Shown: positions 1 through 37,911 of the stretch, in pieces
Layout: every line of letters starts with the position of its first letter
Position numbering within the stretch: the first letter of the stretch is position 1
DNA from: a virus
Direction: 5' to 3' (one strand)
Length of the DNA stretch: 37,911 nucleotides
UHGV virus genome: UHGV-0078433
Made by a program: the position numbers and the translations under genes
The notes under the pieces: model-generated
The model's database searches: none
Seen by the model: the letters and a program-made list of their open reading frames with translations, nothing else
What the model was told of the DNA's origin: nothing

Positions 1-49
1 GCGCTAATTTTTTGTCAACGCACTGGGTTAGTTGAATTTACAACCATGC

Positions 50-445
50 TCAGTATCTCGATAAACGCAGAGAAATGATGCAGTGGTGGGCGGATTGGCT
101 TGATGAAAAAGTGGCGTAATGCCACCCATCACCCACCCTGTCATCCTGTAGCGCGCTGTTGATGAAGAACGTCACGCGCCCCAGCACCTCAACTTCCTCC
201 TCCTCCTCCCCTTCGATCGCTTCACCATCATCAGTGATTAATGTCCTACCCATTACCCGGGCAAACTGCGTTCTGCCGCCAGATAAAATCAGCAGAACCT
301 GATTCTGTACCAGCCTGGTGCACGGCTCGATAACGGCAAAGCCGGATGAGGTTTCCAGGATGCGAGTGTCGACGCCAACACCGCAGATTCGCTCCGGAGT
401 TAACCGCTGCTCTACATAGTCGCCAGCCGGCGAAGGGAAGCCCAT
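50..445 (-). CDS. UmuD'-like S24-fold protein, begins at the UmuD autocleavage position, catalytic Ser/Lys not conserved
   Basis: N-terminus MGFPSPAGDYVEQR matches the UmuD segment just after the Cys24-Gly25 cleavage site; GGAGG-type RBS 8 nt upstream; positions aligning to SGDSM and TVKKL read SSGFAV and a Gly/Glu-rich stretch. Confidence 0.6.
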   Translation of the reverse strand: MGFPSPAGDYVEQRLTPERICGVGVDTRILETSSGFAVIEPCTRLVQNQVLLILSGGRTQFARVMGRTLITDDGEAIEGEEEEEVEVLGRVTFFINSALQDDRVGDGWHYATFSSSQSAHHCIISLRLSRY

Positions 446-693
446 TACAGAACCCTCCCCATGTTACGTAGCATCCAGAGACGGTTTTCACTGTGGTCAG
501 GCGTCTTGTCGACAAAGAACTCTTGATAGCGCTGGATCCACTCGTTGGCGTCGACCTGGCTGAAATGCCAGTTTCTCGTGCGCAACTCACGGATGAAGTC
601 GTTCGTATGAAGGCACTGATAACCCTTTGGGTTTTGCTGTACTGCAGCGACAAATGCGCTGTGAATGTCTGATTGGCGGGGTATGATCTGCAC
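445..693 (-). CDS. Hypothetical 82-aa protein, stop overlaps start of UmuD'-like gene (TAATG)
   Basis: Open frame of 82 codons; only possible start is GTG at 693 abutting AGGAG with zero spacer, in-frame TAA immediately upstream; no recognisable family. Confidence 0.45.
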   Translation of the reverse strand: MQIIPRQSDIHSAFVAAVQQNPKGYQCLHTNDFIRELRTRNWHFSQVDANEWIQRYQEFFVDKTPDHSENRLWMLRNMGRVL

Positions 694-700
694 TCCTTTT

Positions 701-720
701 TACTGTTTTTATATACAGTA
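701..720 (-). promoter_or_regulatory. LexA (SOS) box, TACTGTATATAAAAACAGTA as read on the - strand
   Basis: Perfect CTGT-N8-ACAG with AT-rich spacer; as I recall it, the same 20-mer as the E. coli umuDC operator; sits at the centre of a ~60-bp palindrome (684-743) upstream of the 82-aa/UmuD'-like unit. Confidence 0.75.
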
Positions 721-776
721 GTTTTAAAGGAGATGCAGATCAATGAGGCGATACCTATCAATAATCCCGGCTGGCG

Positions 777-2606
777 TTACACCTGACCAAGGTCCTCTAC
801 GCTTTCCTGATCATTCAGCAAGGTAATGGCAACAGCAATTGAGGAGAGGATAGTTTTGATTTCTATGGTGTTCATCCCTTCCTTTTCCCGGACGTACTCG
901 CATAATTTATCGACGTCAAATATCTCTCTGATGTTTGTATATTCGGCGGCTCTTTCAAGCAAGTGCACGATTTCTTCTCGCTGACCTTCGACAAATTGAG
1001 CCTGCCATGCTTGCACAGACCTTGGCGTGAATTTAACCCCGCTATCATAAGGAGCATCTGCGATATCAAGGCCAAATCTACCCTGCAATGATTTATCCCA
1101 TGTCGCATTCAAAAATGGCAGAGAAACTAATTCAGGAGCCAGCTTTGCCATGACGCTGTAGTGGAACAATTCTTTGTTCCTGGCCTCCGGACTGAGCTTG
1201 AATACCAAACGCGCAACTTTAGGAGAGAGAAGTGGCATCAGTTTAATTCTGCCTGTGACGTTCTGAGCAAGAGGGCCGTTCCAATTGGAAAGACGGTTTT
1301 CTACGAAGAACTTCTCAGGTAAAACATCAAACCTTACAGATTTAATATTCTCCTCAAGCCAGCCGTAGAACCAACCTATTTGAGCGTTTTTATACAAACT
1401 GGAGAGAATGTTTAATGGATCCATCTTCTGATGGTAGTTTATGAACTTAGAAAGAATTGCATCTTTATTGTCCATAAAGGACAGGTTTTTAAACTGCTTG
1501 GCGTGTCCGCCGGGTCCGCGATATAGCTCGCCGCCAAAGCCAGTCATATCGGACGTTATATTTTTGATGGTGCGTTCAGCTGTTGCTCCATCCCATGGGC
1601 AAATATAACTTTCCATTCTGTAGGAATGCCAGTTAAGTTTTTCCCATGAATTAGCAAAATCCTGAGCTTTAACTTGTGGAGCCTTAACGTTAGCGACGTG
1701 CTTAACGCCGATTTTGCTGGCTATGTTCTGAGCGCAACTTATCTCCGGGCTTCCTTCCGGTCCGTTCGTAAATGTGGTAATCCTGTCTTTGAATCCTGCA
1801 CCCAATGCCAGTGCAAGGACAAGACGAGAGTCCTTACCACCGGTCAGTGATAAGCGGAGTTCACCGGGAATGTTTTCACTCGCAGCCTTAAAGTTTTTCA
1901 CCAATTCATCTACGATCAAATCCCAGTCATCACCTGAAAGGTCATTTAGATATTCAGCATCCTCACTTGAAGGCCAGATCTGATTCTTAAATTTATTGAT
2001 ATTTACTGTTGTTGAACCGATTGGTGACTTTAAATAGCTACCTGCCGTGATTGTATTTACACCTTCAAATGGTGTTTCATTTCCAAATATATTGGCATGC
2101 CCAATCAACCAGCTCAATGAGGAAAGGTTATATTTACCATTGCCTCGTAATTCATGTAATGCAGATGCTCTGTTACTTACGCAGGTCACACCATCAATTA
2201 TTGTGTAATAAATAGGACAGGTGCCTGAGAAATCGCCGAAAGCAAGGAGGCCATTCTTGGAGGTTATTGAAACGAAGTTGTAAGACCCGGAAATATTGTC
2301 AAACATGTATTCCGCATCGTTTTTTGTGGAGGCATCAAGTGCGGCGTCAGACACGTCATAGCTATCCCCCATCCTTAAAACAGGGCCATTTATCAGGCAT
2401 ACGCCGCTTTGCTTAGATGTTATTCTTTTTGATATTTCGCCTTCCGCATTGCCACATGCTGTATATGCCCAAGCTCCGCTACCAGATATTTTATTAGCCA
2501 CCTCTACTGGCTTAAATGTTAAGTTCCTTTTTAGGGCCTGCTGCGCTGTCTCGTATAATTTCTTAACAGACTCGCTTTTTCCATTTAAAACAATAAAGTT
2601 TATCAT
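777..2606 (-). CDS. Asparagine synthetase (AsnB)-family PP-loop protein with GATase-like N-domain lacking the N-terminal Cys nucleophile
   Basis: 609-aa ORF; PP-loop LSLTGGKDS; AsnB-like motifs GDFSGTCPIYYT and AGSYL; residue 2 is Ile not Cys; visibly AT-rich versus neighbours. Confidence 0.8.
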   Translation of the reverse strand: MINFIVLNGKSESVKKLYETAQQALKRNLTFKPVEVANKISGSGAWAYTACGNAEGEISKRITSKQSGVCLINGPVLRMGDSYDVSDAALDASTKNDAEYMFDNISGSYNFVSITSKNGLLAFGDFSGTCPIYYTIIDGVTCVSNRASALHELRGNGKYNLSSLSWLIGHANIFGNETPFEGVNTITAGSYLKSPIGSTTVNINKFKNQIWPSSEDAEYLNDLSGDDWDLIVDELVKNFKAASENIPGELRLSLTGGKDSRLVLALALGAGFKDRITTFTNGPEGSPEISCAQNIASKIGVKHVANVKAPQVKAQDFANSWEKLNWHSYRMESYICPWDGATAERTIKNITSDMTGFGGELYRGPGGHAKQFKNLSFMDNKDAILSKFINYHQKMDPLNILSSLYKNAQIGWFYGWLEENIKSVRFDVLPEKFFVENRLSNWNGPLAQNVTGRIKLMPLLSPKVARLVFKLSPEARNKELFHYSVMAKLAPELVSLPFLNATWDKSLQGRFGLDIADAPYDSGVKFTPRSVQAWQAQFVEGQREEIVHLLERAAEYTNIREIFDVDKLCEYVREKEGMNTIEIKTILSSIAVAITLLNDQESVEDLGQV

Positions 2607-2871
2607 TTAATTCCCGCGCAAGATAATTGGCAATATTTAAAGTTGATAACTATTTGGTTAACAGAGTAAACAACCAAGATTGTGCAATACTTGCTAGGAC
2701 GGGTCAATGATTTGTGTGTGGTTTTGGGGTCTAACCACTAATTTTGATATCAGTAGTGAATTTTACAAATGCAGGATTGAGGGTGCTCTTGCGCCACCAA
2801 AAGATGCGAATATGACGTAGCGAAAGCACCCTCTCTGTTTGGGTAGGATTGACGATTAGTGCATCAGAAAG

Positions 2872-5358
2872 CTACTTTGCTTCGAGATTTCCCACTCGTT
2901 CAGCCAGAGCCTCAAACTGCGATAGCAGCCTTTGATGATTACGACGATGAAGGGCAGCCTCCATCACTAATGCCTCCTCATATCGAATGCCATAGCGTGA
3001 TCCCGCTTCAACCGCCGGAACTACTACATCGCCAGTCTCTTCATCAAGAACTTCTGGTGAGCTTTCCCACTTGTCATAACAGAAGAAAGCAAACTGGTGA
3101 GGATCAAGTCCATGACGGATAAACGCTTCTTGCGCACGCTGGGCAATAATGCCGACATGCCAACGGGCTCCATCATCTCCCTTTGCCTCTATACGGTCAA
3201 TGAACTGGAACTGCACGAAATCTACTTCCGCCCAGGCATCCAGAATATCATCTGCGTACGGCGCTTCCATTAACCGTGAATCTGTCGTTTGGACGGGTTC
3301 GAGAGAACCACGAGCCAGCATCACTGGACGCGATTTTTGCCTTTCATCGGAGGTGACAGTATACGCAGCCTGAGTGAATCCGCCCGCAAATGGACTTGAA
3401 CTGGTACCAACAGTTCTGGTGTTAGCGGCGCTGGGCTGGATATTGCCGTTTACGCTCATGTTGGTGTTGATATTTACGACAGCAGAAGCAAAGCGTGCAA
3501 CTTCAGTACCGGCCGACGCTTCAGTTGATGAGACGTAGAGGCCGACAGCATTTTTACTAAGGACTGCGGTTCGGGCAAATCCACTAGAATCGCGGATCTC
3601 TCCGAGCCCAACTTGATAATCGTCAGACTGCGGGCCGGTAACGTTAGTGATGCAATGGAATACGCCACCCATTTGGTTAAACGGATCTGTCACGGATTCA
3701 AGATGAAGGCCATCTATAATGATCTTCCCGGTATTGCTACCCCCTGACTCTATGCCTACAGGGCAATTCCTTAACGTCACGTTGGTTAGTTTTTGATATT
3801 TCCTGTTCAGGCGTAAGGCAACATTGGTGTCTCTACACACAATATTGGTTACAGAACACGCCTCTGCATCACCAAACTGCCGATCACTGGCTCCGGAGGC
3901 TGTTGTTGTCTGGTATCCGGTTATTGCGTTAGCGCACTGAATATTTGATCCGTTGCAATATCGCTCCTCAATCCACACTGAAGCCCCAATTCTTCCGCCA
4001 TCATATCCGAGACATGATATATTGCTGTAATTGACGAATGGGGATTTAATATGGAGCCCGATGATGTCTGAATCAGTGGATTTAAATCGGTTCTGAATGA
4101 CTGTGATGTTTGTAACATCACTCCATACACCGCCAGTTCCACGACTGACGGTATCGCCAATGATCCCCTGCTTGATACGGACGCCAGCGCCGGGCGCTCC
4201 GACGTTACCAAAGTCTGACACATAAACGTTCGATACCTTCGGCGCCAATGACATTACGTCAACGCCTGCCCAAGGGTGGGCTGGCTCGTCAAGTTGCCCG
4301 AAGTTGAAAACGAAGATGTTATTTAATTGAAACGCGCGACTGACAGACCCATTATCCTTAATGTCGATACCATCTGCGCCGGTGTTTTCAGACCAGAATC
4401 CGTCGATGCTGCAGCCCTTATACCCGCCATTCTGAAGACCCAAGGCATAATGAGAGCAGTTCTTTACCTTGAGGCCGCGAATTGTAAGCCCCTCGATTCC
4501 TGCTCCGACAATGCCTTCAGTTTGCCGGGCGTAAGGAGTACCATTCCATAAGTAATTCCCGTCGATACAAATATCTTGAAGGCCGACGCCCCTTACTTTT
4601 GTGGTGCCGTTTTCGAGCGGTGGCTTTGACCACTGTATTACCCCATATGCAGCATCTGTGTTGTAAGCTCTTATAGTAGTAGAGTTCCATCCCTGCCCAC
4701 GGAGAATAATGTTGTCAAATGGGATGCGCAAAGCAGCAACGTTTAACGTTGCGTTGGCAGAGCTAAATTCAGTCGGATCCTGATGCACCATGTATAAGGG
4801 CCGCGGGAATACAATCGTGCCCCCGCCGGCTGCACTGAGTTCCTGCGCCTTCTGCATTATCAGTCTTGCGTTCTGCAGGGCGACAACCTGGCTAACAACC
4901 CCAGGGATTACGCCAAATGAATCAGCGGTTATTTCAATGCCACCAATTAATGACGAGCCGGTACTGGAGCTTAATCTCTGGACAAAAGAAAACGGATCAA
5001 CCAGGGAGCAATTTTCAAAATAGTATTGCTGAGCCCCATAAGCATCGTAAACAGCCATGCTGTAATCACTTTCAGTGACTATGGTTACAACCTGGCCATT
5101 ATATACTGGGTAACCTGAGGAATTAATTTTAACTGGCTGGCTGATCTGCACCAGGGAGCCATTTTCATTCCTGAAATAAACCGCTACCCTATTGGCTGGA
5201 TTTGTTGGATCCGTGTCAGGAACACCAACATAAATATTACCGTTTGCGATAGCTTTAAAGCTTCTCGGCGTAATAAATGGGATGTACGGCATTGTTACTT
5301 GCTGGTTGGCAATGATATCTGGCATTTGCTGTTCTCCAGGTGCAGAAAAGCCGCACAA
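2872..5358 (-). CDS. Tailspike: P22 gp9-like head-binding N-domain, beta-helix depolymerase-like centre, C-terminal self-cleaving chaperone (S74-type) domain
   Basis: N-terminal ~110 aa resemble P22 tailspike N-terminus (recall); repetitive beta-helix-like middle; SDERQK motif followed by ~150-aa chaperone-like tail. Confidence 0.85.
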   Translation of the reverse strand: MCGFSAPGEQQMPDIIANQQVTMPYIPFITPRSFKAIANGNIYVGVPDTDPTNPANRVAVYFRNENGSLVQISQPVKINSSGYPVYNGQVVTIVTESDYSMAVYDAYGAQQYYFENCSLVDPFSFVQRLSSSTGSSLIGGIEITADSFGVIPGVVSQVVALQNARLIMQKAQELSAAGGGTIVFPRPLYMVHQDPTEFSSANATLNVAALRIPFDNIILRGQGWNSTTIRAYNTDAAYGVIQWSKPPLENGTTKVRGVGLQDICIDGNYLWNGTPYARQTEGIVGAGIEGLTIRGLKVKNCSHYALGLQNGGYKGCSIDGFWSENTGADGIDIKDNGSVSRAFQLNNIFVFNFGQLDEPAHPWAGVDVMSLAPKVSNVYVSDFGNVGAPGAGVRIKQGIIGDTVSRGTGGVWSDVTNITVIQNRFKSTDSDIIGLHIKSPFVNYSNISCLGYDGGRIGASVWIEERYCNGSNIQCANAITGYQTTTASGASDRQFGDAEACSVTNIVCRDTNVALRLNRKYQKLTNVTLRNCPVGIESGGSNTGKIIIDGLHLESVTDPFNQMGGVFHCITNVTGPQSDDYQVGLGEIRDSSGFARTAVLSKNAVGLYVSSTEASAGTEVARFASAVVNINTNMSVNGNIQPSAANTRTVGTSSSPFAGGFTQAAYTVTSDERQKSRPVMLARGSLEPVQTTDSRLMEAPYADDILDAWAEVDFVQFQFIDRIEAKGDDGARWHVGIIAQRAQEAFIRHGLDPHQFAFFCYDKWESSPEVLDEETGDVVVPAVEAGSRYGIRYEEALVMEAALHRRNHQRLLSQFEALAERVGNLEAK

Positions 5359-5437
5359 GCTAAAACTTGCGCAGCGTGGCTACGGTTAGTTTTTTGTGAT
5401 AAAACAACTTTTTCGGAAGTTATTTTGTTCGCTTTTC

Positions 5438-5460
5438 GACCTACACTTTTTGTGTAGGTC
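5438..5460. promoter_or_regulatory. Perfect palindrome GACCTACAC-TTTTT-GTGTAGGTC, candidate operator for the adjacent Mnt-like repressor
   Basis: 9-bp arms, 5-nt spacer, between tailspike start and mnt start; no U-tract on either strand so not an intrinsic terminator. Confidence 0.35.
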
Positions 5461-5583
5461 TCTCCTTCAAGCTCATTGCCTAAGCGTGGCTACGGTTGGT
5501 ATTTGTTGCATACCGAGACGGTACCATTGTTGATTTGTACAGTAGGTTTTACGATGCCATTCCACCCATTTGGTGAGGCATTG

Positions 5584-5847
5584 ATGATGTACAGCAAATA
5601 CGATGAGGCGCAGTTCCACTTGAGGCTTACGCACGAGTTGCACGCTAAGATTAAGCAGCGTGCGAAGATGAATAACAGGTCGCTGAACTCAGAGATAATT
5701 GCAGCGATTGAAGAATCATTGGATAAACAAAGCTCTGCATCAGTTTACATTGACGATGCAGAGCGTATGGCAGAACAACAATCTGATATGGTTAAGAAAA
5801 TTGTCTTTGATACGCTCAAGGAGCTATATAAAAAAGACTGCAACTAA
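5584..5847 (+). CDS. mnt: Mnt-like ribbon-helix-helix repressor (Arc/MetJ family)
   Basis: FHLRLTHELHAKIKQRAKMNNRSLNSEII and C-terminal DAERMAEQQSDMVKKIVFDTLKELYKK resemble P22 Mnt (recall); start set at internal MMYSKYDE rather than track start 5476. Confidence 0.75.
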   Translation: MMYSKYDEAQFHLRLTHELHAKIKQRAKMNNRSLNSEIIAAIEESLDKQSSASVYIDDAERMAEQQSDMVKKIVFDTLKELYKKDCN

Positions 5848-5936
5848 CCATCCATTACGGAGGATTTATGCAAAGAGATATGCTGAATATTGCATTCTAC
5901 ATATTTGGTTTTTGCACTTTCCTGGTGTTTGCAAAG

Positions 5937-7934
5937 CTATTCTGACAACGCATCAGACTTAGCGCCTTGGGTCAGCGCGTTAATTGCCTTTTGTGCCTGC
6001 TGCAAGGCTTTCTCAAACGCTGTTGATCCGCGTTGGGTGTTTGCCATTCGGAGCATTGCATTTCTGAATGGCTCGCTCTCATAGGCGCGAGCAAGAAGTC
6101 CGTAGCTTACTGCTGCGCCAGTTGTCGCCGGGTTCATTGCCGTCCCATACCCAATAATGAACGGGATAGTTTGCTGCCCTGTGGGTGTTGTTACTGCCGC
6201 TTTTGCAGCCTGCTGCGTGGATTGCAGGTAGTTTTTTAATCCTTTCAGATAAGCAGCGTCCTGCCCCTTAAATGTGATGCCAGTCTGGTTTTGCAGGATA
6301 TTAAGCTGCCGAAGGAACTGGTCAGGGGATCCACCTGATTTCTCCATCGCCTTTCCAATGATGCCATTGCGCATTTGCGCCCTGCCAACACGGCCAACTG
6401 AGTTGTACAGCGTCTTAATTTCCGATTTGTTCTTGCTGAATAGCATGTTGTTGACAACTTCCGGAGTAAGATCTCCTTTAATGAGAACATTCTTCAGCCG
6501 GGTATTCTTTAGTTTCGCCGCTTCGTCAGCGTAGACGGCATTGGCCTGCTGATATTTACGGAGAGTATCGTTGCCAAGATTCTGACCAATGGCACCATTG
6601 ATATCGTCGGTCATCGCCTTGTAAACGCGCTGAATGGCAGCATCGGAACGGTTTGGTAACACTGGTCGCTCACCCTTCACGTCCATTCTGAACTGGCTGC
6701 GCAGATCGCTTAATTGCTTCAAGTCCAGATTTACCGGACCATCAGGGCCAGCATTGCGAACAAGCTCATCACGATATGACTGAAGTTTTGAAATGGTCTC
6801 GTTATCAGCGACCTTACCAAGCTTCTGCAGATTAGATATCTCGGTATCAATCTGCTGAATTGCTCGCGCAGGATGAATGTTTACTCCAGCCATAGCATTC
6901 TGAACCTGCTCCAGTCGATTACCGGCGGCACGACGAATTCCTGATGTTTTCGCTTTAAGGCTGTCAATAACAACTGCTGGATCATACTCACCGAATTTAT
7001 CAGCAAATCTCTGCACCAACTGGCTTCTCGCTTCCTGTTGCGTTGCTCTCATTCCGCTTGTGCCAGCCAGGGGGATATTTTCCGCTGTCGTCTGCGCCAT
7101 TTTCCCGACGCGGGAAGTAGGCTGTAACAGGTCTGTGGTGTGCAGAGGAACTCCTTCACGCTCTGCAAATCTGATAGCCTGCTGCGCTTCTGGCGCAATA
7201 GCACCACGAACGCCACGATAAGCAGCACCTAATCCACGTCCGGCAGCGTTAATAGCACCGCCAGCCAGCACACCAACGCCTAAATCGGTGGCGAGGGCTT
7301 CCGCATCATCTTTCGCACTATTTGCAGCAAGTGATCCAACTGCGTTTTCAGCGAGAAGACGAGTTGCCCCCTGAGCAATTCGACCAGCAAGTGTTGGTGC
7401 CTGTGTTGCCGCTCTCTCAATGCCAGCAGGAGTGAGGTAAGGCAATGCCTCAGCAAATACCCTTCCCTCTGTAGTTTGTGGAGTCAGCGCGCCTTGCTGA
7501 AGGCCAAAGTCCTGCTCTAATCCCTGCGTTGTTACTCGTGGCGCTGGTTGATATGTACCATCACCAATACCGAGTTTACCGCCAGCCCATGCCGCCGCGC
7601 TTGTTACAGCATCGGCAACTGATGCAGGTATGTTTGCCACGTTCACGCCAGCCTGTACCAGTCCGCGACCAGTCTCTTTTACTGCTTCGCCAAGATCAGA
7701 CATAAATCCACTTTGCTGTGGTTGTTGCTGTGCTACTGGCTGTTGTGTCTCCACTGGCTGCACTGATGGCAATGGATAGGCAGCATAGAAAGCTTGCTTA
7801 GCCTGCTCTGCATTTTCTCCGGCTTGCGGGGCCACGACTTCATTGAAGTATTGCTCCTGAGCCTGCGCTTTTTGTTCTGGTGCTAACGCCTGATACTGTG
7901 GAGAGGCGATAACATCTTTCCATGCTTTAGCCAT
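5937..7934 (-). CDS. Ejection/injection protein, P22 gp16-like
   Basis: 665-aa Ala/Gln-rich protein at the gp16 position in P22 gene order 7-20-16. Confidence 0.75.
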   Translation of the reverse strand: MAKAWKDVIASPQYQALAPEQKAQAQEQYFNEVVAPQAGENAEQAKQAFYAAYPLPSVQPVETQQPVAQQQPQQSGFMSDLGEAVKETGRGLVQAGVNVANIPASVADAVTSAAAWAGGKLGIGDGTYQPAPRVTTQGLEQDFGLQQGALTPQTTEGRVFAEALPYLTPAGIERAATQAPTLAGRIAQGATRLLAENAVGSLAANSAKDDAEALATDLGVGVLAGGAINAAGRGLGAAYRGVRGAIAPEAQQAIRFAEREGVPLHTTDLLQPTSRVGKMAQTTAENIPLAGTSGMRATQQEARSQLVQRFADKFGEYDPAVVIDSLKAKTSGIRRAAGNRLEQVQNAMAGVNIHPARAIQQIDTEISNLQKLGKVADNETISKLQSYRDELVRNAGPDGPVNLDLKQLSDLRSQFRMDVKGERPVLPNRSDAAIQRVYKAMTDDINGAIGQNLGNDTLRKYQQANAVYADEAAKLKNTRLKNVLIKGDLTPEVVNNMLFSKNKSEIKTLYNSVGRVGRAQMRNGIIGKAMEKSGGSPDQFLRQLNILQNQTGITFKGQDAAYLKGLKNYLQSTQQAAKAAVTTPTGQQTIPFIIGYGTAMNPATTGAAVSYGLLARAYESEPFRNAMLRMANTQRGSTAFEKALQQAQKAINALTQGAKSDALSE

Positions 7935-9322
7935 TAATCACCCCATAGTGAAGAAAAGTTACTGCTGGCTGCTGGCTGTGATACCTGTGCAGGTTGAGAT
8001 TTCTGCCGCTGAGATTTACCAACATCAACGTTATATTGTTGATTGTAATTGTTGGTGTATTCCTGAATCTCACGAATCGACTGCTGCATAGCCTCCGGGC
8101 TTGAATAGTCAACCTGCGGCATCCCCTGAAAATACATCTTCGCTTCTGCAACGGTGTTAATACCACTGGCACCCATATCCCTTGCTGCCGCCACACCCTG
8201 ATTCTGCATTCTGCCCTGAATACGTTGTGCTGAGTTATATAACTGGCGCTGCTCTTTTCCTGTTAATCGGCTGCGAACATCAGCACCAATTGCTGGATTA
8301 CCTGCACCGCCTGTCATTCCTGTCATGAAATCGAGAGCAGAAGCGTCTGCATTTGCGATCGCGTCGATATCCTTCTTCATGGCATAGTTTTGTGCTGATG
8401 CAGACGATGTTGCAGGCGCTGCGATTGAACTGGCAGGCACGCGAACCATATTCCCCTCGTTGTCGATGCCTTCGTAGAACGCATTAGCCCCAGCGCCGTG
8501 AAGTTTCCCGCCTACCGTTACAGTTCTGCCATCTGATAACTGAACTGTACGCTCATCATTCCCAGCGGTTCCTCTTGTTGACGCTCGCTGCATTGCCAAA
8601 TCCTGCCCGCGTCGCGCAGTAGAAGCAGATAAGTCCTGACCGCGCATCGTGATGTTCTGGCCTCGTGCTGTTAGCGCCTCGCCAGCCTGATTGCTGCGGA
8701 TTGTCTCTGCAAGTTTTCCGCGATCAATCTCACGACCAGCCATCTTGTCCTGAACATTGAAGTAATCAATTGGACCAAGAGCAGCCATCCCAAGGTGATC
8801 AACAAACTCACCAAATCCTGAAGGATTCTGCTGATACATCTGAGCAACGCTGTTAGGGTCAACACCGACGCGAGTCAGTTCCTTGGCGTTGTTTTGCAGC
8901 CATGATTGCATTGCTTCTGGAGACGATGACGCAAGGCGGGCGCCAGCCGCTAATGTGCCGATAGAATTACGCTGGTCTTCATCAATGAATCCCATGCCTT
9001 TACGAACGGATTCAATCTGGTCTGGATATTGAGTAGCCAACTGACGCAAAGCACCGCGATCACCAGACGCATAAGCATTAGCGTACGCCTGCTGAAATTC
9101 TTTCTGCCGCTGAGCCTGCTTTTCCTGCTGAAACACCCCCGCAATACCTGAAAGACCTTGCAAAGCAGTCAGCCCAACATTGTTAGCGCCTGAACGCTCA
9201 ATATCATTGTTCTGCCTGATAAGCTGAAGCGTATTGCCGATGTCATTTACGCTCGGAGCGTTTGAGTTGACGCCGCCGATACCAGCTAACAATCCGCCAT
9301 TTGATCCTTGCCAAGTAGCCAT
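7934..9322 (-). CDS. Ejection protein, P22 gp20-like
   Basis: 462 aa; synteny between gp7-like and gp16-like; start overlaps upstream stop. Confidence 0.75.
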
Positions 9323-9331
9323 GATTACCCC

Positions 9332-10027
9332 TTAAAACAACGAACCAAGCAGGCCAAGTCCGCCGCCAATTGCCGCACCTAATCCAGTGCCAAGTCCGGG
9401 AACAATAGAGCCAAGAGCAGCGCCAGTCATAGCTCCTGAAGCTCCGCCGCTAATTGCTGTCTGAAGACCTGATGGTTTATTGGCATTAGCAGCGGCAAGA
9501 GCCGCACTTTGCTGCGAAATCTGACTCATGTTGTTGGCATATGTCTGCCCGGCGTTTGCCTGACCTTGCAGTGCGCCAAGACCAATATTTGCCAGATTCT
9601 GGTAGTTGTTCATCTGACCAGACAGCCACTGCTGACCAAGCGTTGGTGCGATTGTTGCTAACTGATTACCGGTTGCAGTGGAACCCAATCCACCTGTTGC
9701 TTCCGCTGCAGCCAGACTCTGATAGCGAGCCTGACCAGCAAGATCTTTGTACTGCTGAGAGTTGTAATACTGGTTAAGTGCCTGACCTTGCCCCTGAAGA
9801 GAGGAAAGATTCTGCAATTGTGATACGTACTGCTGAGCGAGTGGCGTGAACGGAGCAAGGTTTTTCATGATCGTCTGCCACTGCTTATTCTGCAGGTCTG
9901 CGGCATACTTCTGAGCTTCTGCGGCATACTTTGCGCTTTTATCAGAGCTGCCACTTTTCCCGCCTTTTTCAGGGCACCAAGGTTCCTCGCCGAGCAGTTT
10001 TCTGCCCAGCTTAAATGCATATAACAT
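9332..10027 (-). CDS. Ejection protein, P22 gp7-like
   Basis: 231 aa with Gly-rich hydrophobic C-terminus; synteny. Confidence 0.7.
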   Translation of the reverse strand: MLYAFKLGRKLLGEEPWCPEKGGKSGSSDKSAKYAAEAQKYAADLQNKQWQTIMKNLAPFTPLAQQYVSQLQNLSSLQGQGQALNQYYNSQQYKDLAGQARYQSLAAAEATGGLGSTATGNQLATIAPTLGQQWLSGQMNNYQNLANIGLGALQGQANAGQTYANNMSQISQQSAALAAANANKPSGLQTAISGGASGAMTGAALGSIVPGLGTGLGAAIGGGLGLLGSLF

Positions 10028-10029
10028 GG

Positions 10030-10488
10030 CTATCTCCCGTGATTCAGGAAGTCGATTAGTTCTTCGCGTGTGGCGCTGTAAAAAGTCACGTCATCCACGC
10101 CTTTAAAGTATTTCTTGATGGTTCCGACACGCTTAAGGCCAATCATTGCGCAATAAATCTGCCCGTGGCGGAATTTGCGTGCGGCGAACGATGTGACGCA
10201 CTGAACGGTGGTGTTAGTCAGAATGTATCGCCAGAACGCCAGCCCGATTTCCTTGCTGAATCCACGAACCTCTGGCAGGTACATGGCGTGGCAATCGAAT
10301 GTCTGCGGCTGAATCTCCTGATAGTAAACAATGCCGCCAAACTGCCCGTGCACGTTCACCTCAAAGTAACGGCATTCAGGTTTGTAGTCGTATCCATCGC
10401 CGTTGTTGCTACCGGCGATAATGTCAGGGTGATTTCCGACTGCTTCTATCAGGTCGATGTTTCGCGTTGGTTTGAACTGAATCATCAC
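10030..10488 (-). CDS. Virion assembly protein, P22 gp14-like (by position)
   Basis: 152-aa ORF between needle and gp7-like genes. Confidence 0.55.
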
Positions 10489-11438
10489 TGCTCCGCGATT
10501 ATCTTGATGGTTGTGGCAGTAAACGCCGCTCCATTCGACTGAATGGTTAACGTGCTGCCATTTGTGGCAAGAAAGCCGTCTTTATCCACGCTGAAGAACG
10601 TAGCTAGCAGGATGTTGTCGGTTGTTGTCACCGCATTACGACTGCTAACCAACGTGTCAGGAACAGAACCGGAAAAGGTTAGCTGCATTGACCTGTTGGC
10701 TGTTCCGCTGGGCCACGTCCCGACGATCGACAGCTTGAAGAACAAGGTTTTGTTCTCGTTGAACACAACCATCTTGTTGTTAACGGTGTCGAAGAATGGT
10801 GCCAACGTGCCGGATGACGGCGTGATCGTTTTCAGTAGGCTAACAAGGTTGGTAGGCGCTGTCGGGATGGTTACTGATACGCCAGAGTAAACAACCTCTG
10901 ACTTCTTGCGAGTAGTGGCATACTCAAGCGCAGATATTCTTGTAGAGTGATCACCAACTGTGCTTTGTAGCGTTGAAATACTTCCCTCTGCCGCTGTGAG
11001 CCTGGTATCAAGTGCGTCGATATCGGTTTTATTCTGAGTTATTCGCGCATCATGGTTTGCTAACTCAGATTCATTGGCAGCAATTCGCGTCTCGTGATCA
11101 GCCAGCTCTGTTTCAGCAGCCGTAATCCTTGTTTCATGATCTGCAAGAGTGCTTTCCGCTGCTGCAATTCTATGTTCATGATTGACGAGAGTTTCTTCAG
11201 CAGCAGCAATTCTGGATTCATGGTCTTCAAGGGTGACATCCTGCTCATCATTCTTCACCTGTGCATCATAAGCCCCCTTCCCTGCTTCGTTGGCCTTGTT
11301 CGCCACGTTACCAACATCAGTGCCCTGTGCAATAACGTACAGCAGATATGACTGCGAGAAGATATTGCGTGGAAGGATTGATGTATCGAGCCACGTCGCC
11401 TGCACAATAACAGGGGTGTTGAGATTCGAATCAGCCAT
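10485..11438 (-). CDS. Tail needle, P22 gp26-like, coiled-coil repeats plus C-terminal knob
   Basis: 317 aa; tandem ~11-residue repeats ([11 protein letters not shown]) typical of a trimeric coiled-coil needle; synteny. Confidence 0.8.
10923..11237 (-). repeat. In-frame tandem repeats (~33 nt unit) encoding the needle coiled coil
   Basis: Periodic repeat visible in DNA and protein (residues ~68-172). Confidence 0.6.
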
Positions 11439-12856
11439 TACTCAATCCTTATCTGGCAGCCAGACAGAGTGACAGGTGACTTCGTGATAACGCGCAATTT
11501 GAAGCCAATGTTTTTCCTGATGCGCCCTACTTTCTTCCACAAAACGCGTTTGTCGTAAACGAACGGTTCATTCTGCTCAATCATCTGCTCACGCCCGTAA
11601 TTGATGCCGTCAGTGGTTGCAGAAAGGAACAAGCGGTCGGCGTACTGCGCAACACCAGTTGAAGATTCAACCTCAAGGTCGAACACTCTTGCGTTATCCG
11701 CTTTGAACAGCGGAGTAAACAGCAGATGTTCCTGTTGCTTGTCGTACTGGCTGCTGATGTCGAATTGCAATTTCCCGGTCACGGACTCCAGTTTATCGCC
11801 GCACGTTATCTGATTGCCTTCGTAAATGAAGTCGATAGCGCGGTACACATCGTCATACAGACCTGTTTTCAGCACACACCATTGCGGACCATTGGCGCTT
11901 GAAGATGCGTCGTACACGAGAACATGGCGCGGAAGGTGGATAATCAGCAACTCATGAGCATCAAATCGCAGCGATTCCATCACACCATCAGCCAGTTCAT
12001 CAGCAGTGTAGGAGCGGAGGATTTTCTCAATGCTCGCGCTGGCGATTGGTGACACCTGACCGGAGCCGATGATGTATACAGACGGCGCACCCGTTGCCGG
12101 ATTACTGATGAACGCATACGAATCAGCAAACGGCGTTTTGCAGTAAGTCCCGGCGATGCCTTTTTGCACCATCAGTGATGGCTGTGCGACATACAAAGCA
12201 GCACCAACGGTGGTTGCGCCAGTCAGGGAGAAATATTCAATAGTCGATGAACCAAAGCAGACGATGAAGTCTCGCCATGTCCCGATACCGATGATGCCGT
12301 CCGGCTGAGACTCGGCACGATATTGTGCGCTGTAACGGTCAGGATGCGATTCGTCTTCAAGGTCAGTGATAAACCATGAATCAGTGCCGTCTTTTGACCA
12401 CGCATAACGCCCACGTAAACGCGTAATGTCGCGAACCGAACCTAACTCATACTGAGTGAATCCGCTGTCTGTAGGCCAGTTTGAGACTGTTTTAACCGTG
12501 CCATCATAGCGATACTCGACCAGTTGACCATTAACGCCTACCGCCTGAGATGTTCGACCATGCGCCATTGATACGCGACCACTTCCGGCAACATCACCGA
12601 CCTCGCTTTCTCCCTTATACAACTTGCCACCACACACGCGATAAACAGCATTCTGCGCCATGTTGTACTCGACACCGCGCGATACACCATTCACATCAGA
12701 ACGTTTGGCAATGCCCGGGAATGAGCGAAGATATCCGCTGCTGTTGAGTATTTCTTTGGGTGTAGCCAACATATTCACTGGCAGATAGTCGATATAGTCG
12801 GCGTTTCGAAAGTCTTTGCCGACACCTTTCATAAGCGGAAGTTGCTGAATCGGCAT
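11438..12856 (-). CDS. Tail hub protein, P22 gp10-like
   Basis: 472 aa, same length as I recall for P22 gp10; synteny 4-10-26. Confidence 0.8.
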
Positions 12857-12865
12857 TTATTCACC

Positions 12866-13327
12866 TCACGTACTCGGATCATCTTTCTCGATGTAAAACC
12901 GATTCCACGTAAACGCGCTTTTGTTACCACTACCGCGAGGCATGTCATTTCGCCGCTCAAGTGGTGGTATTTTGGTTAAAGCGATACAGATTGTCTGATA
13001 TGCACTGTCAGCAGCGGTAAGGAGAGCGTCTGACGGCTGAATGACGTTATCCATGCACACTTGCACAGCGAGTTTCAAAGCGACGCCATCATTTGCCCAT
13101 GCAGGGATACCTGAATCATCGTCAGGTAACGGCATGATGCCGTTTTCTGTATCAGCAAACTGATATCCAAGCTCGATACCTTTAGCCTGCCATGCTGCCA
13201 TCATGTCTTCGAGGTCATTAATGGCATCTTCAATTGCCTGAGGGTCAGCATCTGTCAACGTGGCATTGGAATACAGCCCGGCTTTTCGTAAAGCCTTAAG
13301 AACGAGATCACCCTTCGTTTTCGCCAT
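12866..13327 (-). CDS. Head-to-tail adaptor, P22 gp4-like
   Basis: 153 aa; synteny after coat. Confidence 0.7.
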   Translation of the reverse strand: MAKTKGDLVLKALRKAGLYSNATLTDADPQAIEDAINDLEDMMAAWQAKGIELGYQFADTENGIMPLPDDDSGIPAWANDGVALKLAVQVCMDNVIQPSDALLTAADSAYQTICIALTKIPPLERRNDMPRGSGNKSAFTWNRFYIEKDDPST

Positions 13328-13535
13328 CTTCTTCCGCCTTAGCCACTTTATGCTTCGTTGCGGTTTCTTCAGGAGTTTTTACCCAGCCTTTTTTCAGGTG
13401 AGATTTAACTTCTTCGTCATCAACAATGATGTAATCGACAGCAAACTGACCACAGGTGATCATGTTGCCAGGCTTATAGAGCATTGTTCGTGCCATTGTC
13501 TTCTCCCAATAAAAATGGGGCCGAAGCCCCACCAA
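13308..13535 (-). CDS. Small hypothetical protein between coat and adaptor (start uncertain, possibly internal MARTMLYKPG)
   Basis: ORF track only. Confidence 0.35.
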   Translation of the reverse strand: MVGLRPHFYWEKTMARTMLYKPGNMITCGQFAVDYIIVDDEEVKSHLKKGWVKTPEETATKHKVAKAEEDGENEG

Positions 13536-13537
13536 AA

Positions 13538-14791
13538 TTACTGCCCGGCAATAACGATGCCCGTATATTCAGGAACAAGTACAGAGCAACCGTACAGAGT
13601 GGTGAAACGAGCAGTGGTTACACCTTTGATGTGGTCGAAGGCGTAAGACATGATCAGCGTAGCGCCCTGCTCGGTGGTTGCTGTCATTACCTGTGGACCC
13701 TGACCAGTCGGGAACGCCAGTTTGCCGTACATCAGCTCAACAGAACCATCAGCCCAGAACAGGTTAGCAGGTGCTGCGTTCTTGTTGAGAATGGTGATTG
13801 CTGCTGATGCTGCCGGCTTGGCATCGACGTTTGCATATGGACGACTCGCAACATCGGCATTTTCAACAGGGAGAATCTTTGGAGAGATTGTTACGGTAGT
13901 TCCGCTAACAGCCAGAACACGGAATACCTGCGGTTGCCCGGTGGTATCTTTTGTGATCTGGTGTACGGAATTCACACCGGCAATGGTGAACGCATCACCA
14001 ACCTGCAAGCCAGATGCAGATACCGTAATAGTCCCCTGTCGGTTATCAACTGGCATACCATTTGAATCTTTCGCTTCAACCTTGTGTTCAGGTTGGCCTG
14101 ATACTGTCAAGGATTCAGCGCTTCCTTTCGGTAATCGACCAGAAATATCGGTCTTGTAGCTATCAAAGGAAGCAACCGGAGGGATCTGCGCTTTTTCGTA
14201 TGCTGTCAGGGTTGCGCCCTGAGCATAGGCACGGTGACCAAGCTCGCCTGCAAGATCTTTGTAGTTGAAGGGGTTCCAGAAAGAGCGACGGTTGATGCCC
14301 TGAGGTACACCAATCGCCGTCATGGTGGCATCAATGCCTGCCGCACAGTTCCACAAATCACGGCCCTGTGTACCTGTGGTTGAGTCAGCCATCGTGATCA
14401 CGTTAGTAGCACGCTGCGTGACCATGGAAATCAGGTCAGAGTCAATCTGTGCAGCAAGGCGCATACCTGCGGCGCGACCAGCTTCAGTTTTATGTTCCGG
14501 GTCACGCATTTCACGCGCATCCAGAGTGTACAGAATGTTTTTCGGCTCCTTGAACACAGAAGGAACAAGGCGCTGAACCAGTGCTGTTGGCGTTTTGCTG
14601 CTGAGGTCGAGGCCTTCCTCAATATTCATGTGGTAATGCTGCGGACGATACAGAACATCACCTGCTCGCTGCATTGCTGTATCACCGGGACGGAATTTTT
14701 TAGCGTTACGGGAAACTACGCAGGCGGCCTCAAAGCCTTCAACGTAGTTTTCGAACATGATTTCAAGGTCTTTTGCTAATTGGTTAGCCAT
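13538..14791 (-). CDS. Major capsid (coat) protein, P22 gp5-like
   Basis: 417 aa directly after scaffold gene; synteny. Confidence 0.85.
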   Translation of the reverse strand: MANQLAKDLEIMFENYVEGFEAACVVSRNAKKFRPGDTAMQRAGDVLYRPQHYHMNIEEGLDLSSKTPTALVQRLVPSVFKEPKNILYTLDAREMRDPEHKTEAGRAAGMRLAAQIDSDLISMVTQRATNVITMADSTTGTQGRDLWNCAAGIDATMTAIGVPQGINRRSFWNPFNYKDLAGELGHRAYAQGATLTAYEKAQIPPVASFDSYKTDISGRLPKGSAESLTVSGQPEHKVEAKDSNGMPVDNRQGTITVSASGLQVGDAFTIAGVNSVHQITKDTTGQPQVFRVLAVSGTTVTISPKILPVENADVASRPYANVDAKPAASAAITILNKNAAPANLFWADGSVELMYGKLAFPTGQGPQVMTATTEQGATLIMSYAFDHIKGVTTARFTTLYGCSVLVPEYTGIVIAGQ

Positions 14792-14809
14792 GCTTAATGC
14801 TCCGATAGG

Positions 14810-15703
14810 TTATTTTTTTGCCTTTTTAGCGGCGAAATACGGCGTCCAGTCACCAGTTTCCAGCGCCTTGGCTTTCAGTTTGTCGAGGTTATTGATTACT
14901 GCGCCGTTGCTCCCCTTAACTGTCGGGGTTGTGGCTGCCGTGTTTTTTGCTTTTGGCATGATTCTGGCCTTCGATTCGATACGTTCCAGCAGACGACCAA
15001 TTGCTACGGGGTTGGTAGCTTCTGCCAGTTGCTTGCGCAGTTCAGCGTTGCGACCGAGTGCCAGAACAACGATTTCCGGCTTCTCTGACTCAAACAGGAT
15101 CGCGTTTTGTGTCTCGATGGGGATTTCCTCGAGTACGGCCTGCTCAGCTTCCTGATAGCCAGGAACTTTGAGAGCCTTAACACGTTGCTGATATTTGGAT
15201 AATCGCTCTTGATAGGCAGCCTGAAGCTCCTGCTCCTTCTGCTTGCGAGCCATCTCCTGTTGCTGGTACTTGCCGTTATCCTCTGCCCACTTAGCCATGC
15301 GTTGCTGATAGATTTCTTCATCGAAACCGATGTCCTCATCATCCAGTTTTGGCATTCGCGGTGGTTGAGTGATTACCGGCTGCTGCTCGACGGGTTTCTG
15401 AGACTGACGCATCAGCTCTTTCAGCTCGCGGTCTTTCTCTTTAATCGTCTTGCGCAGGTGTTTTACCAGTCCATGCTCTGCGCCATCTTCGCTGGTTGGC
15501 GAATCCAGCTTTTCGTCACCAAAGTAGAATTCCTGTTCTGATTCGTCGCCATCAGTTTCAGTAGCTTCCTCTGCATCATTGCCGGAGGACTCACTGCCAT
15601 CTTCTGTTTCGACTTCTTCAGCCAGTTCGACATCATCAGGAATCTGCTCTGACGCGTCGGTTTCGATTTCAACTTCTGGTGTGTTTTCTGCCATCTGGTC
15701 CAT
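14810..15703 (-). CDS. Scaffolding protein, P22 gp8-like
   Basis: 297 aa, acidic N-terminus, charged helical; synteny. Confidence 0.8.
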   Translation of the reverse strand: MDQMAENTPEVEIETDASEQIPDDVELAEEVETEDGSESSGNDAEEATETDGDESEQEFYFGDEKLDSPTSEDGAEHGLVKHLRKTIKEKDRELKELMRQSQKPVEQQPVITQPPRMPKLDDEDIGFDEEIYQQRMAKWAEDNGKYQQQEMARKQKEQELQAAYQERLSKYQQRVKALKVPGYQEAEQAVLEEIPIETQNAILFESEKPEIVVLALGRNAELRKQLAEATNPVAIGRLLERIESKARIMPKAKNTAATTPTVKGSNGAVINNLDKLKAKALETGDWTPYFAAKKAKK

Positions 15704-15793
15704 TTGTTACCCCTGTTTACTCGATGTTCAGCCCATCGGAAGGCAATAGGGTGCCAGGCCTCATAAAGACAGCCATTGCACGTTATGGGTTAA

Positions 15794-17992
15794 TTACTGC
15801 TGTGGTTGTTGCTGAGTTGATTTTTGCAGGATGCTGCTGATGCCCATGCGCTGCGCATGGCCCTGCGCCTGACTCTTCAGGACAAGCTCTGCATCAGCAC
15901 GGGCATTATCTCCTTGCTGTTGCTGGAACTGTCCGAGCAGTTTCAGCGCCTCACGGATATCAGATTTTTGCTGGCTATCGGCAGATGCGAGGATTTTCAC
16001 AACATTTGCCGCTGCAACCTGAGCATCAGTCTGTGCCTGGAATGCTTTAACCTGAATGGCTGCCTGTTCGTTCTGCGCTTTCTGCAATTCAGCCTGACCA
16101 GCAAGAAGCTGACCTTGCGCTGCAACCATAGCCGGATCTGGCTGACTGGCCTGTTGTTGTTTCGCCTGCTCAACCATTTGCTGTTCTTCAGGCGTTCTCG
16201 GCTTGATAACGCCAGACAGAAGCAACTGATTGCGGTTGTATTCTTTAAGGTCGCCCATCCCTTCGCCGTCCATATTGTCGAGAATCATCGACGATACAAG
16301 GTCGTGCTTCGGCGTCCCTGGCGGGATAAGTGCCAGCATGGAAAGTAACGACTTAACCGTTGCATCACGGCGAGTAGCGAACGACTGACCGACATCGACA
16401 GTCACTTCGTAGTTACCCTGCGAAAGGTCGTTAAGCGCGATAACCTGCCCTGTCTGACGGTCAACCACTTCACCAGTCATCAGCGCCACGTCATCGCTGC
16501 CGTCCTCATTAACGATACGCATCGGCGTATCGCTGCCATAGACTTCACGCGCCATAGAAAGCCACACAACGCCAGCGCGACGCATGGATTTAGCCATGTT
16601 GTCCATGTAGATATAGGACTGCGTATCCATCCGGTTAAAGATGCTATCAACGGTATCGGTGGCGACGTTGCTCGGCATGTTCTCAAGCTGCGACGCACCT
16701 GTAATTTGCTGAATAGCCGTTCCGGTGTACTGCAATAGCCCGGCAAGAGCTGGAGGCATTTGTGTCGGAGGTGTATAACTGCTGACCTGAGCCTGCGCAG
16801 TAATATCTCCGTTTTTGTTTTTCAGACTGACCATCGGCAGGAACGCCGGGCGCTTTTTGTTGCGCTCCGCCCAATGAGTGGCAAGAGGACCAGGAATCAT
16901 GTCAACATCAACTACAGGAATGCCATCACCGCCAGCCTGAGTGGCGTTATCTGCAATCATGGAAACCATCAGGTTCTCAAGACGCTGTGCATCCATCGCT
17001 TTTGCTGCGTGGCCTTCGATTCGCTCCTGATTATCAACAAATGAGCGACGCCCATATACCGGGATGAGAGGAATATGTTCGCCCGGAATACGCTTCGGTT
17101 CTTCCAGCCATTCAGCGCCAGACAGAAGACCGCAATAAACTCGGCGCTTCTTCACCGTTCGCTCGCCAATCAGTTCGAATGCACCATCGGTCAGCTCGTC
17201 GACAATATCTTTGATTTGCTCTTCATCATAGATTGCCGTTTCTCCGCTGACAGGGTTACGCCATGCTGTGAGCTTCACCTTCTCTATGCGGACTTCGTAG
17301 TAACGTCCAACATAGATGGCATCTGGCGTTGACCAGTCATACTGAGTACCAGTGTCATCACGAGAAAGGCTTGCCGCGATGGAATCAGGGTATTCAGCCT
17401 CGAACGCTTTAGGCGTCATGGAGAACATTTCCATAGCCCACATAGCATCAGAGCGGTCATATTGCTTGCTGTCCTGATCGAAGAAGACGCATGTCGCCGG
17501 GTCGTAAACAGGAAGAAGGCTGATGCGCCGCTGCTCATTACTAGGATCCATTTCATCTTCGTAATCGGCACACATGCGGAAACAACCGAATCCGCCCGTT
17601 ACGGCATCATCAAATGCGTTATCACACGCTTCGCCACCGGATGTTTCCTGATAGTCAGCGCGGAATTTGCCGTTCATCTTTTCGGCTAACGCTTCCGATG
17701 CCTTATCGTCCTTCGGCCTGAATTTAACGCTTATGCGATTCTGTCGATACTCGCCAATGATGCGATCACATTCACGGGCAATCTTATTCAGTTCAAAGCG
17801 CGGATAATGCTCAAACCTGCCTTCATCAAATGAGTAACCAGCGTTTGTGCTGCCTTCCCACTGTGCGCCGGATACCCGGACGAAACGTTGAGCCTCAATA
17901 ATCTGCTCACGCATATCCTGCGTTGCTGACCAGGCATTATCAAAGTTGCACAGCACCTTGCGATGCCAGTCAGTCATCTTTTTTTCTGCCAT
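15794..17992 (-). CDS. Portal protein, P22 gp1-like
   Basis: 732 aa between terminase and scaffold; Gln-rich C-terminal barrel-like tail. Confidence 0.9.
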   Translation of the reverse strand: MAEKKMTDWHRKVLCNFDNAWSATQDMREQIIEAQRFVRVSGAQWEGSTNAGYSFDEGRFEHYPRFELNKIARECDRIIGEYRQNRISVKFRPKDDKASEALAEKMNGKFRADYQETSGGEACDNAFDDAVTGGFGCFRMCADYEDEMDPSNEQRRISLLPVYDPATCVFFDQDSKQYDRSDAMWAMEMFSMTPKAFEAEYPDSIAASLSRDDTGTQYDWSTPDAIYVGRYYEVRIEKVKLTAWRNPVSGETAIYDEEQIKDIVDELTDGAFELIGERTVKKRRVYCGLLSGAEWLEEPKRIPGEHIPLIPVYGRRSFVDNQERIEGHAAKAMDAQRLENLMVSMIADNATQAGGDGIPVVDVDMIPGPLATHWAERNKKRPAFLPMVSLKNKNGDITAQAQVSSYTPPTQMPPALAGLLQYTGTAIQQITGASQLENMPSNVATDTVDSIFNRMDTQSYIYMDNMAKSMRRAGVVWLSMAREVYGSDTPMRIVNEDGSDDVALMTGEVVDRQTGQVIALNDLSQGNYEVTVDVGQSFATRRDATVKSLLSMLALIPPGTPKHDLVSSMILDNMDGEGMGDLKEYNRNQLLLSGVIKPRTPEEQQMVEQAKQQQASQPDPAMVAAQGQLLAGQAELQKAQNEQAAIQVKAFQAQTDAQVAAANVVKILASADSQQKSDIREALKLLGQFQQQQGDNARADAELVLKSQAQGHAQRMGISSILQKSTQQQPQQ

Positions 17993-17993
17993 A

Positions 17994-19409
17994 TCAACCT
18001 ACACCACAAGGAATTGAGTAACTGGAATAGTCGGGTTGCGCAGCCGACTCCGGGCAATGCATACACATCATCAGCGCATCAGCCAGGTTAGGAGATGGGA
18101 TACCGAGCTTCTGCTTCATTTCGACCTTAGTCATAAGCTCCAGCTTCCCGTTATTATTGAATTTGCGCTGAATCTGCGTCAGTTCTGCAAACAGCTTCTC
18201 CAGCATCTTCTCGCCTATCACTTCTTTGTCGAAACTCAGCATGTCGTCGGGGTCTGCATACTCACCGTGGACAACCGCCCGATATGTCAGATAAAGCCTG
18301 TCAGCCAGCGCGTAATAGAATTGCGCTCGCTTATTGCGGAACACATCACCAATAGTGCGAACGTTGTCACCCTGTACGACTTCATCAGCCCATGCCCCGG
18401 CCTGATAAGGCGCATCCTCATCGAATGGCGATTCGCTGCCCTTGAACATCGTGGCGGTGATTTTCTTACCGGAGAACGCTTCCGTTGTCTGTCTGCGTAG
18501 ACCTGCACCAACACCATCACCATCCCACAAGTAGTGGTCAGCGCCGTCTTCAATCGCCAGAGAAGTAGCCCAGTCAGCGCCCTCGTTGATGTCCATCAGC
18601 AGGCCTTCGGCAATGCGCTTAACTACCGAACCGTGACGCGATGCGTAACCTTTAGCATCTGGCCCTGTGTCTGATGGGTCATGCGCAGAAACAACCGCGC
18701 CTTTCGCTTTCCATCCGAGTTTCTTGTGCGCATCGGTAGCAGCTTCAAGCCATTCACGTTTGATGATTGCCATATCACTTGCGCTCACTGGCTCACCAAG
18801 CCAGATGTGACGATACAGTGTCGGGTTTCTGCGTTTACGCTCTTCCATCTCCAGCCGGAGAACTTCAGGAAAGTGCGGGTTGTCGGTGTAGTTCACCGTC
18901 AGCAGGCAAATATCATCGGGAGGATTTACGACGAACCGCTGATAGGTATCGTCGAGTATGTTCTTCGGGTTAAAGCTCACCCATATTTCAGAGAACGGCT
19001 TACGGATGGTTGGTATCAGGATATCCCATGATTCCTTCGTTACCGCTTCCGCTTCTTCCACCCAGCAGATATCAATGCCTTCGAGCGATTTAATCTTCGT
19101 CGGGTTGTTTTTTATGCCGTAGAACATGAATTCAGCATTCGTTCCGAGATGACGAATCATGGAACGCTGAATTTCAAACTCAGCCGAATACCCTTCACGC
19201 TCGATGGTATCTTCAAGCAACCGGATTACCGAATCGCTGATACTGTTTTGCAGTTCACGAGCGCAGAGAATACGCACAGGCTGCCGACGCGCCGCTTCAA
19301 CAAGCAGCCTCGCAATTGCCCATGACTTACCGCTACCTCGACCGCCTTTGGCGACTTTGTAGCGATGCGCCTCAATGAACGGTTCAAAGATAGGATTAAT
19401 CGAGGTCAT
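17994..19409 (-). CDS. Terminase large subunit
   Basis: Walker A GGRGSGKS near N-terminus; 471 aa; overlaps small-subunit stop. Confidence 0.9.
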   Translation of the reverse strand: MTSINPIFEPFIEAHRYKVAKGGRGSGKSWAIARLLVEAARRQPVRILCARELQNSISDSVIRLLEDTIEREGYSAEFEIQRSMIRHLGTNAEFMFYGIKNNPTKIKSLEGIDICWVEEAEAVTKESWDILIPTIRKPFSEIWVSFNPKNILDDTYQRFVVNPPDDICLLTVNYTDNPHFPEVLRLEMEERKRRNPTLYRHIWLGEPVSASDMAIIKREWLEAATDAHKKLGWKAKGAVVSAHDPSDTGPDAKGYASRHGSVVKRIAEGLLMDINEGADWATSLAIEDGADHYLWDGDGVGAGLRRQTTEAFSGKKITATMFKGSESPFDEDAPYQAGAWADEVVQGDNVRTIGDVFRNKRAQFYYALADRLYLTYRAVVHGEYADPDDMLSFDKEVIGEKMLEKLFAELTQIQRKFNNNGKLELMTKVEMKQKLGIPSPNLADALMMCMHCPESAAQPDYSSYSIPCGVG

Positions 19410-19834
19410 TTTCCGAATAGAGTACTCATCGGTGATGTTTCAATCTGGATTGCGCCGCCGTCCTTACCGACAAGCTCGTTAGTTACCTTGTCGCCATACT
19501 TACGGGGATTCATTCGGGCCAGCGCCCATTTGCGGGTATCAACGCGAAGTCTTGCCTTTGCCACCTCAGCAGCATCTGGAATCGCATTGTCAGCAATTTC
19601 GAATATCTCTTCGAAAATAGAATCAGCTCGTGCCTCAGTTGCCTTCGCGTACTTGTCGCGAAAATCCTCATGCTTTGCCAACCAGCGGAAAACAGTGGAC
19701 TTATCCGGCATACCAGGACGCTTACATACTTTCAGCAGACTTTCGCCAGAAGAAAGCAACGAGCAGATATCGTCAGCCACCTCCGGCATATAATCAGAGG
19801 GGCGACCAGCTTTTGGTTCAGTCGCCATATTCAT
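19406..19834 (-). CDS. Terminase small subunit (Sf6-type)
   Basis: 142 aa immediately upstream of large subunit with 4-nt overlap. Confidence 0.75.
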   Translation of the reverse strand: MNMATEPKAGRPSDYMPEVADDICSLLSSGESLLKVCKRPGMPDKSTVFRWLAKHEDFRDKYAKATEARADSIFEEIFEIADNAIPDAAEVAKARLRVDTRKWALARMNPRKYGDKVTNELVGKDGGAIQIETSPMSTLFGK

Positions 19835-20032
19835 CTCACTTAATTGTCATTTCAGGTTGAGGACTCTTTCGCGCCTTCAATCAGTGACTGCTTCAGCAAT
19901 TCGAGTGCGCCAATCGCCTCGCATAAACTGATTTCACCATCGTAATCATGGATGACGCTTTCAAGCCGCTCGTATAGCTCTTGAGTAATTGGGAATTTCT
20001 TCTCCTTACCCAAATTGATTACGCGGCTCACA

Positions 20033-20275
20033 TCATGCTCCGGCAGTGAACAGGTCTAACGCTTCCTTCGATTTACGCACCGCTTCGAATGTGCGGATCG
20101 TGATATCTGAATTAGCGCCGCCTGACTGGAAGTGAATTTTGAATAGCTCAAGCTTCAGCTCGTCAGTGCCAATGAATTGAAATGCTTCTTCTGCGGCTGC
20201 GTTCTGGTTCATGACCAGTTTGTAAATCTCTAACTGGAATTTCTGTTCTTCAGTCATGGGAATAATCTCTGTCAT
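20033..20275 (-). CDS. Hypothetical protein
   Basis: ORF track only. Confidence 0.35.
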   Translation of the reverse strand: MTEIIPMTEEQKFQLEIYKLVMNQNAAAEEAFQFIGTDELKLELFKIHFQSGGANSDITIRTFEAVRKSKEALDLFTAGA

Positions 20276-20531
20276 TGTTGGCTCCGTTTATCCGTTAAAA
20301 GGGATATCAGTTAAGTTATCCCGTGTAGGGTATAAGCCATTGTCGAGACCACTCATTGAATGGTCTCTGCAATAACCGATGTCTTTCCATCAGTCCGCCA
20401 CCACAAAGAATCTTTTTTGCCATAAGGCAGGAGGTTCATCTTTCAGTGGCTGCCAGTGTTATTTCCCCACTTACTGGCTTGGGTTGTTTCGCTGTACTGC
20501 CGTAATGCAAAAACTGGATTAACCTGCGAAA

Positions 20532-21062
20532 TCACACCATTCCGGGCAAATACATTTGCACTTCATTTGCCGCTCTCTCACGTGCAACATGAAGCAATCT
20601 TTTTCGCCCACCAACGCCCCACTTAGCCATTTGGCTTGCGCACTGGCTTATCGCTTTGGTTTCAGTATTGATGATGTGATCGATTCTATTCAGACGGGAC
20701 ATTGCGCCAACGCCGAGACGGACAACCGTTTTGAAAACTTCATAAACTTCGATTTCAAATTCCGGCTTAATCCATGCTGCATATCTGATTGCCAGAAGTT
20801 CAACACCCCACACACCTGGTTCTGCACCACCTTTGATTATTTTAAGTGGTTGAATTTGTTCCAAAGTGCTTTTTTGCACTTTGGCCTCCAGTGCTTTTAT
20901 GAAGCGTTTTATCTGCGCGCTACGCAAAAACTGGCTTGGGCGCTGTTGCTCTGTAGCCTCTCCATTTGCAACTGCTGCTGCATGGAGATCGTTTAAGTTG
21001 TAGCGTCCATCCTCATCAACACGAACGGACACACCATTGACAATAACTGTTGGGTACTTCAT
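20532..21062 (-). CDS. KilA-N domain protein
   Basis: N-terminal VIVNGVSVRVDEDGRYNLNDLH pattern typical of KilA-N. Confidence 0.7.
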   Translation of the reverse strand: MKYPTVIVNGVSVRVDEDGRYNLNDLHAAAVANGEATEQQRPSQFLRSAQIKRFIKALEAKVQKSTLEQIQPLKIIKGGAEPGVWGVELLAIRYAAWIKPEFEIEVYEVFKTVVRLGVGAMSRLNRIDHIINTETKAISQCASQMAKWGVGGRKRLLHVARERAANEVQMYLPGMV

Positions 21063-21204
21063 CAGTGATTACCTTTTAGTGATGAACCTTGTCACACAGG
21101 ATTCCGGCCCACAGAAAGGCACCGATCACCAAACCGGCATCCTCAAGGGTCATCCTGAAAGGTTCTGTGTTCAGAAGTCGCGCGTGTGAAGCGCGTTTGT
21201 TGCA

Positions 21205-21234
21205 GATATAAAAAAGCCCCGCAAATGCGAGGCT
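21205..21234 (-). terminator. Rho-independent terminator downstream of lysis cassette
   Basis: On - strand: GCCUCGC-AUUU-GCGGGGC stem-loop followed by UUUUUUAUAU. Confidence 0.5.
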
Positions 21235-21407
21235 AAATCCTGGTGTTTGTGATGACTGGCTCTTATCTCAACGCAGCCCCTTACCGCGCGCAAGATGCTC
21301 AATATCAAGCATCAGCAATGAGATGTTTAATCTGGATTCACTCCAGAAGTGATCACCACCCTGTCTACAGAGCCAGATGTGAAGGATGATGAGTAAAATT
21401 ATCGCTA

Positions 21408-21875
21408 TCATCGAAGGCATTGCGTCCCGATGTATTCCTGAAGCGTTCTCAGTGCTGTTTGGTCGCGGATAATTCCGTCCCGGATACCGAGAACGTTTCG
21501 TCCAGCAACTGGAGAGAGTTCGACGGTGGCATCATTGCCCATGCCGGAGGCACTGGAGGCTTCGGCTGAGGATGGCACAGGGCATTTTCCTTTGACGAGC
21601 ACCCTGCCACCATTATCAAGCTTGCGCCGAAGAGCATCATTTTCAGCTTTCGCATCAGCTAACTCCTTCGTGTATTTAGCATCAAGTGCATCAGCAGTAC
21701 GCTGGCGCTGCTGCATGTCAGTAATGGTGGCAGTCGCCTGCTTCAGCTCACTGACTTTTTTATCGCGCTGCTCTTTGTAGGTCATGGCGTTATCACGGTA
21801 ATGATTAACAGCCCATGACAGGCAGACGATGATGCAGATAATCAGAGCGGAGATAATCGCGGTGACTCTGCTCAT
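21408..21875 (-). CDS. Rz: i-spanin Rz
   Basis: N-terminal TM segment, coiled-coil; follows endolysin with overlap. Confidence 0.85.
21449..21655 (-). CDS. Rz1: o-spanin Rz1 (lipoprotein, embedded in Rz)
   Basis: Lipobox VAGC, proline-rich; fully embedded in Rz in +1 frame. Confidence 0.8.
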
Positions 21876-22348
21876 ACCTCAATCTCTCTGACCGTTCCGC
21901 CAGCCTCTTTGAATTTTGCAATCAGACTATCAGCCTTATGCTCGAACTGACCATAACCAGCGCCCGGCAATGAAGCCCAGATATTGCTGCAACGGTCGAT
22001 AGCCTGACGAATATCACCGCGATCAATCATCGGTAAAGCGCCACGCTCTTTAATCTGTTGCAGTGCCACAGCGTCCTGGCTTTTCGGAGAGAAGTCTTTC
22101 AGGCCAAGCTGCTTACGGTAGGCATCCCACCAACGGGAAAGAAGCTGGTAACGTCCGGCTGCTGTTGATTTGAGTTTGGGGTTTAGCGTGACAAGTTTGC
22201 GAGGGTGATCGGAGTAATCAGTGAATAGCTCTCCGCCAACAATGACGTCATAACCATGATTTCTGGTTTTCTGCCGTCCGTTATCAGTTCCCTCTGACCA
22301 CGCCAGCATATCGAGGAACGCCTTACGTTGATTATTGATTTCCACCAT
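21872..22348 (-). CDS. R: Endolysin, lambda R-type lytic transglycosylase
   Basis: [26 protein letters not shown]... essentially as I recall lambda R. Confidence 0.95.
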
Positions 22349-22655
22349 CTTCTACTCCGGCTTTTTTAGCAGCGAGGCGTTTGATAAGCGAACCAATCGA
22401 GTCAGTACCGATGTAGCCGATGAACACGCTCGTTATATAAGCGAGATTGCTACTTAGTCCGGCGAAGTCGAGAAGGTCACGAATGAACCAGGCGATAATG
22501 GCGCACATCGTTGCGTCGATTACTGTTTTTGTAAACGCACCGCCATTATATCTGCCGCGAAGGTACGCCATTGCAAACGCAAGGATTGCCCCGATGCCTT
22601 GTTCCTTTGCCGCGAGAATGGCGGCTAACAGGTCATGTTTTTCTGGCATCTTCAT
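22332..22655 (-). CDS. S: Holin, lambda S (dual-start motif MKMPEK)
   Basis: Sequence essentially as I recall lambda S. Confidence 0.95.
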
Positions 22656-23182
22656 GTCTTACCCCCAATAAGGGGATTTGCTCTATTTAATTAGGAATAA
22701 GGTCGATTACTGATAGAACAAATCCAGGCTACTGTGTTTAGTAATCAGATTTGTTCGTGACCGATATGCACGGGCAAAACGGCAGGAGGTTGTTAGCGCG
22801 ACCTCCTGTCACCCGCTTTCACGAAGATCATGTGTAGAAGGCCGCAGCATAACTATCACTGATGAATTCAGGACATCCAGTGGCTACGGCTCAGTTTGGA
22901 TTGTGGCGACCGGTGCTGATCTCCGGTTTGCTGCAACTGCCTACAGCGGGCTACGTGGCCACACCGAATCCAGCGAAAGATTCTTGCCCTTACACATCAG
23001 CCTGTGCATTCACCACAACGATAAGAGCACTGCGCGGCACCTTTCACCAATTCCGCGAGGTCTGAGGGTTCAATGCTCTTGCCTGTTGTGCAAACAAAAA
23101 AAGCCACCGTTGCAACTTAAGAGTCACTAACGGCAGCTTATGCGAATAGTGTTGCTCATTTGCTCAATGATGTCAACACGTT

Positions 23183-23671
23183 CTACGCTACATGTTTAAT
23201 TTTCTCTACACGTTTCCGGTTTTTAAACGCACTATCCAGAACCGGGTAAATCATAAACAACGAGGCATTGAGGATTTCGTCAACTTCCCGACGACAGGTT
23301 GCGAGCGATGGTTTTTGAATGCGCCCGCCGCCCCGGCATAACATCTTGCGAGGTCTTGCGACGCGATGATAGTAAGATGCAATGGCGTGCTTGGAAGAAC
23401 CGTGGGCGTAGTAGCTGAGGAGGATGCCAAAGGCTTTCTTGTCAATGTACATGACGGAATCGACGACCTGAGAAATCAACATTCCATCATCATCATTGCA
23501 CATCGGCCTTGTCATAACTCTTCCCGGCTCTACGCTCTCCATGAACTTCGCTATTACGCTGCTCATGCGCTTTTCAAGACGACCTGAATAAACCCATGCT
23601 CCCCACAGTTCAAGCCAGCCATTCAGCCAATCGTGCTGCTCTTTGGTGAGGTTTAGTTCTCTTATGCTCAT
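23183..23671 (-). CDS. Late-gene antiterminator Q-like protein
   Basis: 162-aa ORF between NinH and the ~530-bp leader before S; no zinc-finger of lambda Q visible, so a different Q family. Confidence 0.65.
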   Translation of the reverse strand: MSIRELNLTKEQHDWLNGWLELWGAWVYSGRLEKRMSSVIAKFMESVEPGRVMTRPMCNDDDGMLISQVVDSVMYIDKKAFGILLSYYAHGSSKHAIASYYHRVARPRKMLCRGGGRIQKPSLATCRREVDEILNASLFMIYPVLDSAFKNRKRVEKIKHVA

Positions 23672-23856
23672 CGTCTTCCCCTCTTGCCCTGTTTGACCAT
23701 CAGGACGCCGTTAACTATTACATGACGCTCGCCTTTGCTGTCTCGGTTGTACTTGAGCACTGTTCCTCTTGCGCAGGAAAGCATCCTCGCCACTTCGGTC
23801 TGATTGCCTCGTGTCTGGATAAGAAGCTCTGGTATCGTTTGAATTGTGGCGTTCAT
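23668..23856 (-). CDS. ninH: NinH
   Basis: TIPELLIQTRGNQTEVARMLSCARGTVLKY resembles lambda NinH (recall). Confidence 0.8.
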   Translation of the reverse strand: MNATIQTIPELLIQTRGNQTEVARMLSCARGTVLKYNRDSKGERHVIVNGVLMVKQGKRGRR

Positions 23857-24215
23857 ACGTTCTCCAGTTCGGTGATTTTTATTCCAAGCCTTCCGCCTGG
23901 TACTTTCACGCCACGAATTACGCGAATGTCATCGAATTGCTCGTCGTCTTCCGCAAATCCGGCGTGGATAAGGGAGTCGAGTAAACCTTTAAGAATGTTG
24001 TCGAGGTCGCGGCGGCGGGAGTCTGGAACGTCTGCGATGACTTTGATTCGTAGTCGTGATTTGGTGAAAATGTCTAACTTGAGTTGGCGGATGATTTGCT
24101 GAACGTCTTTTCGGTATTTCTGGCCTTTATCGCTGATGTAGTATTGGCTTCCCCGTCTTCGCCAGTAGGTGTTCACCGACGGCGGGTATGGAAGCACAAA
24201 CTGATATTCGTTCAT
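23853..24215 (-). CDS. rusA: Holliday junction resolvase RusA
   Basis: LPYPPSVNTYWRRRG ... DVPDSRRRDLDNILK resembles RusA. Confidence 0.9.
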   Translation of the reverse strand: MNEYQFVLPYPPSVNTYWRRRGSQYYISDKGQKYRKDVQQIIRQLKLDIFTKSRLRIKVIADVPDSRRRDLDNILKGLLDSLIHAGFAEDDEQFDDIRVIRGVKVPGGRLGIKITELENV

Positions 24216-24502
24216 GACTTAATCTTCCCCTCCTTCAGCAGTATCGCCTGCGTCCTGATCACGCCTTCGAGGTGGTAAAGTCTGGCGTCTTTGTTGTCGA
24301 GAATCCGGGTGCGTCGGTCGATCTCCGCGTGGCAGTCACTACAAGCCCATGCGCCGATCAGGTCGTCAGGCTTCATTCCCGTTCCGCAAATTCCAGCCAT
24401 CCGGTAATGTGCCAGAACTGTAGTTTCAGGATTGCCATTGCATACGCCGTAAATACGTACCTGGCATTCTCTGCCGCGCGCTTCTTTGCGTATACTAGCC
24501 AT
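24212..24502 (-). CDS. YbcO-like (DUF1364) putative nuclease
   Basis: RKEARGRECQVRIYGVCNGNPETTVLAH Cys-rich pattern as in DLP12 YbcO (recall). Confidence 0.7.
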   Translation of the reverse strand: MASIRKEARGRECQVRIYGVCNGNPETTVLAHYRMAGICGTGMKPDDLIGAWACSDCHAEIDRRTRILDNKDARLYHLEGVIRTQAILLKEGKIKS

Positions 24503-24721
24503 TTAATACTCCAGTTCAGGGTCATTTTTTAGGTCATGTTTTTTGCAGAATTGCTGCCACTCTCTTTCCAGCCGCTTACCTGTAAATTTCACTCTGCATT
24601 TTGAGTAAGTGCTAATGGCATTAAATGGTGCTGAGCCTTCAGGAAATCGAGAGCGGAATACTTCTGCCACAGGTACTAAAACCAAATACAAATAATCAGA
24701 GCTACTAAAGGAATCACTCAT
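24503..24721 (-). CDS. Hypothetical nin-region protein
   Basis: ORF track; start ATG overlaps NinF stop. Confidence 0.45.
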   Translation of the reverse strand: MSDSFSSSDYLYLVLVPVAEVFRSRFPEGSAPFNAISTYSKCRVKFTGKRLEREWQQFCKKHDLKNDPELEY

Positions 24722-24890
24722 CTTCTTCTTCCTCGTGCATCGAGCTATTCGGATCGCTCATCAGTTCTGCGCAGCAATCGGAGCACACGTGAACTTCCAG
24801 CACATGCAGCTTCTGACCGCAGTTAGCGCACGTTAAAGCTCGCTCGACGCTTTCTTTCTGGTATTGGAGGGATTGGGATGGGCTAAGCAT
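24714..24890 (-). CDS. ninF: NinF (58 aa; below the ORF-track size cutoff)
   Basis: Hand translation gives MLSPSQSLQYQKESVERALTCANCGQKLHVLEVHVCSDCCAELMSDPNSSMHEEEEDE, close to lambda NinF as I recall it. Confidence 0.7.
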   Translation of the reverse strand: MLSPSQSLQYQKESVERALTCANCGQKLHVLEVHVCSDCCAELMSDPNSSMHEEEEDE

Positions 24891-25236
24891 TATTGGCGTC
24901 CTGCATCATGAGAAAGACAATCATGGCGGCGCGGAGGGAATTTTCATGTATAGCTCGCTTAGATTTACAGTCGGCCACACCACGTGCACCCCACTCGTCT
25001 TCATCGAGATTGATAATGCTAATCCTGTACTTCTCAATAATCGGCCATGAGGCGCTAGGATCATTGCAGTAGTCAGGTAAAGGGTTTAATGGCTCAAAAG
25101 TTGTATCAGCATTTCCGTAATACCATTTGTTGGTGTTATTCCCTGATGTTTCCGGTTTACATGCCCAAAGGCCTTTAAAAATTATGTCTCCTACCATTCT
25201 GTTAATTTCAAAATCATTTAACTGTGAATAATCCAT
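24883..25236 (-). CDS. Hypothetical nin-region protein (start at MDYSQ preferred; GAGGAA RBS 6 nt upstream)
   Basis: ORF track 24883-25278; start choice from RBS spacing. Confidence 0.45.
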   Translation of the reverse strand: MDYSQLNDFEINRMVGDIIFKGLWACKPETSGNNTNKWYYGNADTTFEPLNPLPDYCNDPSASWPIIEKYRISIINLDEDEWGARGVADCKSKRAIHENSLRAAMIVFLMMQDANNA

Positions 25237-25411
25237 TGTCATTTCCTCGCACGATGTCTTAGCCACCGGATATCCCACAAGTGAGCCGTGTAGTTGAAGG
25301 TTTTTACGTCAGATTCTTTCGGGATTGGCTTGCGTTTATTTCTGGAGCGTTTCGTTGGAAGGTATTTGCAGTTTTCGCAGATGATGTCGGTGAAACTTCG
25401 TCGCTGTCGCC

Positions 25412-25939
25412 TCATGCCGCCCTCCTGACGCCCTGCCCGATCGCCATCAATGCCGCTTTGGATACGGTAGTAAACATCCGTCGAGGACTGATGAACGGTC
25501 GCCAAATCAGCAGCATGGAGCCTTTGCTGTTTCCCTTCTTCTCCAGCCCTGTCGATGGTTCGATAAAATTAATCCGTCCATCAGTGATAATGCGAACTTC
25601 GTCGACACTCTCCAGAGCCTTGCTGAACCATCCGACTGACATATCCTCTGGCACAAGCATAACTACCGTCTGTCGCTGTTGTATGCACTGCTCAGCGGCT
25701 TTTTCCACCCACGGCCTGATATTGCTGTACGGTGGGTTATTCCAGATTGCACCGTGGCTTACCCACTCAGAATTGAGCGCGTCGTCGGCCTCAGTTAGCC
25801 AGTGAGCACACAGAGCATTTTTGTCGCTCGCTGCCGAATCCAGCCAGAATCCAAACTCAATATCCAGTGCATCAAAAAGCCAAAGCGGCGTTTGCCAGCA
25901 GTCCTTGTCGTGTGCTGGCGTATTTGATTTGATAGTCAT
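25412..25939 (-). CDS. Phage DNA N6-adenine methyltransferase (Dam-like)
   Basis: CWQTPLWLF and NPPY motifs; start MTIKS overlaps ninB stop (ATGA). Confidence 0.8.
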
Positions 25940-26379
25940 GCAGCCCGATCTCCCCATCTCGCTTTCCACTCCAGAGCCAGTCTCGCTTCGTCTGACCACT
26001 TAACGCCACGCTCTGTACCGAATGCCTGTATAAGCTCTAATAGCTCCGCAAATTCGCCTACACGCATCCTGCTGGTTGACTGGCCTATTACCACAAAGCC
26101 ATTCCCGGCAAGGTTAGGAACAACATCCTGCTGCTTTAATGCTGCGGTAAACACACACTTCCAGCTTTCTGCATCCAGCCAGCGACCATGCCATTCAACC
26201 TGACGAGAGACGTCACCAAGGCAAGCCCAAAGCTTTCGATTCTGGTCTAAGCTGCGGTTGCGTTCCTGAATGGTTACTACGATTGGTTTTGTTGGGTCTG
26301 GAAGGATTTGCTGGATAGCTTGAATGGCGTTCTGCTGATGGATGGGGCTTCTTAGTTCAAACGTTAGTTTCCTCACCAT
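25936..26379 (-). CDS. ninB: NinB (Orf-family recombination mediator)
   Basis: Near-identical to lambda NinB as recalled. Confidence 0.9.
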   Translation of the reverse strand: MVRKLTFELRSPIHQQNAIQAIQQILPDPTKPIVVTIQERNRSLDQNRKLWACLGDVSRQVEWHGRWLDAESWKCVFTAALKQQDVVPNLAGNGFVVIGQSTSRMRVGEFAELLELIQAFGTERGVKWSDEARLALEWKARWGDRAA

Positions 26380-26523
26380 TTACGCTCCTGTAATCGTCAA
26401 GTGCAGCTGCAATAGTCCCTATCGGGTCATGGTCTTGCCCGATAATCTCATTTACGTTTTCATCTTCTTCCACACCGAAAAAGAATCGCAGGGCTAACAT
26501 AATTTCTTCGTATGCGCTCATAC

Positions 26524-26790
26524 TCACTCCTTCACTTTGACTCCAGCGGCGCGGATGGCCTCTACATCGCTTTCGTATTGTGATTCTGCACCTGAGTCAT
26601 AGCCAATGTGATAATCACCGGGAAGAGGGCCTTTCTTTGGCTTTTGCAACTCAATTTCAATAGCTGCTCGCGATGCCTGCCATGCCTCCCATGCAATCTC
26701 AACCTTGATGTGCATAATCTTCATCACGTCACTTGAAACGTGATATTTGTTTTTAAACCATTCTTCAAACTGCTTTCTTGATTCGTCCAT
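26524..26790 (-). CDS. Hypothetical protein
   Basis: ORF track only. Confidence 0.45.
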   Translation of the reverse strand: MDESRKQFEEWFKNKYHVSSDVMKIMHIKVEIAWEAWQASRAAIEIELQKPKKGPLPGDYHIGYDSGAESQYESDVEAIRAAGVKVKE

Positions 26791-26801
26791 ATCAATCCCC
26801 G

Positions 26802-27002
26802 TTATGACAGGTTAATTTTCACCCAACCCTTCCCACGCACATTTGCAACAAGCCCTTTCTTTCTCAGGTATTGCATACGGCGATCGATGGTTTCGATATA
26901 CATTCCATTGCTCCGCCATTTAAGCCAGATATCAAAAACAGGTGTTGGTCTTTCACTCAGCATTGAAAGAATGTTTTGATCTAATTTTTCGTACTTGCTC
27001 AC
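26802..27002 (-). CDS. Hypothetical protein
   Basis: ORF track only. Confidence 0.4.
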   Translation of the reverse strand: MSKYEKLDQNILSMLSERPTPVFDIWLKWRSNGMYIETIDRRMQYLRKKGLVANVRGKGWVKINLS

Positions 27003-27325
27003 AAATACCCTCTCTCACTTAATCGCGCCCACGCTTCGTTAAACTCTTCTCGGGTTGCGCCGGATTTTCTTTCTTCAAACATCATGCATTCGCTGATGTC
27101 TCCCCATGACTTTGGTCGCTTTTCAGCGAACAGATCATCCCATTCGAATACCCAGCGGCCTGATTTTCGGTAGTGGTAAATGGTCAGCCATGTTGTGCAG
27201 TTCGCTGGATACCCATAGAGAACTTCGACTTTTTGATCACGGTCTTTATGCTTCTTCAGCAGGATAAAGCCAGCAACCAGCGAAGCTCCGGCAAGAATGA
27301 TGATTGGAATTTGCCAGTCAGCCAC
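26999..27325 (-). CDS. Hypothetical membrane-anchored protein
   Basis: N-terminal hydrophobic segment IPIIILAGASLVAGFILL. Confidence 0.45.
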   Translation of the reverse strand: MADWQIPIIILAGASLVAGFILLKKHKDRDQKVEVLYGYPANCTTWLTIYHYRKSGRWVFEWDDLFAEKRPKSWGDISECMMFEERKSGATREEFNEAWARLSERGYL

Positions 27326-27340
27326 ACTTCCCTCTCCCCC

Positions 27341-27372
27341 AAATAAAAAGGCCTGCGATTACCAGCAGGCCT
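27341..27372 (-). terminator. Rho-independent terminator after helicase gene (tR2-like)
   Basis: Perfect 8-bp stem AGGCCTGC/GCAGGCCT, 8-nt loop, followed on - strand by UUUUUAUUU. Confidence 0.6.
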
Positions 27373-27397
27373 GTTACAAGCTCAGTGATGTAGATGG

Positions 27398-28774
27398 TCA
27401 TACGTCCGCCCCTTGTGCATATCGTCTGCCACGCGCAGCAGGTGCATTTGATGCTGTGCAAATCTGTCTGGCTTCATCCTGGTCACATGCAACAAAGTGT
27501 CCGTTGCAGAACCGCTGGTAAACCGTACCAAGCGAGCCAAAACGGTTTTTCGTCACGATGATTTCAGCAAATGGCGCGGCGCTACTGTTCTCGTCATATA
27601 CCGCTTCCCGATAGAGCATGATGATTGAGTCTGCGTCCTGTTCAATGCTTCCTGAATCACGCAAATCTGCGTTTGTCGGGCGTTTGTTTGGTCGCTTCTC
27701 AACATCGCGTGAAAGCTGACTCAGGGAGATAACTGGCGTTTTCAGGTCTTTCGCCATCGCCTTAAGGCTTCCTGAGATGTGAGCAATTGCGAGGTCGTTG
27801 CGGTCTGCTTTCGGCTTCTCAATCAGGCCAAGATAATCCGCCATGATGAGTGACAGGTTTGGATTTTCCTGTTTGTGCCGTTCTGCGATTGAGCGAATTT
27901 CTTCGACCGATAACCGCGAGGCATCGACTACCCATACATCCAAATCTGCAAGCTGACTCATGCCTTTAGCAACACGTGCCCAGCCCTCGTCATCCATCGA
28001 TGCAGGATTTCGCAGTACGCTAACCGACATCCTCCCGGCGTTGGCAATGCTTCGCTCTGCGATCTGCAATGCGCTCATTTCCATCGAGAAAATCAACACT
28101 CCGCGCCGGACGTCAGAACCAGGAATAACGCGGCTTGCAACGCCTTCGGCAATCTTCAGCGCCAGCTCGGTTTTCCCCATACCCGGACGAGCAGCGATAA
28201 TCACCAGGTCTTCCGAGTTCATCCCTCCGGTGATGACATCAAGTTCTTCGATTCCGGTCTTCAGGGTATCTGACTCTTCTCCGTTCCTCAGACGCCTGTC
28301 AAGCGTGTCAGTGTAGTCAGTGATGATTTCCCCTAACCGTACAGGTTTAACCTCGTCACGGGGCTTTCTGATGGCTGAAAGACGCTTTACGAGCTCGTCC
28401 ATCGCCTGACTCGATGTATCGATGGTTCCGCTCTGAATTGGTTCACGCATTTCATCCATGATTTCCAGCACCAGACGACGGTGATAGTTATCCGCGACCA
28501 TTCCGGCATATCCCTTCAGGTTTGCGGCACTCGGGCAGTTCTTGCTGGTCATCAGGATTGACGTGAAATGCTCCTCTCCGCACGCCTCGGCAACCATCAG
28601 CGCGTCGATTAGGTTTCTGTTTCGCGCCTGCTTGCGGATAACCTCGAAGGCTTTCCGGTAGAGCGGAATTGAAAACGCTTCCGGCTCCAGCGTTGCCAGA
28701 ACGTCGCTGGCGGTTGGAGTTAATCCACCAATCAGCAGGCCACCGATAACGCTCGCTTCGATATCCTGTTTCAT
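27398..28774 (-). CDS. Replicative DNA helicase (DnaB family; P22 gene 12-like)
   Basis: Walker A ARPGMGKT, DnaB-like N- and C-domains. Confidence 0.9.
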
Positions 28775-29592
28775 GCAATCCCCCTGTCTGCAAACTTCCC
28801 TTCCCGTACTCCCGTTAACGAATCTTCCCTCAGCAGGTAATCAAAATCTGCCGTCCATCCCGTGTCGTTGTCTCCGAAGTAAAACGGCTTGGCCTGATGC
28901 ACAAACGCCCTGACATACGCTCTGAAACCGTCCACGTTTGGCGTTTTCAGTTGCGGGATGATTTTCTTCAGGCGGCGTTTGCGTTTCTCGTTGACCGCAA
29001 CAGCATGTGGAAGTCTGTCACCGACTTCGGTGTTGTAGGCGTTCAGGAAGGATTCGTAGTCGATTCGTTCTGCCTTGCGACGTTCAGGTTTAACCTGCCC
29101 ATCGCCTCCCCCGTTAGGGGGTAAGGGGGTATTTGTATTTATTGTCTTTTGTATATTGTCTTTTGTGTTTAGCTGACTTGGCTTATACCCATTAGCTGAC
29201 TTGGCTAATGTTTTATTAGCTGCTTTAGCTAATGTTAAGCTGTCCTGGCTAATCCACTGAGAAACCACCTTGTTCACTCCGATTTTCACGCCATCAGCAA
29301 TGAGGAATTTACGCTCGATAAGCTGGCGCTTGGCAGCGCAAACATGAGTGTGATGAATACCTGTCATGGCTGCTATCTGCGTGTTTGTGAGTCGATCCAT
29401 CGGCTTATTGAATCCGTATGTCTTGCGCATGATAGCGAGCATCACCTTCAACTGCCGGACGGTTAAATCAGCCATCAGCAGACTGTCGGTAATCTCGTTA
29501 GCAACGCGCATGAAACCATCTTCGGTATCTGCCACGCGATGCTCCACGACCTCAAGTTGAGGCCTGTAATCAGCTAACTTAACGACGCCCAT
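28771..29592 (-). CDS. Replication initiator O-like (P22 gene 18-like)
   Basis: HTH N-domain, origin iterons inside the gene, directly upstream of helicase. Confidence 0.8.
29131..29260 (-). repeat. Replication origin: four iteron-like repeats plus adjacent AT-rich region, inside the O-like gene
   Basis: TAGCTGACTTGGCT x2, TAGCTGCTTTAGCT, AAGCTGTCCTGGCT (29169-29256) next to T-rich 29131-29170. Confidence 0.6.
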
Positions 29593-29740
29593 GTTTCACT
29601 CCTGCTTTGGCTAGTCTGTAAACACCAACAAGGCGCTCTGCGAACGCCCTGTTATTTGCTGCGGCTACCACTAATCCCTCAGGTGAATCAGGGTGTCGAA
29701 TCTCTTCTTTTTCCTGGTATTTCTTACGACGTTTTGTCAT
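29579..29740 (-). CDS. Possible 53-aa basic ORF between c1 and O-like gene
   Basis: Hand-translated MTKRRKKYQEKEEIRHPDSPEG...; stop overlaps O start; below track cutoff. Confidence 0.3.
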   Translation of the reverse strand: MTKRRKKYQEKEEIRHPDSPEGLVVAAANNRAFAERLVGVYRLAKAGVKHGRR

Positions 29741-29772
29741 AATGACTCCTGTGGATTGATCCAGTAATTCCC

Positions 29773-30069
29773 TCAGAATTGCATATCAATTTGCTTAGAG
29801 TCCCCGGCGGCCACCGGGGATTTTTTCTTTGTGATTTCATCAAGCGCATACTTAAAAGCCCTGCTAATCGGACTGATGTCTGATGCCATTCCGAAAGCAC
29901 ACAAGACCGAAGCAATAAATCTCCAGTCCGTTCTGCTTATCTTCGATTCATGACAGCCAATCATCTTTGCCAGACCGCGCTGGGTAAGCGTTGACAGGTT
30001 GATGAGTAAATCAGTTTCAGCGCGATCAATTTCTCGCTGTGTTGGCTTGCTGTAGCTTGCTTGTGCCAT
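29773..30069 (-). CDS. c1: cII-type transcriptional activator (P22 c1-like)
   Basis: Position right of cro; HTH LAKMIGCHESKISR. Confidence 0.75.
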   Translation of the reverse strand: MAQASYSKPTQREIDRAETDLLINLSTLTQRGLAKMIGCHESKISRTDWRFIASVLCAFGMASDISPISRAFKYALDEITKKKSPVAAGDSKQIDMQF

Positions 30070-30137
30070 TTGTTAATTTTCCTATATTGATATTGAGTTA
30101 TAGCGGCACACCCAATGGATTTGCCGCTGATGTTTGC

Positions 30138-30178
30138 TCACCCGGTTAGAGGTGAAAGACCAGAACTGTTAAAGAGCA
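30138..30178 (-). promoter_or_regulatory. nutR candidate: boxA TGCTCTTTAACA plus boxB-like hairpin with CUAACC in loop
   Basis: Immediately downstream of cro stop on - strand. Confidence 0.5.
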
Positions 30179-30184
30179 ATTTGC

Positions 30185-30370
30185 TTATGCCGCTTGGCGG
30201 TAAGCACTTTCTTGATACTTCAGGGCGCCAGCTGTAACGATTTCCAATCGATAGGCGTCTTTCTCTGGGATAACTTCTTTCCACTGAGAGACTGCTGCAT
30301 CGCTAATGCCTAGTGCTTTAGCAACAGCACGCTGGGTTCCGAAGTGGTCAATAACATCTTTTTTGTACAT
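30185..30370 (-). CDS. cro: Cro repressor (P22-type)
   Basis: MYKKDVIDHFGTQRAVAKALGISDAAVSQWKE... as recalled for P22 Cro. Confidence 0.9.
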   Translation of the reverse strand: MYKKDVIDHFGTQRAVAKALGISDAAVSQWKEVIPEKDAYRLEIVTAGALKYQESAYRQAA

Positions 30371-30383
30371 AGACTCGCTCCGA

Positions 30384-30450
30384 AATTAAAGAACACTTAA
30401 ATTATCCACCAAAGGAATCTTAAGTCAAGTTTATTTAAGATGTCTTAACT
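30384..30450. promoter_or_regulatory. Right operator/PR-PRM region with P22-type palindromic operators
   Basis: AATTAAAGAACACTTAAATT (30384-30403) and ATTTAAGATGTCTTAACT (30433-30450) between divergent cro and c2. Confidence 0.6.
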
Positions 30451-31101
30451 ATGAATACACAACTGATGGGTGAGCGTATTCGCGCTCGCAGAAAAGAACT
30501 CAAGATTAGGCAGGCTGCCCTTGGCAAGATGGTTGGCGTGTCTAATGTTGCTATTTCCCAATGGGAGCGATCTGAAACTGAGCCCAATGGCGAAAACCTA
30601 TTGGCCTTAGCCAAGGCTTTGCAGTGCTCCCCTGATTACCTGTTGAAAGGAGAGGATAGTCTTTCAAACATTGCCTATCACAGCAGGCATGATCCAAGAG
30701 GTTCGTATCCTCTAATTAGTTGGGTAAGCGCAGGATGTTGGATGGAAGCTGTAGAGCCATATCATAGGCGTGCAATAGATAACTGGTACGACACAACGGT
30801 AGATTGTTCTGAAGACTCTTTTTGGCTCGACGTTAAAGGCGATTCAATGACTGCCCCGGCAGGACTGAGTATTCCTGAGGGGATGATTATTCTCGTCGAC
30901 CCAGAAGTCGAACCACGTAATGGAAAGCTGGTAGTCGCCAAACTTGAAGGAGAAAACGAGGCGACATTCAAAAAGTTAGTTATTGATGCCGGTAGAAAAT
31001 TCCTGAAACCACTCAATCCACAATACCCAATGATTGAAATCAATGGGAACTGTAAAATCATTGGCGTTGTCGTTGATGCCAAGCTAGCAAACCTTCCTTA
31101 A
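30451..31101 (+). CDS. c2: C2 repressor (LexA-like S24 family, P22-type)
   Basis: Near-identical to P22 C2 as recalled; intact GDSM and KK cleavage motifs. Confidence 0.95.
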   Translation: MNTQLMGERIRARRKELKIRQAALGKMVGVSNVAISQWERSETEPNGENLLALAKALQCSPDYLLKGEDSLSNIAYHSRHDPRGSYPLISWVSAGCWMEAVEPYHRRAIDNWYDTTVDCSEDSFWLDVKGDSMTAPAGLSIPEGMIILVDPEVEPRNGKLVVAKLEGENEATFKKLVIDAGRKFLKPLNPQYPMIEINGNCKIIGVVVDAKLANLP

Positions 31102-31125
31102 GGGGCTTTCGCCCCTTTTTTATTT
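31101..31125 (+). terminator. Rho-independent terminator after c2
   Basis: AGGGGC-TTTC-GCCCCT followed by TTTTTTATTT. Confidence 0.7.
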
Positions 31126-31159
31126 CCCGTTAAAAATCAAAGACAAACTAAATTCACGT

Positions 31160-31220
31160 CCATAAAATTAAGTTTTCTTCAAAAATGCACTTGACCAATA
31201 AATTAAGAAGTCTTAAATTT
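31160..31220 (+). promoter_or_regulatory. pL with left operators
   Basis: -35 TTGACC (31191-31196), -10 TAAATT (31214-31219), palindrome AATTAAGAAGTCTTAAATT overlapping. Confidence 0.5.
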
Positions 31221-31265
31221 AAGCCATCAGCAGGACGCTGGAAGCCAAACGGAACAGATTGGCAG

Positions 31266-31305
31266 GCTCTTTAACATCGACGGACTCTCAACCTAACCGT
31301 TGAGA
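31266..31305 (+). promoter_or_regulatory. nutL candidate: boxA GCTCTTTAACA plus boxB-like hairpin TCTCAAC-CTAACC-GTTGAGA
   Basis: Between pL and N-like gene; loop shares CUAACC with nutR candidate. Confidence 0.5.
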
Positions 31306-31415
31306 CCAGAACTTGAGTGGTTTTGGGGATGGCGCGAATTGCAGCTGCAAGACAGCGATCGAGAAGATAAGCACCTCGACGCGTCATGCGCCAAAGCCAC
31401 TTAAAGGAGACCATC

Positions 31416-31721
31416 ATGGTAACCATTGTCTGGAAAGAATCCAAAGGTACGGCAAAAAGCCGCTACAAAGCTCGCAGAGCAGAACTTATTGCCGAGCGAC
31501 GCAGTAATGAAGCACTGGCGCGAAAAATTGCGCTAAAGCTCTCTGGTTGCGTCAGAGCAGACAAAGCAGCATCACTAGGAAGCCTTTGCTGCAAGAAGAA
31601 AGAAGAAGTCGTTCGAAAAAATAGAAGTATTTATTACAAAGATTCAAACCCGTTAGGAAACAAAATACATGCAGTCCAAAAAATAAAATTGTACAGTAAA
31701 CTACCGTACGGTGCTTATTGA
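31416..31721 (+). CDS. N-type antiterminator (P22 gene 24-like) with arginine-rich motif
   Basis: ARM GTAKSRYKARRAELIAERR resembles the P22 N peptide GNAKTRRHERRRKLAIER (recall); start at MVTIVW with GGAG RBS rather than track start 31386. Confidence 0.7.
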   Translation: MVTIVWKESKGTAKSRYKARRAELIAERRSNEALARKIALKLSGCVRADKAASLGSLCCKKKEEVVRKNRSIYYKDSNPLGNKIHAVQKIKLYSKLPYGAY

Positions 31722-32062
31722 GTATGCTTATGGTGAAAAAGACTATTTATGTTAATCCTGACCGCGGACAAAACAGAAAAGTATCTGATAGAGGTCTTAC
31801 ATCTCGAGACAGGAGGAGAATAGCGAGATGGGAAAAAAGGATAGCATATGCATTAAAAAACGGTGTAACACCTGGATTTAATGCTATAGATGACGGTCCG
31901 GAATATAAGATTAATGAAGAACCAATGGACAAAGTTGACAAAGCATTAGCAACACCATTTCCTCGCGATGTAGAAAAAATTGAAGATGAAAAATATGAGG
32001 ATGTAATGCACAGAGTTGTTAATCACGCTCACCAACGAAATCCAAATAAAAAATGGTCATAG
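31718..32062 (+). CDS. Hypothetical AT-rich moron protein downstream of N
   Basis: ORF track; followed by its own terminator. Confidence 0.5.
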   Translation: MSMLMVKKTIYVNPDRGQNRKVSDRGLTSRDRRRIARWEKRIAYALKNGVTPGFNAIDDGPEYKINEEPMDKVDKALATPFPRDVEKIEDEKYEDVMHRVVNHAHQRNPNKKWS

Positions 32063-32085
32063 CCCACTTCGGTGGGTTTTTTATT
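32061..32085 (+). terminator. Rho-independent terminator
   Basis: CCCAC-TTCG-GTGGG followed by TTTTTTATT. Confidence 0.7.
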
Positions 32086-32091
32086 GTCTGA

Positions 32092-32193
32092 ACAAATCTA
32101 ATTTACTACCGCAAGCCACGCAGTGAAATGGGTGTGACTTGCTCAGGCCGCCAGAAGCAACGCGGAAAATCAATTCCAGCTTATTACGATTGA
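32092..32193 (+). pseudogene. Relic 3' end of a lambda-type N gene
   Basis: Frame reads IYYRKPRSEMGVTCSGRQKQRGKSIPAYYD, matching the lambda N C-terminus ...WYSKPGERGITCSGRQKIKGKSIPLI (recall); in-frame stop just upstream. Confidence 0.5.
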
Positions 32194-32200
32194 GGTGGTC

Positions 32201-32338
32201 ATGCTCAAGAAAGTCAAACGCCGACTTTACAAAGAAGGTAGATATTCATGCCAGTTGCCAAAATGCGACACAACAAAATGGAGTGTCGATGATTGGTGTA
32301 ACTGGATAGATAGATACGGAACTTGGTGGGATAAATAA
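32201..32338 (+). CDS. Small Cys-containing ORF (45 aa) with GAGGTGG RBS, below track cutoff
   Basis: Hand-translated MLKKVKRRLYKEGRYSCQLPKCDTTKWSVDDWCNWIDRYGTWWDK. Confidence 0.35.
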   Translation: MLKKVKRRLYKEGRYSCQLPKCDTTKWSVDDWCNWIDRYGTWWDK

Positions 32339-32394
32339 CAGGTAACTTAAGCATATTTACTTTCGCAGCAAACCACTTATTTGAGGACTGATAC

Positions 32395-32637
32395 ATGAGA
32401 GTAAAAACTATGGGCGCAAGCCCATTAAGCGGTCGTATTTTTCAAGGAACATTAAACACTGAAAAAGGAATGTGGGTAGGAAAGAAAGAAGATGTCACCG
32501 AACAGGCAGTTAAGGCAGTAGCCGAACACATGATGATAAAAGACCAGAAATATGCATACGAAACGAAGGATGGCAAATGGCTGATAATAAGCCATCAACT
32601 GGTTGATAAATTACCAGAAGAGTTTATTGCTGGTTAA
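32395..32637 (+). CDS. Hypothetical protein
   Basis: ORF track; GAGGA RBS 7 nt upstream. Confidence 0.55.
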   Translation: MRVKTMGASPLSGRIFQGTLNTEKGMWVGKKEDVTEQAVKAVAEHMMIKDQKYAYETKDGKWLIISHQLVDKLPEEFIAG

Positions 32638-32765
32638 ATTCACTTTGGAACAAACAACAGAATAAACACTGCACTGTGTATTCATTCCAACGAGTGAATA
32701 CACGGAGCAATGTCGCTCGTAACTAAACAGGAGCCGACTTGTTCTGATTATTGGAAATCTTCTTT

Positions 32766-32790
32766 GCCCTCCAGTGTGGGGGCTTTTTTA
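32766..32790 (+). terminator. Rho-independent terminator upstream of c3
   Basis: GCCCTC-CAGTGU-GGGGGC followed by TTTTTTATAT. Confidence 0.5.
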
Positions 32791-32855
32791 TATGCATACC
32801 AATAACGCTTCACTCGAGGCGTTTTCGTTATGCAATCAAACAGAAGGAGCATCCT

Positions 32856-33026
32856 ATGCAACAGTTCGCTATTGCAGGGGCGGCATCGGTTCGCCCTTTC
32901 AACCCGATTTTATCGGTACAGCATTCACGAAAAAATATTTTAACCGGAGCAGACTTTAAACAACCAAGAATGAAAAGTTTGCTCGAAAAGCTTTGGGATA
33001 TTTTGAAACAACAAGGCCGTCCATGA
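32856..33026 (+). CDS. c3: CIII-type protease inhibitor (c3)
   Basis: MQQFAIAG...KLWDILKQQGRP resembles lambda CIII MQYAIAG...LIDILNQPGVP; internal start chosen because the track's N-terminal extension contains a terminator. Confidence 0.7.
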   Translation: MQQFAIAGAASVRPFNPILSVQHSRKNILTGADFKQPRMKSLLEKLWDILKQQGRP

Positions 33027-33193
33027 GTTTTACGGATAACTGGTCAGACGAAGAATTCATTCGTCAGATGAAAGAATTAATCGGTAACGAAGGAGATATT
33101 CATGTCACTTGCAACCACGGTGAAGGAGAGCAAGTTACAGAGACGCATGTACACGCAGCAGGCGTTAATGTATCGCCAGAAGGGAGATCGTGA
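33023..33193 (+). CDS. Hypothetical 56-aa protein (kil position)
   Basis: Start overlaps c3 stop (ATGA); acidic; identity unknown. Confidence 0.45.
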   Translation: MSFTDNWSDEEFIRQMKELIGNEGDIHVTCNHGEGEQVTETHVHAAGVNVSPEGRS

Positions 33194-33280
33194 AGGTGTT
33201 CGCGTATTTTTGAATGCGGCAAAGACTGAAGTATTAAATCAGCGTTATTTCCTTGGGCCATGTCCATTCTGAGGTGAATT

Positions 33281-33988
33281 ATGGATTTGAACAAATTCGA
33301 TGAGCCATTCAGCCCTGAAGATATCGAATGGCGAATACAGCAAAGCGGTAAAACACGCGATGGAAAGGTGTGGGCTATGGTGCTGGCTTATGTCACGAAC
33401 AGGGCAATCATGAAACGCCTGGACGATGTTTGTGGCAAAGCAGGATGGCGCAATGAATACCGCGATATTCCTAACAACGGCGGCGTTGAATGCGGCATAT
33501 CAATCAGGATTGATTCCGAATGGGTAACCAAATGGGATGCCGCTGAAAACACGCAGGTAGAAGCCGTAAAAGGTGGTCGTTCCGGTGCAATGAAGCGCGC
33601 TGCCGTTCAGTGGGGAATCGGTCGGTATCTGTATAACCTTGAGGAAGGTTTCGCACAAACATCTCTCGATAAAAAGCAGGGATGGCACAGGGCAAAACTG
33701 AAAGATGGAACAGGATTTTACTGGCTCCCTCCATCGCTGCCTGGATGGGCAATCCCAGCATCAGATAACAAACCATCACCAGAAAATACCAACCAGAAAT
33801 CACCATCGGTTGACTGCGAACAAATCCTGAAAGACTTCAGCGATTATGCGTCAACAGAAACTGACAAGAAAAAACTCATCGAGCGTTATCAGCGTGACTG
33901 GCAATTAATGGCTGGCAACGAGGAGGCGCAGGCTAAATGCGTTCAGGTAATGAACATCAGAGTTAACGAACTAAAACAGGCGGCATAA
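33281..33988 (+). CDS. Single-strand annealing recombinase: Rad52/Sak-like N-domain with Erf-like C-terminal tail
   Basis: N-domain ...GGRSGAMKRAAVQWGIGRYLYNLEEGF; C-terminal ~60 aa resemble P22 Erf C-terminus (recall). Confidence 0.75.
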   Translation: MDLNKFDEPFSPEDIEWRIQQSGKTRDGKVWAMVLAYVTNRAIMKRLDDVCGKAGWRNEYRDIPNNGGVECGISIRIDSEWVTKWDAAENTQVEAVKGGRSGAMKRAAVQWGIGRYLYNLEEGFAQTSLDKKQGWHRAKLKDGTGFYWLPPSLPGWAIPASDNKPSPENTNQKSPSVDCEQILKDFSDYASTETDKKKLIERYQRDWQLMAGNEEAQAKCVQVMNIRVNELKQAA

Positions 33989-34495
33989 ATGGCAAGCAGA
34001 GGCGTAAATAAGGTGATTATCCTTGGTCGGGTAGGACAAGACCCGGAAGTTCGATACTCACCATCAGGAACAGCGTTCGCTAACCTGACAATAGCCACGT
34101 CAGAACAATGGCGAGATAAAAATACTGGCGAGCAAAAGGAATTGACTGAATGGCATCGTGTTGCTGTATCCGGGAAACTGGCTGAGGTCGTGGGGCAGTA
34201 TGTGAAAAAAGGTGATCAGATTTATTTCGAGGGAATGCTGAGAACCAGAAAGTGGAAAGACCAGTCAGGGCAAGACCGTTACACAACCGAGGTTCATGTC
34301 GGAATTAATGGCGTGATGCAAATGCTTGGCGGCATTGGCGACAGCAAACAACAAGCAGCCAGCAGGCAATCACAGAAGCCACAGCAGCAATCATCACCAG
34401 CACAACACAACGAACCTCCGATGGATTTTGACGACGATATACCCTTTGCACCAGTAACTCTCCCCTTCCCTCGTCACGCTATTCACGCAATTTAA
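33989..34495 (+). CDS. ssb: Single-stranded DNA-binding protein with 15-residue extension beyond the DDDIPF tip
   Basis: Canonical OB-fold N-terminus ([18 protein letters not shown]); ...[11 protein letters not shown] then [15 protein letters not shown] before stop. Confidence 0.9.
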
Positions 34496-34508
34496 TCAGG
34501 AGAAAATC

Positions 34509-34802
34509 ATGCCAGCGCCTCTGTATGGTGCGGACGACGCGCGCCGCTGTTCCGGCAATTCCGTATCGGAGGTGCTGGATAAATTCAGAAAAAACTACGA
34601 TCGAATAATGTCTCTACCGCAGGAAACGAAAGAGGAAAAGGAATTTCGCCACTGTATATGGCTTGCAGAGAAAGAAGAACGCGAGCGAATTTACCAGACA
34701 TCAATCCGACCATTCCGCAAAGCCACATATACCCACTTCCCTGAAATTGACCCGCGCCTGCGTAATTACCGCTCACGCTATGGCGCTATCAGTAATGACT
34801 GA
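34509..34802 (+). CDS. Hypothetical protein
   Basis: ORF track; AGGAG RBS. Confidence 0.55.
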
Positions 34803-34812
34803 GGAATTTACA

Positions 34813-34980
34813 ATGAGAGGACTTGCATACAATCCCGGCATTCTTCCGGCAGAAATGATTATTCGCCAACGCGTAAAGCCAATGCCATCGAGAGAGGAAT
34901 TGCTTAAGAGAAATTCTTTTCCGTCAGTAAATCAAAACAAATATCTGAATGCGATGTGGCGCAAAGGAGGCAAGCAGTGA
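34813..34980 (+). CDS. Hypothetical 55-aa protein
   Basis: Internal ATG of track ORF 34663-34980 with GAGGA RBS. Confidence 0.4.
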
Positions 34981-35276
34981 GTGTATATCTTATTGATAAA
35001 CGTCGACGTGGGCAACAAATACCACCTGTAGGAATTCCGAATCACACATGGTTTTGCGTACTTGATATCGATGGTATGGATGCGTTGGTTGACACTCGTC
35101 ATTACTGCGATACCGCAACAGCTACTCCGGAGAAAGCAAAGAAAATGGCTGCTCTGATAGAAAACTGGACTCCACCTGATGGTTGGTGCAATGGGAATGA
35201 TCGAGATTGGCATGAAAAAATGAAGGGCTATATCTGCGATTTCTTACGTAAATGCAACGGCTTCAGGGTGATGTGA
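34977..35276 (+). CDS. Hypothetical protein (GTG start 6 nt after AAAGGAGG)
   Basis: Track ORF 34956-35276; start refined by RBS spacing. Confidence 0.5.
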
Positions 35277-35277
35277 C

Positions 35278-35826
35278 ATGAACAAGATTGACTATCAGGC
35301 ACTGCGTGAAGCGGCAGAGCAGGCAATGCATGACGACTGGGGATTTGACGCAGACCTTTTCCATGAATTGGTAACACCATCGATTGTGCTGGAACTGCTG
35401 GATGAACGGGAAAGAAACCAGCAATACATCAAACGCCGCGACCAGGAGAACGAGGATATTGCGCTAACAGTAGGGAAACTGCGTGTTGAGCTTGAAACAG
35501 CAAAATCAAAACTCAACGAGCAGCGTGAGTATTACGAAGGTGTTATCTCGGATGGGAGTAAGCGTATTGCTAAACTGGAAAGCAACGAAGTCCGTGAAGA
35601 CGGAAACCAGTTTCTTGTTGTTCGCCATCCTGGGAAGACTCCTGTTATCAAGCACTGCACTGGTGACCTGGAAGAGTTTCTGCGGCAGTTAATCGAACAA
35701 GACCCGTTAGTAACTATCGACATCATTACGCATCGCTATTACGGGGTTGGAGGTCAATGGGTTCAGGATGCAGGTGAGTATCTGCATATGATGTCTGACG
35801 CTGGCATTCGCATCAAAGGAGAGTGA
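35278..35826 (+). CDS. Ea22-like protein
   Basis: 182 aa at the lambda ea22 position next to ea8.5; identity by recall and synteny. Confidence 0.6.
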   Translation: MNKIDYQALREAAEQAMHDDWGFDADLFHELVTPSIVLELLDERERNQQYIKRRDQENEDIALTVGKLRVELETAKSKLNEQREYYEGVISDGSKRIAKLESNEVREDGNQFLVVRHPGKTPVIKHCTGDLEEFLRQLIEQDPLVTIDIITHRYYGVGGQWVQDAGEYLHMMSDAGIRIKGE

Positions 35827-36017
35827 GATCGGTTTTGTAAAAGATAACGCTTGTGAAAATGCTGAATTTCGCGTCGTCTTCACAGCGATGCCAGAGTCTG
35901 TAGTGTCAGATGATGACCGTACTCAAACATCGGGTTGAGTATTATCTTACTGTTTCTTTACATAAACATTGCTGATACCGTTTAGCTGAAACGACATACA
36001 TTGCAAGGAGTTTATAA

Positions 36018-36299
36018 ATGAGTATCAATGAGTTAGAGTCTGAGCAAAAAGATTGGGCGTTATCAATGTTGTGCAGATCCGGTGTCTTGTCTCCATGCAG
36101 ACATCACGAAGGTGTTTATGTAGATGAAGGTATAGATATAGAGTCGGCATACAAATATTCCATGAAGGTTTATAAGTCTAATGAAGACAAATCCCCATTC
36201 TGCAATGTGCGAGAAATGACTGATACCGTGCAAAATTATTATCACGAGTACGGTGGAAACGATACTTGCCCTCTCTGTACAAAACATATAGATGATTAA
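36018..36299 (+). CDS. Ea8.5-like protein
   Basis: 93 aa, Cys/His-rich; resembles lambda Ea8.5 (recall); synteny. Confidence 0.7.
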   Translation: MSINELESEQKDWALSMLCRSGVLSPCRHHEGVYVDEGIDIESAYKYSMKVYKSNEDKSPFCNVREMTDTVQNYYHEYGGNDTCPLCTKHIDD

Positions 36300-36319
36300 A
36301 CCCAATATTACATAACAAT

Positions 36320-36348
36320 CCTCGCACTCGCGGGGATTTATTTTATCT
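36320..36348 (+). terminator. Rho-independent terminator after ea8.5
   Basis: CCUCGC-ACUC-GCGGGG (one G-U pair) followed by AUUUAUUUUAU. Confidence 0.5.
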
Positions 36349-36387
36349 GAACTCGCTACGGCGGGTTTTGTTTTATGGAGATGATAA

Positions 36388-36555
36388 ATGCACTTCCGAG
36401 TCACAGGAGAATGGAATGGAGAGCCATTCAACAGAGTTATCGAAGCGGAGAACATCAACGACTGCTACGACCACTGGATGATATGGGCGCAGATAGCACA
36501 TGCAGACGTAACCAATATTCGAATTGAAGAACTGAAAGAACACCAAACCGCCTGA
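36388..36555 (+). CDS. 55-aa ORF upstream of xis (lambda orf55 position)
   Basis: Hand-translated MHFRVTGEWNGEPFNRVIEAEN...; GGAG RBS 7 nt upstream; below track cutoff. Confidence 0.5.
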   Translation: MHFRVTGEWNGEPFNRVIEAENINDCYDHWMIWAQIAHADVTNIRIEELKEHQTA

Positions 36556-36570
36556 TGGCGGTTTTTTCTT
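36546..36570 (+). terminator. Rho-independent terminator
   Basis: AACCGCC-TGAT-GGCGGTT followed by TTTTCTT. Confidence 0.5.
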
Positions 36571-36594
36571 GCGTGTAATTGCGGAGACTTTGCG

Positions 36595-36813
36595 ATGTAC
36601 TTGACACTTCAGGAGTGGAACGCACGCCAGCGGCGCCCAAGAAGCCTTGAAACAGTTCGTCGATGGGTACGCGAATGCAGGATATTCCCTCCTCCGGTTA
36701 AGGATGGAAGAGAGTATCTGTTCCACGAATCAGCGGTAAAGGTTGACTTAAATCGACCAGTAACAGGTAGCCTTTTGAAGAGGATCAGAAATGGGAAGAA
36801 GGCGAAGTCATGA
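36595..36813 (+). CDS. xis: Excisionase Xis (lambda-type)
   Basis: MYLTLQEWNARQRRPRSLETVRRWVRECRIFPPP... as recalled for lambda Xis; 23-nt overlap with int. Confidence 0.95.
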   Translation: MYLTLQEWNARQRRPRSLETVRRWVRECRIFPPPVKDGREYLFHESAVKVDLNRPVTGSLLKRIRNGKKAKS

Positions 36814-37861
36814 GCGCCGGGATTTACCCCCTAACCTTTATATAAGAAACAATGGATATTACTGCTACAGGGACCCAAGGACGGGTAAAGAGTTTGGATT
36901 AGGCCGAGACAGGCGAATCGCAATCACTGAAGCTATACAGGCCAACATTGAGTTATTTTCAGGACACAAACACAAGCCTCTGACAGCGAGAATCAACAGT
37001 GATAATTCTGTTACGTTACATTCATGGCTTGATCGCTACGAAAAAATCCTCGCCGGCAGAGGAATCAAGCAGAAGACACTCATAAATTACATGAGCAAAA
37101 TTAAAGCAATAAGGAGGGGGCTGCCTGATGCTCCACTTGAAGACATCACCACAAAAGAAATTGCGGCAATGCTCAATGGATACATAGACGAGGGCAAGGC
37201 GGCATCAGCCAAGTTAATCAGATCAACACTGAGCGATGCATTCCGAGAGGCAATAGCTGAAGGCCATATAACAACAAACCCGGTCACTGCCACTCGCGCA
37301 GCAAAATCAGAGGTAAGGAGATCAAGACTTACGGCTGACGAATACCTGAAAATTTATCAAGCAGCAGAATCATCACCATGTTGGCTCAGACTTGCAATGG
37401 AACTGGCTGTTGTTACCGGGCAGCGAGTTGGGGATTTATGCGAAATGAAGTGGTCTGATATCGTAGATGGCTATCTTTATGTCGAGCAAAGCAAAACCGG
37501 CGTAAAGATTGCCATCCCAACAACATTGCGTGTTGATGCTCTTGGGATATCAATGAAGGAAACACTTGATAAATGCAAAGAGATTCTTGGCGGAGAAACC
37601 ATAATTGCATCTACACGTCGTGAACCGCTTTCATCCGGCACAGTATCAAGGTATTTTATGCGCGCACGAAAAGCATCAGGTCTTTCCTTCGAAGGGGATC
37701 CGCCTACCTTTCACGAGTTGCGCAGTTTGTCTGCAAGACTCTATGAGAAGCAGATAAGCGATAAGTTTGCTCAACATCTTCTCGGGCATAAGTCGGACAC
37801 CATGGCATCACAGTATCGTGATGACAGAGGCAGGGAGTGGGACAAAATTGAAATCAAATAA
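36791..37861 (+). CDS. int: Tyrosine integrase (lambda Int)
   Basis: Near-identical to lambda Int as recalled; C-terminal catalytic HxxR...Y region. Confidence 0.95.
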   Translation: MGRRRSHERRDLPPNLYIRNNGYYCYRDPRTGKEFGLGRDRRIAITEAIQANIELFSGHKHKPLTARINSDNSVTLHSWLDRYEKILAGRGIKQKTLINYMSKIKAIRRGLPDAPLEDITTKEIAAMLNGYIDEGKAASAKLIRSTLSDAFREAIAEGHITTNPVTATRAAKSEVRRSRLTADEYLKIYQAAESSPCWLRLAMELAVVTGQRVGDLCEMKWSDIVDGYLYVEQSKTGVKIAIPTTLRVDALGISMKETLDKCKEILGGETIIASTRREPLSSGTVSRYFMRARKASGLSFEGDPPTFHELRSLSARLYEKQISDKFAQHLLGHKSDTMASQYRDDRGREWDKIEIK

Positions 37862-37911
37862 TGATTTTATTTTGACTGATAGTGACCTGTTCGTTGCAAC
37901 AAATTGATAAG
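37862..37911. promoter_or_regulatory. Int-proximal att arm (lambda P' arm-type Int sites); core lies just beyond window end
   Basis: Reverse complement reads CTTATCAATTTGTTGCAACGAACAGGTCACTATCAGTCAAAATAAAATCATTA, matching the lambda attP P' arm as recalled. Confidence 0.65.

Follow-up and report, generated by a model that had tools for sequence, protein, structure and literature searches.

What can a phage do with a UmuD′ homologue that begins where UmuD is normally cut, that has lost the residues that do the cutting and that has no umuC beside it? In enterobacteria, damage-induced mutations arise mainly through Pol V, whose activity waits on a slow step, the RecA-dependent cleavage of UmuD. 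We address this question for a locus at the left end of a 37,911-nt stretch of viral DNA (UHGV-0078433, hereafter the window). The window is a P22-like temperate phage genome that encodes a tailspike with a P22 head-binding domain, a C2-type repressor (HTH and S24 domains), CII, N and, at its right end, a lambda-type integrase. The features on which the argument rests are the following.

50..445, minus strand: UmuD′-like open reading frame, 131 aa in the window; its ATG (445-443) overlaps the stop of the partner gene (TAATG).
404..445, minus strand: N-terminal arm, residues 1-14, MGFPSPAGDYVEQR, the UmuD′ arm motif (NCBIfam HumD match; phmmer against the PDB).
134..445, minus strand: conserved part, residues 1-104, a degenerate S24 beta-domain without Ser/Lys and with the acidic motif ITxDGExIEGE.
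131..133, minus strand: codon 105, with a 1-nt deletion that removes the normal stop of the family (DNA comparison with locus L004 and other loci).
53..133, minus strand: frameshift tail, residues 105-131, antisense to the integrase relic.
36..120, plus strand: integrase relic, the 3′ end of a gene of IntS/HK620 type (...YLDKRREMMQWWADWLDEKVA, then stop), 92-96% identical to the int 3′ ends of HK620, IME10, N7 and others.
445..684, minus strand: partner gene, 79 aa, PHROG 3893, predicted winged helix; start ATA 684-682, stop TAA 447-445.
693..698, minus strand: Shine-Dalgarno sequence AAGGAG of the partner gene, 8 nt ahead of the conserved start position.
701..720, no strand assigned: LexA (SOS) box TACTGTATATAAAAACAGTA, the same 20-mer as the box upstream of K-12 umuD and of the phage Oslo umuDC.
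738..743, minus strand: -35 hexamer TTGATC of the cassette promoter, the same as in the E. coli K-12 umuDC promoter.
30451-31101: C2 repressor, matching the S24 model over its full length (positions 1-116/116, E 1e-30).
36791-37861: integrase of the window, lambda-type, with an Arm-DNA-binding domain.

First, we asked what kind of protein the locus encodes. The original prediction of a pre-truncated UmuD′ is borne out at the N-terminus: the open reading frame is present, running from 445 to 50 on the minus strand, and its residues 2-14 (GFPSPAGDYVEQR) equal UmuD 25-37 at 12 of 13 positions. The protein opens with Met-Gly, the glycine corresponding to UmuD Gly25, and no Ala-Gly or Cys-Gly cleavage site lies ahead of the domain. 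When the PDB was searched with phmmer, residues 2-20 aligned to E. coli UmuD 25-42; as a sequence search for whole-protein homology this returned the 18-residue arm as the sole match, and the rest of the protein required a profile and a structure model. The NCBIfam HumD model (NF051876) also matches residues 1-21 only (E 7e-7), and at 29.2 bits the protein falls far below the equivalog cut-off of 120 bits. Beyond the arm, residues 1-103 align with positions 1-103 of the 106-position profile of PHROG 3469, “UmuD-like protein” (E 1.8e-43). The family profile aligns to UmuD 25-136 and an S24 beta-fold is present in the predicted structure, so that the S24 affinity is upheld both by profile homology and by the model. 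In this model the arm has a low pLDDT (66), as expected of a flexible arm. The Pfam S24 model (PF00717) gave no match to the protein at E values up to 1, none of 120 homologues has a precomputed Pfam domain, and neither the UmuD′-like protein nor its 79-aa partner is matched in PADLOC or Pfam. The protein is very acidic (pI 4.3). Residues G2, F3, S5 and P6 are among just seven nearly invariant positions of the family, and the arm is the best-conserved stretch of the orphan subfamily.

The protease centre is missing. In the profile alignment, an 11-residue deletion spans UmuD G58-D68, including Ser60, with its junction between S33 and S34, and UmuD Lys97 aligns to Ala62, within “QFARVMG”. Across the family alignment there is no conserved serine at the deletion junction, and the Lys97 column is variable (A, G, V). 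With Ser60 and Lys97 both gone, the UmuD′-like protein is, on this alignment, CATALYTICALLY dead. The absence of the dyad and the position of the serine site (“SSGFAV”) had been correctly predicted, but the lysine had been placed in the wrong register: the Gly/Glu-rich stretch proposed for it aligns to UmuD 111-125 and forms a conserved acidic motif specific to the family, ITxDGExIEGE. The Ser/Lys dyad is required only for making UmuD′, not for the function of UmuD′ in mutagenesis. The UmuD residues that hold RecA*, Y52, F94, D91 and E93 (PMC9926225), align to the variable R28, T59, G56 and R58. The UmuD arm residues F26 and P29, which touch RecA (PMC9926225), are kept as F3 and P6 in those UmuD′-like proteins that carry the arm.

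The C-terminal extension of about 25 aa that had drawn attention to the protein is real but trivial, being the frameshift product of a 1-nt deletion in a family whose members normally have 105 aa. Locus L004, which is 97% identical, reads GTG GTG TGA (V V stop) at this place, and the window, L003 and the prophage of E. coli N9 read GTG GGT GAT GGG. One T has been lost and the stop with it, so that the frame runs on for 26 more codons, antisense to the final ~90 nt of an IntS-type integrase gene. Of this gene the window retains a relic, the last ~28 codons, and the body of intS is gone; in E. coli N9 a complete intS converges on the cassette at the position of the relic, beside tRNA-Arg (argW). 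We rejected the idea that the tail marks a recombination junction with an integrase module, since DNA comparison reveals the 1-nt deletion also where intS is intact. The tail is an accident rather than a feature. Family members end in ...DDRVV (E. coli clade) or ...DDxPxI (wider family); the acidic P-[VI]-[IML] tail is found in the wider family, in HumD and in gp26, the E. coli subclade has DDRVV instead, and the window copy is frameshifted. In E. coli N9, PGAP labels the UmuD′-like gene “incomplete; missing C-terminus”. Three proteins (P0001-P0003) that are 84-90% identical to that of the window have the extended form too, which indicates that it is tolerated, although expression may still be low.

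The relic at the left end and the working lambda-type integrase at the right end indicate that the integration module was swapped and left a scar. The last 50 bases of the window, recognisable as the P′ arm of lambda attP, follow the right-end integrase, both together spanning 36791-37911, and the window ends ~24 nt short of the att core. Between the tailspike and the SOS cassette sits a 609-aa open reading frame (777-2606, minus strand) with weak similarity to asparagine-synthase/QueC-type ATP-pyrophosphatases (TIGR01536, E 6e-10, far under the cut-off). Its GC content is 0.39-0.45 against ~0.49-0.52 in its neighbours, it is missing from the same slot in E. coli N9, and it is probably a moron. 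The tailspike itself (2872-5358, minus strand) combines the P22 head-binding domain with a C-terminal Peptidase_S74 intramolecular-chaperone domain of the endosialidase type.

How is the gene expressed? The view of a gene without an upstream partner had to be abandoned, a coupled 79-aa gene and a LexA box having been overlooked, as had the origin of the tail in a frameshift. The K-12 umuDC promoter has the same -35 hexamer, the same 17-nt spacing to TACTGT, the same ATTGATAG further upstream and the same 20-bp LexA box, which argues for a umuDC ancestry of the cassette. The pattern CTGT-N8-ACAG occurs a single time in the window and at least once in 28 of 100 shuffles, and is therefore non-significant alone. 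Of 80 related IMG/VR loci, 78 have it in this position, and most keep the -35 hexamer as well; at 45 of 53 genome loci it is found within 450 nt upstream of the UmuD′-like gene. Judged by its sequence only, the cassette promoter is predicted to be LexA-controlled. The partner gene is present in 77 of the 80 IMG/VR loci, where the stop/start overlap (TAATG or TGATG) is conserved, in about half of the genome loci and in nearly all loci of E. coli type. Judging from the overlap, the UmuD′-like gene is translationally coupled to this partner. The partner starts with ATA in the window, in L003 and in E. coli N9, against ATG (GTG in two) in 54 further distinct sequences. Because of the coupling to an ATA-start gene, both cassette proteins may be poorly made in the lineage of the window. 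Altogether, the cassette appears to be a phage-borne derivative of a umuDC operon.

The partner is modelled with high confidence as a winged helix, and it is near-neutral (pI 8.0), with a third helix that is not basic. It has no profile similarity to the N-domain of LexA, nor to DinI (hhalign probability 0.3%), its predicted fold being a winged helix and not that of DinI, and a fold search of BFVD returned one true homologue and otherwise generic winged-helix matches only. In E. coli N9 (L149 4316-4555), the partner carries the PGAP name “PH domain-containing protein”; modelling gives a winged helix, and Pfam does not match the window copy.

We then considered whether a umuC accompanies the gene. 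The claim that none follows it is confirmed: tblastn finds no umuC anywhere in the window, and in the near-identical N9 prophage the DNA past the left end of the window carries intS, tRNA-Arg and yfdC. The term orphan suits the subfamily of the window, but not the family as a whole, in which umuC-linked relatives exist. The 53 genome loci can be split in two types by the GFPSPA arm. Type A, which has the arm like the window, accounts for 44 loci, none of which adjoins umuC, and among the 80 viral loci the armed subfamily adjoins umuC once. In IMG/VR locus L030, the partner, an armed dead gene and umuC follow each other (TGATG overlap), with one in-frame stop in umuC. Type B, arm-less and 93-101 aa long, accounts for 9 loci, 6 of which adjoin umuC, in the orders dead-umuC (L133, L134, L135), dead-umuD-umuC (L137) and umuD-umuC-dead (L143, L131). 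The prophage umuDC operons with the dead form as a third gene lie at 3977-5979 in L137, 1955-3956 in L143 and 22-1364 in L131; L143 and L131 adjoin a dusA-adjacent integrase.

The Enterobacter phage CobraSix has, in the same slot, a LexA box, gp29 (a 101-aa member of the dead family) and then a 422-aa UmuC with all Pfam domains (IMS, IMS_C, DUF4113). This UmuC is 91-93% identical to those of PHB10 and Oslo, in which the first gene is a normal cleavable UmuD, so that the dead gene fills the umuD slot beside the same polymerase. Where the dead gene is the sole umuD-type gene of the operon, the dN/dS of UmuC is 0.03-0.06. As the umuC-linked relatives are mostly arm-less, the arm is dispensable where a cognate UmuC is present; perhaps the orphans keep the arm of the host since they must fit the host machinery.

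The family comprises 985 clusters at 90% identity, almost all of 105 aa, and 168 clusters at 50% identity. It is prophage and phage cargo of Enterobacteriaceae and Erwiniaceae, always located between the tail fibre or tailspike and att/int, and in most IMG/VR loci the UmuD′-like gene is the last one before the end of the predicted provirus. It is carried by 53 sequenced phages of Klebsiella, Enterobacter, Escherichia (mEp390, Eeyore, Flotzy) and Cronobacter (phiES15), and among representative genomes by many Enterobacteriaceae as well as Erwinia, Pantoea and Izhakiella. Hosts of temperate phages with the cassette are E. coli, Klebsiella, Enterobacter, Citrobacter, Leclercia, Cronobacter, Pantoea and Erwinia. 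In E. coli the cassette is uncommon (32 of 5426 complete genomes by megablast) and annotated “hypothetical protein”; besides N9, the strain Nord122 has a copy nearly identical to that of the window. At orphan loci, dN/dS is 0.10 for the UmuD′-like gene and 0.15 for the partner, from which it follows that both are maintained. In mEp390 (L083 1909-2175), a partner-less dead UmuD′-like gene has as its neighbours attP and, in divergent orientation, a DinI homologue, which places two cargo genes that modulate SOS next to each other. HumD made pre-truncated phage homologues of UmuD′ known as early as 1999, databases label the family “UmuD-like”, and the born-activated orphan state has precedent. Our literature searches found no study of the dead UmuD′-like family and no published description of its family-wide loss of the catalytic loop, of the coupled winged-helix partner, of the retained umuDC promoter or of the dead form as a third gene of phage umuDC operons.

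What, then, might such a protein do? With a probability of roughly 45%, we propose that it acts on UmuC/Pol V as a cleavage-independent analogue of UmuD′. A place in Pol V biology, which was part of the original prediction, is supported by the umuDC promoter and operator, by the HumD-type tail of the wider family, by the capacity of HumD to complement UmuD′ and by relatives in operons with a selected umuC. The homology to UmuD 25-136, the S24 fold, the selection on the orphan form and its conserved arm speak for it as well. Within Pol V biology, the original prediction offered either a cleavage-independent UmuD′ working with host UmuC or a dominant-negative partner, and the data do not distinguish an activating from an inhibitory effect. 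That the protein binds UmuC is inferred from these observations, as are the direction in which it works and any part played by the partner.

On this proposal, LexA would keep the cassette off, and heavy DNA damage, which is also the prophage-inducing signal, would switch on the umuDC-type promoter and operator. The cassette would then yield the small winged-helix protein and, by translational coupling, the UmuD′ analogue. As the latter begins at the post-cleavage glycine, RecA-stimulated self-cleavage would be unneeded, and a protease loop no longer needed could have been shed. The analogue would dimerise through its S24-like beta-domain and engage Pol V components, its host-like GFPSPAxDYVEQR arm plugging it into host UmuC (and RecA), as P1 HumD does. 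Expression from a tight umuDC operator would come at high damage, together with prophage induction, and the induced phage would gain early translesion synthesis on its own damaged DNA. In addition, Pol V may be retuned by mixing of the analogue with host UmuD/UmuD′. On the most economical view, the family would be the end of a stepwise series that leads from phage umuDC to a pre-activated UmuD′ of HumD type and to a form without the protease loop. Against an action on Pol V stands the winged-helix fold of the partner, which has no known place in Pol V, and, in the window copy, the weak ATA start upstream and the frameshifted C-terminus. The low HumD score, the variable residues at the RecA*-contact positions and the near absence of umuC beside armed members also count against it.

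The opposite effect on the same target, inhibition of host Pol V, is a good deal less probable. The protein would form mixed dimers with UmuD/UmuD′ or occupy UmuC unproductively, with less error-prone synthesis during phage replication (an anti-mutator effect) or a diversion of UmuD′ to degradation as the outcome. The operons in which the dead gene is kept beside a normal umuD (dead-umuD-umuC in L137, umuD-umuC-dead in L143) suggest a regulator better than a simple substitute, and both the loss of the RecA*-contact residues of UmuD and the conservation of the host-like arm in orphans only would suit an inhibitor. However, operons of CobraSix type contain the dead gene and a strongly selected UmuC only, an arrangement in which a pure inhibitor beside its target polymerase makes little sense, and HumD, the closest characterised relative, is an activator.

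The copy in the window may be a special case. It carries two lesions, the change of the partner start from ATG to ATA and the 1-nt deletion that alters the C-terminus, both common to N9 and L003, and this, together with the PGAP label of the N9 copy and the rarity of the cassette in E. coli, would be expected of a gene on its way to becoming a functionless pseudogene. We nevertheless regard this as unlikely, given that both reading frames are otherwise intact, that the core loses its last residue only, that the extended form recurs in P0001-P0003, that ATA is an allowed, if weak, start and that selection at the family level is strong.

It is similarly doubtful that the winged-helix protein joins the dead S24 module in an SOS effector of two proteins, built from parts of umuD and no longer a polymerase subunit. 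If they did, the pair might be a non-cleavable LexA-like switch or decoy with which the prophage resets the SOS and mutagenesis programme of its host, or of rival prophages, at induction. We give still less credit to a split, non-cleavable LexA-like regulator or antirepressor whose two proteins would act, after SOS induction, on DNA or on an S24 repressor (C2, LexA or the repressors of other prophages) and so change transcription. The order of a winged helix and then an S24-like module, translationally coupled, does mirror the domain order of LexA, and the cassette is predicted to be LexA-controlled like the antirepressor genes tum and those of the Gifsy phages. But the partner is unlike the LexA N-domain by profile, is near-neutral and lacks a basic third helix; half of the family has no partner; the inherited umuDC operator is the only operator conserved upstream; and no antirepressor match was found in Pfam or PHROGs, nor in NCBIfam or PADLOC. 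The original proposal of an antirepressor against C2 and other LexA-like repressors finds no support, as the S24-like profile has no similarity to C2, C2 has a full-length S24 domain of its own and the cassette is found in phages with unrelated immunity regions. C2, which had been called adjacent, lies at 30451-31101. A C2-specific mimic was also considered and dropped, the profile comparison with the C2 of the window giving a probability of 1%. Finally, it is very improbable that the acidic protein sits in the RecA* groove as an uncleavable, DinI-like substrate mimic that tunes the cleavage of LexA, UmuD or repressors, for although F3 and P6 match the RecA-touching F26 and P29 of UmuD (PMC9926225) and the conserved patch DGExIEGE is strongly acidic, the chief sites by which UmuD binds RecA* (the Y52/F94 pocket and D91/E93) have not been retained and the arm-less subfamily lacks F3 and P6.

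We return to the proposed action on Pol V. If the cassette supplies a ready-made UmuD′, or blocks that of the host, lysogeny would alter the speed and the amount of mutation in damaged cells, and this would bear on antibiotic-induced mutagenesis in clinical lineages. Moreover, the passage from cleavable UmuD to HumD and gp26, to dead proteins with the arm and to dead proteins without it forms a natural series of stepwise losses, from which one can read what portions of UmuD′ remain necessary when it no longer has to be cleaved. The anti-correlation of arm and umuC offers a direct handle on the purpose of the conserved GFPSPA arm.

Comparison with known systems helps to place the cassette. The small antirepressor genes of phage 186 (Tum) and of the Gifsy phages (GfoA/GfhA) are controlled by SOS boxes, and those of the Gifsy phages lie in bicistronic operons. 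The window differs from these systems in that its repressor C2 has a full-length S24 domain and its UmuD′-like protein is of UmuD descent. ImpC is another small protein of this setting and is DinI-like. The impCAB operon of plasmid TP110, which figures in the reference list of PMC11541004, is an SOS-controlled umuD-type operon with a small third gene placed first, ahead of the homologues of umuD and umuC. A small first open reading frame is thus common to impCAB and the window, but in the window it encodes a winged helix without profile similarity to DinI.

The UmuD/UmuD′ of E. coli has the same fold, an identical promoter and LexA box, and an arm that agrees at 12 of 13 positions. In contrast, the window protein lacks the N-terminal 24 residues, the cleavage site, the dyad and the RecA*-contact residues, and is ~21% identical overall. 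The umuDC operons of phages PHB10, Oslo, ENT39118 and ST846-OXA48phi9.2 occupy the same slot, from tail fibre or tailspike to att/int, behind the same LexA box, but encode a cleavable UmuD of 139-160 aa and UmuC, neither of which the window has. In Oslo (NC_018279; L086 1080-1498), what is annotated as a 79-aa “UmuD-like protein” corresponds to the 3′ portion of a full-length UmuD reading frame of 139 aa. The true ATG of this frame lies 179 nt further upstream, shortly behind the LexA box, and the start given in RefSeq is wrong. CobraSix and L133-L135 connect both worlds, with the dead family in the umuD position beside a UmuC that is 91-98% identical to that of the phage umuDC type.

The nearest known systems are P1 HumD and N15 gp26. 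Pre-truncated orphan UmuD′ genes are widespread among the temperate phages of enterobacteria, being found in P1, P7, D6, N15, phiKO2, HK639, HK140, Huey and BTP1. The Huey gene (L001 3219-3698, in the same slot) is a relative of the N15 gp26 type, with GATHY for GDSM and the lysine kept; its C-terminus is cut short and it is annotated with a spurious 61-aa N-terminal extension. HumD keeps both Ser and Lys, gp26 keeps Lys and has Thr in place of Ser, and both have a full-length catalytic loop in 128-129 aa; the family of the window differs by the deletion of 11 residues around the Ser, the absence of the Lys, a shortened loop after the strand “FAR”, a length of 105 aa and, usually, a coupled winged-helix partner. 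HumD and gp26 nonetheless start with MGFPSPA like the family of the window, just after the UmuD cleavage site, are lone genes of temperate phages without umuC like that of the window, and share with the wider family the C-terminal ...DDxPxI tail (DDCPVI) that is missing from UmuD. HumD is LexA-regulated, as predicted for the cassette of the window. The P1 record lists a LexA site for HumD and functional complementation of E. coli UmuD′ (McLenigan 1999, cited in PMC8460599).

Follow-up and report, generated by a model that had tools for sequence, protein, structure and literature searches.

Small partners in the LexA/UmuD superfamily

ImpC is a DinI-like protein of about 80 residues. Its gene is the small first cistron of the LexA-regulated impCAB operon, where it lies immediately upstream of a umuD homolog and is co-induced in the SOS response (PMC12211044). 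Besides ImpC, the operon provides a polymerase (ImpB) and a cleavable ImpA. A second precedent for a small partner of this superfamily comes from Acinetobacter, in which the small protein DdrR is paired with a UmuD-family protein, UmuDAb, that it binds and modulates (PMC11332147). The ddrR gene is divergently transcribed, and its partner UmuDAb is a cleavable repressor of full length that brings an HTH of its own. A third is gp7, a small protein of phage GIL01 that binds host LexA (PMC11332147), i.e. a target from the same superfamily.

The phages P1 and N15 carry a UmuD' homolog in ready-made, pre-cleaved form. Their HumD is a phage UmuD' that begins at the cleavage-site glycine and is encoded behind a LexA box; a note in the P1 record states that HumD "functionally complements E. 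coli UmuD'". In P1, humD directly follows the LexA box and no small ORF intervenes. A ready-made UmuD' on a mobile element can bypass the RecA-dependent delay that restrains the error-prone Pol V, and this affects the speed at which lysogens mutate under DNA-damaging antibiotics.

The locus described here lies in the window, which is the whole stretch of 37,911 nucleotides of viral DNA that was analysed (UHGV virus genome UHGV-0078433). On its minus strand, a small ORF is followed by a UmuD'-like gene. The cassette is laid out like an SOS mutagenesis operon that includes a small accessory gene; the accessory protein, however, has a different fold, and the UmuD' comes pre-cleaved. The explanation that best accounts for the observations, to which we attach a probability of about 0.5, is that the small ORF encodes a winged-helix partner or accessory of phage UmuD' within a LexA-repressed two-gene cassette. 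The strongest points of the case as a whole are the near-universal coupling to UmuD' and the confident fold; the weakest are the function, which is reached indirectly, and the copy in the window, which looks mildly degenerate.

The predicted SOS promoter

A predicted, near-consensus LexA operator (TACTGTATATAAAAACAGTA) occupies positions 720 to 701 of the minus strand, and the small ORF is located, as the original prediction had it, between this SOS box and the UmuD'-like gene. The locus was compared with related ones from phage records, GTDB genomes and IMG/VR contigs, 123 loci in all, and in 121 of them a CTG-N10-CAG box is found within about 30 nt of the start. Since a strict sigma-70 consensus scan flagged no promoter in the region, the promoter is deduced from conservation in 110 unique loci anchored on the LexA box. 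In this alignment a -35 hexamer TTGATC (743 to 738) stands out by its high information content and a -10 hexamer TACTGT (720 to 715) by its conserved position, the two being separated by a spacer of 17 nt. TACTGT is at the same time the left half of the LexA box, so that the operator overlaps the -10 element, an arrangement which is common in SOS promoters. An operator consensus overlapping the promoter in this way designates the small ORF and the UmuD'-like gene as a predicted LexA-regulated (SOS) operon.

The conserved promoter leads one to expect a leader of about 25 nt equipped with a Shine-Dalgarno (SD) sequence, which speaks against the earlier suggestion that translation might be leaderless. 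Folding of the region did not exceed that of shuffled sequences (z -0.4 and +0.2) and Rfam yielded no match; a leader RNA element and coupling mediated by RNA structure were both rejected.

Coding capacity and family of the small ORF

The small ORF (684 to 445, minus strand) comprises 79 codons plus a stop and its frame is open down to the TAA at 447 to 445; an alternative form of 82 codons (693 to 445) would start at GTG 693. The original prediction had proposed frame conservation and the substitution pattern as checks, and both speak for a protein-coding gene. The 79-codon ORF is present in 118 of the 123 loci. Entropy at the three codon positions amounts to 38.1, 32.9 and 94.6, respectively, and pairwise dN/dS values against the window are about 0.07-0.25, with synonymous sites being saturated. 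The product is thus under purifying selection. A frame interrupted next to a conserved UmuD'-like gene, which the original prediction had named as the refuting observation, was encountered in only one or two of the 123 loci (L099 and the L029 fusion).

It had also been considered that the region might be a non-coding leader. A fortuitous open frame, or a leader, non-coding or regulatory, that serves the UmuD'-like gene, would fit the atypical start and the lack of any Pfam or NCBIfam match, but family-wide conservation of the frame, dN/dS well below 1, a confident fold and the unremarkable RNA folding refute this idea. The small ORF is almost certainly a real coding gene and the first cistron of an SOS operon.

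Initially, the protein could not be assigned to a family. This is superseded by the sensitive profile search that had been recommended, which yields a full-length match to phrog_3893 in the PHROGs HMM collection (E 5.3e-42; residues 5-82 against profile positions 2-79 of 79). The family, catalogued in PHROGs and RefSeq, is nevertheless itself an uncharacterised phage protein family. Nothing was found in Pfam at E<=1, and no match in NCBIfam. A tblastn search detected the ORF in 47 phage records (among them HK225, mEp390 and HK140 as well as Klebsiella, Enterobacter, Cronobacter, Erwinia and Pantoea phages), a protein search returned 107 clusters, nearly all of exactly 79 aa, and 1.84 billion representatives, searched exhaustively with a profile, contained 186 relatives only, almost all of them about 79 aa long. 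These phrog_3893 relatives are confined to Enterobacterales; since DdrR is found in Acinetobacter only (PMC11332147), homology between the two is unlikely and they are set apart by taxonomic range. Public names of the family include "DNA polymerase V" and "PH domain-containing protein", both of which are misnomers. A role as an anti-phage defence component was dropped, as PADLOC returned no match.

The start codon

The window locus agrees with the rest of the family in ORF length, LexA box and the presence of the UmuD'-like gene downstream; the exception is its start codon. In HK225, Midgardsormr38, phiES15, AH07 and Kp4882-3 the ORF begins with ATG-CCN-CGN (M-P-R), a few bases past a GAGG-type SD. 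The window reads ATA-CCC-CGC at the aligned position, the ATA (684 to 682) being codon 4 when counted from GTG 693. Over the 123 loci, the aligned codon is ATG in 116, ATA in four, ATC in one and GTG in one; for the one remaining locus the start position was extrapolated and holds no start codon. The four ATA loci are the window, an identical twin in IMG/VR, E. coli N9 and, independently, a Lelliottia locus.

The original prediction regarded GTG 693 as the only possible start, fused to AGGAG with an in-frame TAA upstream. The description of the sequence is accurate: the AGGAG (697 to 693) shares its last G with the GTG (693 to 691), and the TAA is found at 702 to 700 of the minus strand. However, it is precisely this shared base that deprives GTG 693 of a usable SD spacing. 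The same GTG sits in a leader (AAGGAGTGCAGATC) common to many ATG-bearing relatives, and is more likely to be part of the SD and its spacer. From the AGGAG to ATA 684, on the other hand, the distance is 8 nt, which is the modal SD spacing of the family. The conserved start position is thus very probably 684, and the claim that GTG is the sole candidate has to be abandoned. The alternative proposal of a non-canonical initiator was correct in spirit, a near-cognate start being present, but the codon concerned is ATA 684 and not GTG 693.

How the ATA arose can be read from the nearest ATG-bearing relative, PK12, in which an identical SD and spacer (AAAAGGAGTGCAGATC) precede the start codon; the ATA therefore goes back to a single G-to-A change. 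In the lineage of the window, the family ATG has accordingly mutated to ATA. Among 5,426 complete E. coli genomes, the ATA leader occurs in three (N9, 1008S19 and Nord122). In reporter assays, initiation at AUA, AUC or AUU reaches 1-2 % of that at AUG (bioRxiv 10.1101/063800). Translation in this lineage would have to make do with weak initiation at the near-cognate ATA or at the poorly placed GTG, and the balance tips slightly towards ATA 684 being actually used in this prophage.

Annotation reflects these ambiguities. PGAP begins WP_094314010.1 and WP_094319200.1 at the ATA codon and thereby calls a protein of 79 aa in N9 and 1008S19, and leaves the gene out in Nord122. Prodigal-type callers take the GTG, which generates the 82-aa forms in IMG, ENA and Logan. 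Public records are consequently split three ways, between 79 aa from ATA, 82 aa from GTG and no call at all.

The UmuD'-like gene

The second gene (445 to 50, minus strand; homologous core 445 to 134) encodes a protein that starts with MGFPSPAGDYVEQR at the junction with the small ORF. In a single-sequence search, it matches UmuD only at GFPSPAxDYVEQR (UmuD 25-43). A profile made from 107 diverse downstream proteins aligns with residues 25-137 of E. coli UmuD at an hhalign probability of 98.7 % (E 2.7e-16), the phage protein starting at the equivalent of the cleavage-site glycine, Gly25. The Ser60/Lys97 dyad is absent: an 11-residue gap removes the Ser60 loop (SGDSMIDGGIS) and Lys97 is aligned to a residue other than lysine. 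Such a loss would be compatible with a pre-cleaved UmuD' that never needs to cleave itself. On the strength of these alignments, the downstream gene is a true UmuD' homolog, pre-cleaved and catalytically dead.

The protein belongs to phrog_3469 (E 1.8e-43) and has a native length of 105 aa. It is of the same kind as HumD but represents a shorter form without the Ser60 loop. The NCBIfam HumD equivalog gives 29.2 bits against a cutoff of 120 and covers only residues 1-21; phrog_3469 is a separate short subfamily. A longer HumD-type gene follows the small ORF in some of the relatives, among them L013, L020 and L051. An AlphaFold2 model of the UmuD'-like protein (pLDDT 40, from a shallow alignment) was set aside.

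The copy in the window has lost 1 nt between positions 133 and 132, which puts the native stop codon out of frame. The UmuD'-like protein thereby loses the last 2 of its 105 residues and gains 28 codons that run antisense to intS; PGAP flags the corresponding copies of N9 and 1008S19 as pseudogenes, but in Nord122, which has the ATA start, the UmuD'-like gene is intact at 105 aa. The ATA start and the frameshifted end of UmuD' together mean that the copy in the window may be decaying. In its full form, this explanation holds that the cassette is a remnant in which the small ORF, deprived of its ATG, has fallen silent and the UmuD' is frameshifted, so that neither protein is made in useful amounts. 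The rarity of the ATA lineage among complete E. coli genomes and the missing PGAP call in Nord122 would be in line with such a process, but the frame of the small ORF is still fully open and the frameshift costs UmuD' a mere two residues of its own. Moreover, the non-ATG codons at the family position are all near-cognate and have at least four origins (ATA twice, ATC and GTG once each), though this pattern has a probability of about 0.2 of arising by chance. Divergence within the ATA lineage is too low to gauge relaxed selection. On balance, we consider decay in this prophage rather unlikely, though a serious contender.

The junction between the two genes

The TAA of the small ORF (447 to 445) overlaps the ATG of the UmuD'-like gene (445 to 443) in the sequence TAATG (447 to 443, minus strand), as the original prediction described. 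In 111 of the 123 loci the small ORF meets the following gene in a TAATG or TGATG. The SD of the downstream gene, GGGGAGGG (460 to 453, minus strand), is embedded in the codons for the conserved C-terminal residues NMGRV, and an SD of at least 4 nt at a spacing of 8-9 nt precedes the downstream start in 97 of the 107 unique loci scored. In a distant subfamily, NGG codons supply a GGAGG in place of the NMGRV codons. Since the UmuD'-like gene has an SD of its own, its translation need not depend wholly on the small ORF. Combined with the weak start of the first cistron in the window, this suggests that the small protein is under-produced relative to UmuD'.

Programmed frameshifting as a means of joining the two ORFs was rejected, because a TAA closes the UmuD' frame 6 codons before the ATG and the intervening stretch has no slippery heptamer. 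The "fusions" present in databases are artefacts of assembly or frameshifts.

Fold of the small protein

AlphaFold2 models the small protein with high confidence (pLDDT 94.2, pTM 0.83; 62 homologs). The modelled topology is alpha1-beta1-alpha2-alpha3-beta2-beta3, with helices at residues 4-14, 27-36 and 43-53 and strands at 23-26, 57-59 and 69-72; in this model the protein is a minimal single-domain winged helix. Its structural neighbours include the DNA-binding Sso10a, PefI, PadR, MarR and Fur. Identity to generic winged-helix proteins (Sso10a, PefI, PadR, and the winged-helix modules of PCI and cullin proteins) is 4-16 %, without a match at the level of a family. In almost every family member, helix 3 (DANxWIxRYQ) and the wing (FVDKTPDxSENR) carry a net negative charge, which would favour the binding of protein over that of DNA. 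With its usual DNA-contact surfaces being acidic, the family is closer to protein-binding winged-helix modules than to repressors.

These considerations bear on the possibility that the small protein is induced in the SOS response to bind DNA, either as a lone transcription regulator or as one half of a two-piece, non-cleavable LexA-like repressor formed with the UmuD'-like dimer. The winged helix is most often a DNA-binding fold, many of the structural neighbours do bind DNA, and the gene boundary falls exactly at the glycine of the cleavage site. LexA itself combines a winged HTH with a UmuD'-like domain, and its N-terminal domain presumably arranges helices and strands in a similar order to the small protein, which we count in favour of DNA binding. 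Despite this, hhalign gives a probability of 0.05 % for the small protein against LexA residues 1-84, and no LexA emerged from a profile search of PDB sequences. Nor is a winged helix fused to an S24/UmuD'-like domain in any of the 186 representatives, the few long ones crossing frameshifted junk before MGFPSP. Lacking a sequence signal and natural fusions, the origin of the cassette from a split LexA was set aside and kept as a low-probability reading only. Taken as a whole, a DNA-binding role seems quite unlikely to us.

The original prediction judged by eye that the protein does not look like DinI. The comparison bears this out: hhalign against the DinI of HK225 returns a probability of 0.15 % and, as mentioned, no Pfam family is matched, so that kinship with DinI or ImpC was rejected. 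Two further candidates can be dismissed. A PH domain, after which PGAP names WP_094314010.1 in E. coli N9 (the same protein is a "hypothetical protein" in 1008S19), finds no support, given a three-helix winged-helix model and the absence of a Pfam match. The 190-aa divergent P1 gene lxr shows no similarity to the small ORF and is not its homolog.

What does the small protein do?

The likeness between the small ORF and ImpC is one of position, an analogy that implies no family membership. ImpC is DinI-like, whereas the window's protein has no DinI similarity and a predicted winged-helix fold; impCAB possesses a polymerase gene and a cleavable ImpA, whereas the window cassette is devoid of a polymerase gene and has a UmuD' that is pre-cleaved and catalytically dead. 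With gp7 of GIL01, which belongs to another host clade and genetic context, the likeness is likewise an analogy only. Taking ImpC-ImpA and DdrR-UmuDAb as the closest analogues, we infer that the small protein might best be seen as a stoichiometric partner of phage UmuD'. That it functions as a partner at all is plausible, if just short of an even bet. Partnership is supported by an almost obligatory overlap of its stop codon with the start of a verified UmuD' homolog, and a link to Pol V beyond UmuD' is indicated by a locus of Pantoea anthophila, in which the stop of the small ORF overlaps the start of umuC, itself cut off after 77 codons. Arguments to the contrary are that the small ORF exists without a UmuD'-like gene in HK225 and two other loci, that HumD of P1 works without a small ORF, that the fold is one typically associated with DNA binding, and that the copies on plasmids are relics (see below).

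Following DNA damage, LexA would be cleaved and a single mRNA would supply the two proteins in a fixed ratio. On the partner reading, the winged-helix protein would assist phage UmuD', or pair with it, through protein-protein contact, and might make UmuD' more stable or tune its engagement with host UmuC, RecA or UmuD. The outcome would be a modulation of Pol V-dependent translesion synthesis. A conserved partner almost always translationally linked to UmuD' would then offer a new handle on Pol V control in enterobacterial prophages.

A bolder version makes the small protein a third component of the control of Pol V by mobile elements. It would bind the pre-cleaved phage UmuD' dimer and might shield it from heterodimerisation with host UmuD and removal by ClpXP, or load it onto host UmuC; alternatively, the two might form a non-cleavable two-piece LexA-like DNA-binding complex that rewires the late SOS response. 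Its ratio to UmuD' would be adjusted through the variant start codons (ATG, GTG, ATA, ATC). We hold this to be unlikely; if true, prophages would bring along a regulator of damage-induced mutagenesis that has so far escaped notice.

Small LexA-controlled proteins at the ends of prophages are a known class, and the small protein could also be aimed at the RecA filament, LexA, host UmuD or a phage repressor, in the manner of DinI, PsiB, GIL01 gp7 or the LexA-controlled antirepressors Tum and Gifsy Ant. The linkage to UmuD' would then reflect no more than a shared SOS-moron cassette. For such a target one can invoke the precedent of gp7 (PMC11332147), the persistence of the ORF without UmuD' in HK225, and the presence of dinI, transcribed divergently from a shared operator region, in 15 of 122 loci. 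However, simple co-regulation would not call for a linkage as tight as the stop/start overlap of 111 of the 123 loci, DinI similarity is absent, and a match in BFVD to a protein annotated as AntA/AntB is not significant (E 0.055). A target of this sort is, in our estimation, distinctly improbable.

Prophage ends and plasmid relics

Temperate phages of Enterobacteriaceae carry the cassette at their integrase end, and relic copies occur on IncX3 plasmids. In prophages, it is found at the extreme end, adjoining the integrase, and many IMG/VR contigs stop 317-335 nt past the stop codon of the small ORF.

A homolog with 38 % identity is present on 1,032 plasmids, including IncX3 plasmids carrying blaNDM, where it lies upstream of a "umuD"/S24 gene. 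The family thus gives an identity to the unnamed ORF beside the "umuD" landmark of IncX3 blaNDM plasmids. Three plasmid copies were inspected, two of them on IncX3. In all three, the break through operator and promoter falls at a common junction beside ISKox3, where sequence from the ISKox3 side joins the LexA box in mid-site and the right half alone remains. For two of the three, the ISKox3 transposase gene is annotated upstream, and in two the umuD-like gene is truncated at IS26 (delta-umuD in PMC3630922). Being relics with a cut operator, the inspected copies provide no evidence of maintained function, and their use as a sign of it was withdrawn.

In the locus of Pantoea anthophila, a tyrosine-recombinase-like ORF is located just downstream of the cut-off umuC.

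Sequence constraints at the junction and 3' end

The Shine-Dalgarno sequence of the UmuD'-like gene (50..445, minus strand) lies within the codons of the small ORF that precedes it (window 453..460; the equivalent position in all loci). The small protein has a conserved C-terminal motif, NMGRV (NGG in the distant subfamily), and the codons for these residues spell the GGAGG. Since these codons double as the downstream Shine-Dalgarno sequence, the apparent conservation of the protein's C-terminus may in part reflect a constraint at the nucleotide level.

At its other end, the UmuD'-like ORF differs from that of PK12, the nearest relative with an ATG-started small ORF, by a 1-nt deletion (window 129..140, minus strand). 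Sequence comparison places one missing base in the window (GGGTGG-GTGA versus GGGTGGTGTGA in PK12), two codons ahead of the native stop, and the ORF thereby gains 28 codons that are antisense to the 3' end of intS. The extra base of PK12 is also present in the E. coli genome Nord122, where the stop of the UmuD'-like gene is intact and yet the small ORF has an ATA start. PGAP flags the UmuD'-like copies of N9 and 1008S19, two further E. coli genomes with the ATA leader, as pseudogenes.

Annotation of the small ORF

Public records treat the small ORF (445..684; RefSeq WP_094314010.1 and WP_094319200.1) inconsistently. In N9 the RefSeq entry carries the name "PH domain-containing protein", in 1008S19 the same entry is a "hypothetical protein", and in Nord122 the gene is left uncalled. 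Several phage, plasmid and UniRef records call its relatives "DNA polymerase V"; the modelled fold of the product is a predicted winged helix.

Variant neighbours and plasmid copies

In Pantoea anthophila LMG 2558 (related locus L042, 2501..2970), it is umuC, not a umuD'-like gene, whose start overlaps the small-ORF family member (GTGATG). This umuC ends prematurely after 77 codons, and a tyrosine-recombinase-like ORF begins about 70 nt downstream. A divergent DinI shares the LexA-box region with the small ORF in 15 of 122 loci, among them HK225 (L001, 2165..2803), L004 and L132. The UmuD'-like gene has been lost from HK225, where the small ORF runs on to 99 aa.

Three plasmids, IncX3 blaNDM (L125), IncFIB (L126) and IncFIB/IncHI1B/IncY (L127), carry the same module, with a junction region at about 2960..3000. 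Their upstream DNA is identical through ...GGGAAGACCC and then enters the LexA box mid-site, so that the right half-site alone is left and the native -35/-10 is absent (ISKox3 side). The umuD-like gene is truncated at IS26 in L125 and L127 (118 aa versus 127 aa in L126). These cassette copies look like relics.

A possible cargo gene next to the SOS cassette

Between the SOS cassette and a tailspike-like gene (2872..5358) lies a 609-aa asparagine-synthase-like ORF (777..2606, minus strand), whose profile matches are all sub-threshold (TIGR01536, E = 6e-10; PF00733, E = 5e-4). A tblastn search found no counterpart among 50,697 phage records. Because the same slot is filled by an acyltransferase in the related prophage of 1008S19 and by a GT2 glycosyltransferase in that of PK12, the ORF is possibly cargo that modifies surface polysaccharides.

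Follow-up and report, generated by a model that had tools for sequence, protein, structure and literature searches.

The Locus and Its Genes

The sequence analyzed here, referred to as the window, is the whole 37,911-nucleotide stretch of UHGV virus genome UHGV-0078433, a P22-like prophage or phage genome which encodes Mnt/Arc and CII in addition to the tailspike, repressor and integrase listed in Table 1. On the minus strand, a gene for a 609-residue protein is followed, after a 33-nt gap between its stop codon and a -35 hexamer, by a promoter/operator region and two small genes, referred to as gene 1 and gene 2. The initial annotation of this DNA had described the prophage's own repressor as RecA-cleavable, which homology also predicts, the protein joining HTH and Peptidase_S24 domains and carrying an Ala-Gly site together with the GDSM and FKKL motifs.

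Table 1. Features of the window discussed in the text, numbered from its first nucleotide.
Feature	Positions	Strand	Basis or remark
3' remnant of intS-type integrase	1-119	+	
Gene 2, UmuD'-arm protein, 131 aa	50-445	-	phrog_3469 'UmuD-like'; typical length 105 aa
Gene 1, 79-aa protein, predicted winged-helix fold	445-684	-	phrog_3893
Gene 1 start codon, ATA here	682-684	-	ATG in almost all relatives, from their comparison
Downstream arm: AAAGGAG (Shine-Dalgarno, 699 to 693), TGCAGATC and first start-codon base	684-699	-	second GATC at 685-688
LexA (SOS) box TACTGTATATAAAAACAGTA	701-720	-	letters match K-12 umuDC operator; kept in phage-module loci with 0-4 changes
Inferred -10 hexamer TACTGT, left half of LexA box	715-720	-	geometry, same in K-12 umuDC
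Upstream arm: TGATCTGCA-T-CTCCTTT, with anti-Shine-Dalgarno CTCCTTT at 732 to 726	726-742	-	inverted-repeat and folding analysis
-35 hexamer TTGATC, with GATC Dam site at 738-741	738-743	-	read from sequence
Conserved motif ATTGATAG, about 12 nt upstream of -35	755-762	-	common to K-12 umuDC
609-aa gene, co-oriented upstream	777-2606	-	weak asparagine-synthase/PP-loop similarity
Tailspike with P22 head-binding domain	2872-5358		
Prophage repressor, P22 C2-like	30451-31101	+	HTH_3 and Peptidase_S24
Lambda-type integrase	36791-37861		

Gene 1 has the same length, 79 residues, in essentially all homologues. The ATA start codon occurs in the window, in E. coli N9 (where the PGAP annotation uses it) and in locus L083; AUA is a poor initiator, and given this start gene 1 may be weakly translated in the window. 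A GTG at 691-693 is in frame with the gene and overlaps its Shine-Dalgarno (SD) sequence. The AlphaFold model of the product is confident (pLDDT 89.5) with a helix-strand-helix-helix-strand-strand topology, and its top PDB matches, although weak (E >= 0.05, TM about 0.5-0.6), are all winged-helix DNA-binding domains, the fold that we predict for the protein. Gene 1 had no match in Pfam, NCBIfam or PADLOC, and the defence-system libraries had none for gene 1, gene 2 or the 609-residue upstream protein.

The start of gene 2 overlaps the stop of gene 1 (ATGA) and has an SD of its own, GGGGAGGG. The N terminus of its product, MGFPSPAGDYVEQRL, matches UmuD residues 25-38, which are the first residues of RecA-processed UmuD' (GFPSPAxDYVEQR). 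Only residues 2-19 align to UmuD, at residues 25-42 (hhalign and PDB profile search); past residue 19 nothing detectably related to UmuD or S24 was found, and a Pfam search of three members did not find the S24 catalytic domain with its Ser-Lys dyad. Membership in the HumD family (NCBIfam NF051876) was rejected, the score being 29.2 bits against a cutoff of 120 and confined to profile positions 1-21, and the AlphaFold model of the product is unreliable (pLDDT 46.6). The protein is longer here than is typical because the 3' end of the gene reads into the antisense of the intS remnant, where a 28-residue extension replaces the last three residues. We infer that the product could act by mimicking the UmuD' arm or by competing with it, and do not claim it as a Pol V subunit.

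The two genes and their control region form a module that recurs in phages of the lambdoid and P22-like kinds from Escherichia, Klebsiella, Enterobacter and Cronobacter, with many carriers among the phages of Klebsiella, Enterobacter and Leclercia. Among 5,426 complete E. coli genomes, 192 have matches to the module, and in 29 of these the match extends over 80% or more of the 636-bp query. The module adjoins intS/argW in both E. coli N9 and Klebsiella phage RothC.

A Promoter and Operator of the umuDC Type

The initial annotation had recognized a perfect CTGT-N8-ACAG SOS box at 701-720 and named it as the E. coli umuDC operator, and both identifications are borne out. The 20-mer, TACTGTTTTTATATACAGTA on the plus strand and TACTGTATATAAAAACAGTA on the minus strand, has the same letters as the operator upstream of umuD in E. 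coli K-12, a 20-mer listed among UV-induced LexA-motif genes (PMC3009722). Its zero-mismatch core at 703-718 is the sole perfect site in the 37.9-kb window scanned, and sites with one mismatch are not in excess (17 in the window, 13.1 +/- 3.6 in shuffles).

A TTGATC hexamer, noted earlier as a -35-like element 17 bp upstream on the minus strand, holds up in comparison as well. The spacer between TTGATC (743 to 738) and TACTGT (720 to 715) is 17 nt, and nearly all related loci, as well as K-12 umuDC, keep TTGA(T/C)C at that distance from TACTGT. The operator overlaps the promoter elements, with the left half of the box doubling as the inferred -10, a geometry kept in about 240 loci. A generic promoter scan made no call on the 738-743/715-720 promoter because TACTGT is a poor match to the -10 consensus, and we retain the assignment because of its comparative conservation. 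Transcription is predicted to start at about 707-708, inside the LexA box.

Approximately 110 bp around the box are homologous to the K-12 umuDC regulatory region, with ATTGATAG, the -35 TTGATC, the 17-nt spacer, the -10 TACTGT and GCAGATCAT before the start codon. When aligned to the K-12 sequence upstream of umuD (ATATTGATAGCCTGAATCAGTATTGATCTGCTGGCAAGAACAGACTACTGTATATAAAAACAGTATAACTTCAGGCAGATTATTATG), the window shares ATTGATAG, the -35-containing ATTGATCTGC, the 17-nt spacing, the 20-mer and GCAGAT(T/C)AT before the start codon; as read from this alignment, the homology to umuDC covers the entire promoter, beyond the box alone. Unlike its E. coli counterpart, the phage promoter drives the winged-helix ORF and the UmuD'-arm protein rather than umuD-umuC, umuC is absent, and the module is situated in a P22-like prophage, between the tailspike/moron genes and the integrase end.

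To place the window among its relatives, we compared it with 162 phage-module loci, of which a few are interrupted by an intron or have been rearranged, and with 80 chromosomal umuD loci from a range of Enterobacterales species. Box and -35 stand at constant spacing in the phage-module loci and in most of the 80 chromosomal loci, while sequence beyond about -60 is unrelated between loci, a pattern that should be expected of a functional promoter/operator carried on a mobile module. At one locus, L244 (E. coli MB51), the gene pair is present but the box is missing, and the upstream region looks rearranged. Since the box and the -35/-10 geometry are conserved while DNA farther upstream is unrelated, both genes are very probably under SOS control, as the initial annotation had suggested. 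We consider it very likely that positions 684-762 of the minus strand are a sigma-70 promoter with a single LexA operator, that is, a LexA-repressed SOS promoter; LexA binding, the start site and damage inducibility are predicted from these comparisons.

Inverted Arms Around the Operator

The box had also been described as the center of a near-perfect palindrome of about 60 bp. The arms are as regular as described, with two perfect pairs, 684-692/734-742 (9 nt) and 693-699/726-732 (7 nt), separated by a one-base bulge at 733, but the centering is not exact: the arm axis at about 712.5-713 is offset by about 2 bp from the box center at 710.5, and the gap between box and arm is 1 nt on one side and 5 nt on the other. 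Folded as a 71-nt RNA, positions 678-748 of the minus strand reach -27.2 kcal/mol, compared to -6.4 +/- 2.3 kcal/mol in 200 dinucleotide shuffles, none of which was as good (z = -8.9), in a stem of about 22 bp broken by the bulge and a small internal loop. The plus-strand RNA of the same segment reaches -29.4 kcal/mol (z = -6.6). The pairing of the arms in the window is far beyond chance.

It had been suggested that the AGGAG strings in the two arms may be palindrome arms rather than ribosome-binding sites, on the grounds that they abut a GTG or ATG. Both are indeed arms, and on the plus strand AGGAG has no spacer before the ATG and no conserved ORF behind it; on the minus strand, however, AAAGGAG (699 to 693) lies 8 nt upstream of the gene 1 start codon. 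The minus-strand AGGAG is thus, by its position, both a palindrome arm and a correctly spaced SD, and the partner arm is by the same reading an anti-SD, with TGATCTGCA (742 to 734) and CTCCTTT falling in the -35 and spacer. Because of the -35/-10 assignment, which puts the start about 7 nt past TACTGT, the upstream arm is predicted to precede the start site and hence to be absent from the native mRNA, whose predicted leader (660-708) is unstructured (-3.6 kcal/mol, z = -0.3). The arms appear not to be part of LexA recognition and are best read as an SD and anti-SD placed around the operator.

An intrinsic terminator was ruled out as an identity for the hairpin, as no U-tract follows it on either strand and positions 1-3000 have no terminator-like site on the minus strand. 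The Rfam 15 covariance models gave no match at E <= 1 in the same interval.

Complementarity Across Related Loci

The 23-nt promoter segment of each locus was tested for duplex formation with the segment from box to start codon, against shuffles. Among the phage loci, the mean duplex energy is -16.7 kcal/mol, compared to -7.3 kcal/mol in shuffles, with p < 0.05 in 78% of 130 haplotypes, and among the chromosomal umuDC loci it is -9.5 compared to -6.4 kcal/mol, with 34% at p < 0.05 (5% expected) and 16% at p < 0.01; the compared sequences are phylogenetically related, which limits their independence. Single-linkage clustering of the spacers yielded 10 phage classes, six of them significant, with most haplotypes chained into one class, and 32 chromosomal classes, likewise with six significant (binomial p = 0.005). 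About a fifth of the phage haplotypes and most chromosomal umuDC promoters are without significant pairing. K-12 umuDC itself has partial complementarity between promoter and SD (-13.2 kcal/mol, p = 0.007), much weaker than the window hairpin (-24.5 kcal/mol as duplex, -27.2 as fold).

The same pairing is reached from different sequences and in different registers, including CTCCTTT/AAAGGAG in the window, CCTCCTGAA/TTCAGGAGG in L004 and CTGCCCTCCGATAAA/TTTATCGGAGGGCAG in L030. A phage group pairs CTCTC with GAGAG, and in L147 both sides are cleanly changed, to CTTTC/GAAAG; a second clean double change occurs in L016 (TGATCTTC/GAAGATCA). Alignment columns 10 and 57 hold A-U in 36 sequences, C-G in 21 and U-G in 21. 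Chromosomal umuDC operons have unrelated pairing solutions, in Enterobacter (L168), Dryocola (L220), Pseudescherichia (L209) and Citrobacter (L216 and L205). With the structure held fixed over 108 distinct phage haplotypes, 82% of cells are paired, compared to 78.1% in shuffles (0 of 500), and the covariation score is 0.159, compared to 0.113 (0 of 500); sliding the partner by 1-3 columns leaves 34-57% paired. Collectively, these comparisons show that complementarity of the arms is a recurrent property of umuDC-type promoters.

A Proposed Fold-Back in Read-Through RNA and Its Alternatives

The placement of the anti-SD within the promoter suggests the following sequence of events. In an undamaged lysogen, LexA would occupy the -10 and start site and block transcription; upon DNA damage, RecA-stimulated cleavage of LexA would free the promoter, and a short-leader mRNA from inside the box (about 707), with its SD open, would encode the 79-residue winged-helix protein and the UmuD'-arm protein. 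Read-through from a co-oriented moron gene or from phage late transcription would carry both arms and fold into the stem of about 22 bp, burying the SD and first start-codon base and leaving the operator at the hairpin tip, and this hairpin may also create a substrate for RNase III. The SOS-initiated transcript, which is without the upstream arm, would stay open. With that transcript open and the read-through RNA folded, translation would be tied to initiation at the module's LexA-controlled promoter.

Predicted accessibility from SD to start codon was compared for native, read-through and shuffled-promoter transcripts. In the window, the unpaired probability is 0.56 in the native transcript, 0.12 in read-through RNA and 0.46 with a shuffled promoter, and the means over the phage loci are 0.55, 0.22 and 0.41, respectively. 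For K-12 umuDC, the accessibility predicted for read-through RNA (0.26) does not fall below that obtained with a shuffled promoter (0.25). As to the source of such RNA, the 609-residue gene is the likely one in the window, where no terminator-like site was found on the minus strand between this gene and the module. Of 143 distinct contexts, 109 have their nearest large upstream ORF in the same orientation; its stop codon lies a median of 105 nt before the start codon, a short distance that often leaves no room for a terminator, such that read-through is expected.

The most serious rival to a fold-back function is a non-adaptive origin of the quasi-palindrome. The SOS promoter would have come from a umuDC ancestor, with each arm kept separately, one for the -35 and GATC and the other for the SD and its spacer, and with quasi-palindrome template-switch mutagenesis, nucleated on the palindromic LexA box, preserving or re-creating the complementarity, the arms having no function of their own. 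Several observations are consistent with this account. The outer stem is in part TGATC/GATCA, containing the self-complementary GATC, a Dam site that doubles as the -35 and could be kept for the -35 and for Dam methylation; ATCTGC/GCAGAT is already present in K-12 umuDC; in the E. coli group the 5 nt facing GGAG are hypervariable and frequently mismatched; and from one close relative to the next the bulge moves and the register changes, which is what templated correction would yield. Moreover, pairing strength is unrelated to the orientation of the upstream gene: loci with a co-oriented upstream gene do not pair significantly more strongly than those with an opposed one, neither in phages (-16.4 vs. 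-15.3 kcal/mol, p = 0.36) nor on chromosomes (-9.5 vs. -7.8 kcal/mol, p = 0.23). The direction of the difference in both sets is the one that the read-through idea predicts.

Templating on DNA should, however, be symmetric between strands, and the pairing is not. With sense and antisense pairing each normalized to its own shuffles, the RNA of the 17-nt spacer pairs better in sense than in antisense at the phage loci (z = -2.05 vs. -1.32, p = 2e-11) and at the chromosomal loci (z = -1.03 vs. -0.52, p = 1e-4). This advantage is due to G-U pairs, as in L168 (-19.1 sense vs. -4.3 antisense), where templating would not be expected to leave pairs that exist only as G-U, and it favors a constraint at the level of RNA. 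Also at odds with the non-adaptive account, the unrelated arm sequences of distant umuDC operons all target the SD, and the E. coli group strictly conserves both the TGCA that follows the -35 and the TGCAGATC that separates SD from ATG, although neither is needed for the promoter or ribosome-binding site. We regard an origin of the arms without function as unlikely, yet it stays a serious rival because of the relatedness of the sequences, the null orientation test, the accessibility predicted for K-12, the mismatches opposite GGAG and the GATC-containing stem.

A hairpin that exists only in read-through RNA could alternatively serve as an RNase III processing site, as in lambda sib, or as a stabilizer of the 3' end of the upstream operon mRNA, rather than in occlusion of the ribosome-binding site. 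With its 22 bp or so, its bulge and its small internal loop, the stem belongs to the size class of RNase III substrates, and the hairpin ends the co-oriented upstream transcription unit and adjoins the integrase end of the prophage; the missing U-tract on both strands, on the other hand, denies it the role of an intrinsic terminator. We think this account improbable, and since cleavage would hit the SD and start codon, with the same outcome as occlusion and no means of telling the two apart from sequence, it is a variant of the fold-back reading and no true alternative.

It is less probable still that the palindrome acts as DNA, whether as an extended site for a second protein or for extra LexA contacts, as a cruciform, or as a pair of Dam GATC sites that modulates the promoter. 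The inverted repeat does enclose a known dimer-binding operator, its center is AT-rich, and GATC occurs in both arms, 53 bp apart and once inside the -35. Yet the arm sequences differ wholly between groups while complementarity is kept, which argues against sequence-specific recognition by a protein; the arms are bulged and about 2 bp off the box center; many functional-looking relatives have TTGACC or TTGACG and no GATC; and the bias toward sense pairing points to RNA. Finally, a small divergent ORF under the same operator, beginning at the plus-strand AGGAG-ATG (729-735) or at the ATG at 743, was rejected despite the presence of both AGGAG and ATG on that strand, as AGGAG and the ATG at 733 have no spacer, the mirror-image -35 is just 12 nt from TACTGT, the ATG is not conserved (GTG in L001 and neither codon in other groups), no conserved ORF follows, and the plus strand runs antisense into the 609-residue gene.

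Considered against these alternatives, the full proposal of a umuDC-type LexA promoter with a fold-back that masks the ribosome-binding site in read-through RNA seems to us, by a narrow measure, the probable one. A built-in fold-back role for the arms, IS10-like and acting on read-through transcripts as the folding models suggest, is advanced tentatively, as a reading that may well prove wrong. The wider proposition, that umuDC-type SOS promoters of both chromosomes and phages carry a spacer anti-SD such that any transcript not begun at the LexA-controlled start folds over the ribosome-binding site, is possible but somewhat more doubtful. Masking of this kind was not found described for umuDC in the literature searched, which was thin on older SOS work, and a search for a mapped umuDC start site gave nothing usable.

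Relation to Known Systems and Biological Significance

The closest parallel in logic is fold-back inhibition in IS10/Tn10 (Davis, Simons & Kleckner, 1985, Cell 43:379, cited in PMC13181058), where a segment upstream of the element's own start is reportedly complementary to the ribosome-binding site, with a hairpin and poor translation only for transcripts from external promoters; the same behavior is predicted here from sequence. In contrast to IS10/Tn10, no transposase is involved, and the anti-SD is part of a promoter spacer that belongs to an SOS-regulated operon or phage moron, the loop being occupied by the operator. The lambda sib element, in the retroregulation of int, likewise decides the fate of an mRNA by a hairpin that is completed only in read-through RNA near the int end of the prophage, but sib is downstream of the gene it regulates and works through RNase III and exonucleolytic decay, whereas the hairpin described here would form over a 5' ribosome-binding site.

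SOS input into prophages apart from repressor cleavage has precedents. Coliphage 186 tum is a LexA-controlled prophage gene outside the main immunity switch, with a host LexA box before a small prophage gene, as in the window. The Gifsy antirepressors are also LexA-controlled and outside the main switch (PMC3121763). In contrast to these systems, the prophage studied here already has a cleavable C2-type repressor, and the 79-residue protein has no sequence similarity to antirepressor families and no sign of an antirepressor role. With regard to gene 2, accounts of phage P1 (McLenigan et al., 1999, cited in PMC4713147 and PMC11541004) present HumD as a phage-encoded, pre-processed homologue of UmuD'. 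Gene 2 is similarly a phage gene whose product starts at the equivalent of UmuD Gly25, needing no RecA-mediated cleavage, but unlike HumD it matches UmuD' over residues 2-19 only, has no detected Peptidase_S24 domain and is preceded by the extra winged-helix gene.

The SOS box itself is already known and ordinary; the promoter-embedded anti-SD, if confirmed by experiment, would be a fresh version of an established regulatory device. The umuDC control region as a whole has been co-opted by a widespread prophage module, whose winged-helix and UmuD'-arm proteins suggest that the phages interfere with the host Pol V/RecA* machinery, or exploit it, in the course of induction. The palindrome points to a testable additional layer of umuDC-type regulation, the masking of a ribosome-binding site in read-through RNA by a segment of the promoter. 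If true, this would be a previously unrecognized and portable layer of insulation that keeps mutagenesis-related genes translationally silent unless LexA is inactivated, and phages could park SOS-only morons directly downstream of late operons.

Sequence variation around the promoter

Among E. coli-type loci, the five spacer positions that directly follow TTGATCTGCA in the umuDC-type promoter are hypervariable, with more than 20 variants of this block, nearly all of them pyrimidine-rich. The surrounding elements, namely TGCA, TTTAAAAC, the LexA box and AAAGGAGTGCAGATCATG, are near-invariant in the same loci, and the position of the bulge shifts according to the spacer variant. Upstream of the promoter, the motif ATTGATAG is kept in both the phage modules and K-12 umuDC, and forms with the -35 region a direct repeat (ATTGAT) at 21-bp spacing. 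The operator is also bracketed by a pair of Dam sites, one of which sits within the -35 hexamer and is identical to the -35 GATC of K-12 umuDC.

Coordinates of features in and around the SOS module (L-numbers are related loci)
Feature	Position	Strand	Remarks
intS-type integrase, 3' remnant	window 1-119	+	overlaps 3' end of UmuD'-arm ORF
UmuD'-arm ORF, extension	window 50-130	-	28 codons
UmuD'-arm gene, 5' end	window 402-445		GGCTTCCCTTCGCCGGCTGGCGACTATGTAGAGCAGCGG
umuD codons 25-37	L163 437-480		umuD-bearing comparison locus
79-aa gene, start codon	window 682-684		
Dam GATC sites	window 685-688 and 738-741		one per arm, 53 bp apart
Promoter spacer	window 721-737		hypervariable block, alignment A5 columns 11-15
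Motif ATTGATAG	window 755-762; L163 285-292	- in window	~12 nt upstream of -35
609-aa moron	window 777-2606	-	between tailspike and SOS module
Promoter-like site	window 2707-2679		near 609-aa moron
Lambda-type integrase	window 36791-37861		complete
Group II intron	L012 1055-1331		Rfam RF02005, 184.5 bits
Gene pair without box	L244 3260-3930		E. coli MB51

A group II intron at the LexA box

In six related loci (L012, L018, L022, L042, L057 and L068) a group II intron lies immediately 3' of the SOS-box half-site (...AAAAACAGT/GTGCGCC, the slash marking the insertion point), separating the operator from the SD of the 79-aa predicted winged-helix gene. The same intron end is found in reversed orientation upstream of the box in L044 and L050, where it touches the opposite box edge (GCGCAC/ACTGT...). 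Because intron ends thus adjoin both box edges in opposite orientations, the palindromic LexA half-site ACAGT seems to be the intron's homing target, with insertion into either strand.

The gene pair and its neighbors

A copy of the gene pair in E. coli MB51 lacks both the LexA box and an SD upstream of gene 1. Its 105-aa partner protein is named 'S24/S26 family peptidase' by PGAP, although Pfam detects no S24 domain in it. Almost every relative begins the 79-aa gene with ATG; the codon is ATA in the window, E. coli N9 and L083, and ATC in L095. In the PGAP annotation the ATA is taken as the start, and the product is called 'PH domain-containing'. The 609-aa moron, which carries an SLTGGKDS motif, shows only weak asparagine-synthase/PP-loop similarity (38.7 bits vs 267 for TIGR01536, and a sub-cutoff Pfam score of 20 bits), and PADLOC returned no match for it.

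Possible origin of the SOS module

The integrase remnant beside the SOS module coexists with a complete lambda-type integrase in the same window, and the UmuD'-arm ORF extends antisense through this remnant. At its 5' end, the UmuD'-arm gene appears to resemble umuD codons 25-37 in DNA (~74% likeness, by eye), and this resemblance suggests umuD as the source of the module, the winged-helix ORF taking the place of the 24 cleaved-off codons.

Follow-up and report, generated by a model that had tools for sequence, protein, structure and literature searches.

A Cys-less AsnB-fold protein in the post-tailspike cargo slot of a P22-like prophage, a candidate glycan-carboxylate amidoligase

Where phages are known to carry seroconversion enzymes, these are membrane-bound transferases of glucosyl or acetyl groups (Gtr, Oac) or else the acetyltransferase NeuO. 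The window analysed here (the whole stretch of DNA, 37,911 nt) is the genome of a P22-like Lederbergvirus, an E. coli prophage, and it raises the question of what a gene of the asparagine synthetase type does directly behind the tailspike gene of such a phage. An earlier note on this DNA had offered three roles for the product, namely the modification of uronic acids in a surface glycan, defence or counter-defence, and small-molecule synthesis. The gene is the following:

777..2606, minus strand: ORF for a Cys-less AsnB-fold protein, candidate glycan-carboxylate amidoligase, 609 aa

Fold and active-site motifs of the 609-residue protein

The protein is soluble and belongs to a branch of the asparagine-synthetase (AsnB) superfamily that has yet to be characterised. 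The AsnB layout claimed for it in the earlier note, with an Ntn glutaminase-like domain followed by a PP-loop synthetase domain, is supported by profile matches and by a predicted structure:

1992..2606, minus strand: class-II (Ntn) glutaminase-like N-terminal domain without the Cys nucleophile, residues ~1–205
780..1934, minus strand: PP-loop ATP-pyrophosphatase (synthetase) C-terminal domain, residues ~225–609
1824..1853, minus strand: PP-loop motif L252-S-L-T-G-G-K-D-S-R261, predicted to bind the alpha/beta-phosphates of ATP

Pfam, NCBIfam and PHROG scans of the protein returned AsnB- and QueC-type signals only (Pfam Asn_synthase and QueC at residues 254–327) and no homology to the conversion proteins GtrA/B/C, Oac or NeuO. 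TIGR01536 was matched with an E value of 6e-10 (38.7 bits vs a cut-off of 267.1) and PF00733 at 20.1 bits vs a cut-off of 21; every curated family threshold exceeds the score of the protein in these profile searches. Comparison of the family profile gave human ASNS (9e-8), CarA (8e-7) and AsnB (9e-5), and the AF2 model (pLDDT 92.8, pTM 0.92) gave Foldseek matches to TsnB9 (5e-15), BLS (3e-14), AsnB (7e-13) and CarA (2e-12). The profile and structure search for characterised relatives that had been proposed as a check recovered AsnB, BLS, CarA and TsnB9; the window protein did not match TIGR03108 (eps_aminotran_1), to which one of 41 family members was matched, at an E value of 1e-3.

The three motifs quoted in the earlier note are all present, GDFSGTCPIYYT at residues 124–135, AGSYL at residues 188–192 and LSLTGGKDS at residues 252–260 (nt 1827–1853). 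Across 41 sequences G256, G257, K258, D259, S260 and R261 are invariant, as are, in the remainder of the C-terminal domain, G356..G359, R363, D396, G444 and Q448; R61 and N73-G74 of the N-terminal domain are invariant too. Moreover, an [ST]GGxDS motif is found in 172 of 178 full-length relatives. The fold, the PP-loop and the counterparts of R61 and N73-G74, which we take to be Arg49 and Asn74-Gly75 in AsnB, are shared with E. coli AsnB and human ASNS, whereas the phage protein lacks Cys1 and is 13–16% identical to these enzymes.

The absence of the Cys nucleophile does not depend on the choice of start codon. The ATG at 2606 is immediately preceded by an in-frame TAA (2609–2607), so that an N-terminal extension is impossible and residue 2 is Ile, as had been noted before; a re-annotated start that would restore an N-terminal Cys, which the earlier note had named as evidence that would count against it, is ruled out by the same codon. 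None of the 178 full-length relatives (0/178) begins with Met-Cys, and the loss of the Cys is, on these sequences, ancestral to the whole branch. The other objection anticipated there, close identity to a chromosomal asnB, does not apply either: an identity of 11–16% to AsnB/ASNS rules out an ordinary chromosomal asnB, and a housekeeping asnB is ruled out by the lack of any nucleotide match to the gene in 5,426 complete E. coli genomes, sensitive blastn included.

The cargo slot and its occupants

The position of the gene in this P22-like phage, directly after the tailspike gene and on the same strand, is as the earlier note had described it, and the gene also has an upstream region of its own:

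2872..5358, minus strand: tailspike, with Head_binding and Peptidase_S74 (Pfam), directly upstream of the AsnB-like gene
2607..2871, minus strand: spacer from the tailspike stop to the gene start, 265 bp, AT-rich (GC 0.40)
50..693, minus strand: two small conserved ORFs (82 aa and 131 aa), the integrase-side bound of the cargo slot
31..2978, minus strand: mobile cassette, 96–97% identical in nucleotide sequence to siphovirus-type E. coli prophages (blastn)

The spacer carries a hairpin (2779–2833; an inverted repeat with 14-nt arms, folding with a dG of −31.8 kcal/mol, z −2.6) and a sigma-70-like site, TTGACC-17-CACAAT, at 2707–2679, of a kind that is no more frequent around the spacer than in shuffled sequence. 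With a GC of 0.431 (GC3 0.433) the gene is more AT-rich than the tailspike (0.488), the coat, portal and terminase genes (~0.51) and the window as a whole (0.483). The AT-richness relative to the virion genes, to which attention had been drawn before, is thus real but moderate.

In the prophage the order is tailspike, AsnB-like gene, two small ORFs, intS and tRNA-Arg, which places the gene between the tailspike and the integrase/attachment end; the exact protein was always found in this P22-like prophage at the argW site. The cassette, whose bounds were drawn by blastn of the window against eight loci (L001–L008), runs from the last ~105 nt of the tailspike gene (S74-type) through the spacer and the AsnB-like gene to the two small ORFs. 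These eight loci carry tape-measure and GpJ genes and an unrelated 814-aa beta-helix spike. The two small ORFs are also found in other E. coli prophages that lack the AsnB-like gene, both P22-like and siphovirus-type, and are context, not enzyme partners.

Phage copies were found in four prophage lineages, in two of which the gene lies downstream of a tailspike. A copy 97–98% identical stands behind the unrelated beta-helix spike in siphovirus-type prophages at no fewer than four (≥4) insertion sites. In an Aeromonas P2-like prophage a 70% identical copy is flanked by the repressor gene and the integrase gene, all three on one strand and separated by 69 and 44 bp, and in a Paracoccus prophage a 35% identical, divergently oriented copy adjoins a tailspike-like beta-helix gene and is paired with the same hexapeptide acyltransferase as the chromosomal loci described below. 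As a single moron the gene is present in E. coli, Shigella sonnei, Leclercia and Aeromonas (70% identity). Apart from the Shigella sonnei and Leclercia records, the carrier assemblies are GCA_002247995.2, GCA_042599695.1, GCA_042761275.1, GCA_009681335.1, GCA_023953085.1, GCA_044384365.1, GCA_027677965.1, GCA_012469555.1 and GCA_045076545.1. No deposited phage or plasmid was found to carry it by blastn or tblastn, and IMG/VR gave a single contig match, 100% identical.

In the tailspike of the window a P22 head-binding domain and a C-terminal S74 intramolecular chaperone flank a central domain. The head-binding domain, which is N-terminal, matches the spike of the N9 prophage; in tblastn against phages only residues ~640–825 were matched, and the receptor could not be read from homologues, the central domain having no match in deposited phages by this search. 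Co-transfer of the gene with one tailspike specificity was rejected, as the two E. coli copies adjoin unrelated spikes and the N9 prophage spike shares the head-binding domain only. The gene therefore shows no visible link to any one receptor specificity, which refines the earlier picture of a gene that follows the tailspike: it is not tied to one tailspike, a second E. coli copy standing behind an unrelated one.

The slot itself has other occupants. In phage CUS-3 the corresponding slot is filled by neuO, with the same order of int, cargo and tailspike in a P22-like prophage, and in the sibling prophages GN25 and PK12 it is filled by GT2 glycosyltransferases. NeuO, which we take to be a cytoplasmic capsule O-acetyltransferase, alters, like Oac and GtrABC, the class of glycan that tailspikes recognise, and the same is proposed for the AsnB-like cargo. 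These proteins belong to unrelated families and transfer acetyl or glucosyl groups, as against the proposed ATP-dependent amidation; serotype conversion is proven for NeuO, Oac and GtrABC, whereas for the AsnB-like protein we infer it.

Chromosomal relatives and the proposed activity

On chromosomes, the relatives belong to capsule or polysaccharide loci of the ABC-transporter type. Of the nine non-phage relatives examined, seven are part of a capsule or polysaccharide locus, and in three of these seven a UDP-glucose dehydrogenase is encoded nearby; the other two contexts, one with transposases and BNR_4 and one with LytR_cpsA_psr, were uninformative. Frequent neighbours are a conserved hexapeptide acyltransferase (52–57% identical across three loci), rmlBDAC and UDP-glucose dehydrogenase. 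In Burkholderia anthina (56% identity) the locus comprises a KpsD-like exporter, an ABC-2 permease, an ABC ATPase, a 979-aa GT2/GT4, the relative and the hexapeptide acyltransferase, and a metagenome locus (L085; 54% identity) runs from KpsD, a 1186-aa GT, the relative, the hexapeptide acyltransferase and rmlBDAC to Ugd, GalU, PGI, a GT2 and KpsC/S. The gene next to the Salinivibrio relative (41% identity) is Ugd, and in Pseudomonas (28% identity) the order is GT61, Ugd, relative; the loci of other relatives hold rml genes, GTs, Wzm/Wzt or sulfotransferases. A Ugd-family dehydrogenase is found within 10 kb in the loci of 13 of 46 distant relatives. Thus, the setting of the chromosomal relatives is a polysaccharide locus near an NDP-sugar 6-dehydrogenase, whereas the phage copy stands alone. 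Capsule loci with the family were found in Burkholderia, Pseudomonas, Salinivibrio, Actinobacteria and gut metagenomes.

Two further observations concern E. coli capsules. The large GT just upstream of the relatives has a full-length homologue (36–43% identity, E down to 0) in an E. coli group-3 capsule locus, which holds rfbBDAC and Ugd and no AsnB-like gene. In addition, prophages with the end module are enriched in E. coli with group-3B kps (8/19 vs 37/5,426, p 1.5e-13), an enrichment that concerns the flanking module, not the AsnB-like gene, among genomes that are not phylogenetically independent. The capsule locus of N9, followed through rmlA, was considered as K54/K96 and proved to be a rare subgroup-3B type, present in 2 of 5,426 genomes.

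A surface-glycan role, the first of the three proposed earlier, is favoured because the relatives lie in capsule loci, because their neighbours are GTs and acyltransferases and because neuO and GT2 genes fill the equivalent slot; the defence and small-molecule/RiPP roles gained no support. Since the bacterial relatives lie in capsule gene clusters, it is host surface sugars that the enzyme probably alters, from acid to amide. Our candidate reading, which we regard as evenly poised between right and wrong, takes the protein for a cytoplasmic amidoligase which, at the expense of ATP, converts uronic-acid carboxylates of the capsule or O-antigen to amides and serves as a lysogenic-conversion enzyme. 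The PP-loop domain would adenylate a carboxylate with ATP, the likeliest one being that at C-6 of a hexuronic acid such as GlcA, and attack of an amine on the adenylate would yield the amide. As the whole branch is without the N-terminal Cys, glutamine hydrolysis cannot supply the amine; the donor must then be either free ammonia or, as the other Cys-less AsnB relatives make more probable, an organic amine, for instance an amino acid. Capsule or O-antigen precursors or the nascent polymer would be modified on the cytoplasmic side, before export. The gene, a moron that stands by itself in the cargo slot behind the tailspike, would be expressed in the lysogen, and its product would change the charge and the epitope of the surface glycan. 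Such lysogenic conversion may shut out superinfection that depends on the tailspike, or may alter the serotype. Indirect signs of expression are the gene's own spacer, with its hairpin and promoter-like site, and the place of the Aeromonas copy in the repressor-integrase block.

The closest functional analogues of this activity, the conversion of a hexuronic-acid carboxylate to the amide, are WbpS, WbqG and PGN_1234, which likewise belong to the AsnB two-domain superfamily and are encoded in surface-polysaccharide loci. They presumably carry the N-terminal Cys, and they are glutamine-dependent, whereas the family described here is Cys-less (0/178 Met-Cys); we know of none that is phage-borne. 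These AsnB-type enzymes produce uronamides (PMC7468200), and the Bordetella candidates WbmC/I/Z are described as glutamine-dependent (PMC2615507). Judged by its sequence, the 609-residue protein lies outside the known uronamide-forming WbpS family.

A bolder version, tentative and in our estimate somewhat unlikely, is that the Cys-less branch is an enzyme class that links amino acids or other amines through an amide to capsule GlcA, and that the phage copy is a new lysogenic-conversion gene. The capsule of E. coli K54 is GlcA-Rha with Thr/Ser, and it is this kind of decoration that sets K54 apart from K96. In kps typing the loci of both fall into a single cluster (PMC13410964, PMC10433991). 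The phage copy, brought in by several prophage lineages, could then act in trans, re-decorating an ABC-transporter capsule and changing the K serotype, and recognition by phages or by the immune system would change as well. In the literature searched we found neither a phage AsnB-like seroconversion enzyme nor an AsnB-type amino-acid:uronic-acid ligase, and no assignment of genes to amide-decorated uronic acids.

Alternatives and implications

The gene could instead serve anti-phage defence or counter-defence, as a prophage PP-loop ATPase that acts on nucleotides, nucleic acids or phage proteins and so shuts out superinfecting phages, whatever the surface glycan. A lysogeny-associated moron, placed between repressor and integrase genes in the Aeromonas P2-like prophage, and AT-rich mobile cargo at prophage ends would suit such a role. 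However, no family of PADLOC-DB v2 was matched at E values up to 1, the non-phage relatives lie in polysaccharide or capsule loci and not in defence islands, the genes conserved beside them encode a glycosyltransferase and an acyltransferase, and the cassette holds no nuclease, sensor or effector partner gene; we consider this role quite unlikely.

It is also improbable, in our view, that the carboxylate amidated is another one of the envelope, be it in the peptidoglycan stem peptide (mDAP/D-iGlu), in Kdo (LPS core or capsule linker) or in the ManNAcA of ECA. The arguments from fold and chemistry apply equally here, and a widely conserved substrate would more easily fit a single moron found across several genera; AsnB-type enzymes do amidate mDAP in Gram-positives. 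The neighbours of the relatives are, however, capsule-type GTs, Ugd and rml and not mur, ddl or Kdo genes, and the family also occurs in Actinobacteria, which have neither LPS nor ECA. Moreover, the known peptidoglycan amidotransferases of the superfamily are glutamine-dependent, whereas the AsnB-like branch is without the Cys.

BLS and CarA, which are Cys-less AsnB folds and among the top structural matches, suggest a lactam-forming or peptide-modifying enzyme of secondary metabolism (BLS-, CarA- or lasso-cyclase-like) with a small-molecule or ribosomal-peptide substrate. A weak NF033561 macrolactam-cyclase signal in 20 of 41 family members (best 1e-10) and a 59-aa ORF upstream of the relative in one Burkholderia locus point the same way, but the NF033561 score is 30.4 bits vs a cut-off of 300, the 59-aa ORF is not conserved and has no comparable ORF in the window, and no locus shows a conserved precursor peptide, an RRE/protease partner or clavam/carbapenem genes. 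BLS and CarA, with 14–16% identity to the phage protein, form intramolecular lactams on small molecules and are encoded in antibiotic clusters, whereas the family of the phage protein is found in capsule/polysaccharide loci and prophages. The hydroxyamidotransferase TsnB9 (PDB 7ylz; 11% identity), an enzyme of secondary metabolism (trichostatin), presumably keeps a working glutaminase-type site. We regard a role of this kind as very unlikely, the contexts being polysaccharide loci.

Although the catalytic Cys is lost and all curated thresholds are missed, selection and conservation effectively refute a decaying, non-catalytic asparagine synthetase remnant carried as passive prophage cargo: the gene is under strong purifying selection (dN/dS ~0.06 at dS 0.15, between two prophage contexts), dozens of assemblies carry its ORF at full length, 33 columns, the PP-loop included, are invariant in 41 sequences with identities down to 31%, and the Cys loss is ancestral to the family.

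If the amidoligase reading is true, prophages would have a new chemistry for rewriting the host surface, in which ATP-dependent amide formation neutralises the charge of acidic sugars. This would bear on phage host range, capsule typing, serum resistance and the targeting of vaccines and phage therapy. An unannotated family of ~340 clusters at 50% identity would gain a function as well, and amide-decorated uronic acids would have in this AsnB-like family a concrete candidate for the genes responsible.

A Cys-less branch of the AsnB superfamily

Within the window, a P22-like (Lederbergvirus) genome, the earlier note had placed an AsnB-family amidoligase, devoid of the glutaminase Cys, directly after the tailspike gene. 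The open reading frame is real, and its position was borne out, a 265-bp spacer separating the two genes:

777-2606, minus strand: AsnB-like gene, 609 aa
2872-5358: tailspike gene, with a P22 head-binding domain and an S74 chaperone domain

The protein cannot be extended N-terminally because an in-frame TAA (2609-2607) abuts the ATG at 2606; it begins Met-Ile-Asn-Phe, and the absence of a Cys at residue 2 stands after this re-check of the start. All the motifs quoted previously were found (GDFSGTCPIYYT, residues 124-135; AGSYL, 188-192; LSLTGGKDS, 252-260), and the AT-richness of the gene relative to the virion genes is genuine if moderate (GC 0.431, vs 0.488 for the tailspike gene and about 0.51 for coat, portal and terminase; window, 0.483). 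Just past the tailspike stop, the spacer holds a stable hairpin (2779-2833; dG -31.8 kcal/mol, z -2.6); TTGACC-17-CACAAT, at 2707-2679, is a consensus match only, such matches being no commoner than in shuffles.

Signals of the AsnB superfamily were weak and sub-threshold with PF00733 (20.1 bits; cut-off 21) and TIGR01536 (6e-10), as with a macrolactam-cyclase model (1.5e-7). A profile built from 41 relatives, in turn, matched human ASNS (9e-8), CarA (8e-7), AsnB (9e-5) and beta-lactam synthetase (1.7e-3). The AlphaFold2 model obtained from the alignment of 41 is confident (pLDDT 92.8, pTM 0.92); the two-domain AsnB architecture proposed earlier is predicted to be complete, and Foldseek searches with the model returned TsnB9 (5e-15), beta-lactam synthetase (3e-14), AsnB (7e-13) and CarA (2e-12). 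Each of these proteins, and ASNS, is however only 11-16% identical to the AsnB-like protein; close identity to an ordinary chromosomal asnB was not found, and none of 5,426 complete E. coli genomes gave a match to the gene.

Invariant in the alignment are the PP-loop (T255-G-G-K-D-S-R261), a GFGGELYRG motif, R61 and N73-G74, the last two of which we take to be the equivalents of Arg49 and Asn74-Gly75 in AsnB (AsnB numbering). A Cys at position 2 occurs in none of the 41 aligned sequences, the most distant matches, the 34 genome loci or the 178 full-length proteins fetched; therefore, loss of the glutaminase nucleophile is ancestral to the family. An annotation artefact is ruled out as its cause by the family-wide absence. 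Between the gene in the P22-like phage and its copies in another prophage type, dN/dS is 0.055-0.058 (dS 0.15), a substitution pattern that indicates a clearly functional gene. The protein has no membrane segment. It is thus a soluble, selectively constrained enzyme of AsnB fold, in which the ATP-pyrophosphatase site is intact and the glutaminase nucleophile missing.

An exhaustive profile search of 1.84 billion representatives (E<=1e-30) delimited a family of 340 clusters at 50% identity. No member passes any NCBIfam cut-off, the names given in public records go no further than "hypothetical" or "asparagine synthase-related", and literature searches for the Cys-less family found no paper; the protein is the founding member of a branch of the AsnB superfamily that lacks the Cys and has had no annotation.

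Chromosomal relatives in polysaccharide loci

The family shows an association with loci for capsule or polysaccharide synthesis, and with Ugd, a capsule glycosyltransferase (GT) and an acyltransferase; polysaccharide loci house seven of the nine non-phage relatives looked up.

Gene content around relatives of the AsnB-like gene (identity in brackets)
Burkholderia anthina (56%): KpsD-like exporter, ABC-2 permease, ABC ATPase, 979-aa GT2/GT4, AsnB-like gene, hexapeptide acyltransferase
Metagenome locus L085 (54%): a complete capsule locus of the ABC-transporter type, with KpsD, 1186-aa three-domain GT, AsnB-like gene, hexapeptide acyltransferase, rmlBDAC, Ugd, GalU, PGI, GT2, KpsC/S-type Capsule_synth
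Salinivibrio (41%): AsnB-like gene, then Ugd and GTs
Pseudomonas (28%): GT61, Ugd, then AsnB-like gene
Further loci: rml genes, GTs and acyltransferases; 1593-aa multi-GT; Wzm/Wzt and methyltransferase; sulfotransferases and GT4
Two relatives: contexts uninformative

The large GT adjoining the AsnB-like gene is a full-length homologue of the 906-aa GT of the E. coli N9 group-3 capsule locus (43% identity over 895/906 residues in Burkholderia, 42% in L085 and 36% in a further locus, L021). The N9 locus comprises KpsDMTE, GTs, GT61, Ugd, rfbBDAC and KpsCS; the AsnB-like gene is absent from it. In L085, 13 bp separate the GT from the AsnB-like gene, and 2 bp the latter from the hexapeptide acyltransferase gene. 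The acyltransferase (L010 9956-10723; L085 11823-12560; L035 5943-6692), next to the AsnB-like gene each time, is 52-57% identical among Burkholderia, the metagenome capsule locus and a Paracoccus prophage, and the two genes form a conserved module; candidate roles for it are O-acetylation, or N-acylation of the added amine. It is missing from the E. coli and Aeromonas phage cassettes. Of the more distant relatives, 46 were drawn from species-representative genomes, and 13 of these lie within 10 kb of a gene for a Ugd-family dehydrogenase; by our estimate this is far above a chance level of roughly 1-2%.

At 770 aa, the Ugd-adjacent Pseudomonas relatives (P0076, at L019 10001-12313, and P0075) carry an additional C-terminal domain of some 170 aa. 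Several sulfotransferases surround the gene in Actinobacterial and other metagenome relatives (L036, L037, L018), suggesting that the acidic polysaccharides made there are heavily decorated, by both sulfation and amidation. A 69%-identical copy on a 2.7-kb contig assigned to an Acholeplasmataceae MAG (L034; JAAYVM010000031.1) probably reflects mis-binning of proteobacterial or phage DNA, and not a true Mollicutes gene.

The post-tailspike slot and its mobile cargo

The prophage gene order is tailspike, AsnB-like gene, two small ORFs, intS and tRNA-Arg. In phage CUS-3, neuO occupies the position held here by the AsnB-like gene; NeuO is a cytoplasmic O-acetyltransferase of the K1 capsule. The small ORFs (window 50-693; 82 and 131 aa), one of them annotated as 'PH domain-containing protein' in RefSeq, are common to sibling E. 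coli prophages and form a conserved end module, which recurs at several insertion sites in prophages of P22-like and of lambdoid siphovirus type (L023, L024, L089-L094). In siblings, the slot before them is filled by GT2 glycosyltransferases (GN25, PK12) or small hypotheticals (N9, Nord122, EC102, EC31), or is empty (LR-28, MDK9L1; here the spike is an SGNH/GDSL esterase). Given neuO in CUS-3 and the GT2 enzymes, the slot is one that accommodates glycan-active enzymes as cargo, in podovirus- and siphovirus-type prophages alike, and the AsnB-like gene is carried in it as a moron.

SGNH/GDSL esterase proteins of 704-781 aa at the spike position of sibling siphovirus-type prophages (L090 6173-8287; L094 4628-6973) are possibly glycan-deacetylating tail spikes. 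The slot flank (window 600-780) is present in 19 complete E. coli genomes, eight of which (N9, 1008S19, GN25, LR-28, PCP06021, E3, EC102 and MDK9L1) are among the 37 of 5,426 with mostly plasmid-borne subgroup-3B kpsC/kpsS (0.13 expected; Fisher p 1.5e-13, for genomes that are not phylogenetically independent and for the flank, not the AsnB-like gene). This suggests that the end-module lineage lives in group-3B-capsulated hosts.

The identical protein is encoded in many E. coli assemblies, invariably in this P22-like prophage at the yfdC/argW-intS site; Shigella sonnei, Leclercia and a Caudoviricetes MAG encode it too. Prophages of siphovirus type, recognised by a tape-measure gene, DUF1833 and GpJ, have a 98%-identical copy at four or more chromosomal sites, preceded by an 814-aa beta-helix spike unrelated to the window tailspike. 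The DNA in common (window 31-2978, 96-97% identity) begins within the S74-type tailspike gene, in its final ~105 nt; this end (window 2872-2978; L001 9629-9735), kept as a non-coding remnant 3' of the 814-aa spike, marks the cassette recombination boundary. A 70% copy resides in an Aeromonas P2-like prophage between S24 repressor and integrase genes, all on one strand with gaps of 69 and 44 bp, an arrangement suggesting expression in the lysogen; a 35% copy, with the hexapeptide acyltransferase, adjoins an 831-aa beta-helix protein in the Paracoccus prophage. The gene is rare: 50,697 phage records and 72,556 plasmids held no match, and IMG/VR a single contig.

The central receptor-binding part of the window tailspike (residues ~130-640) has no homologue in the 50,697 deposited phage genomes, where only the head-binding N-terminus and S74 chaperone C-terminus are matched. 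The first ~35 nt of the window differ from argW-type prophages, the match starting at 34-36 (99.8% to L026). At the far end (36791-37861) lies a 356-aa integrase-like ORF instead of the 385-aa IntS found beside the small ORFs; thus, the integration module is unlike that of the sibling prophages.

Proposed function

BLS and CarA, Cys-less relatives of AsnB, use organic amines. Glutamine is excluded as amine donor for the AsnB-like enzyme; the donor could be ammonia or else an organic amine, for instance an amino acid, and by analogy with BLS and CarA the organic amine would be favoured. Chemical precedent exists in the AsnB-type enzymes WbpS, WbqG and PGN_1234, which form uronamides (PMC7468200); these, however, are glutamine-dependent and constitute a separate family, which the AsnB-like protein does not match.

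The E. coli K54 and K96 capsules have GlcA and Rha in common, K54 being also "modified with threonine or serine" (PMC13410964). This decoration is described as "K54 exclusive", and genomic surveys take K54/K96 as a single kps cluster (PMC10433991). The published description of the K96 locus lists kps genes, six predicted GTs and rmlBDAC, and mentions no amide-forming enzyme; L085 encodes exactly the precursors of a Rha/GlcA polymer, plus the AsnB-like enzyme. Thus, speculatively, the family could be a class of amino-acid:GlcA ligases, and a phage copy could convert capsules of this kind in trans. The N9-type capsule locus belongs to a rare 3B type, distinct from K54/K96.

A defence enzyme would fit a moron in a lysogeny position, but the protein matched no defence-system model, and partner genes and a defence-island context are lacking. 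Amidation of another envelope carboxylate, in peptidoglycan, Kdo or ECA, would share its chemistry with the uronic-acid reading, but the gene neighbourhoods do not fit. A lactam or RiPP cyclase, towards which the sub-threshold macrolactam-cyclase signal might point, would lack precursors and partners, and a decayed remnant is excluded by the selection and conservation data.

The first role suggested in the earlier note, amidation of a surface-polysaccharide uronic acid leading to seroconversion, is the best supported, and we consider it about as likely to be right as wrong. The enzyme would act on the cytoplasmic side on an intermediate of the capsule or O-antigen, adenylating a hexuronic-acid carboxylate and coupling it to an amine; the resulting uronamide would change the charge and the epitope of the lysogen surface, a form of lysogenic conversion.

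What the first reader, a model, noticed from the sequence alone, without database searches (positions are those of the whole stretch)
5373..5497. Recurring motif AGCGTGGCTACGGTT flanking a perfect palindrome, with a third copy in the Q-S leader
A 15-bp direct repeat occurs at 5373-5387 and 5483-5497, both followed by T-rich sequence, and brackets the GACCTACAC-TTTTT-GTGTAGGTC palindrome. The 10-mer GTGGCTACGG occurs again at 22880-22889 in the same orientation, with a similar AGTTT-containing flank, inside the late leader between Q and S. Three copies of a 10-mer in 38 kb are unlikely by chance. It could be a late-transcription or Q-related element, a conserved module-boundary sequence, or a protein-binding site.
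Basis: seen in the sequence. Interest (0 to 1): 0.45.

Follow-up and report, generated by a model that had tools for sequence, protein, structure and literature searches.

The report
Tailspike leader repeat flanking gene relic
The repeated 15-mer is the edge of a conserved non-coding joint just upstream of the tailspike gene of P22-like phages; here it is duplicated on both sides of a 95-bp leftover of an anti-repressor gene, an ordinary scar of phage gene shuffling, although the palindrome inside the leftover is unusually well conserved.

Summary
In detail: AGCGTGGCTACGGTT lies at 5373-5387 and 5483-5497, the 9+5+9 palindrome at 5438-5460, and GTGGCTACGG at 22880-22889.

The window is a P22-like phage whose late genes are on the minus strand, so the element lies in the tailspike mRNA leader. 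The 127-bp block 5370-5496 is about 95% identical to the P22 ant-gene 9 spacer.

In most relatives the motif (RNA sense ACCGTAGCCAYGCTGCGGCGAT, "R") occurs once, about 45 nt before the tailspike ATG. It sits where conserved leader meets variable "ant moron" content; CUS-3 annotates this spacer as a boundary sequence.

Here, in P22 and in a few prophages, R is duplicated around a relic of a PHROG-1726 anti-repressor gene (tblastn E=1.5e-5).

The palindrome is that gene family's own codon-aligned inverted repeat. It is kept in gamma- and beta-proteobacterial prophages through compensatory, amino-acid-changing substitutions.

The third copy is the 5' arm of a lambda-type S-leader hairpin, whose 3' arm matches the second half of R. 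It is related non-coding sequence, not a Q site; P22 itself lacks it.

Verdict: a mosaic-joint duplication with a pseudogene relic. The function of the palindrome is unknown and is the interesting remainder.

The parts
5370..5387 (-).
   Evidence: Homologous to the single R copy that lies about 45 nt upstream of the tailspike ATG in CUS-3, JEP4 and 41/73 viral-contig loci.
5483..5497 (-). Distal copy of R; its 3' part (5475-5482, RNA sense UUAGGCAAU) has diverged
   Evidence: aligned with the P22 distal copy.
5391..5486 (-). Relic (pseudogene fragment) of a PHROG-1726 anti-repressor gene, codons about 47-78; reads RLGNELEGETYTKSVGRKANKITSEKVVLSQK and is flanked by stops
   Evidence: tblastn of intact proteins against the whole window: the best hit is always here. 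E=1.5e-5 (phiKp_30, 59% over 32 aa), 1.9e-4, 3.4e-4, 7.7e-4. DNA alignment; family name.
5438..5460 (.). Perfect 9-bp inverted repeat with a 5-nt loop, inherited from the anti-repressor gene (codons E-T-Y-T-K-S-V-G)
   Evidence: Covariation in genes and relics. Relic variants with compensatory or G.U changes.
5350..5375 (-). Terminator-like hairpin GCUGCGCAAG-UUUUAG-CUUGUGCGGC followed by UUUUCUG, immediately 5' of the tailspike ribosome-binding site; its 5' arm overlaps the 3' end of proximal R
   Evidence: The same hairpin type occurs in other tailspike leaders (L014, L015, L021, L024, L040, L042) and with different stem sequence in L020, L035, L070.
2872..5325 (-). Tailspike gene (P22 head-binding domain plus Peptidase_S74 chaperone domain); the leader serves it
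5584..5847 (+). Mnt/Arc-type ribbon-helix-helix repressor gene, divergent from the tailspike leader; it gives the upstream context of the distal repeat
   Evidence: Same context with a single R in JEP4 and L047, L052, L084.
22841..22890 (-). Lambda-type S-leader hairpin. Its 5' arm GCCGUAGC holds the third copy (22880-22889) and its 3' arm GCUGCGGC (22841-22848) matches the second half of R

Best explanation
The 15-mer is the promoter-proximal end of a short conserved segment of the tailspike mRNA leader of P22-like phages. In RNA sense this segment, R, reads ACCGUAGCCAYGCUGCGGCGAU.

R marks the joint between the conserved tailspike leader and the highly variable 'ant moron' upstream. It is a lambdoid 'boundary sequence', a stretch of shared non-coding DNA at which homologous recombination can swap neighbouring modules.

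In this phage, as in P22, R is present twice. A fragment of a PHROG-1726 anti-repressor gene was trapped between two copies by illegitimate or unequal recombination in this high-flux region. Recombination between the two copies would regenerate the single-copy form seen in CUS-3 and JEP4. The perfect palindrome is the conserved internal inverted repeat of that gene family, carried along in the fragment.

The third copy belongs to a related non-coding module: the base of a hairpin at the upstream edge of the conserved lambda-type S leader.

Shown: the anatomy, the homologies, the positional conservation, the filled and empty forms, and the covariation of the palindrome.

Inferred: the direction of events (duplication or insertion versus deletion); that R acts as a recombination joint; and that R, the palindrome and the 5350-5375 hairpin act as RNA structures that affect termination, processing or stability of the tailspike message.
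For: 1. Homology to P22. Window 5370-5496 is 94.7-95.3% identical to the P22 ant-gene 9 spacer. Homology stops at the outer ends of the two repeats. The same 127-bp block recurs at up to 97.6% identity in E. coli prophages that have P22-like flanks.

2. Single copy is the norm. R sits at -45 from the tailspike ATG in 41 of 73 loci, with unrelated upstream contexts: t_ant in 32, mnt in 4, other in 5. The window-identical locus L010 has R at -61 and -171.

3. Filled and empty forms exist in two contexts. P22 (filled) versus CUS-3 (empty), both behind t_ant; the window (filled) versus JEP4 (empty), both behind mnt.

4. Other filled forms. L062 has a perfect 22-bp repeat around a 56-bp relic. In L027, L057 and L059 the distal copy has decayed.

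5. The insert is a gene fragment. tblastn E=1.5e-5 to 7.7e-4 against the whole window. The intact genes are PHROG 1726 'anti-repressor'.

6. The palindrome is the gene family's own inverted repeat. In 23 distinct intact genes, 6 of 11 pairs change on both sides and none changes on one side only.

7. Annotation and literature. The CUS-3 record calls the equivalent spacers 'boundary sequence'. The ant moron is described as a region of high genetic flux that holds degraded ant genes (PMC2629481). Boundary-sequence recombination is an established proposal (PMC3029335).

8. Third copy. It is conserved in lambda, Sf6, CUS-3 and JEP4 at the distal edge of the conserved S-leader block. The match to R is in two collinear blocks. 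MFE folds close the stem GCCGUAGC/GCUGCGGC.
Against: - The direction of events cannot be decided from sequence. It could be insertion with target duplication, or a once larger insert later deleted.
- No experiment shows recombination at R.
- The relic keeps a perfect palindrome. Between P22 and this window, 2 of the 3 differences inside the relic are a compensatory pair. This suggests the relic is under selection, or is repeatedly converted from intact genes, rather than being a neutral scar.
- In S leaders the 10-mer occurs in either orientation relative to transcription. A purely RNA-level role does not predict that.
- The proposed R hairpin shows only one-sided G.U changes and no covariation beyond shuffles.
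Confidence: 0.72

Rival explanations
1. The motif and the palindrome are functional RNA elements of late messages. R (CCGUAGC-CAY-GCUGCGG), the S-leader hairpin and the relic hairpin would be processing or stability signals: a 5' stem-loop left after endonucleolytic cleavage downstream of a terminator or a tRNA, protecting the S and tailspike mRNAs. The duplication would then be kept because it adds structure.
For: - Whole-leader folding is better than shuffles (z=-4.3).
- R pairs with a U.G wobble in the tailspike-mRNA sense but would have a C.A mismatch on the other strand. All five variable pairs change to G.U only.
- Relic palindrome variants L257 and L259 are U.G in mRNA sense.
- In Sf6-type leaders the S-leader hairpin begins about 7-8 nt after the tRNA-Thr 3' end.
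Against: - No covariation supports the R hairpin.
- The palindrome in intact genes never uses G.U, which is not RNA-like.
- About 22 of 79 S leaders carry the 10-mer in the opposite orientation.
- P22 lacks it in its late leader.
- There is no Rfam match even at E<=5.
- A P22 small-RNA survey lists nothing from the ant-9 spacer (PMC13397905).
Confidence: 0.3
2. The 15-mer is a binding site for a DNA-binding protein (phage Mnt/Arc-type repressor, another regulator, or a host factor). Two sites would bracket the palindrome and a third would lie in the Q-S leader, coordinating late expression.
For: - The core CGTGGCTACG is a near-palindrome, and some relatives have the perfect CGTAGCTACG.
- The motif occurs in both orientations in S leaders, as a DNA site could.
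- A Mnt/Arc-type gene sits next to it.
Against: - Most relatives have one tailspike-leader copy, and distal copies decay freely (L027, L057, L059).
- P22 has no late-leader copy.
- The motif is found with and without an adjacent mnt, and with different Q types.
- No other copies exist in the window.
Confidence: 0.1
3. The motif is a Q-dependent or late-promoter element (qut/QBE-like), or a signal needed for antiterminated polymerase to reach S and the tailspike.
For: All three copies lie in late-operon leaders, in the same orientation in this window.
Against: - By homology with the Sf6 annotation, the late promoter, qut site and tR' lie 200 nt or more upstream of the third copy.
- The motif goes with the lambda-type S leader, behind several unrelated upstream contexts (tRNA genes, tRNA-like relics, lambda-like sequence), not with one late-promoter region. 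Q types were not compared.
- P22, whose late control is well studied, lacks it in its late leader.
Confidence: 0.03
4. R-relic-R is a small mobile cassette, or R is a recombination site at which morons are inserted. The direct repeat would be a target duplication, and the motif would mark both moron slots of the late operon: behind tR' and in front of the tailspike.
For: - Filled and empty sites have identical flanks in two contexts.
- The 127-bp unit is shared at 95-98% identity between genomes with unrelated flanks.
- The motif lies at the downstream edge of both variable slots.
- A module of terminator plus R is found inverted in another S-leader type (score 31 versus 13.8 +/- 2.1 in shuffles, 0/1000).
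Against: - The insert is a decayed fragment of a protein gene, with no terminal inverted repeats and no recombinase.
- A 22-29-bp duplication fits no known transposition mechanism.
- There is only one such unit per genome.
- Relic ends show only 3-5 bp microhomologies (GAT, AACAA), typical of illegitimate recombination.
Confidence: 0.07

Closest known systems
Lambdoid 'boundary sequences' (linker model of Susskind and Botstein; Clark et al. 2001 for HK620; bsq1 and bsq3 features of the phage CUS-3 GenBank record CP000711)
   Same: A short conserved non-coding stretch at the joint between a conserved module (tailspike leader, S leader) and variable neighbours. The homologous CUS-3 spacers are annotated this way.
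   Different: Here the joint is duplicated around a gene relic. A role in recombination is inferred, not shown.
P22 ant-gene 9 intergenic region with terminator t_ant (annotated in AF527608 / NC_002371; from memory, Berget, Poteete and Sauer 1983 on control of tail protein expression by termination)
   Same: 127 bp are about 95% identical, including both repeats and the palindrome.
   Different: This phage has no ant, arc or t_ant. The distal repeat abuts an mnt-type gene instead, and a different terminator-like hairpin (5350-5375) precedes the tailspike.
Degraded anti-repressor genes in the 'ant moron' of P22-like phages (Villafane et al. 2008, PMC2629481)
   Same: A non-functional remnant of an anti-repressor gene between the ejection-protein genes and the tailspike, in a region of high genetic flux.
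   Different: The relic is only about 32 codons long. It comes from a different anti-repressor family (PHROG 1726) than P22 ant. It sits inside the leader that P22 itself carries. I found no description of it.
Lambda late-leader RNA between tR' and S (lambda 44,950-45,000)
   Same: The third copy is nearly identical to lambda AACCCAAACTGAGCCGTAGCCAC at lambda position 44,953, and forms the same predicted hairpin base.
   Different: No function is documented for this hairpin in the material I could read. The RNase III link is only a lead taken from a paper title.
Target-site duplications of transposable elements and MITEs
   Same: A direct repeat flanks an insert, and empty sites exist.
   Different: The repeat is 22-29 bp. 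The insert has no terminal inverted repeats, is a gene fragment and is single-copy.

Membership tests
Lambdoid boundary (linker) sequence | Conserved non-coding sequence at a gene or module junction, shared by phages whose adjoining sequence is unrelated | tested here: met
   R lies at -45 in 41/73 tailspike loci, behind t_ant, mnt or other contexts. Homology with P22 and with E. coli prophages ends at the repeats.
Lambdoid boundary (linker) sequence | Annotated as such in a homologous position of a described phage | tested here: met
   CUS-3 bsq1 (ant-tailspike spacer, which contains R) and bsq3 (S leader, which contains the third copy 7 bp from its end).
Lambdoid boundary (linker) sequence | Actually mediates homologous exchange of flanking modules | not testable with these tools
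   Needs crosses, or a genome-wide breakpoint analysis.
Q utilisation site (qut / Q-binding element) | Overlaps or directly follows the late promoter, upstream of tR' | tested here: not met
   By alignment with the Sf6 annotation the third copy is about 200 nt downstream of tR'. The other two copies are 17 kb away, in the tailspike leader.
Q utilisation site (qut / Q-binding element) | Present wherever that late-control system operates | tested here: not met
   The P22 late leader has no CCGTAGCC. The motif accompanies the S-leader type behind several unrelated upstream contexts.
Intrinsic terminator | G+C-rich hairpin followed by a U run | tested here: not met
   The palindrome 5438-5460 has no U tract on either strand and is not called. 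The separate hairpin at 5350-5375 (minus strand) does meet the pattern.
PHROG 1726 anti-repressor gene (as a pseudogene relic) | Significant translated similarity to intact members | tested here: met
   tblastn against the whole window gives E=1.5e-5, 1.9e-4, 3.4e-4 and 7.7e-4, all at 5391-5486 on the minus strand. Intact genes score E=2e-102 against phrog_1726.
PHROG 1726 anti-repressor gene (as a pseudogene relic) | Complete open reading frame with start and stop | tested here: not met
   Only about 32 of about 241 codons remain, bounded by stop codons, so this is a relic and not a gene.
Transposon or MITE with target-site duplication | Terminal inverted repeats, short target duplication, multiple genomic copies | tested here: not met
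   There are no terminal inverted repeats. The duplication is 22-29 bp. There is one unit per genome.
Dyad-symmetric protein operator (for the palindrome) | Strict Watson-Crick dyad symmetry conserved across homologues | tested here: met
   Across 23 distinct gene sequences, 6 of 11 pairs have double changes and none is G.U. In many sequences the symmetry reaches the centre.
Dyad-symmetric protein operator (for the palindrome) | A cognate binding protein, and usually further sites near a promoter | tested here: inconclusive
   No second site was found in any locus or in the whole P22 genome. No candidate protein was tested.
Any curated RNA family (Rfam 15) or tRNA | Covariance-model match | tested here: not met
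   No hits at gathering thresholds, nor at E<=5 in either leader. ARAGORN finds no tRNA.

The most novel reading that the evidence does not exclude
The palindrome would be a previously undescribed cis-acting element. It is a codon-aligned, strictly Watson-Crick dyad of up to 23 bp inside PHROG-1726 anti-repressor genes of gamma- and beta-proteobacterial prophages. It is maintained by paired substitutions that change the encoded amino acids (ACC/GGT, CAC/GTG, TTT/AAA).

The dyad is kept perfect, again with a compensatory change, in the non-coding relic in front of the tailspike gene. On this reading it is a binding site for a dimeric protein, or a structure needed on both strands, that controls anti-repressor expression and, as a relic, tailspike expression.

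The flanking motif R, together with its relative in the S leader, would be the joint at which such cassettes are exchanged at the two moron slots of the late operon.
Probability: 0.3. Interest if true: 0.65.

Novelty: new member of a known kind. Interest (0 to 1): 0.4.

Why it matters
For the finding as given, little changes: it is a mosaic joint of the kind already invoked to explain how lambdoid phages swap modules, and it is not a new late-control signal.

Three points are still useful.

1. Part of the well-known P22 ant-gene 9 spacer turns out to be a fossil of a second, unrelated anti-repressor gene. Filled and empty forms of the joint give a concrete, datable example of module turnover next to the host-range gene.

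2. The tailspike-leader joint and the lambda-type S-leader edge share sequence, which links the two places in the late operon where extra genes are habitually inserted.

3. The palindrome points to a conserved nucleic-acid-level signal inside a widespread anti-repressor gene family. If it is a regulatory site, it bears on how prophage induction modules are controlled. It could be tested directly with synonymous and compensatory mutations.

Tried and rejected
- tRNA or tRNA-like gene at the third copy. ARAGORN and Rfam found nothing, although the motif follows tRNA-Thr or tRNA-like relics in relatives.
- Known RNA families in either leader: none, even at E<=5.
- Promoter for the tailspike or mnt inside 5340-5520: no consensus match.
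- The palindrome as a terminator: no U tract.
- The palindrome as a P22 Mnt or Arc operator. I compared it by eye with the annotated operators. The half-site orientation differs, so I rejected it as unsupported.
- Further copies of the palindrome as operators elsewhere: none in the window, in any fetched locus, or in the P22 genome.
- Covariation support for the R hairpin: none.
- Derivation of R itself from the anti-repressor coding sequence. Alignments were weak; only a possible CACGC microhomology at the distal junction.
- An antisense small RNA ending at the palindrome: no promoter or U tract, and no such RNA in the P22 survey.
- Literature searches for the repeat, the palindrome or 'boundary sequences' of CUS-3 found no description. 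Berget et al. 1983, Clark et al. 2001, King et al. 2007 and Daniels et al. 1988 could not be read.
- Not used, because not needed: the protein-homologue searches and structure prediction.

Full report
OBSERVATION

The 15-mer AGCGTGGCTACGGTT is present at 5373-5387 and 5483-5497 on the + strand, and nowhere else even with three mismatches. The repeat finder extends the pair to 22 nt at 91% identity with a spacing of 110, and reports the inverted repeat GACCTACAC/GTGTAGGTC at 5438-5446/5452-5460. GTGGCTACGG recurs at 22880-22889.

One exact 15-bp repeat somewhere in 38 kb is not improbable (my arithmetic: about 0.7 expected). One within about 200 bp is improbable (about 0.007 expected). The third 10-mer alone is not significant: 26% of block shuffles give an extra 10-mer drawn from the 15-mer on either strand.

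CONTEXT

The window is a P22-like phage with its late genes on the minus strand:
- the tailspike at 2872-5325 (Head_binding plus Peptidase_S74 domains);
- ejection-protein genes from 5937 onward;
- the holin S at 22332-22655;
- Q at 23183-23671.

A Mnt/Arc-type repressor gene lies on the + strand at 5584-5847. The element therefore lies in the 5' leader of the tailspike message. In RNA sense the motif reads AACCGUAGCCACGCU.

HOMOLOGY WITH P22

Window 5370-5496, which runs from one repeat to the other, is 94.7-95.3% identical to the P22 spacer between ant and gene 9. In P22 the annotated terminator t_ant lies just upstream.

P22 has the same two repeats, with CCGTAGCC at 16050 and 16160, and the same palindrome with a compensatory double change: GACCTACAA...TTGTAGGTC.

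The same 127-bp block is found at up to 97.6% identity in E. coli prophages with P22-like flanks; 43 of 5426 genomes hold some match. In all these comparisons homology ends at the repeats.

THE MOTIF IN RELATIVES

I fetched 80 viral contigs through the tailspike head-binding domain, so the sample is not biased by the motif.
- In RNA sense the conserved unit is ACCGTAGCCAYGCTGCGGCGAT, which I call R.
- R occurs once at -45 from the start codon in 41 of 73 loci with a recognisable start.
- The sequence upstream of R is t_ant in 32 of these, an mnt gene in 4, and something else in 5.
- The other 31 loci have different leaders.
- CUS-3 (behind t_ant) and JEP4 (behind mnt) have a single R.

P22 versus CUS-3, and this window versus JEP4, are therefore filled and empty versions of the same joint in two different contexts (alignment A8).

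Further filled forms exist. L062 has a perfect 22-bp direct repeat around a 56-bp insert. L027, L057 and L059 have the same insert, but the distal copy has decayed.

The CUS-3 GenBank record annotates the ant-tailspike spacer as 'bsq1; boundary sequence'. The idea that short conserved boundary sequences allow homologous exchange of modules is established in the literature (PMC3029335). The region in front of the tailspike, the 'ant moron', is described as having unusually high genetic flux and as holding degraded ant genes in some phages (PMC2629481).

THE INSERT

A sensitive DNA search matched a 44-bp core (window 5433-5476) at 97.7% identity. The matches lay inside annotated anti-repressor/KilA genes of Erwinia phage Midgardsormr38 and E. 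coli phage JEP4, and in APSE-7. A weaker 80-bp match lay in Klebsiella phage phiKp_30.

The minus strand of the window reads RLGNELEGETYTKSVGRKANKITSEKVVLSQK. tblastn of the intact proteins against the whole window puts the best hit here every time: E=1.5e-5 (59% over 32 residues), 1.9e-4, 3.4e-4 and 7.7e-4.

The intact genes belong to PHROG 1726, 'anti-repressor'. The N-terminal part that contains the homologous segment has no Pfam match.

The insert is therefore a fragment of about 32 codons, bounded by stop codons: a relic, not a gene. The shorter relics of L027, L057 and L062 read DGLDG*HYEIFVVQKPNKYQP-like sequence. Relic ends coincide with 3-5 bp microhomologies (GAT; AACAA), as expected for illegitimate recombination.

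THE PALINDROME

In the intact genes the palindrome covers the codons for E-x-Y-x-x-x-V-x, and its centre is the middle base of the fourth of these codons. I collected 76 viral loci, 19 bacterial genome loci and three phage genes. The bacterial loci come from Arsenophonus, Erwinia, Symbiopectobacterium, Sodalis, Klebsiella, Ottowia, Acidovorax, Pseudomonas and Acinetobacter.

The 23 distinct sequences keep the dyad while its sequence and the encoded amino acids change together. Examples are ACC/GGT (T...G), CAC/GTG (H...V) and TTT/AAA (F...K), and centres ACAAAAAGT versus GAAANTTTC.

Counting pairs gives the following:
- 85% of cells are paired;
- 6 of 11 pairs change on both sides;
- no pair changes on one side only, so there is no G.U;
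- slid controls give 28-48% paired.

A smaller set that includes relics gives 95.6% paired and 5 of 9 double changes.

This is selection on the nucleic acid, not on the protein. Strict Watson-Crick symmetry that often reaches the centre looks more like a double-stranded DNA site, or a structure needed on both strands, than like a simple RNA hairpin.

The relics carry the same types. The window carries type i, and P22 carries a compensated variant of it. L027 and L059 carry type ii, and L057 and L062 carry type iii. Two relic variants with U.G pairs in mRNA sense were also seen.

Between P22 and this window, two of the three differences inside the relic are the compensating pair. Either the relic hairpin is still under selection, or relics are converted from intact genes. 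There is only one such dyad per locus, and only one in the whole P22 genome, so a multi-operator arrangement is not supported. Its function remains unknown.

THE THIRD COPY

The third copy lies 234 nt upstream of S, at the distal edge of the block that is conserved among this window, JEP4, CUS-3 and Sf6. It is 7 bp inside the end of CUS-3 'bsq3'. Lambda has AACCCAAACTGAGCCGTAGCCAC at position 44,953.

Among the 79 loci analysed, which were fetched through the holin:
- 54 have CCGTAGCC at -233 to -235, behind at least five unrelated upstream contexts;
- in one of these contexts the motif begins about 7-8 nt after the 3' end of tRNA-Thr; others are tRNA-like relics.

Thirty-two nucleotides downstream, in RNA sense, lies ATGCTGCGGC, which is the second half of R. 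Only 0.4% of random 60-nt windows contain any 8-mer of that half. Minimum-energy folds of the window, lambda and Sf6 leaders all close the stem GCCGUAGC/GCUGCGGC around a variable inner hairpin. The P22/CUS-3-type tailspike leader forms the same stem with a 3-nt loop. The third copy is therefore related to R, and is not a chance match.

It is nevertheless not a Q element, for three reasons:
- by alignment with the Sf6 annotation the late promoter, qut site and tR' lie about 200 nt upstream;
- the P22 late leader lacks the motif;
- about 22 of the 79 S leaders carry the 10-mer in the opposite orientation, next to an inverted t_ant-like hairpin.

The similarity to the P22 t_ant-plus-R segment in reverse complement scores 31, against 13.8 +/- 2.1 in shuffles (0 of 1000). 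The picture is one of small non-coding modules (terminator, R, hairpin) reshuffled at the two variable slots of the late operon.

POSSIBLE RNA ROLES

The whole leader folds better than shuffles (z=-4.3). A terminator-like hairpin with a U run lies at 5350-5375, directly before the tailspike ribosome-binding site. It shares GCTGCG with proximal R and recurs, with different stem sequences, in other tailspike leaders.

R can pair as CCGUAGC-CAY-GCUGCGG with a U.G pair that would be a C.A mismatch on the other strand. Its variation is limited to G.U changes and gives no covariation signal.

There are no Rfam matches at any threshold. A recent P22 small-RNA survey lists nothing from this spacer (PMC13397905). 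A role in termination, processing or stability of the tailspike message is therefore a reasonable inference, but it is not shown.

VERDICT

- The Q-related alternative is not supported.
- The protein-binding alternative is untested.

The best description is a duplicated boundary sequence of the tailspike leader that encloses a relic of an anti-repressor gene. This is a new example of known kinds of feature. The unexpected residue is the deeply conserved, codon-aligned palindrome of the donor gene family, for which I found no description in the searchable literature.

Noticed in passing
window 5350-5375 (minus strand): Terminator-like hairpin (11 pairs, 6 G-C, loop 4, then UUUUCUG) immediately upstream of the tailspike ribosome-binding site. 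It could play the part that t_ant plays in P22, limiting tailspike expression to antiterminated late transcription. Related hairpins with different stem sequences occur in other tailspike leaders.
   Followed up: partly
window 5584-5847 (+) and upstream 5520-5542: An Mnt/Arc-type repressor gene (PF11423 plus PF03869) with no arc or ant gene next to it, so apparently an orphan regulator. Dyad-like GGTACC...TGTACA sequences lie in its upstream region, which faces the tailspike leader.
   Followed up: partly
L090-L165, L260-L278; JEP4 L004 1467-2192 (-): PHROG-1726 anti-repressor genes carry a codon-aligned, strictly Watson-Crick palindrome of up to 23 bp at codons about 55-63. It is conserved from Enterobacterales to Acinetobacter, Pseudomonas, Acidovorax and Ottowia through amino-acid-changing compensatory substitutions, with one copy per locus.
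   Followed up: yes
L188 440-580 and about 22 of 79 S-leader loci; P22 L167 15996-16085: One type of lambda-S leader holds GTGGCTACGGTG in the opposite orientation, followed by an inverted copy of a t_ant-like terminator. So a module of terminator plus R exists in both orientations at two places in late operons.
   Followed up: partly
window 22890-23090 (minus strand): The late leader between the tR' homologue and the third copy looks like decayed tRNA sequence (for example CCGGAGATCAGCACCGGTCGCCACAA). Relatives have tRNA-Asn and tRNA-Thr there, but neither ARAGORN nor Rfam calls a tRNA in the window.
   Followed up: partly
window 2872-5325 (minus strand): The tailspike combines the P22 head-binding domain with a C-terminal Peptidase_S74 (endosialidase chaperone) domain. 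Its N-terminal domain is only 54-57% identical to those of P22 and CUS-3.
   Followed up: partly
JEP4 L004 650-841: In phage JEP4 the conserved leader and the first codons of a head-binding domain (ATGACAGATATT...) lie about 190 bp upstream of the annotated tail spike gene. This suggests a remnant tailspike start in front of a replaced receptor-binding gene.
   Followed up: no
window 5324-5332 and 5591-5599: A 9-nt perfect inverted repeat, ATTTGCTGT / ACAGCAAAT, joins the tailspike start-codon region and the start of the mnt-type gene, 258 nt apart. Probably chance.
   Followed up: no

Follow-up and report, generated by a model that had tools for sequence, protein, structure and literature searches.

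The window analysed here is the whole 37,911-nucleotide stretch of virus genome UHGV-0078433. It corresponds to a complete P22-like prophage of the Lederbergvirus type, whose late operon lies on the minus strand. The late and lysis genes include the portal, coat, Q and lysis genes and the gp7-, gp20- and gp16-like ejection genes; the early genes include those for a C2-type repressor, CII, Erf-like and SSB recombination functions and an integrase. A gene coding for a Mnt-type repressor is found between the gp16-like and tailspike genes, in a region with the following features.

2872..5325, minus strand: tailspike gene, with start codon ATG 5325 and Shine-Dalgarno sequence GGAG at 5337-5334; divergent from mnt
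5350..5375, minus strand: terminator-like hairpin found by a terminator scan, with an 11-bp stem followed by UUUUCUG, just upstream of the tailspike ribosome-binding site
5367..5496, no strand assigned: P22-like spacer block, ~95% identical to the P22 ant-gene 9 spacer (megablast, blastn)
5373-5394 and 5483-5504: direct repeats AGCGTGGCTACGGTT, 110 bp apart, flanking the 5438-5460 palindrome and the spacer hairpins; also present in P22
5433..5486, minus strand: relic of 18 codons, RLGNELEGETYTKSVGRK, with homology to an internal segment of a JEP4 protein annotated as KilA
5510..5524, no strand assigned: operator-like 15-bp palindrome ATACCGAGACGGTAC at the position of P22 Omnt; consensus RTACC-N5-GGTAC
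5527..5555, plus strand: candidate Pmnt-equivalent promoter TTGTTG-17-TACGAT, at the position of the annotated P22 Pmnt
5587..5847, plus strand: mnt homologue, 86 aa from the conserved ATG, with an RHH domain and the Mnt tetramerisation helix
5868..5945, plus strand: unannotated ORF for a hydrophobic 25-aa peptide, MQRDMLNIAFYIFGFCTFLVFAKLF, with a strong Shine-Dalgarno sequence, GGAGG, 4 nt upstream of its ATG
5937..7934, minus strand: gp16-like DNA ejection gene (ORF), the final gene of the late operon before the moron; convergent with mnt

The C-terminus of the gp16-like protein is 97% identical to relatives annotated as gp16 or DNA transfer protein, and in a Klebsiella aerogenes relative the gene in the corresponding place is annotated with the Phage_P22_gp16 family (PF26808). 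The tailspike protein harbours a P22-type Head_binding domain (Pfam E 3.9e-39) and a Peptidase_S74 domain. An earlier note on this DNA had described a gp16-like gene followed only by a convergent mnt and then by the tailspike gene. The gene order holds, but mnt is not alone, as the conserved 25-aa ORF at 5868-5945 shares the interval.

As first read, the mnt ORF spans 5584-5847 on the plus strand and codes for 87 aa, with an extra in-frame ATG at 5584. Because the codon at that position is AGG in most relatives, the true start is probably ATG 5587, which gives a protein of 86 aa. By profile and structure matches, the product is a true Mnt homologue. An Arc-like RHH domain was recognized at residues 8-50 (Pfam Arc, PF03869, E 7.8e-13), and the coiled-coil tetramerisation segment at residues 58-83 (Repressor_Mnt, PF11423, E 3.4e-14). 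Matches to solved structures were obtained with the N-terminal part of P22 Mnt (1MNT, E 7.6e-18, residues 7-80) and with the Mnt tetramerisation domain (1QEY, E 1.9e-8). The protein shares 48.7% identity with P22 Mnt. The recognition beta-strand, in the N-terminal RHH domain, reads QFHLRL. P22 Arc also has an RHH domain, and its QFNLR is similar to the QFHLR of the window protein; in contrast, Arc has no tetramerisation helix, gives a weak match (E 0.014) and has its gene on the opposite strand, upstream of ant. Mnt homologues are widely mislabelled as 'partition protein ATPase' in RefSeq and PHROG (Sf101 gp14, ST64T gp64, phrog_795). We treated this label as an annotation error propagated in RefSeq phage records; it yielded no lead.

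We determined the selective regime of mnt from 55 unique coding sequences. The overall pN/pS ratio is 0.155 (pS 0.093, pN 0.014) and that of the RHH domain alone is 0.11; 82 of 83 mnt copies are intact. By these measures, mnt is under purifying selection. In more distant homologues and across genera the RHH domain is nearly invariant, whereas the C-terminal helices differ and recombine.

We aligned the sequences upstream of mnt from the window, JEP4, IME10, Sf101, Gally, ST64T, epsilon34 and P22. Here the columns of the ATACCGAGACGGTAC palindrome coincide with those of P22 Omnt, AGGTCCACCGTGGACCT, and of the AGACCAC-N-GTGGTCT of Gally and ST64T, the invariant columns being CC-N5-GG and the ATTG that follows. 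Its arms are intact in 87 of 91 loci, and the spacer between them is variable, with six versions (GAGAC, GAAAC, GAAAT, TAAAT, AAAAT and GTTAA). The arms are also kept with the same RHH domain in Salmonella VSe13, Klebsiella aerogenes, Rahnella and one metagenome. Conserved arms around a varying centre are the pattern expected of a protein-binding palindrome. From allele to allele, the operator half-site changes in step with the recognition beta-strand: HFNFRM is paired with GGTCC (P22, epsilon34), QFNLRL with AGACC (Gally, ST64T) and QFHLRL with RTACC (window). Operators of the Mnt family are symmetric sites of ~17 bp just upstream of the gene's own -35 element, and a putative site of this description is found at 5510-5524, its centre ~45 bp upstream of the predicted Pmnt start. 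The window harbours a single exact copy of this operator. A search for a second Mnt target in the prophage returned matches with 1-2 mismatches at chance level, and none was retained. One such match, with 1 mismatch, lies at 21044-21056 in the first codons of a KilA-N ORF; matches of this kind occur at chance rate.

The Pmnt-equivalent sequence is identical in the Salmonella, Klebsiella, Rahnella and metagenome relatives. Candidate promoters were scored with an approximate sigma-70 matrix; the background was the best score in random 275-nt segments of this sequence (median 7.9 bits). The Pmnt-equivalent scored 9.1 bits, compared with 14.3 for P22 Pmnt. It is the best plus-strand candidate in the interval and lies below the threshold of the promoter scan.

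The locus was compared with immI of P22. The protein has the same fold (RHH plus tetramerisation helix), and its gene has the same position between gene 16 and the tailspike gene and the same orientation; the putative operator and promoter also appear at the same spacing as Omnt and Pmnt. In contrast, the protein is 49% identical to P22 Mnt, with QFHLRL instead of HFNFRM as its recognition strand and RTACC instead of GGTCC as its half-site, and the locus is devoid of arc, ant, sar, sieA, orf59a and a strong Pant. To establish these absences, the entire 37.9-kb window was searched by tblastn with P22 Ant, Arc, SieA and orf59a, CUS-3 Ant, and the Rha, KilA and Arc-like proteins of JEP4. No arc, ant, sieA, orf59a, Rha or KilA gene was found in it, and the tailspike gene follows directly; the best hit of P22 Arc had an E value of only 9.2. 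The earlier statement that arc, ant and sieA are missing was therefore confirmed, the 18-aa relic at 5433-5486 being the only significant hit. The 5000-6300 interval, in which sar was looked for, gave no Rfam match, hence no known RNA family. Thus, the region has neither an ant gene divergently transcribed from Pant, nor arc and sar, nor a strong Pant on the operator. It corresponds to the reduced, mnt-only form of the 'ant moron', with mnt between the gene 16 homologue and the tailspike gene and without ant, arc or sieA. A Pfam pass was also made over 20 further ORFs, mostly in the early region. It revealed one KilA-N-domain ORF (Pfam E 7.3e-18) at 20532-21062 on the minus strand, flanked by the lysis genes and the terminase and labelled 'transcriptional regulator' in PHROG. 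This ORF bears no relation to P22 Ant, and no exact copy of the operator occurs near it.

The mnt-only layout has been described before and is common. Villafane et al. (2008) named the region the 'ant moron' and reported that those of ST64T, ST104 and Para1 contain only mnt and one unknown gene (PMC2629481). Zaworski et al. (2020) described a mnt-only moron in phage L and considered 'another function or a remnant' (PMC8022706). A search of the literature library for a link between Sf101 and Mnt found nothing. In Sf101 and IME10, Mnt is 94-95% identical to that of the window and the gene order is the same; in Gally, VSe13 and ST64T, mnt is directly divergent from the tailspike gene. Among the best 80 IMG/VR loci, 78 hold DNA upstream of mnt, and in all 78 the N-terminus of a tailspike is encoded there, with ant or arc in none. 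Distant mnt homologues in Klebsiella aerogenes, Rahnella and a metagenome contig also adjoin a tailspike gene with a head-binding domain, without ant. The mnt-tailspike pairing is conserved in prophages of E. coli, Shigella, Salmonella, Klebsiella and Rahnella. Matches to the region were obtained in 397 of 5426 complete E. coli genomes. Besides Sf101, IME10, VSe13 and ST64T/L, the layout of the window is found at about 90 other loci, Klebsiella and Rahnella prophages among them, and is mostly ordinary. An orphan Mnt is therefore no discovery, having been drawn in 2008 and taken up again in 2020; what we add is the evidence of selection, the RTACC-N5-GGTAC operator type and the cross-genus pairing of mnt with the tailspike gene. 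The lone Mnt is also a convenient natural case for the role of a secondary-immunity repressor once its antirepressor is gone.

The mnt-only morons of ST64T, ST104 and phage L (PMC2629481, PMC8022706) and of Sf101, IME10, Gally and VSe13 have the same reduced layout and an intact operator palindrome. Those of ST64T, L and Gally differ from the window in their DNA-binding allele, QFNLRL, and their operator, AGACCAC-N-GTGGTCT. The window also differs from mnt-only morons in its rare junction, which keeps the whole P22-like ant-gene 9 spacer (2 of 83 loci). Measured from the position equivalent to 5584 of the window, the distance from mnt to the tailspike start is 118 nt in 62 loci, 132 nt in 4 and 651-725 nt in 11; only the window and one identical contig have a spacing of 258 nt. 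In the relatives with longer spacers that we inspected (L009, L028, L085 and L093), a gene for an HNH/AP2 homing-endonuclease-like protein of ~165-180 aa is found ~130-670 nt upstream of mnt. The inserted gene separates the Mnt operator region from the tailspike gene and leaves behind a duplicated relic of the tailspike start. This insertion may be linked to exchange of the tailspike module.

The earlier note had proposed Mnt binding to a palindrome within the spacer block. This palindrome, GACCTACAC-TTTTT-GTGTAGGTC at 5438-5460, does exist, with 9-bp arms and a 5-nt loop. However, the P22 ant-gene 9 spacer has the same palindrome (GACCTACAA...TTGTAGGTC), flanked by the direct repeat GCRTGGCTACGGT, and in P22 that spacer lies ~1.2 kb from the annotated Mnt operator. 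We rejected the 5438-5460 palindrome as the Mnt operator because it lies inside the P22-type spacer block and overlaps a remnant of coding sequence annotated as KilA; by position, 5510-5524 is the equivalent of Omnt. The relic (5433-5486), which covers this palindrome, matches JEP4 KilA with 14 of 18 residues identical (tblastn E 1.2e-4) and 88.6% nucleotide identity over 44 nt (blastn; L004 5129-5172 in the JEP4 stretch). This suggests that the P22-type ant-gene 9 spacer is the relic of an older antirepressor-type gene. In JEP4 itself, genes for Arc-like, Rha and KilA proteins lie beyond mnt, on its far side, and the 8 kb examined contain no second operator copy.

The AGCGTGGCTACGGTT repeats mark the junction of the missing arc-ant segment and may serve as a 'boundary sequence' for recombination. 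In the window, the pre-operator sequence TTGGTATTTGTTGCATACCG comes immediately after the second copy of the GGCTACGGT repeat; in P22, the ant terminator and ant come after this repeat. Only one repeat copy, again joined to the pre-operator sequence, is found in JEP4, in ST64T and in the relatives of the 132-nt class. The simplest reading is that arc-ant would have been deleted, or never acquired, at the junction right after the second GGCTACGGT repeat. Other lineages might then have lost the 110-bp unit through recombination between both repeat copies.

Based on selection and on the conservation of both operator and promoter, we argue that the window codes for a working repressor. We estimate at about 60% the probability that Mnt is a functional member of its family, an RHH dimer of dimers acting at its own promoter region, and that it was left in the reduced 'ant moron' of a P22-like prophage. 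Mnt would bind the palindrome at 5510-5524, whose geometry relative to Pmnt (5527-5555) is that of Omnt in P22, and the promoter would be active in lysogens. The prophage would thereby make a self-controlled rightward transcript covering mnt and the 25-aa membrane-peptide ORF, both co-transcribed, and then running antisense to the 3' end of gene 16. Transcription of the tailspike gene would come from the late operon through the region and not from a Mnt-controlled promoter. Three observations count against this reading. Firstly, the Pmnt-equivalent scores just 9.1 bits against a background median of 7.9 and is absent from the promoter-scan results. Secondly, a site centred at ~-45 does not occlude the Pmnt-equivalent. 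In P22, the stimulation of Pmnt by Mnt results mainly from the silencing of Pant, which seems to be absent from the window. Thirdly, phages devoid of mnt (Sf6, BTP1) also have the small ORF.

The second element of the predicted transcript is the 25-aa ORF. It begins twenty nt past the mnt stop codon and overlaps the stop region of the gp16-like gene by 9 nt in convergent orientation. Homologues are found at the same position in Sf6 (L087 1202-1279), Gally, VSe13 and BTP1, the BTP1 copy being diverged and 23 aa long (MERDLLNFVFLIFGLVVGKLLFA; L096 14011-14082, minus strand); the ORF also occurs in IME10, 683R2 and 720R6. The ORF was found in 74 of 96 sequences and is always intact where found, with a pN/pS ratio of 0.21 computed from the few sites of a short ORF. 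Since it is also present in Sf6 and BTP1, which have no mnt, it does not depend on Mnt. It has no match in Pfam, NCBIfam, PHROGs or a 15-billion-protein collection, and it is unannotated in the IME10, Sf6, Gally, VSe13, BTP1 and E. coli RefSeq stretches examined. A terminator scan of positions 5100-6100 found no intrinsic terminator on the plus strand, and the fold after the small ORF gave no significant sign of a structured terminator (z = -1.6). Because no plus-strand terminator was found up to 6100, the Pmnt transcript should carry mnt and the small ORF and then continue antisense into gene 16.

Such a transcript would be the positional counterpart of STnc6030 of phage BTP1. Owen et al. (2020) reported that STnc6030 is highly expressed in lysogens and confers complete, phage-specific immunity, that it is antisense to the tailspike gene's 5' end and to the gp16 homologue's 3' end, and that it is classed as non-coding for want of an ORF >60 aa (PMC7067206). 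Like the transcript predicted for the window, STnc6030 is made from the prophage strand between the tailspike gene and gene 16, antisense to the late operon, and it includes a homologous ORF of the 23-25 aa type overlapping the gene 16 stop. In contrast, BTP1 has no mnt, and the STnc6030 promoter lies inside the tailspike gene. According to the published coordinates, STnc6030 spans L096 13703-14488 and contains the 23-aa ORF at 14011-14082.

A tentative alternative to a repressor confined to its own promoter region is that the Mnt-regulated transcript serves superinfection exclusion, protecting the lysogen against related phages through the peptide acting on gp16, through antisense pairing or both. 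By analogy with BTP1, this would fit with the immunity that STnc6030 gives to lysogens, and with the four escape SNPs, which are all non-synonymous and all in gp16 (PMC7067206). The BTP1 homologue of the small ORF sits inside STnc6030, and by our own arithmetic the ~500-nt species seen in Northern blots would end just past it. In addition, the best candidate that our matrix finds on the BTP1 antisense strand (8.0 bits) is 7 nt upstream of the published STnc6030 5' end, which also gives the matrix some credit. However, the escape SNPs map to L096 13802-13839, in gene 16 and not in the small ORF, and antisense pairing accounts for them just as well. The pN/pS ratio of the ORF rests on few sites, and Sf6 and BTP1 have the ORF without mnt. 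We consider it rather doubtful that the 23-25 aa ORF codes for a real small membrane protein of P22-like phages that is the active product of STnc6030 on gp16, with the window Mnt as regulator of an exclusion gene. Nevertheless, the link between the small ORF and STnc6030 is the only lead here that might be new. If confirmed, a peptide ORF within the BTP1 exclusion region would change the reading of that exclusion system.

The earlier note had also proposed immunity in trans, with the prophage Mnt repressing Pant of incoming ant-carrying P22-like phages and thereby sparing the resident C2-type repressor. In P22, Mnt keeps ant off in lysogens, and Ant of a superinfecting phage can induce the prophage. 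This established biology, the purifying selection on mnt and the presence in the window of a LexA-like C2-type repressor (Peptidase_S24 plus HTH, 30451-31101) speak for the proposal. In contrast, specificity is bound to the allele, and the operator of the window differs from that of P22. We looked for ant-carrying phages with this Mnt allele among phage records (by DNA and by protein), the best 80 IMG/VR loci and the contigs of the distant homologues, and found none; no phage record joins a window-type regulatory region to ant. None of the ~95 loci that share this DNA-binding allele of Mnt has arc or ant beside the operator, which leaves no known phage as a cognate target. Immunity in trans also leaves the conservation of the operator in cis unexplained. 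We thus regard it as unlikely.

It is more improbable still that the tailspike gene is driven by a Pant-derived leftward promoter overlapping the operator and repressed by Mnt, as the earlier note had suggested. The tailspike ATG lies 185 bp downstream of the operator, mnt and the tailspike gene are divergent throughout, and the P22 moron may affect the level of tailspike (PMC2629481). A weak leftward candidate, TCGTAA-17-AACAAT, would start within the operator. However, it scores 5.5 bits with our approximate matrix, against a background median of 7.9 and 16.5 for P22 Pant, its elements are just the reverse complements of the Pmnt hexamers, and a promoter scan of the mnt-tailspike intergenic region found nothing. 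On the late-operon strand, the RNA of 5320-5510 is predicted to fold into three hairpins (z = -3.7), the last of which is the terminator-like hairpin at 5375-5350; a related hairpin is found in the BTP1 spacer. Any leftward transcript from the weak candidate would run into these hairpins before reaching the tailspike gene. The suggestion of a Pant-derived tailspike promoter therefore found no support. Most likely, the tailspike gene is transcribed from the late operon, as in P22.

Finally, a reading of mnt as a remnant without function in a decaying immI region, raised as a possibility for phage L (PMC8022706) and in line with the loss of its partner genes, is highly improbable given its pN/pS ratio of 0.155, the 82 of 83 intact copies, an RHH domain that stays nearly invariant across genera while the C-terminus recombines, and the conserved operator arms. 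For the lone mnt, the data favour function over remnant. That the retained Mnt is a working gene and no debris is thus borne out by selection and by the operator-like palindrome at the Omnt position, and a functional repressor acting at its own promoter region appears as the preferred reading.

Two further ORFs of the prophage deserve mention. Directly downstream of the tailspike gene, a 609-aa ORF (777-2606, minus strand) has a weak Asn_synthase-like match (E 5.5e-4) and also matches a PHROG with no assigned function. This ORF may be a moron for the modification of surface polysaccharide, at the place where P22 has its gtr genes. The ORF at 31718-32062 (plus strand) adjoins an N-like antiterminator ORF and strongly matches the Nun-like transcription termination factor family (phrog_5632, E 9e-71); it may serve an exclusion function against lambdoid phages.

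Follow-up and report, generated by a model that had tools for sequence, protein, structure and literature searches.

The window analysed here is the whole 37,911-nucleotide sequence of UHGV virus genome UHGV-0078433, a mosaic P22-like (Lederbergvirus-type) E. coli phage or prophage whose nearest named relatives, Kapi1, CUS-3, phiv205-1 and E212, each match 38-60 % of its right-hand 24 kb at 95-97 % identity. On the minus strand, a Q-like late antiterminator gene (23183..23671; phrog_943, E = 4e-90) is followed by the holin gene (22332-22655), the lysozyme gene (21872-22348), the i-spanin gene Rz (21408..21875; PF03245, E = 2e-28, and annotated relatives) with Rz1 embedded in it (21449-21655), a small 50-codon ORF (21268..21420; phrog_11822, E = 4e-38) that resembles Sf6 gp65 and epsilon34 gp67, a terminator (site 1), a 134-nt leader, an exchangeable KilA-N domain gene (20532..21062; PF04383, E = 7e-18) and the small terminase gene; the holin, lysozyme and Rz1 assignments come from the ORF list and annotated relatives. 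On the plus strand, the order is an N-like antiterminator gene (31386..31721; phrog_271, E = 1e-31, with a match to Pfam N_peptide that falls below threshold), a Nun-like ORF, a DUF7446 ORF (32395-32637), a terminator in the same operon (site 2), a second hairpin, a cIII-like gene and recombination genes. The cIII-like gene (32856..33026), preceded by the Shine-Dalgarno sequence AAGGAG, encodes 56 amino acids that match phrog_550 CIII (E = 1e-22) and, weakly in BLASTP, lambda CIII; its start aligns with the lambda cIII start. The gene order around the two sites is the expected one for the Q-like, N-like, Rz, KilA-N and cIII-like genes.

Site 1 (21206..21234, minus strand) is intergenic and in sense orientation, 34 nt past the stop of the 50-codon ORF and on the strand shared with the lysis genes of the late operon. 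It consists of a stem-loop, AGCCTCGC-ATTT-GCGGGGCT (21234-21215), T6 (21215-21210) and ATAT (21209-21206). In the RNA, AGCCUCGC-AUUU-GCGGGGCU forms a hairpin of eight pairs, six of them G-C, with a loop of four (dG -13.7) directly ahead of U6, as in an intrinsic terminator; folded in its 56-nt context, the site has a dG of -15.0 and stands apart from shuffles (z = -3.9).

Site 2 (32766..32793, plus strand) lies in a leftward (PL-type) operon and is also intergenic and in sense orientation, between the DUF7446 ORF and cIII and 66 nt upstream of the latter. Its stem-loop, GCCCTC-CAGTGT-GGGGGC (32766-32783), is followed by T6 (32784-32789) and ATAT (32790-32793). The predicted RNA hairpin, GCCCUC-CAGUGU-GGGGGC ahead of U6, has six pairs (five G-C) and a loop of six, again the make-up of an intrinsic terminator; it is weaker than that of site 1 (dG -10.2) and in its context indistinguishable from shuffles (z = -0.26). 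Twelve nucleotides past site 2 comes the second, tandem hairpin (32804..32829), AACGCTTC-ACTC-GAGGCGTT (32804-32823) followed by TTCGTT, which is kept in lambda at 33512-33490, directly upstream of cIII; over GCATACCAATAACGCTTCACTCGAGGCGTTTT(T)CGTTATG, the window and lambda are identical save one T. We take this hairpin to be lambda tL2b of the tL2 cluster. Luk and Szybalski reportedly described in 1983 a cluster of lambda terminators, tL2, located between ral and bet, with tL2b just upstream of cIII; two lambda records have no terminator annotated at 33512-33490, and a literature search on lambda tL2b yielded nothing usable and did not turn up the name for this hairpin. The original prediction had placed the two terminators after Rz and upstream of c3; both placements are correct, but the 50-codon ORF intervenes between Rz and site 1, and the second hairpin intervenes between site 2 and the cIII start at 32856. 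Elsewhere in the window, a third terminator (36317-36338, plus strand) has a stem, CCTCGCA-CTC-GCGGGG, that is even closer to that of site 1, and a different tail.

At both sites, the anatomy of a terminator is present on the sense strand of the site's own operon alone. The sequences upstream of the hairpins, CCAGGATTT and AATCTTCTTT, contain no A-tract that would make either terminator bidirectional, and the opposite strands read a hairpin then TAAATCC and a hairpin then AAAGAAG, with no T-tract. Each stem also contains a U·G pair, which as G·U becomes a C·A mismatch on the opposite strand. Because of this pair in both stems and the lack of an upstream A-tract, each site is expected to be a one-strand terminator. 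Hairpin and U-tract are retained across relatives despite changing stem sequence, as is typical of intrinsic terminators, and homologues of both sites are annotated: that of site 1 as a "Rho-independent terminator" in epsilon34 (NC_011976 41071-41094) and as a "putative rightward transcription terminator" between Rz1 and rha in phi80 (JX871397 43609-43631), and that of site 2 as a "rho-independent terminator" in mEpX1 (NC_019709 27132-27155), all three annotations being themselves predictions. Terminators in the epsilon34 genome were defined by position and by relatedness to P22 sites (PMC2629481). Judged by their sequence, both sites are real, ordinary predicted intrinsic terminators of kinds that are already annotated.

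Each site also lies at a mosaic joint. When 501 nt around site 1 were used as a BLAST query, the matches split exactly at the terminator: those on the Rz side, in epsilon34, Sf101, HK620, CUS-3 and others, end there, and those that extend from the terminator into the KilA-N side, in ST104, SE1, ST64B and others, begin there. The site-1 hairpin is kept in more than 120 viral contigs. In contigs anchored on the Rz side alone, it is followed after the T-tract by at least six different sequences; in contigs anchored on the downstream leader alone, several upstream modules are found, each with its own related hairpin, and at least nine different stems, each with a T-run, occupy the site-1 position before the same leader. 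Downstream of site 2, a conserved stretch (GCATACCAATAACGCTTCAC...) that leads into cIII is joined to at least five upstream contexts, with two unrelated hairpin types before it; one of these, the lambda type, has a merely poor T-tract. The suggestion in the original prediction that these are conserved module-boundary terminators therefore stands insofar as each site is a predicted intrinsic terminator at a mosaic joint, annotated in epsilon34, phi80 and mEpX1; the tail that the two share is a different matter, as follows.

The window contains exactly two copies of the 15-mer GGGGCTTTTTTATAT, at 21206-21220 (minus strand) and 32779-32793 (plus strand), each of which comprises the end of the 3' arm of a hairpin and the tail. 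This bears out the observation of a shared stem end and U-tract at two distant sites, which had been located correctly to within a few bases. No further copy with one mismatch is found anywhere in the window, and 100 dinucleotide-preserving shuffles of the window gave no matches; relative to random sequence, the two-copy match is far beyond chance. We also applied a terminator-aware null, built from the last five stem bases and ten tail bases of 170-237 background terminators, all of them predicted (a set of 170 at diverse viral loci and one of 237 at lambdoid loci). Under this null, two given terminators match over the full 15 nt with a probability of ~3e-5 to 7.5e-5, and 0.001-0.014 identical pairs are expected per genome with 9-20 terminators. 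The identity is uncommon for a single window and unremarkable for a feature found by eye across many windows.

Indeed, the 15-mer is a generic terminator end, in which a 3' stem end rich in G/C leads into a U-tract and then A/T-rich DNA. Among the 170 diverse viral and 237 lambdoid background terminators, respectively, 9.4 % and 16.9 % have a stem ending in GGGGC, 17.6 % and 20.3 % have T6 followed by A, and 1.2 % and 3.4 % have the whole tail TTTTTTATAT. Viral contigs contain the 15-mer in at least 120 stretches with at least 99 distinct 20-nt upstream contexts; the matches listed include about a dozen site-1 homologues and a single site-2 homologue, and the remainder are unrelated, most of the unrelated ones folding into a hairpin that closes on GGGGC.

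To count tails, we used only loci that had not been selected on the 15-mer: 122 site-1 homologues anchored on the Rz side, 48 anchored on the leader side, and 119 site-2 homologues. Among the Rz-side set, the commonest tail is GGGGC-T5-ATTG (52/122), followed by GGGGC-T6-ACAT (30/122); GGGGC-T6-ATAT, which is the 15-mer, is present in 11 of the 122 and GGGGC-T5-ATAT in nine, with 20 having other tails, including stems that end in GGGG with T4-T7 and ATTC. The 15-mer is present in 15 of the 48 leader-side homologues and in none of the 119 site-2 homologues. The hairpin type of the window is found at 54 of these 119 site-2 loci; at the remaining 65 the hairpin is of the lambda type, GCCGCCTGAGYGCGGC, with TTTACC or GTTACC after it. 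Within the 54, 33 read GAGGGCCTTTTTATAT (GAGGGCC-T5-ATAT), as mEpX1 does, 18 read GAGGGCTTTTTTATAT (GAGGGC-T6-ATAT), one reads GAGGGATTTTTT, and two have the G allele with CC. Named phages vary in the same way: the site-1 tail is ...TTTTTTACAT in epsilon34 and E212, ...TTTTTTGTAT in ST104 (also given as CCGGGCTTTTTTGTAT) and ...TTTTTTATGT in phi80, and E212 has GGGGGCCTTTTTATAT at site 2. In the six other genomes that carry both terminators, five from IMG/VR and E212, the two tails are identical in none.

Site 2 of the window combines two minor alleles, G in the stem and T6, judging from these allele counts. The change from A to G turns an A-U stem pair into G·U, and the change from C to T lengthens the U-tract from five to six; together they shift the predicted hairpin energy by only about 0.5 kcal/mol. 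One phage contig that is otherwise different, L117, shares this double allele. Across the aligned homologues, then, stems appear to be kept in position while tails drift. Since the tails are not identical in any of the six genomes and the 15-mer is rare among homologues, the original prediction essentially fails on the ground that it had itself named, the presence of the shared tail at the equivalent terminators in relatives: most of those lack the tail, and it is not a conserved feature of these boundary terminators.

We considered three other origins for the matching tails. The two sites could be diverged copies of one ancestral cassette, comprising a terminator, a 12-nt spacer and a second hairpin, that was duplicated or exchanged between the late and leftward operons. 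An ungapped alignment of the two sites spans about 64 nt with 62 % identity; CGCTTCAC lies exactly 12 nt after the 15-mer at both sites, within the second hairpin; and in this fixed register 17 of the 32 nt past the 15-mer match, including that 8-mer (p ~1e-3; such a match is reached by 0.2 % of background terminator pairs, p ~2e-3, and by 0.07 % of shuffles, 7e-4). However, when nhmmer profiles of the two downstream families, with the terminator left out, were searched reciprocally, neither detected the other site at E <= 100, and a gapped scan gave two separate families and chance matches; we therefore rejected homology beyond the 15-mer as unsupported. Moreover, the 8-mer contributes the stem end and loop at site 1 and the 5' stem arm at site 2. 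At site 1 it represents one lineage variant of the loop (TTCACAC, ATCTCAC, CTCGCAC, ATCGCAG), and the identity there is lineage-specific, because this loop varies by lineage and is constrained by pairing with a distal segment. At site 2 a mosaic joint falls between ATAT and GCATACC and thus places the 15-mer and the 8-mer in different exchangeable segments. We put the additional similarity down to chance and regard an ancestral cassette as highly unlikely. A short-patch ectopic gene conversion or recombination event, in this genome or a recent ancestor, could instead have copied the site-1 tail onto site 2, and the two changes that separate site 2 of the window from the majority allele, GAGGGCC to GGGGGCT, do fall within 6 nt and both point toward site 1. 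Yet each change also exists separately, C to T in 18 of the 54 homologues and A to G in two of the 54 and in phage E212; both are simple transitions; and the double allele recurs in contig L117. Furthermore, a conversion tract would need to be no longer than 15 nt, because the bases directly 5' of GGGGC differ, TGC at site 1 and GTG at site 2. Such an event seems unlikely in the extreme.

Selection on the tail itself is a further possibility, with both sites converging on GGGGC-U6-AUAU for a set efficiency of termination or read-through, or for recognition by a phage or host factor. The recurrence of the 15-mer at many unrelated terminators, and the fairly high frequency of TTTTTTATAT in the background sets, would fit such convergence, but frequent recurrence is expected from generic composition alone. 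Relatives at both sites carry other tails and U-tract lengths (T5-T7; ACAT, ATTG, ATTC, GTAT, ATGT), and the two tails are not concordant within any of the six other genomes. We consider selection for this particular tail very doubtful. Against coincidence count the low frequency of an exact 15-nt identity within one genome, which holds even under the terminator-aware null, the shift of both site-2 departures from the majority allele toward the site-1 sequence, and the 32 nt past the 15-mer, which are more alike in the same register than in background pairs. Nonetheless, these are very probably two independent, ordinary Rho-independent terminators inside antiterminated operons, with identical 15 bases that are a coincidence of variable alleles; on the allele counts, the identity is best explained by coincidence, and is neither a product of common descent nor a conserved signature.

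What is directly seen at the two sites is hairpins, T-tracts, positional conservation despite stem turnover, variable tails, and N-like and Q-like genes upstream. By analogy with the established biology of lambda and P22, from which we infer both termination and its suppression, the two independent terminators would work as follows. Site 1, after the lysis cassette, would lie inside a Q-dependent late operon, and site 2, as the first hairpin of a tandem pair that lies just ahead of cIII, inside an N-dependent leftward operon. RNA polymerase without Q or N modification would be stopped or attenuated at each site, and N- or Q-modified polymerase would read through both terminators. Read-through by modified polymerase would make downstream expression dependent on the antiterminator, such that cIII and the recombination genes would depend on N, and the KilA-N gene and the downstream late genes on Q.

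Beside site 1 lies a conserved, structured leader of about 130 nt (21063..21196, minus strand; 134 nt), which starts 12 nt after the 15-mer. Its first hairpin is CGCGC-TTCACAC-GCGCG (21195-21179), and the loop of this hairpin, UCACAC (21189-21184), is predicted to pair with GUGUGA at 21097-21092; CCUUUCAGGA (21162-21153) is predicted to pair with UCCUG (21101-21097) and with the Shine-Dalgarno sequence AAAGG (about 21075-21071). The leader is found in 361 phage records and persists as the sequences on either side of it vary: upstream lie at least nine terminator hairpins that are unrelated or diverged, and about 117 nt past its first hairpin start at least five different genes, including those for KilA-N, two Rha/KilA-like types, a 251-aa protein and GIY-YIG. 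In named phages the gene that follows is ant (VT2-Sakai/933W), rha (phi80) or an HNH endonuclease gene (ECP1).

For diverse representatives, RNAalifold predicts pairing of CCUUU with the Shine-Dalgarno AAAGG, pairing of CAGGA with UCCUG, and inner helices with compensatory changes. The pairings hold in about 90-97 % of cells, compared with 31-56 % when the partners are slid, and five pairs show two-sided changes, figures that apply to a structure derived from the same alignments and to few lineages. The strongest signal comes from the long-range helix between the first loop, UCNCAC, and GUGN'GA about 90 nt downstream, which is 100 % paired in 13 diverse sequences, with A·U, U·A, G·C or G·U as the central pair. 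As a prediction test, leaders were picked solely by a UCGCA loop, and the distal GUGCGA was present in 68 of 69 copies; overall, the central pair is standard in 191 of 192 leader copies and in 57 of 58 distinct leaders, where 57 % would be expected under independence. The pair states do not follow overall leader similarity: the leaders of the window and of VT2-Sakai are 87 % identical and have A·U and U·A, respectively, and the leaders of ECP1 and epsilon34 both have G·C on different backbones. We conclude from this that the pair has switched independently at least three times. Covariation at this single pair would look the same if the element were an inverted DNA repeat bound by a protein. 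When we scanned for a fourth state, with a UCCCA loop, we obtained chance matches only and no true leaders.

The Rfam search of the whole window gave no matches at gathering thresholds, and hits with E <= 1 around both sites were sub-threshold noise; the leader belongs to no Rfam family, and no description of it was found in the literature searched, nor was anything relevant found on rha, phi80 and IHF. We know of no trans-acting short RNA for the leader beside site 1. A 19-codon ORF within it (MTLEDAGLVIGAFLWAGIL) was rejected as a candidate, its ATG being absent from epsilon34- and phi80-type leaders, and a promoter of the KilA-N gene's own within the leader was also rejected, since a consensus scan revealed no convincing one. 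We tentatively suggest that hundreds of lambdoid phages share a conserved unit, which would consist of any terminator hairpin, a cis-regulatory RNA leader of ~130 nt, in which the UCNCAC loop is modelled as pairing with GUGN'GA and CCUUU as sequestering the Shine-Dalgarno sequence, and an exchangeable gene (KilA-N, Rha, Ant, GIY-YIG or HNH).

Both terminators are ordinary and already known, and nothing in their tails is new; the finding as posed matters little. An exact 15-base match between terminators can come from the generic make-up of intrinsic terminators, and the proper yardsticks for such matches are therefore a terminator-aware background and the homologous sites. By-products of the analysis are a clear view of the two sites, as terminators at module boundaries within antiterminated operons, and allele frequencies for positionally conserved stems with drifting tails. 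The adjacent leader is the item that deserves a separate look: it is widespread and apparently undescribed, and may control translation of antirepressor-, KilA-N- and Rha-type genes in lambdoid and Stx phages.

The closest analogue known to us of the leader, though not of the tails, is the Gifsy-1 IsrK/orf45/anrP arrangement, in which a terminator read-through mRNA has a leader structure that keeps an antirepressor-type gene translationally inactive (PMC4825925). The Gifsy-1 element differs in lying between antQ and the lysis genes, and has no sequence or Rfam match to the leader described here; we rejected an identification of the leader with IsrK, given the different locus and the fact that "orf45" there is a plain 45-codon ORF (PMC4825925). 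The region downstream of site 1 also resembles a moron, an independently transcribed insertion in a phage operon (PMC3594210; PMC2629481), in that conserved late-operon modules enclose an exchangeable gene and a terminator marks the boundary. Unlike the order promoter, gene, terminator of a classic moron, however, the order in the window is terminator, structured leader, gene.

Intra-operon terminators are common in the late operons of P22-like phages, and roles suggested for them in phage L are partial attenuation, or halting of transcription in the absence of gp23/gp24 antitermination (PMC8022706). As in the window, those of phage L are predicted intrinsic terminators inside an operon with a single Q-dependent promoter; the example given there ends the procapsid module rather than the lysis genes, and the roles are proposals there too (PMC8022706). 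Closer counterparts of site 1 are the terminators of epsilon34 and phi80, which occupy the same place: they follow Rz/Rz1 (in epsilon34 also the small ORF) and precede an exchangeable gene, which is GIY-YIG in epsilon34 and rha in phi80 where the window has KilA-N. Their hairpin is homologous to that of site 1 (GCCTCGC...GCGGGGC) and is followed by the same leader, but their tails are one base off that of the window and the loop also differs. For site 2, the nearest counterpart is that of mEpX1, a homologous hairpin at the same position in surroundings that are 97.8 % identical, which differs in having an A-U stem pair where the window has G·U, and C then T5 in place of T6. The hairpin that lambda has instead of site 2, GCCGCCTGAGTGCGG, is unrelated, has a poor T-tract (TTTTACC) and overlaps the end of ea10; nonetheless, lambda tL2 resembles site 2 and the second hairpin in being a set of tandem terminators inside an N-antiterminated PL operon, and the nearly identical counterpart of the second hairpin (32804-32829) is found in lambda at 33512-33490.

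The gene that follows the Rz-proximal terminator (terminator 1) is exchangeable between phages, and the terminator and this gene are separated by a leader that is conserved and roughly 130 nt long (21063-21196, - strand). We found this leader in 361 phage records, among them Stx phages, phi80 and P22-like phages; Rfam has no family for it. In the leader's first hairpin, the loop sequence UCNCAC (21189-21184) shows covariation with a distal segment, GUGN'GA (21097-21092), through three Watson-Crick states, and this loop/distal pair is standard in 191 of 192 leader copies, or 57 of the 58 distinct leaders. CCUUU (21162-21158) within the leader is also able to pair with the Shine-Dalgarno sequence AAAGG. 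The surrounding region, 17068-21891, matches IMG/VR contig IMGVR_UViG_3300045988_033916 at 100 % identity, so a public set of viruses derived from metagenomes contains this phage or one nearly identical to it.

The hairpin that precedes the leader differs between lineages. In phages ST104 and SE1, a C replaces one G of the 3' arm, giving GCCGGGC (approximately positions 860-890 of the ST104 locus), and the predicted hairpin energy changes from about -13.7 to -5.4 kcal/mol with this allele. Sister contigs retain the G, and the C allele may therefore be a weakened terminator. Stx phages carry a terminator-like hairpin, GGCACCGTAATGATGCC followed by TTTGTCATTT, then the leader and ant (positions 110-384 of the VT2-Sakai locus, L496, and also at loci L498 and L499), and this unit lies between R, which encodes the endolysin, and the remaining lysis region. 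In VT2phi_272, the leader is followed by a transposase rather than ant.

Both terminator 1 and the terminator upstream of the cIII-like gene (terminator 2) are followed, in each case after 12 nt, by a second hairpin containing CGCTTCAC (21179-21195 and 32804-32823, respectively). With the register fixed, the similarity of the two stretches downstream of the terminators has p ~1e-3. Homology was considered, but neither profile searches nor the structural role of CGCTTCAC nor its variation between lineages supports it. Within 36317-36368 (+ strand) there is a third terminator, which reads AATCCTCGCACTCGCGGGGATT and then TATTTTAT; its stem matches that of terminator 1 at 22 of 28 positions, and a second hairpin directly after it (36349-36368, + strand) forms another tandem pair. 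A bidirectional-looking terminator is found at 36545-36564.

In RefSeq relatives (mEpX1, HK140 and others), the product "CIII anti-termination" is assigned to an ORF of 91 codons that begins at TTG and spans the annotated terminator and second hairpin (32751-33026, + strand; 708-983 in comparison locus L002). The 56-codon ORF starting from the ATG at 32856 has AAGGAG upstream, and its start aligns with that of lambda cIII; judged from these sequence features, it is the likelier cIII gene. CIII is not an antiterminator, so the product name is a misnomer. The stretch 31386-32062 (+ strand) holds two ORFs, one for an N-like antiterminator (phrog_271, E = 1e-31) and, directly after and overlapping it, one for a Nun-like transcription termination factor (phrog_5632, E = 9e-71); we note that the presence of both in one operon is unusual.

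Where this phage has the terminator 2 hairpin, lambda-type phages instead have an unrelated hairpin, GCCGCCTGAGYGCGGC, located at positions 1129-1147 of the lambda locus (lambda 33544-33526) and also found at 65 IMG/VR loci. The T-tract following it is poor (TTTACC or GTTACC), and in lambda the hairpin overlaps the end of ea10. At least five different upstream contexts share GCCGCCTGAGYGCGGC, so the hairpin is itself a joint sequence.

Follow-up and report, generated by a model that had tools for sequence, protein, structure and literature searches.

The sites at 31266-31305 (+ strand) and 30177-30137 (- strand), together with an arginine-rich N protein, were assigned with a probability of approximately 95% to the phage 21 type (imm21), namely as nutL, nutR, and the N gene carried by an E. 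coli temperate phage or prophage with a P22-like mosaic genome. The window, i.e., the whole stretch of viral DNA analyzed (37,911 nucleotides), contains these elements within a lambdoid immunity and early-control region. Judged by its sequence, the N-boxB pair is an already known one, namely an ordinary copy of the antitermination switch of coliphage 21, whose N-nut system is the third classic specificity class beside those of lambda and P22. The initial annotation had suggested a distinct N-boxB specificity pair; the novelty implied by this is not supported, since both sites and the arginine-rich motif (ARM) are those of phage 21. In a base-by-base alignment with the annotated features of Escherichia phage 21 (OL657228.1), 60 out of 60 positions of nutL and 59 out of 60 positions of nutR were identical, and the ARM agreed with the phi21 peptide at 22 out of 22 residues.

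The presence of two nut sites, each composed of a boxA and a boxB-like hairpin with a CUAACC loop, was confirmed, with two exact copies of the boxA sequence GCTCTTTAACA and stems of 7 bp. The boxA of nutL, representing the NusB-NusE binding element, is located at 31266-31276 (+) and is homologous to the feature 'boxA-L' of OL657228.1, and the boxA of nutR was found at 30177-30167 (-), homologous to 'boxA-R' of phage 21. The boxB of nutL (31286-31305, +) features the stem UCUCAAC/GUUGAGA (31286-31292/31299-31305) enclosing the CUAACC hexaloop (31293-31298), and exactly equals the phage 21 'nutL' stem_loop. Likewise, the boxB of nutR (30156-30137, -) is composed of the stem UUCACCU/GGGUGAG (30156-30150/30143-30137) and the same CUAACC hexaloop (30149-30144), and spans the 18-nt phage 21 'nutR' stem_loop. 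All four elements (boxA-L, nutL stem_loop, boxA-R, and nutR stem_loop) are annotated in the phage 21 record and, transferred from the phage 21 locus to the window by a fixed offset of 28629, correspond to 31266-31273, 31286-31305, 30170-30177, and 30138-30155, respectively. Since the copy of GCTCTTTAACA at 31266 is encoded on the + strand, the first nut site is situated on this strand, co-oriented with N, and not on the - strand as the wording of the initial annotation suggests, whereas the placement of the second site on the - strand was correct. At both sites, the linear boxA with its GCTCTTTA core lies 5' of boxB on the transcribed strand and in the correct orientation. The placement is canonical: nutL follows pL and precedes N, and nutR separates cro from cII.

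Similarity to phage 21 was also found around the nut sites. The window segment 29733-31638, comprising cII, nutR, cro, cI, OL/pL, nutL, and N up to approximately codon 74, was 97.8% identical to phage 21 over 1.9 kb, and the repressor was 100% identical to phage 21 cI over the annotated 190 aa. Both results indicate that the window carries imm21. An immP22 region, as considered from the repressor, was rejected, the identity to P22 C2 being 94% vs. 100% for phi21 cI. The features shared with phage 21 include the boxA GCTCTTTAACA, both CUAACC boxB hairpins, the complete ARM, N residues 1-57, cI, cro, cII, and OL/pL. In contrast to phage 21, the nutR spacer of the window features a single C-to-T change, N residues 58-101 diverge (80% overall identity to phi21 N), N is followed by nun instead of ral, and the remaining window sequence represents a P22-like mosaic with podovirus morphogenesis genes, encoding portal, terminase, DNA-transfer proteins, and tailspike.

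Regarding the repressor itself, cI is given in the phage 21 record (locus 1900-2472) as a protein of 190 aa starting from an internal Met. The repressor open reading frame of the window (30451-31101), like P22 C2, features 26 extra N-terminal residues, including the start of the helix-turn-helix domain, and because both carry these residues, the cI start of phage 21 may be mis-annotated.

Homology to P22 (83.6%) was restricted to the window segment 30167-31280 (cro-c2-OL/pL) and ended at both boxA elements; no P22 DNA homology was found beyond boxA into boxB or N. This block accounts for the P22-like impression conveyed by the initial annotation, and its ends place boxB and N just outside the P22-like part. 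Since P22 homology stops at boxA, while the phage 21 homology (97.8%) extends beyond it through boxB to N and cII, boxA resembles a mosaic joint at which immunity and antitermination-specificity modules meet.

The gene content of the region follows the order expected for such a system. On the + strand, the cI/C2-type LexA-like repressor (216 aa, HTH_3 and Peptidase_S24 domains; 30451-31101) is followed by a hairpin with a T run representing a terminator (31100-31117) and by a pL-like promoter (TTGACC, 17 nt, TAAATT; 31191-31219), the pL start of the phage 21 record being homologous to approximately position 31226. Downstream of nutL and N, a gene for a Nun-like transcription arrest factor was identified at 31724-32062 (+), its product matching HK022 Nun (PDB 6ALG chain N) at 107 out of 109 positions. 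An intrinsic-terminator-like hairpin with a T run (tL1-like; 32061-32078, +) is located directly after nun and represents a candidate target of N read-through. On the - strand, a pR-like promoter (TTGACT, 16 nt, GATAAT; 30428-30401) precedes cro (P22_Cro family; 30370-30185) and, as the first gene past nutR, a cII-type activator gene (30069-29773). This strand also encodes an O-like replication protein and a DnaB-type helicase; just after the helicase gene, a strong intrinsic-terminator-like hairpin (27372-27349, -) is situated in a tR2-like position. Beyond this terminator, ninB, dam, rusA, and a Q-family gene were found; the latter (23183-23671, -; PF06530) encodes a Q-type late antiterminator and would be a downstream beneficiary of N read-through. 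Another strong intrinsic-terminator-like hairpin (11 pairs and a T run; 29797-29824, +) was observed on the strand opposite to cII, overlapping the 3' end of this gene. It occupies the same position as the terminator of the oop antisense RNA in the P22 record.

Direct comparison with the reference genomes supported the initial annotation in that the loop and the ARM differ from those of lambda and P22. The window shares with P22 the boxA-spacer-boxB hairpin architecture, an N-terminal ARM, and the boxA core GCTCTTTA. However, P22 (NC_002371) features the boxA CGCTCTTTA(A/C)C and, at both sites, a boxB whose 5-bp GC-rich stem carries a GACAA pentaloop, and the ARM of its gene 24 product (GNAKTRRHERRRKLAIERD) matches the window ARM (GTAKSRYKARRAELIAERR) at only 9 out of 19 positions. 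The description of the motif as related to, but distinct from, that of P22 was thus appropriate. With lambda, the window has in common the positions of the sites relative to pL/N and cro/cII and the logic of ARM-boxB and NusB-NusE-boxA recognition, but lambda (NC_001416) differs by its boxA CGCTCTTA(A/C), its GNRA-like boxB pentaloops (GAAGA and GAAAA), and its ARM MDAQTRRRERRAEKQAQWK, which matches at 7 out of 19 positions. An assignment to the lambda N/nut class was rejected on account of the loops and the ARM, and an assignment to the P22 gp24/nut class for the same reasons and because DNA homology stops at boxA.

The N antiterminator gene (31416-31721, +) encodes a protein of 101 aa, which agrees completely with phage 21 N in residues 1-57 and diverges in its C-terminal third. 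Its ARM (ESKGTAKSRYKARRAELIAERR), encoded by codons 8-29 (31437-31502, +), is identical at 22 out of 22 residues to PDB 1NYB chain A, entitled 'Probable regulatory protein N' and representing the phi21 N peptide on boxB RNA. The primary reference for this NMR structure of the phi21 N peptide-boxB complex is reportedly Cilley and Williamson (RNA, 2003). Furthermore, Franklin (1985) reportedly compared the determinants of antitermination in lambda, phi21, and P22, and Lazinski et al. (1989) is a classic reference for the arginine-rich motif. The latter two studies are cited in PMC9074901, and PMC12550061 describes the complex of the N peptide with phi21 boxB (PDB 1NYB), including its CUAACC hexaloop.

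In a profile comparison, N matched PHROG 271 ('anti-termination protein N-like') with an E-value of 4.6e-31. For the Pfam family PF25694 (N_peptide), a score of 18.4 bits was obtained, which is below the cut-off of 27.9, and the NCBIfam search with N and Nun yielded no match. Translation of N most likely starts at ATG 31416, which is preceded by an AAGGAG Shine-Dalgarno sequence (31403-31408) at a distance of 7 nt and is also used as the N start in the phage 21 and mEp235 annotations; for these reasons, the upstream ATG 31386, giving an open reading frame of 111 aa, is a less likely candidate. An inverted repeat of 10 pairs was noticed at 31373-31397, just upstream of and overlapping the N ribosome-binding region; like the leader structure of lambda, it might have an influence on the translation of N.

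Within the C-terminal third of N, a second homology begins. The window segment 31604-32079 is 96.4% identical (459/476) to DNA of HK022, O276, and HK75, and this homology to HK022 begins 120 nt before nun, at N codon 63 (31604-31723, corresponding to codons 63-101). In HK022, the homologous stretch is the non-coding leader and promoter of nun, located after putL. The hexamers annotated as 'nun gene promoter' in O276 (-35 ATGCAG, 17 nt, -10 TACAGT) are identical in the window (31669-31674 and 31692-31697), where they are located within the N reading frame (codons 85-94). Because N codons 63-101 and the promoter hexamers match non-coding DNA upstream of nun in HK022 and O276, HK022 appears to keep a 3' remnant of an N gene of the window type, and the Nun of the window could be made from both pL and the internal promoter.

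The nun gene, matching PHROG 5632, starts 2 nt past the N stop codon, and the phage of the window combines a phi21-type N with the Nun arrest factor. Such N-nun tandems were also found in mEp235, mEpX1, Kapi1, PDP110P1, PA28, 06-3462, and about a dozen Stx1a phages. Nun has been described to bind the lambda-type boxB via its own arginine-rich motif and to exclude lambda and lambda imm434 (PMC4124055). Since Nun targets the lambda-type boxB, a boxB of the phi21 type may render the combination of N and Nun self-compatible. A joint reading of these results can be formulated as follows: N is chimeric, its 3' third being nun leader/promoter DNA of the HK022 type, the nun locus of HK022 is a decayed N-nun tandem, and the phi21-type boxB permits the phage to keep N and Nun without self-exclusion. 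As a whole, this reading is a possible but rather doubtful one.

The chimeric appearance of the gene also bears on the question of whether N acts as it does in phage 21. The C-terminal tail of lambda/phi21-type N proteins enters RNA polymerase in the lambda complex. In residues 58-101 of the window N, only the YY.K, G, QKIKL, SK, and P positions of the lambda/phi21 tail 'YSKP..G.TC.GRQKIK..PLI' are kept, so that full activity of this allele is inferred. It is conceivable that the nut sites are genuine phi21-type sites, but that the N allele is functionally altered, being either weakened or changed in its dependence on Nus factors or polymerase, with antitermination unlike that of phage 21. The departure from phi21 N at approximately codon 58, the 96.4% identity from codon 63 onwards to the non-coding nun leader of HK022, and the merely partial retention of the tail are in line with such an alteration. 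However, the allele is found, with 99% identity, in the isolated, plaque-forming phages mEp235, mEpX1, and Kapi1 and in many Stx1a phages, its reading frame is intact, and the QKIK core is preserved. In addition, the gp24 proteins of P22 and L have been reported to be functionally interchangeable despite unrelated C-terminal 25-35 residues (PMC8022706). The occurrence in isolated phages and the gp24 precedent support a fully active N allele, and a functional alteration is regarded as improbable.

To evaluate the predicted hairpins, the boxB sequences were folded as isolated 24-mers. Both formed the expected structures, in agreement with the hairpins initially annotated, with -8.0 kcal/mol (z -7.4) for nutL and -7.6 kcal/mol (z -2.4) for nutR. 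In longer sequence context, the nutR hairpin was robust, with a pair probability of about 0.97; for the nutL hairpin, a probability of 0.25-0.55 was predicted for naked RNA, because an equally stable helix involving the spacer competes with it. In this alternative, the spacer UCGACGG (31277-31283) pairs with CCGUUGA (31297-31303) on the + strand, the latter consisting of the two 3'-terminal loop bases and the 3' arm of the nutL boxB, and the two structures are near-isoenergetic (-7.6 kcal/mol for the alternative helix vs. -7.4 kcal/mol for boxB). Most of the spacer variants observed in viral contigs replace a C opposite G by U and would thereby preserve the alternative pairing. Folds of 49-nt windows were no better than those of shuffled sequences (z approximately -0.7), and the minimum-energy structure of the nutR 49-mer was one other than boxB. 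The 24-nt folds and pair-probability calculations were used in place of the 49-nt folds.

Comparison of the two stems revealed that all 7 pairs differ between nutL and nutR, 5 of them by compensatory changes on both sides and 2 by one-sided changes with pairing kept, and that the loop is invariant. When nutL, nutR, and two nutR variants from viral contigs were combined into four rows, 6 out of 7 pairs were changed on both sides, and 92.9% of the cells were paired, vs. 12-50% with slid partners. This covariation rests mainly on the comparison of L and R, because the pattern scan of IMG/VR, which recovered at least 120 loci, gave essentially two stem classes with minor variants. Among the 181 pattern matches listed, nutL-type and nutR-type boxB sequences dominate. 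In approximately 20 of the IMG/VR matches listed ('...CCATGAACGA CTAACC'), a stem is lacking; these probably represent unrelated boxA-like sequences. A common nutR variant (about 19 copies among those listed from IMG/VR, e.g., GCUCACCU-CUAACC-GGGUAAGC) features an internal C-A mismatch in the boxB stem, giving 4 pairs, the mismatch, and 3 pairs with an unchanged loop.

That the hairpins represent chance inverted repeats or terminator fragments without any role in antitermination is extremely unlikely. The failure of the 49-nt folds to exceed shuffled sequences and the lack of a matching Rfam family could be cited in favor of this explanation; the gathering scan of the whole window with Rfam returned no family, a result that is uninformative either way, as Rfam may hold no curated nut/boxB family. 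However, GCTCTTTAACA occurs in exactly two copies in the 37.9-kb window, one per strand and both at the nut sites, and a pattern combining boxA, 16 nt, and CTAACCG was not matched in 100 shuffles. CTAACC was found 17 times on both strands of the window, but a stem of more than 3 bp surrounds it at the two nut sites only, with 7 bp each, and composition-matched mononucleotide shuffles gave only 0.03 such sites with stems of 6 bp or more. The canonical positions and orientations of both sites, the compensatory nature of the L/R stem changes, the absence of a T run after either hairpin, and the conservation of the sites in more than 100 viral contigs also argue against chance.

The phage 21-type module proved to be widespread. 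By megablast, the pL-nutL-N segment was detected in 131 phage records, including phage 21, lambda imm21, DE3, mEp235, mEpX1, Kapi1, and many Stx phages, and the segment comprising nutL and the 5' part of N was present in 818 out of 5426 complete E. coli genomes, the coverage being 80% or more in 379 of them; the copies are usually annotated just as 'hypothetical protein'. The phages mEp235, mEpX1, and vB_EcoP_Kapi1 share with the window the 99% N allele, the nut sites (apart from the C-to-T change in the nutR spacer of the window), and the N-nun tandem, and mEp235 is 99.1% identical over 29731-32156 of the window. In contrast to the present description, their records mark a 'putative Nut boxA' and not boxB, and their genomes are mosaically different elsewhere. 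A previously undescribed N-boxB specificity pair, apart from all characterized lambdoid classes, has next to no probability: the CUAACC hexaloop and the ARM do differ from the lambda and P22 reference genomes, but the sites and the ARM are identical to the annotated phage 21 nut sites and the phi21 N peptide of PDB 1NYB, the same hexaloop-peptide complex is already in the literature, and the module occurs in the numerous phage records and E. coli genomes mentioned above.

For the phage 21-type system, a mechanism can be proposed by homology with phi21 and lambda, in which the binding of the phi21 N peptide to the CUAACC boxB (PDB 1NYB) and the architecture of the N/Nus complex are taken from the literature. 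After derepression, RNA polymerase starting from pL (+) and pR (-) would transcribe boxA and boxB, and the boxB RNA would form the 7-bp hairpin with its CUAACC hexaloop. The N-terminal arginine-rich helix of N (GTAKSRYKARRAELIAERR) would then bind this hairpin, as has been described for the N-terminal helix of N, which contacts the major groove and the loop of the nascent boxB hairpin (PMC4509934). NusB-NusE(S10) would assemble on the linear boxA, and NusA and NusG would join. In the general N mechanism, NusB-NusE on boxA and the joining of NusA/NusG make RNA polymerase resistant to pausing and termination (PMC8632103). Remaining attached to the polymerase, the complex would make it read through the tR1 region preceding cII and through the terminators located behind nun (32061-32078) and behind the helicase gene (27372-27349). 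The one behind the helicase gene must be passed to reach nin and Q. As a result, the genes for recombination and replication, the nin genes, and Q would be expressed.

The discovery value of the module is small, as it represents a textbook specificity class with a solved peptide-RNA structure that is present in approximately 15% of complete E. coli genomes. Its use lies mainly in annotation, because most records with the module call N a 'hypothetical protein' or mark a 'putative boxA' alone. The boxB can be confidently annotated by pattern, namely a CUAACC hexaloop on a 7-bp stem located 9-10 nt past GCTCTTTAACA. Furthermore, the exchange of antitermination specificity modules among lambdoid and P22-like phages is illustrated by the N-nun tandem and by the mosaic joints found at boxA. 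If the joint reading of N and nun is true, the phi21-type boxB specificity would spare a phage that encodes both N and a Nun directed against the lambda boxB from excluding itself.
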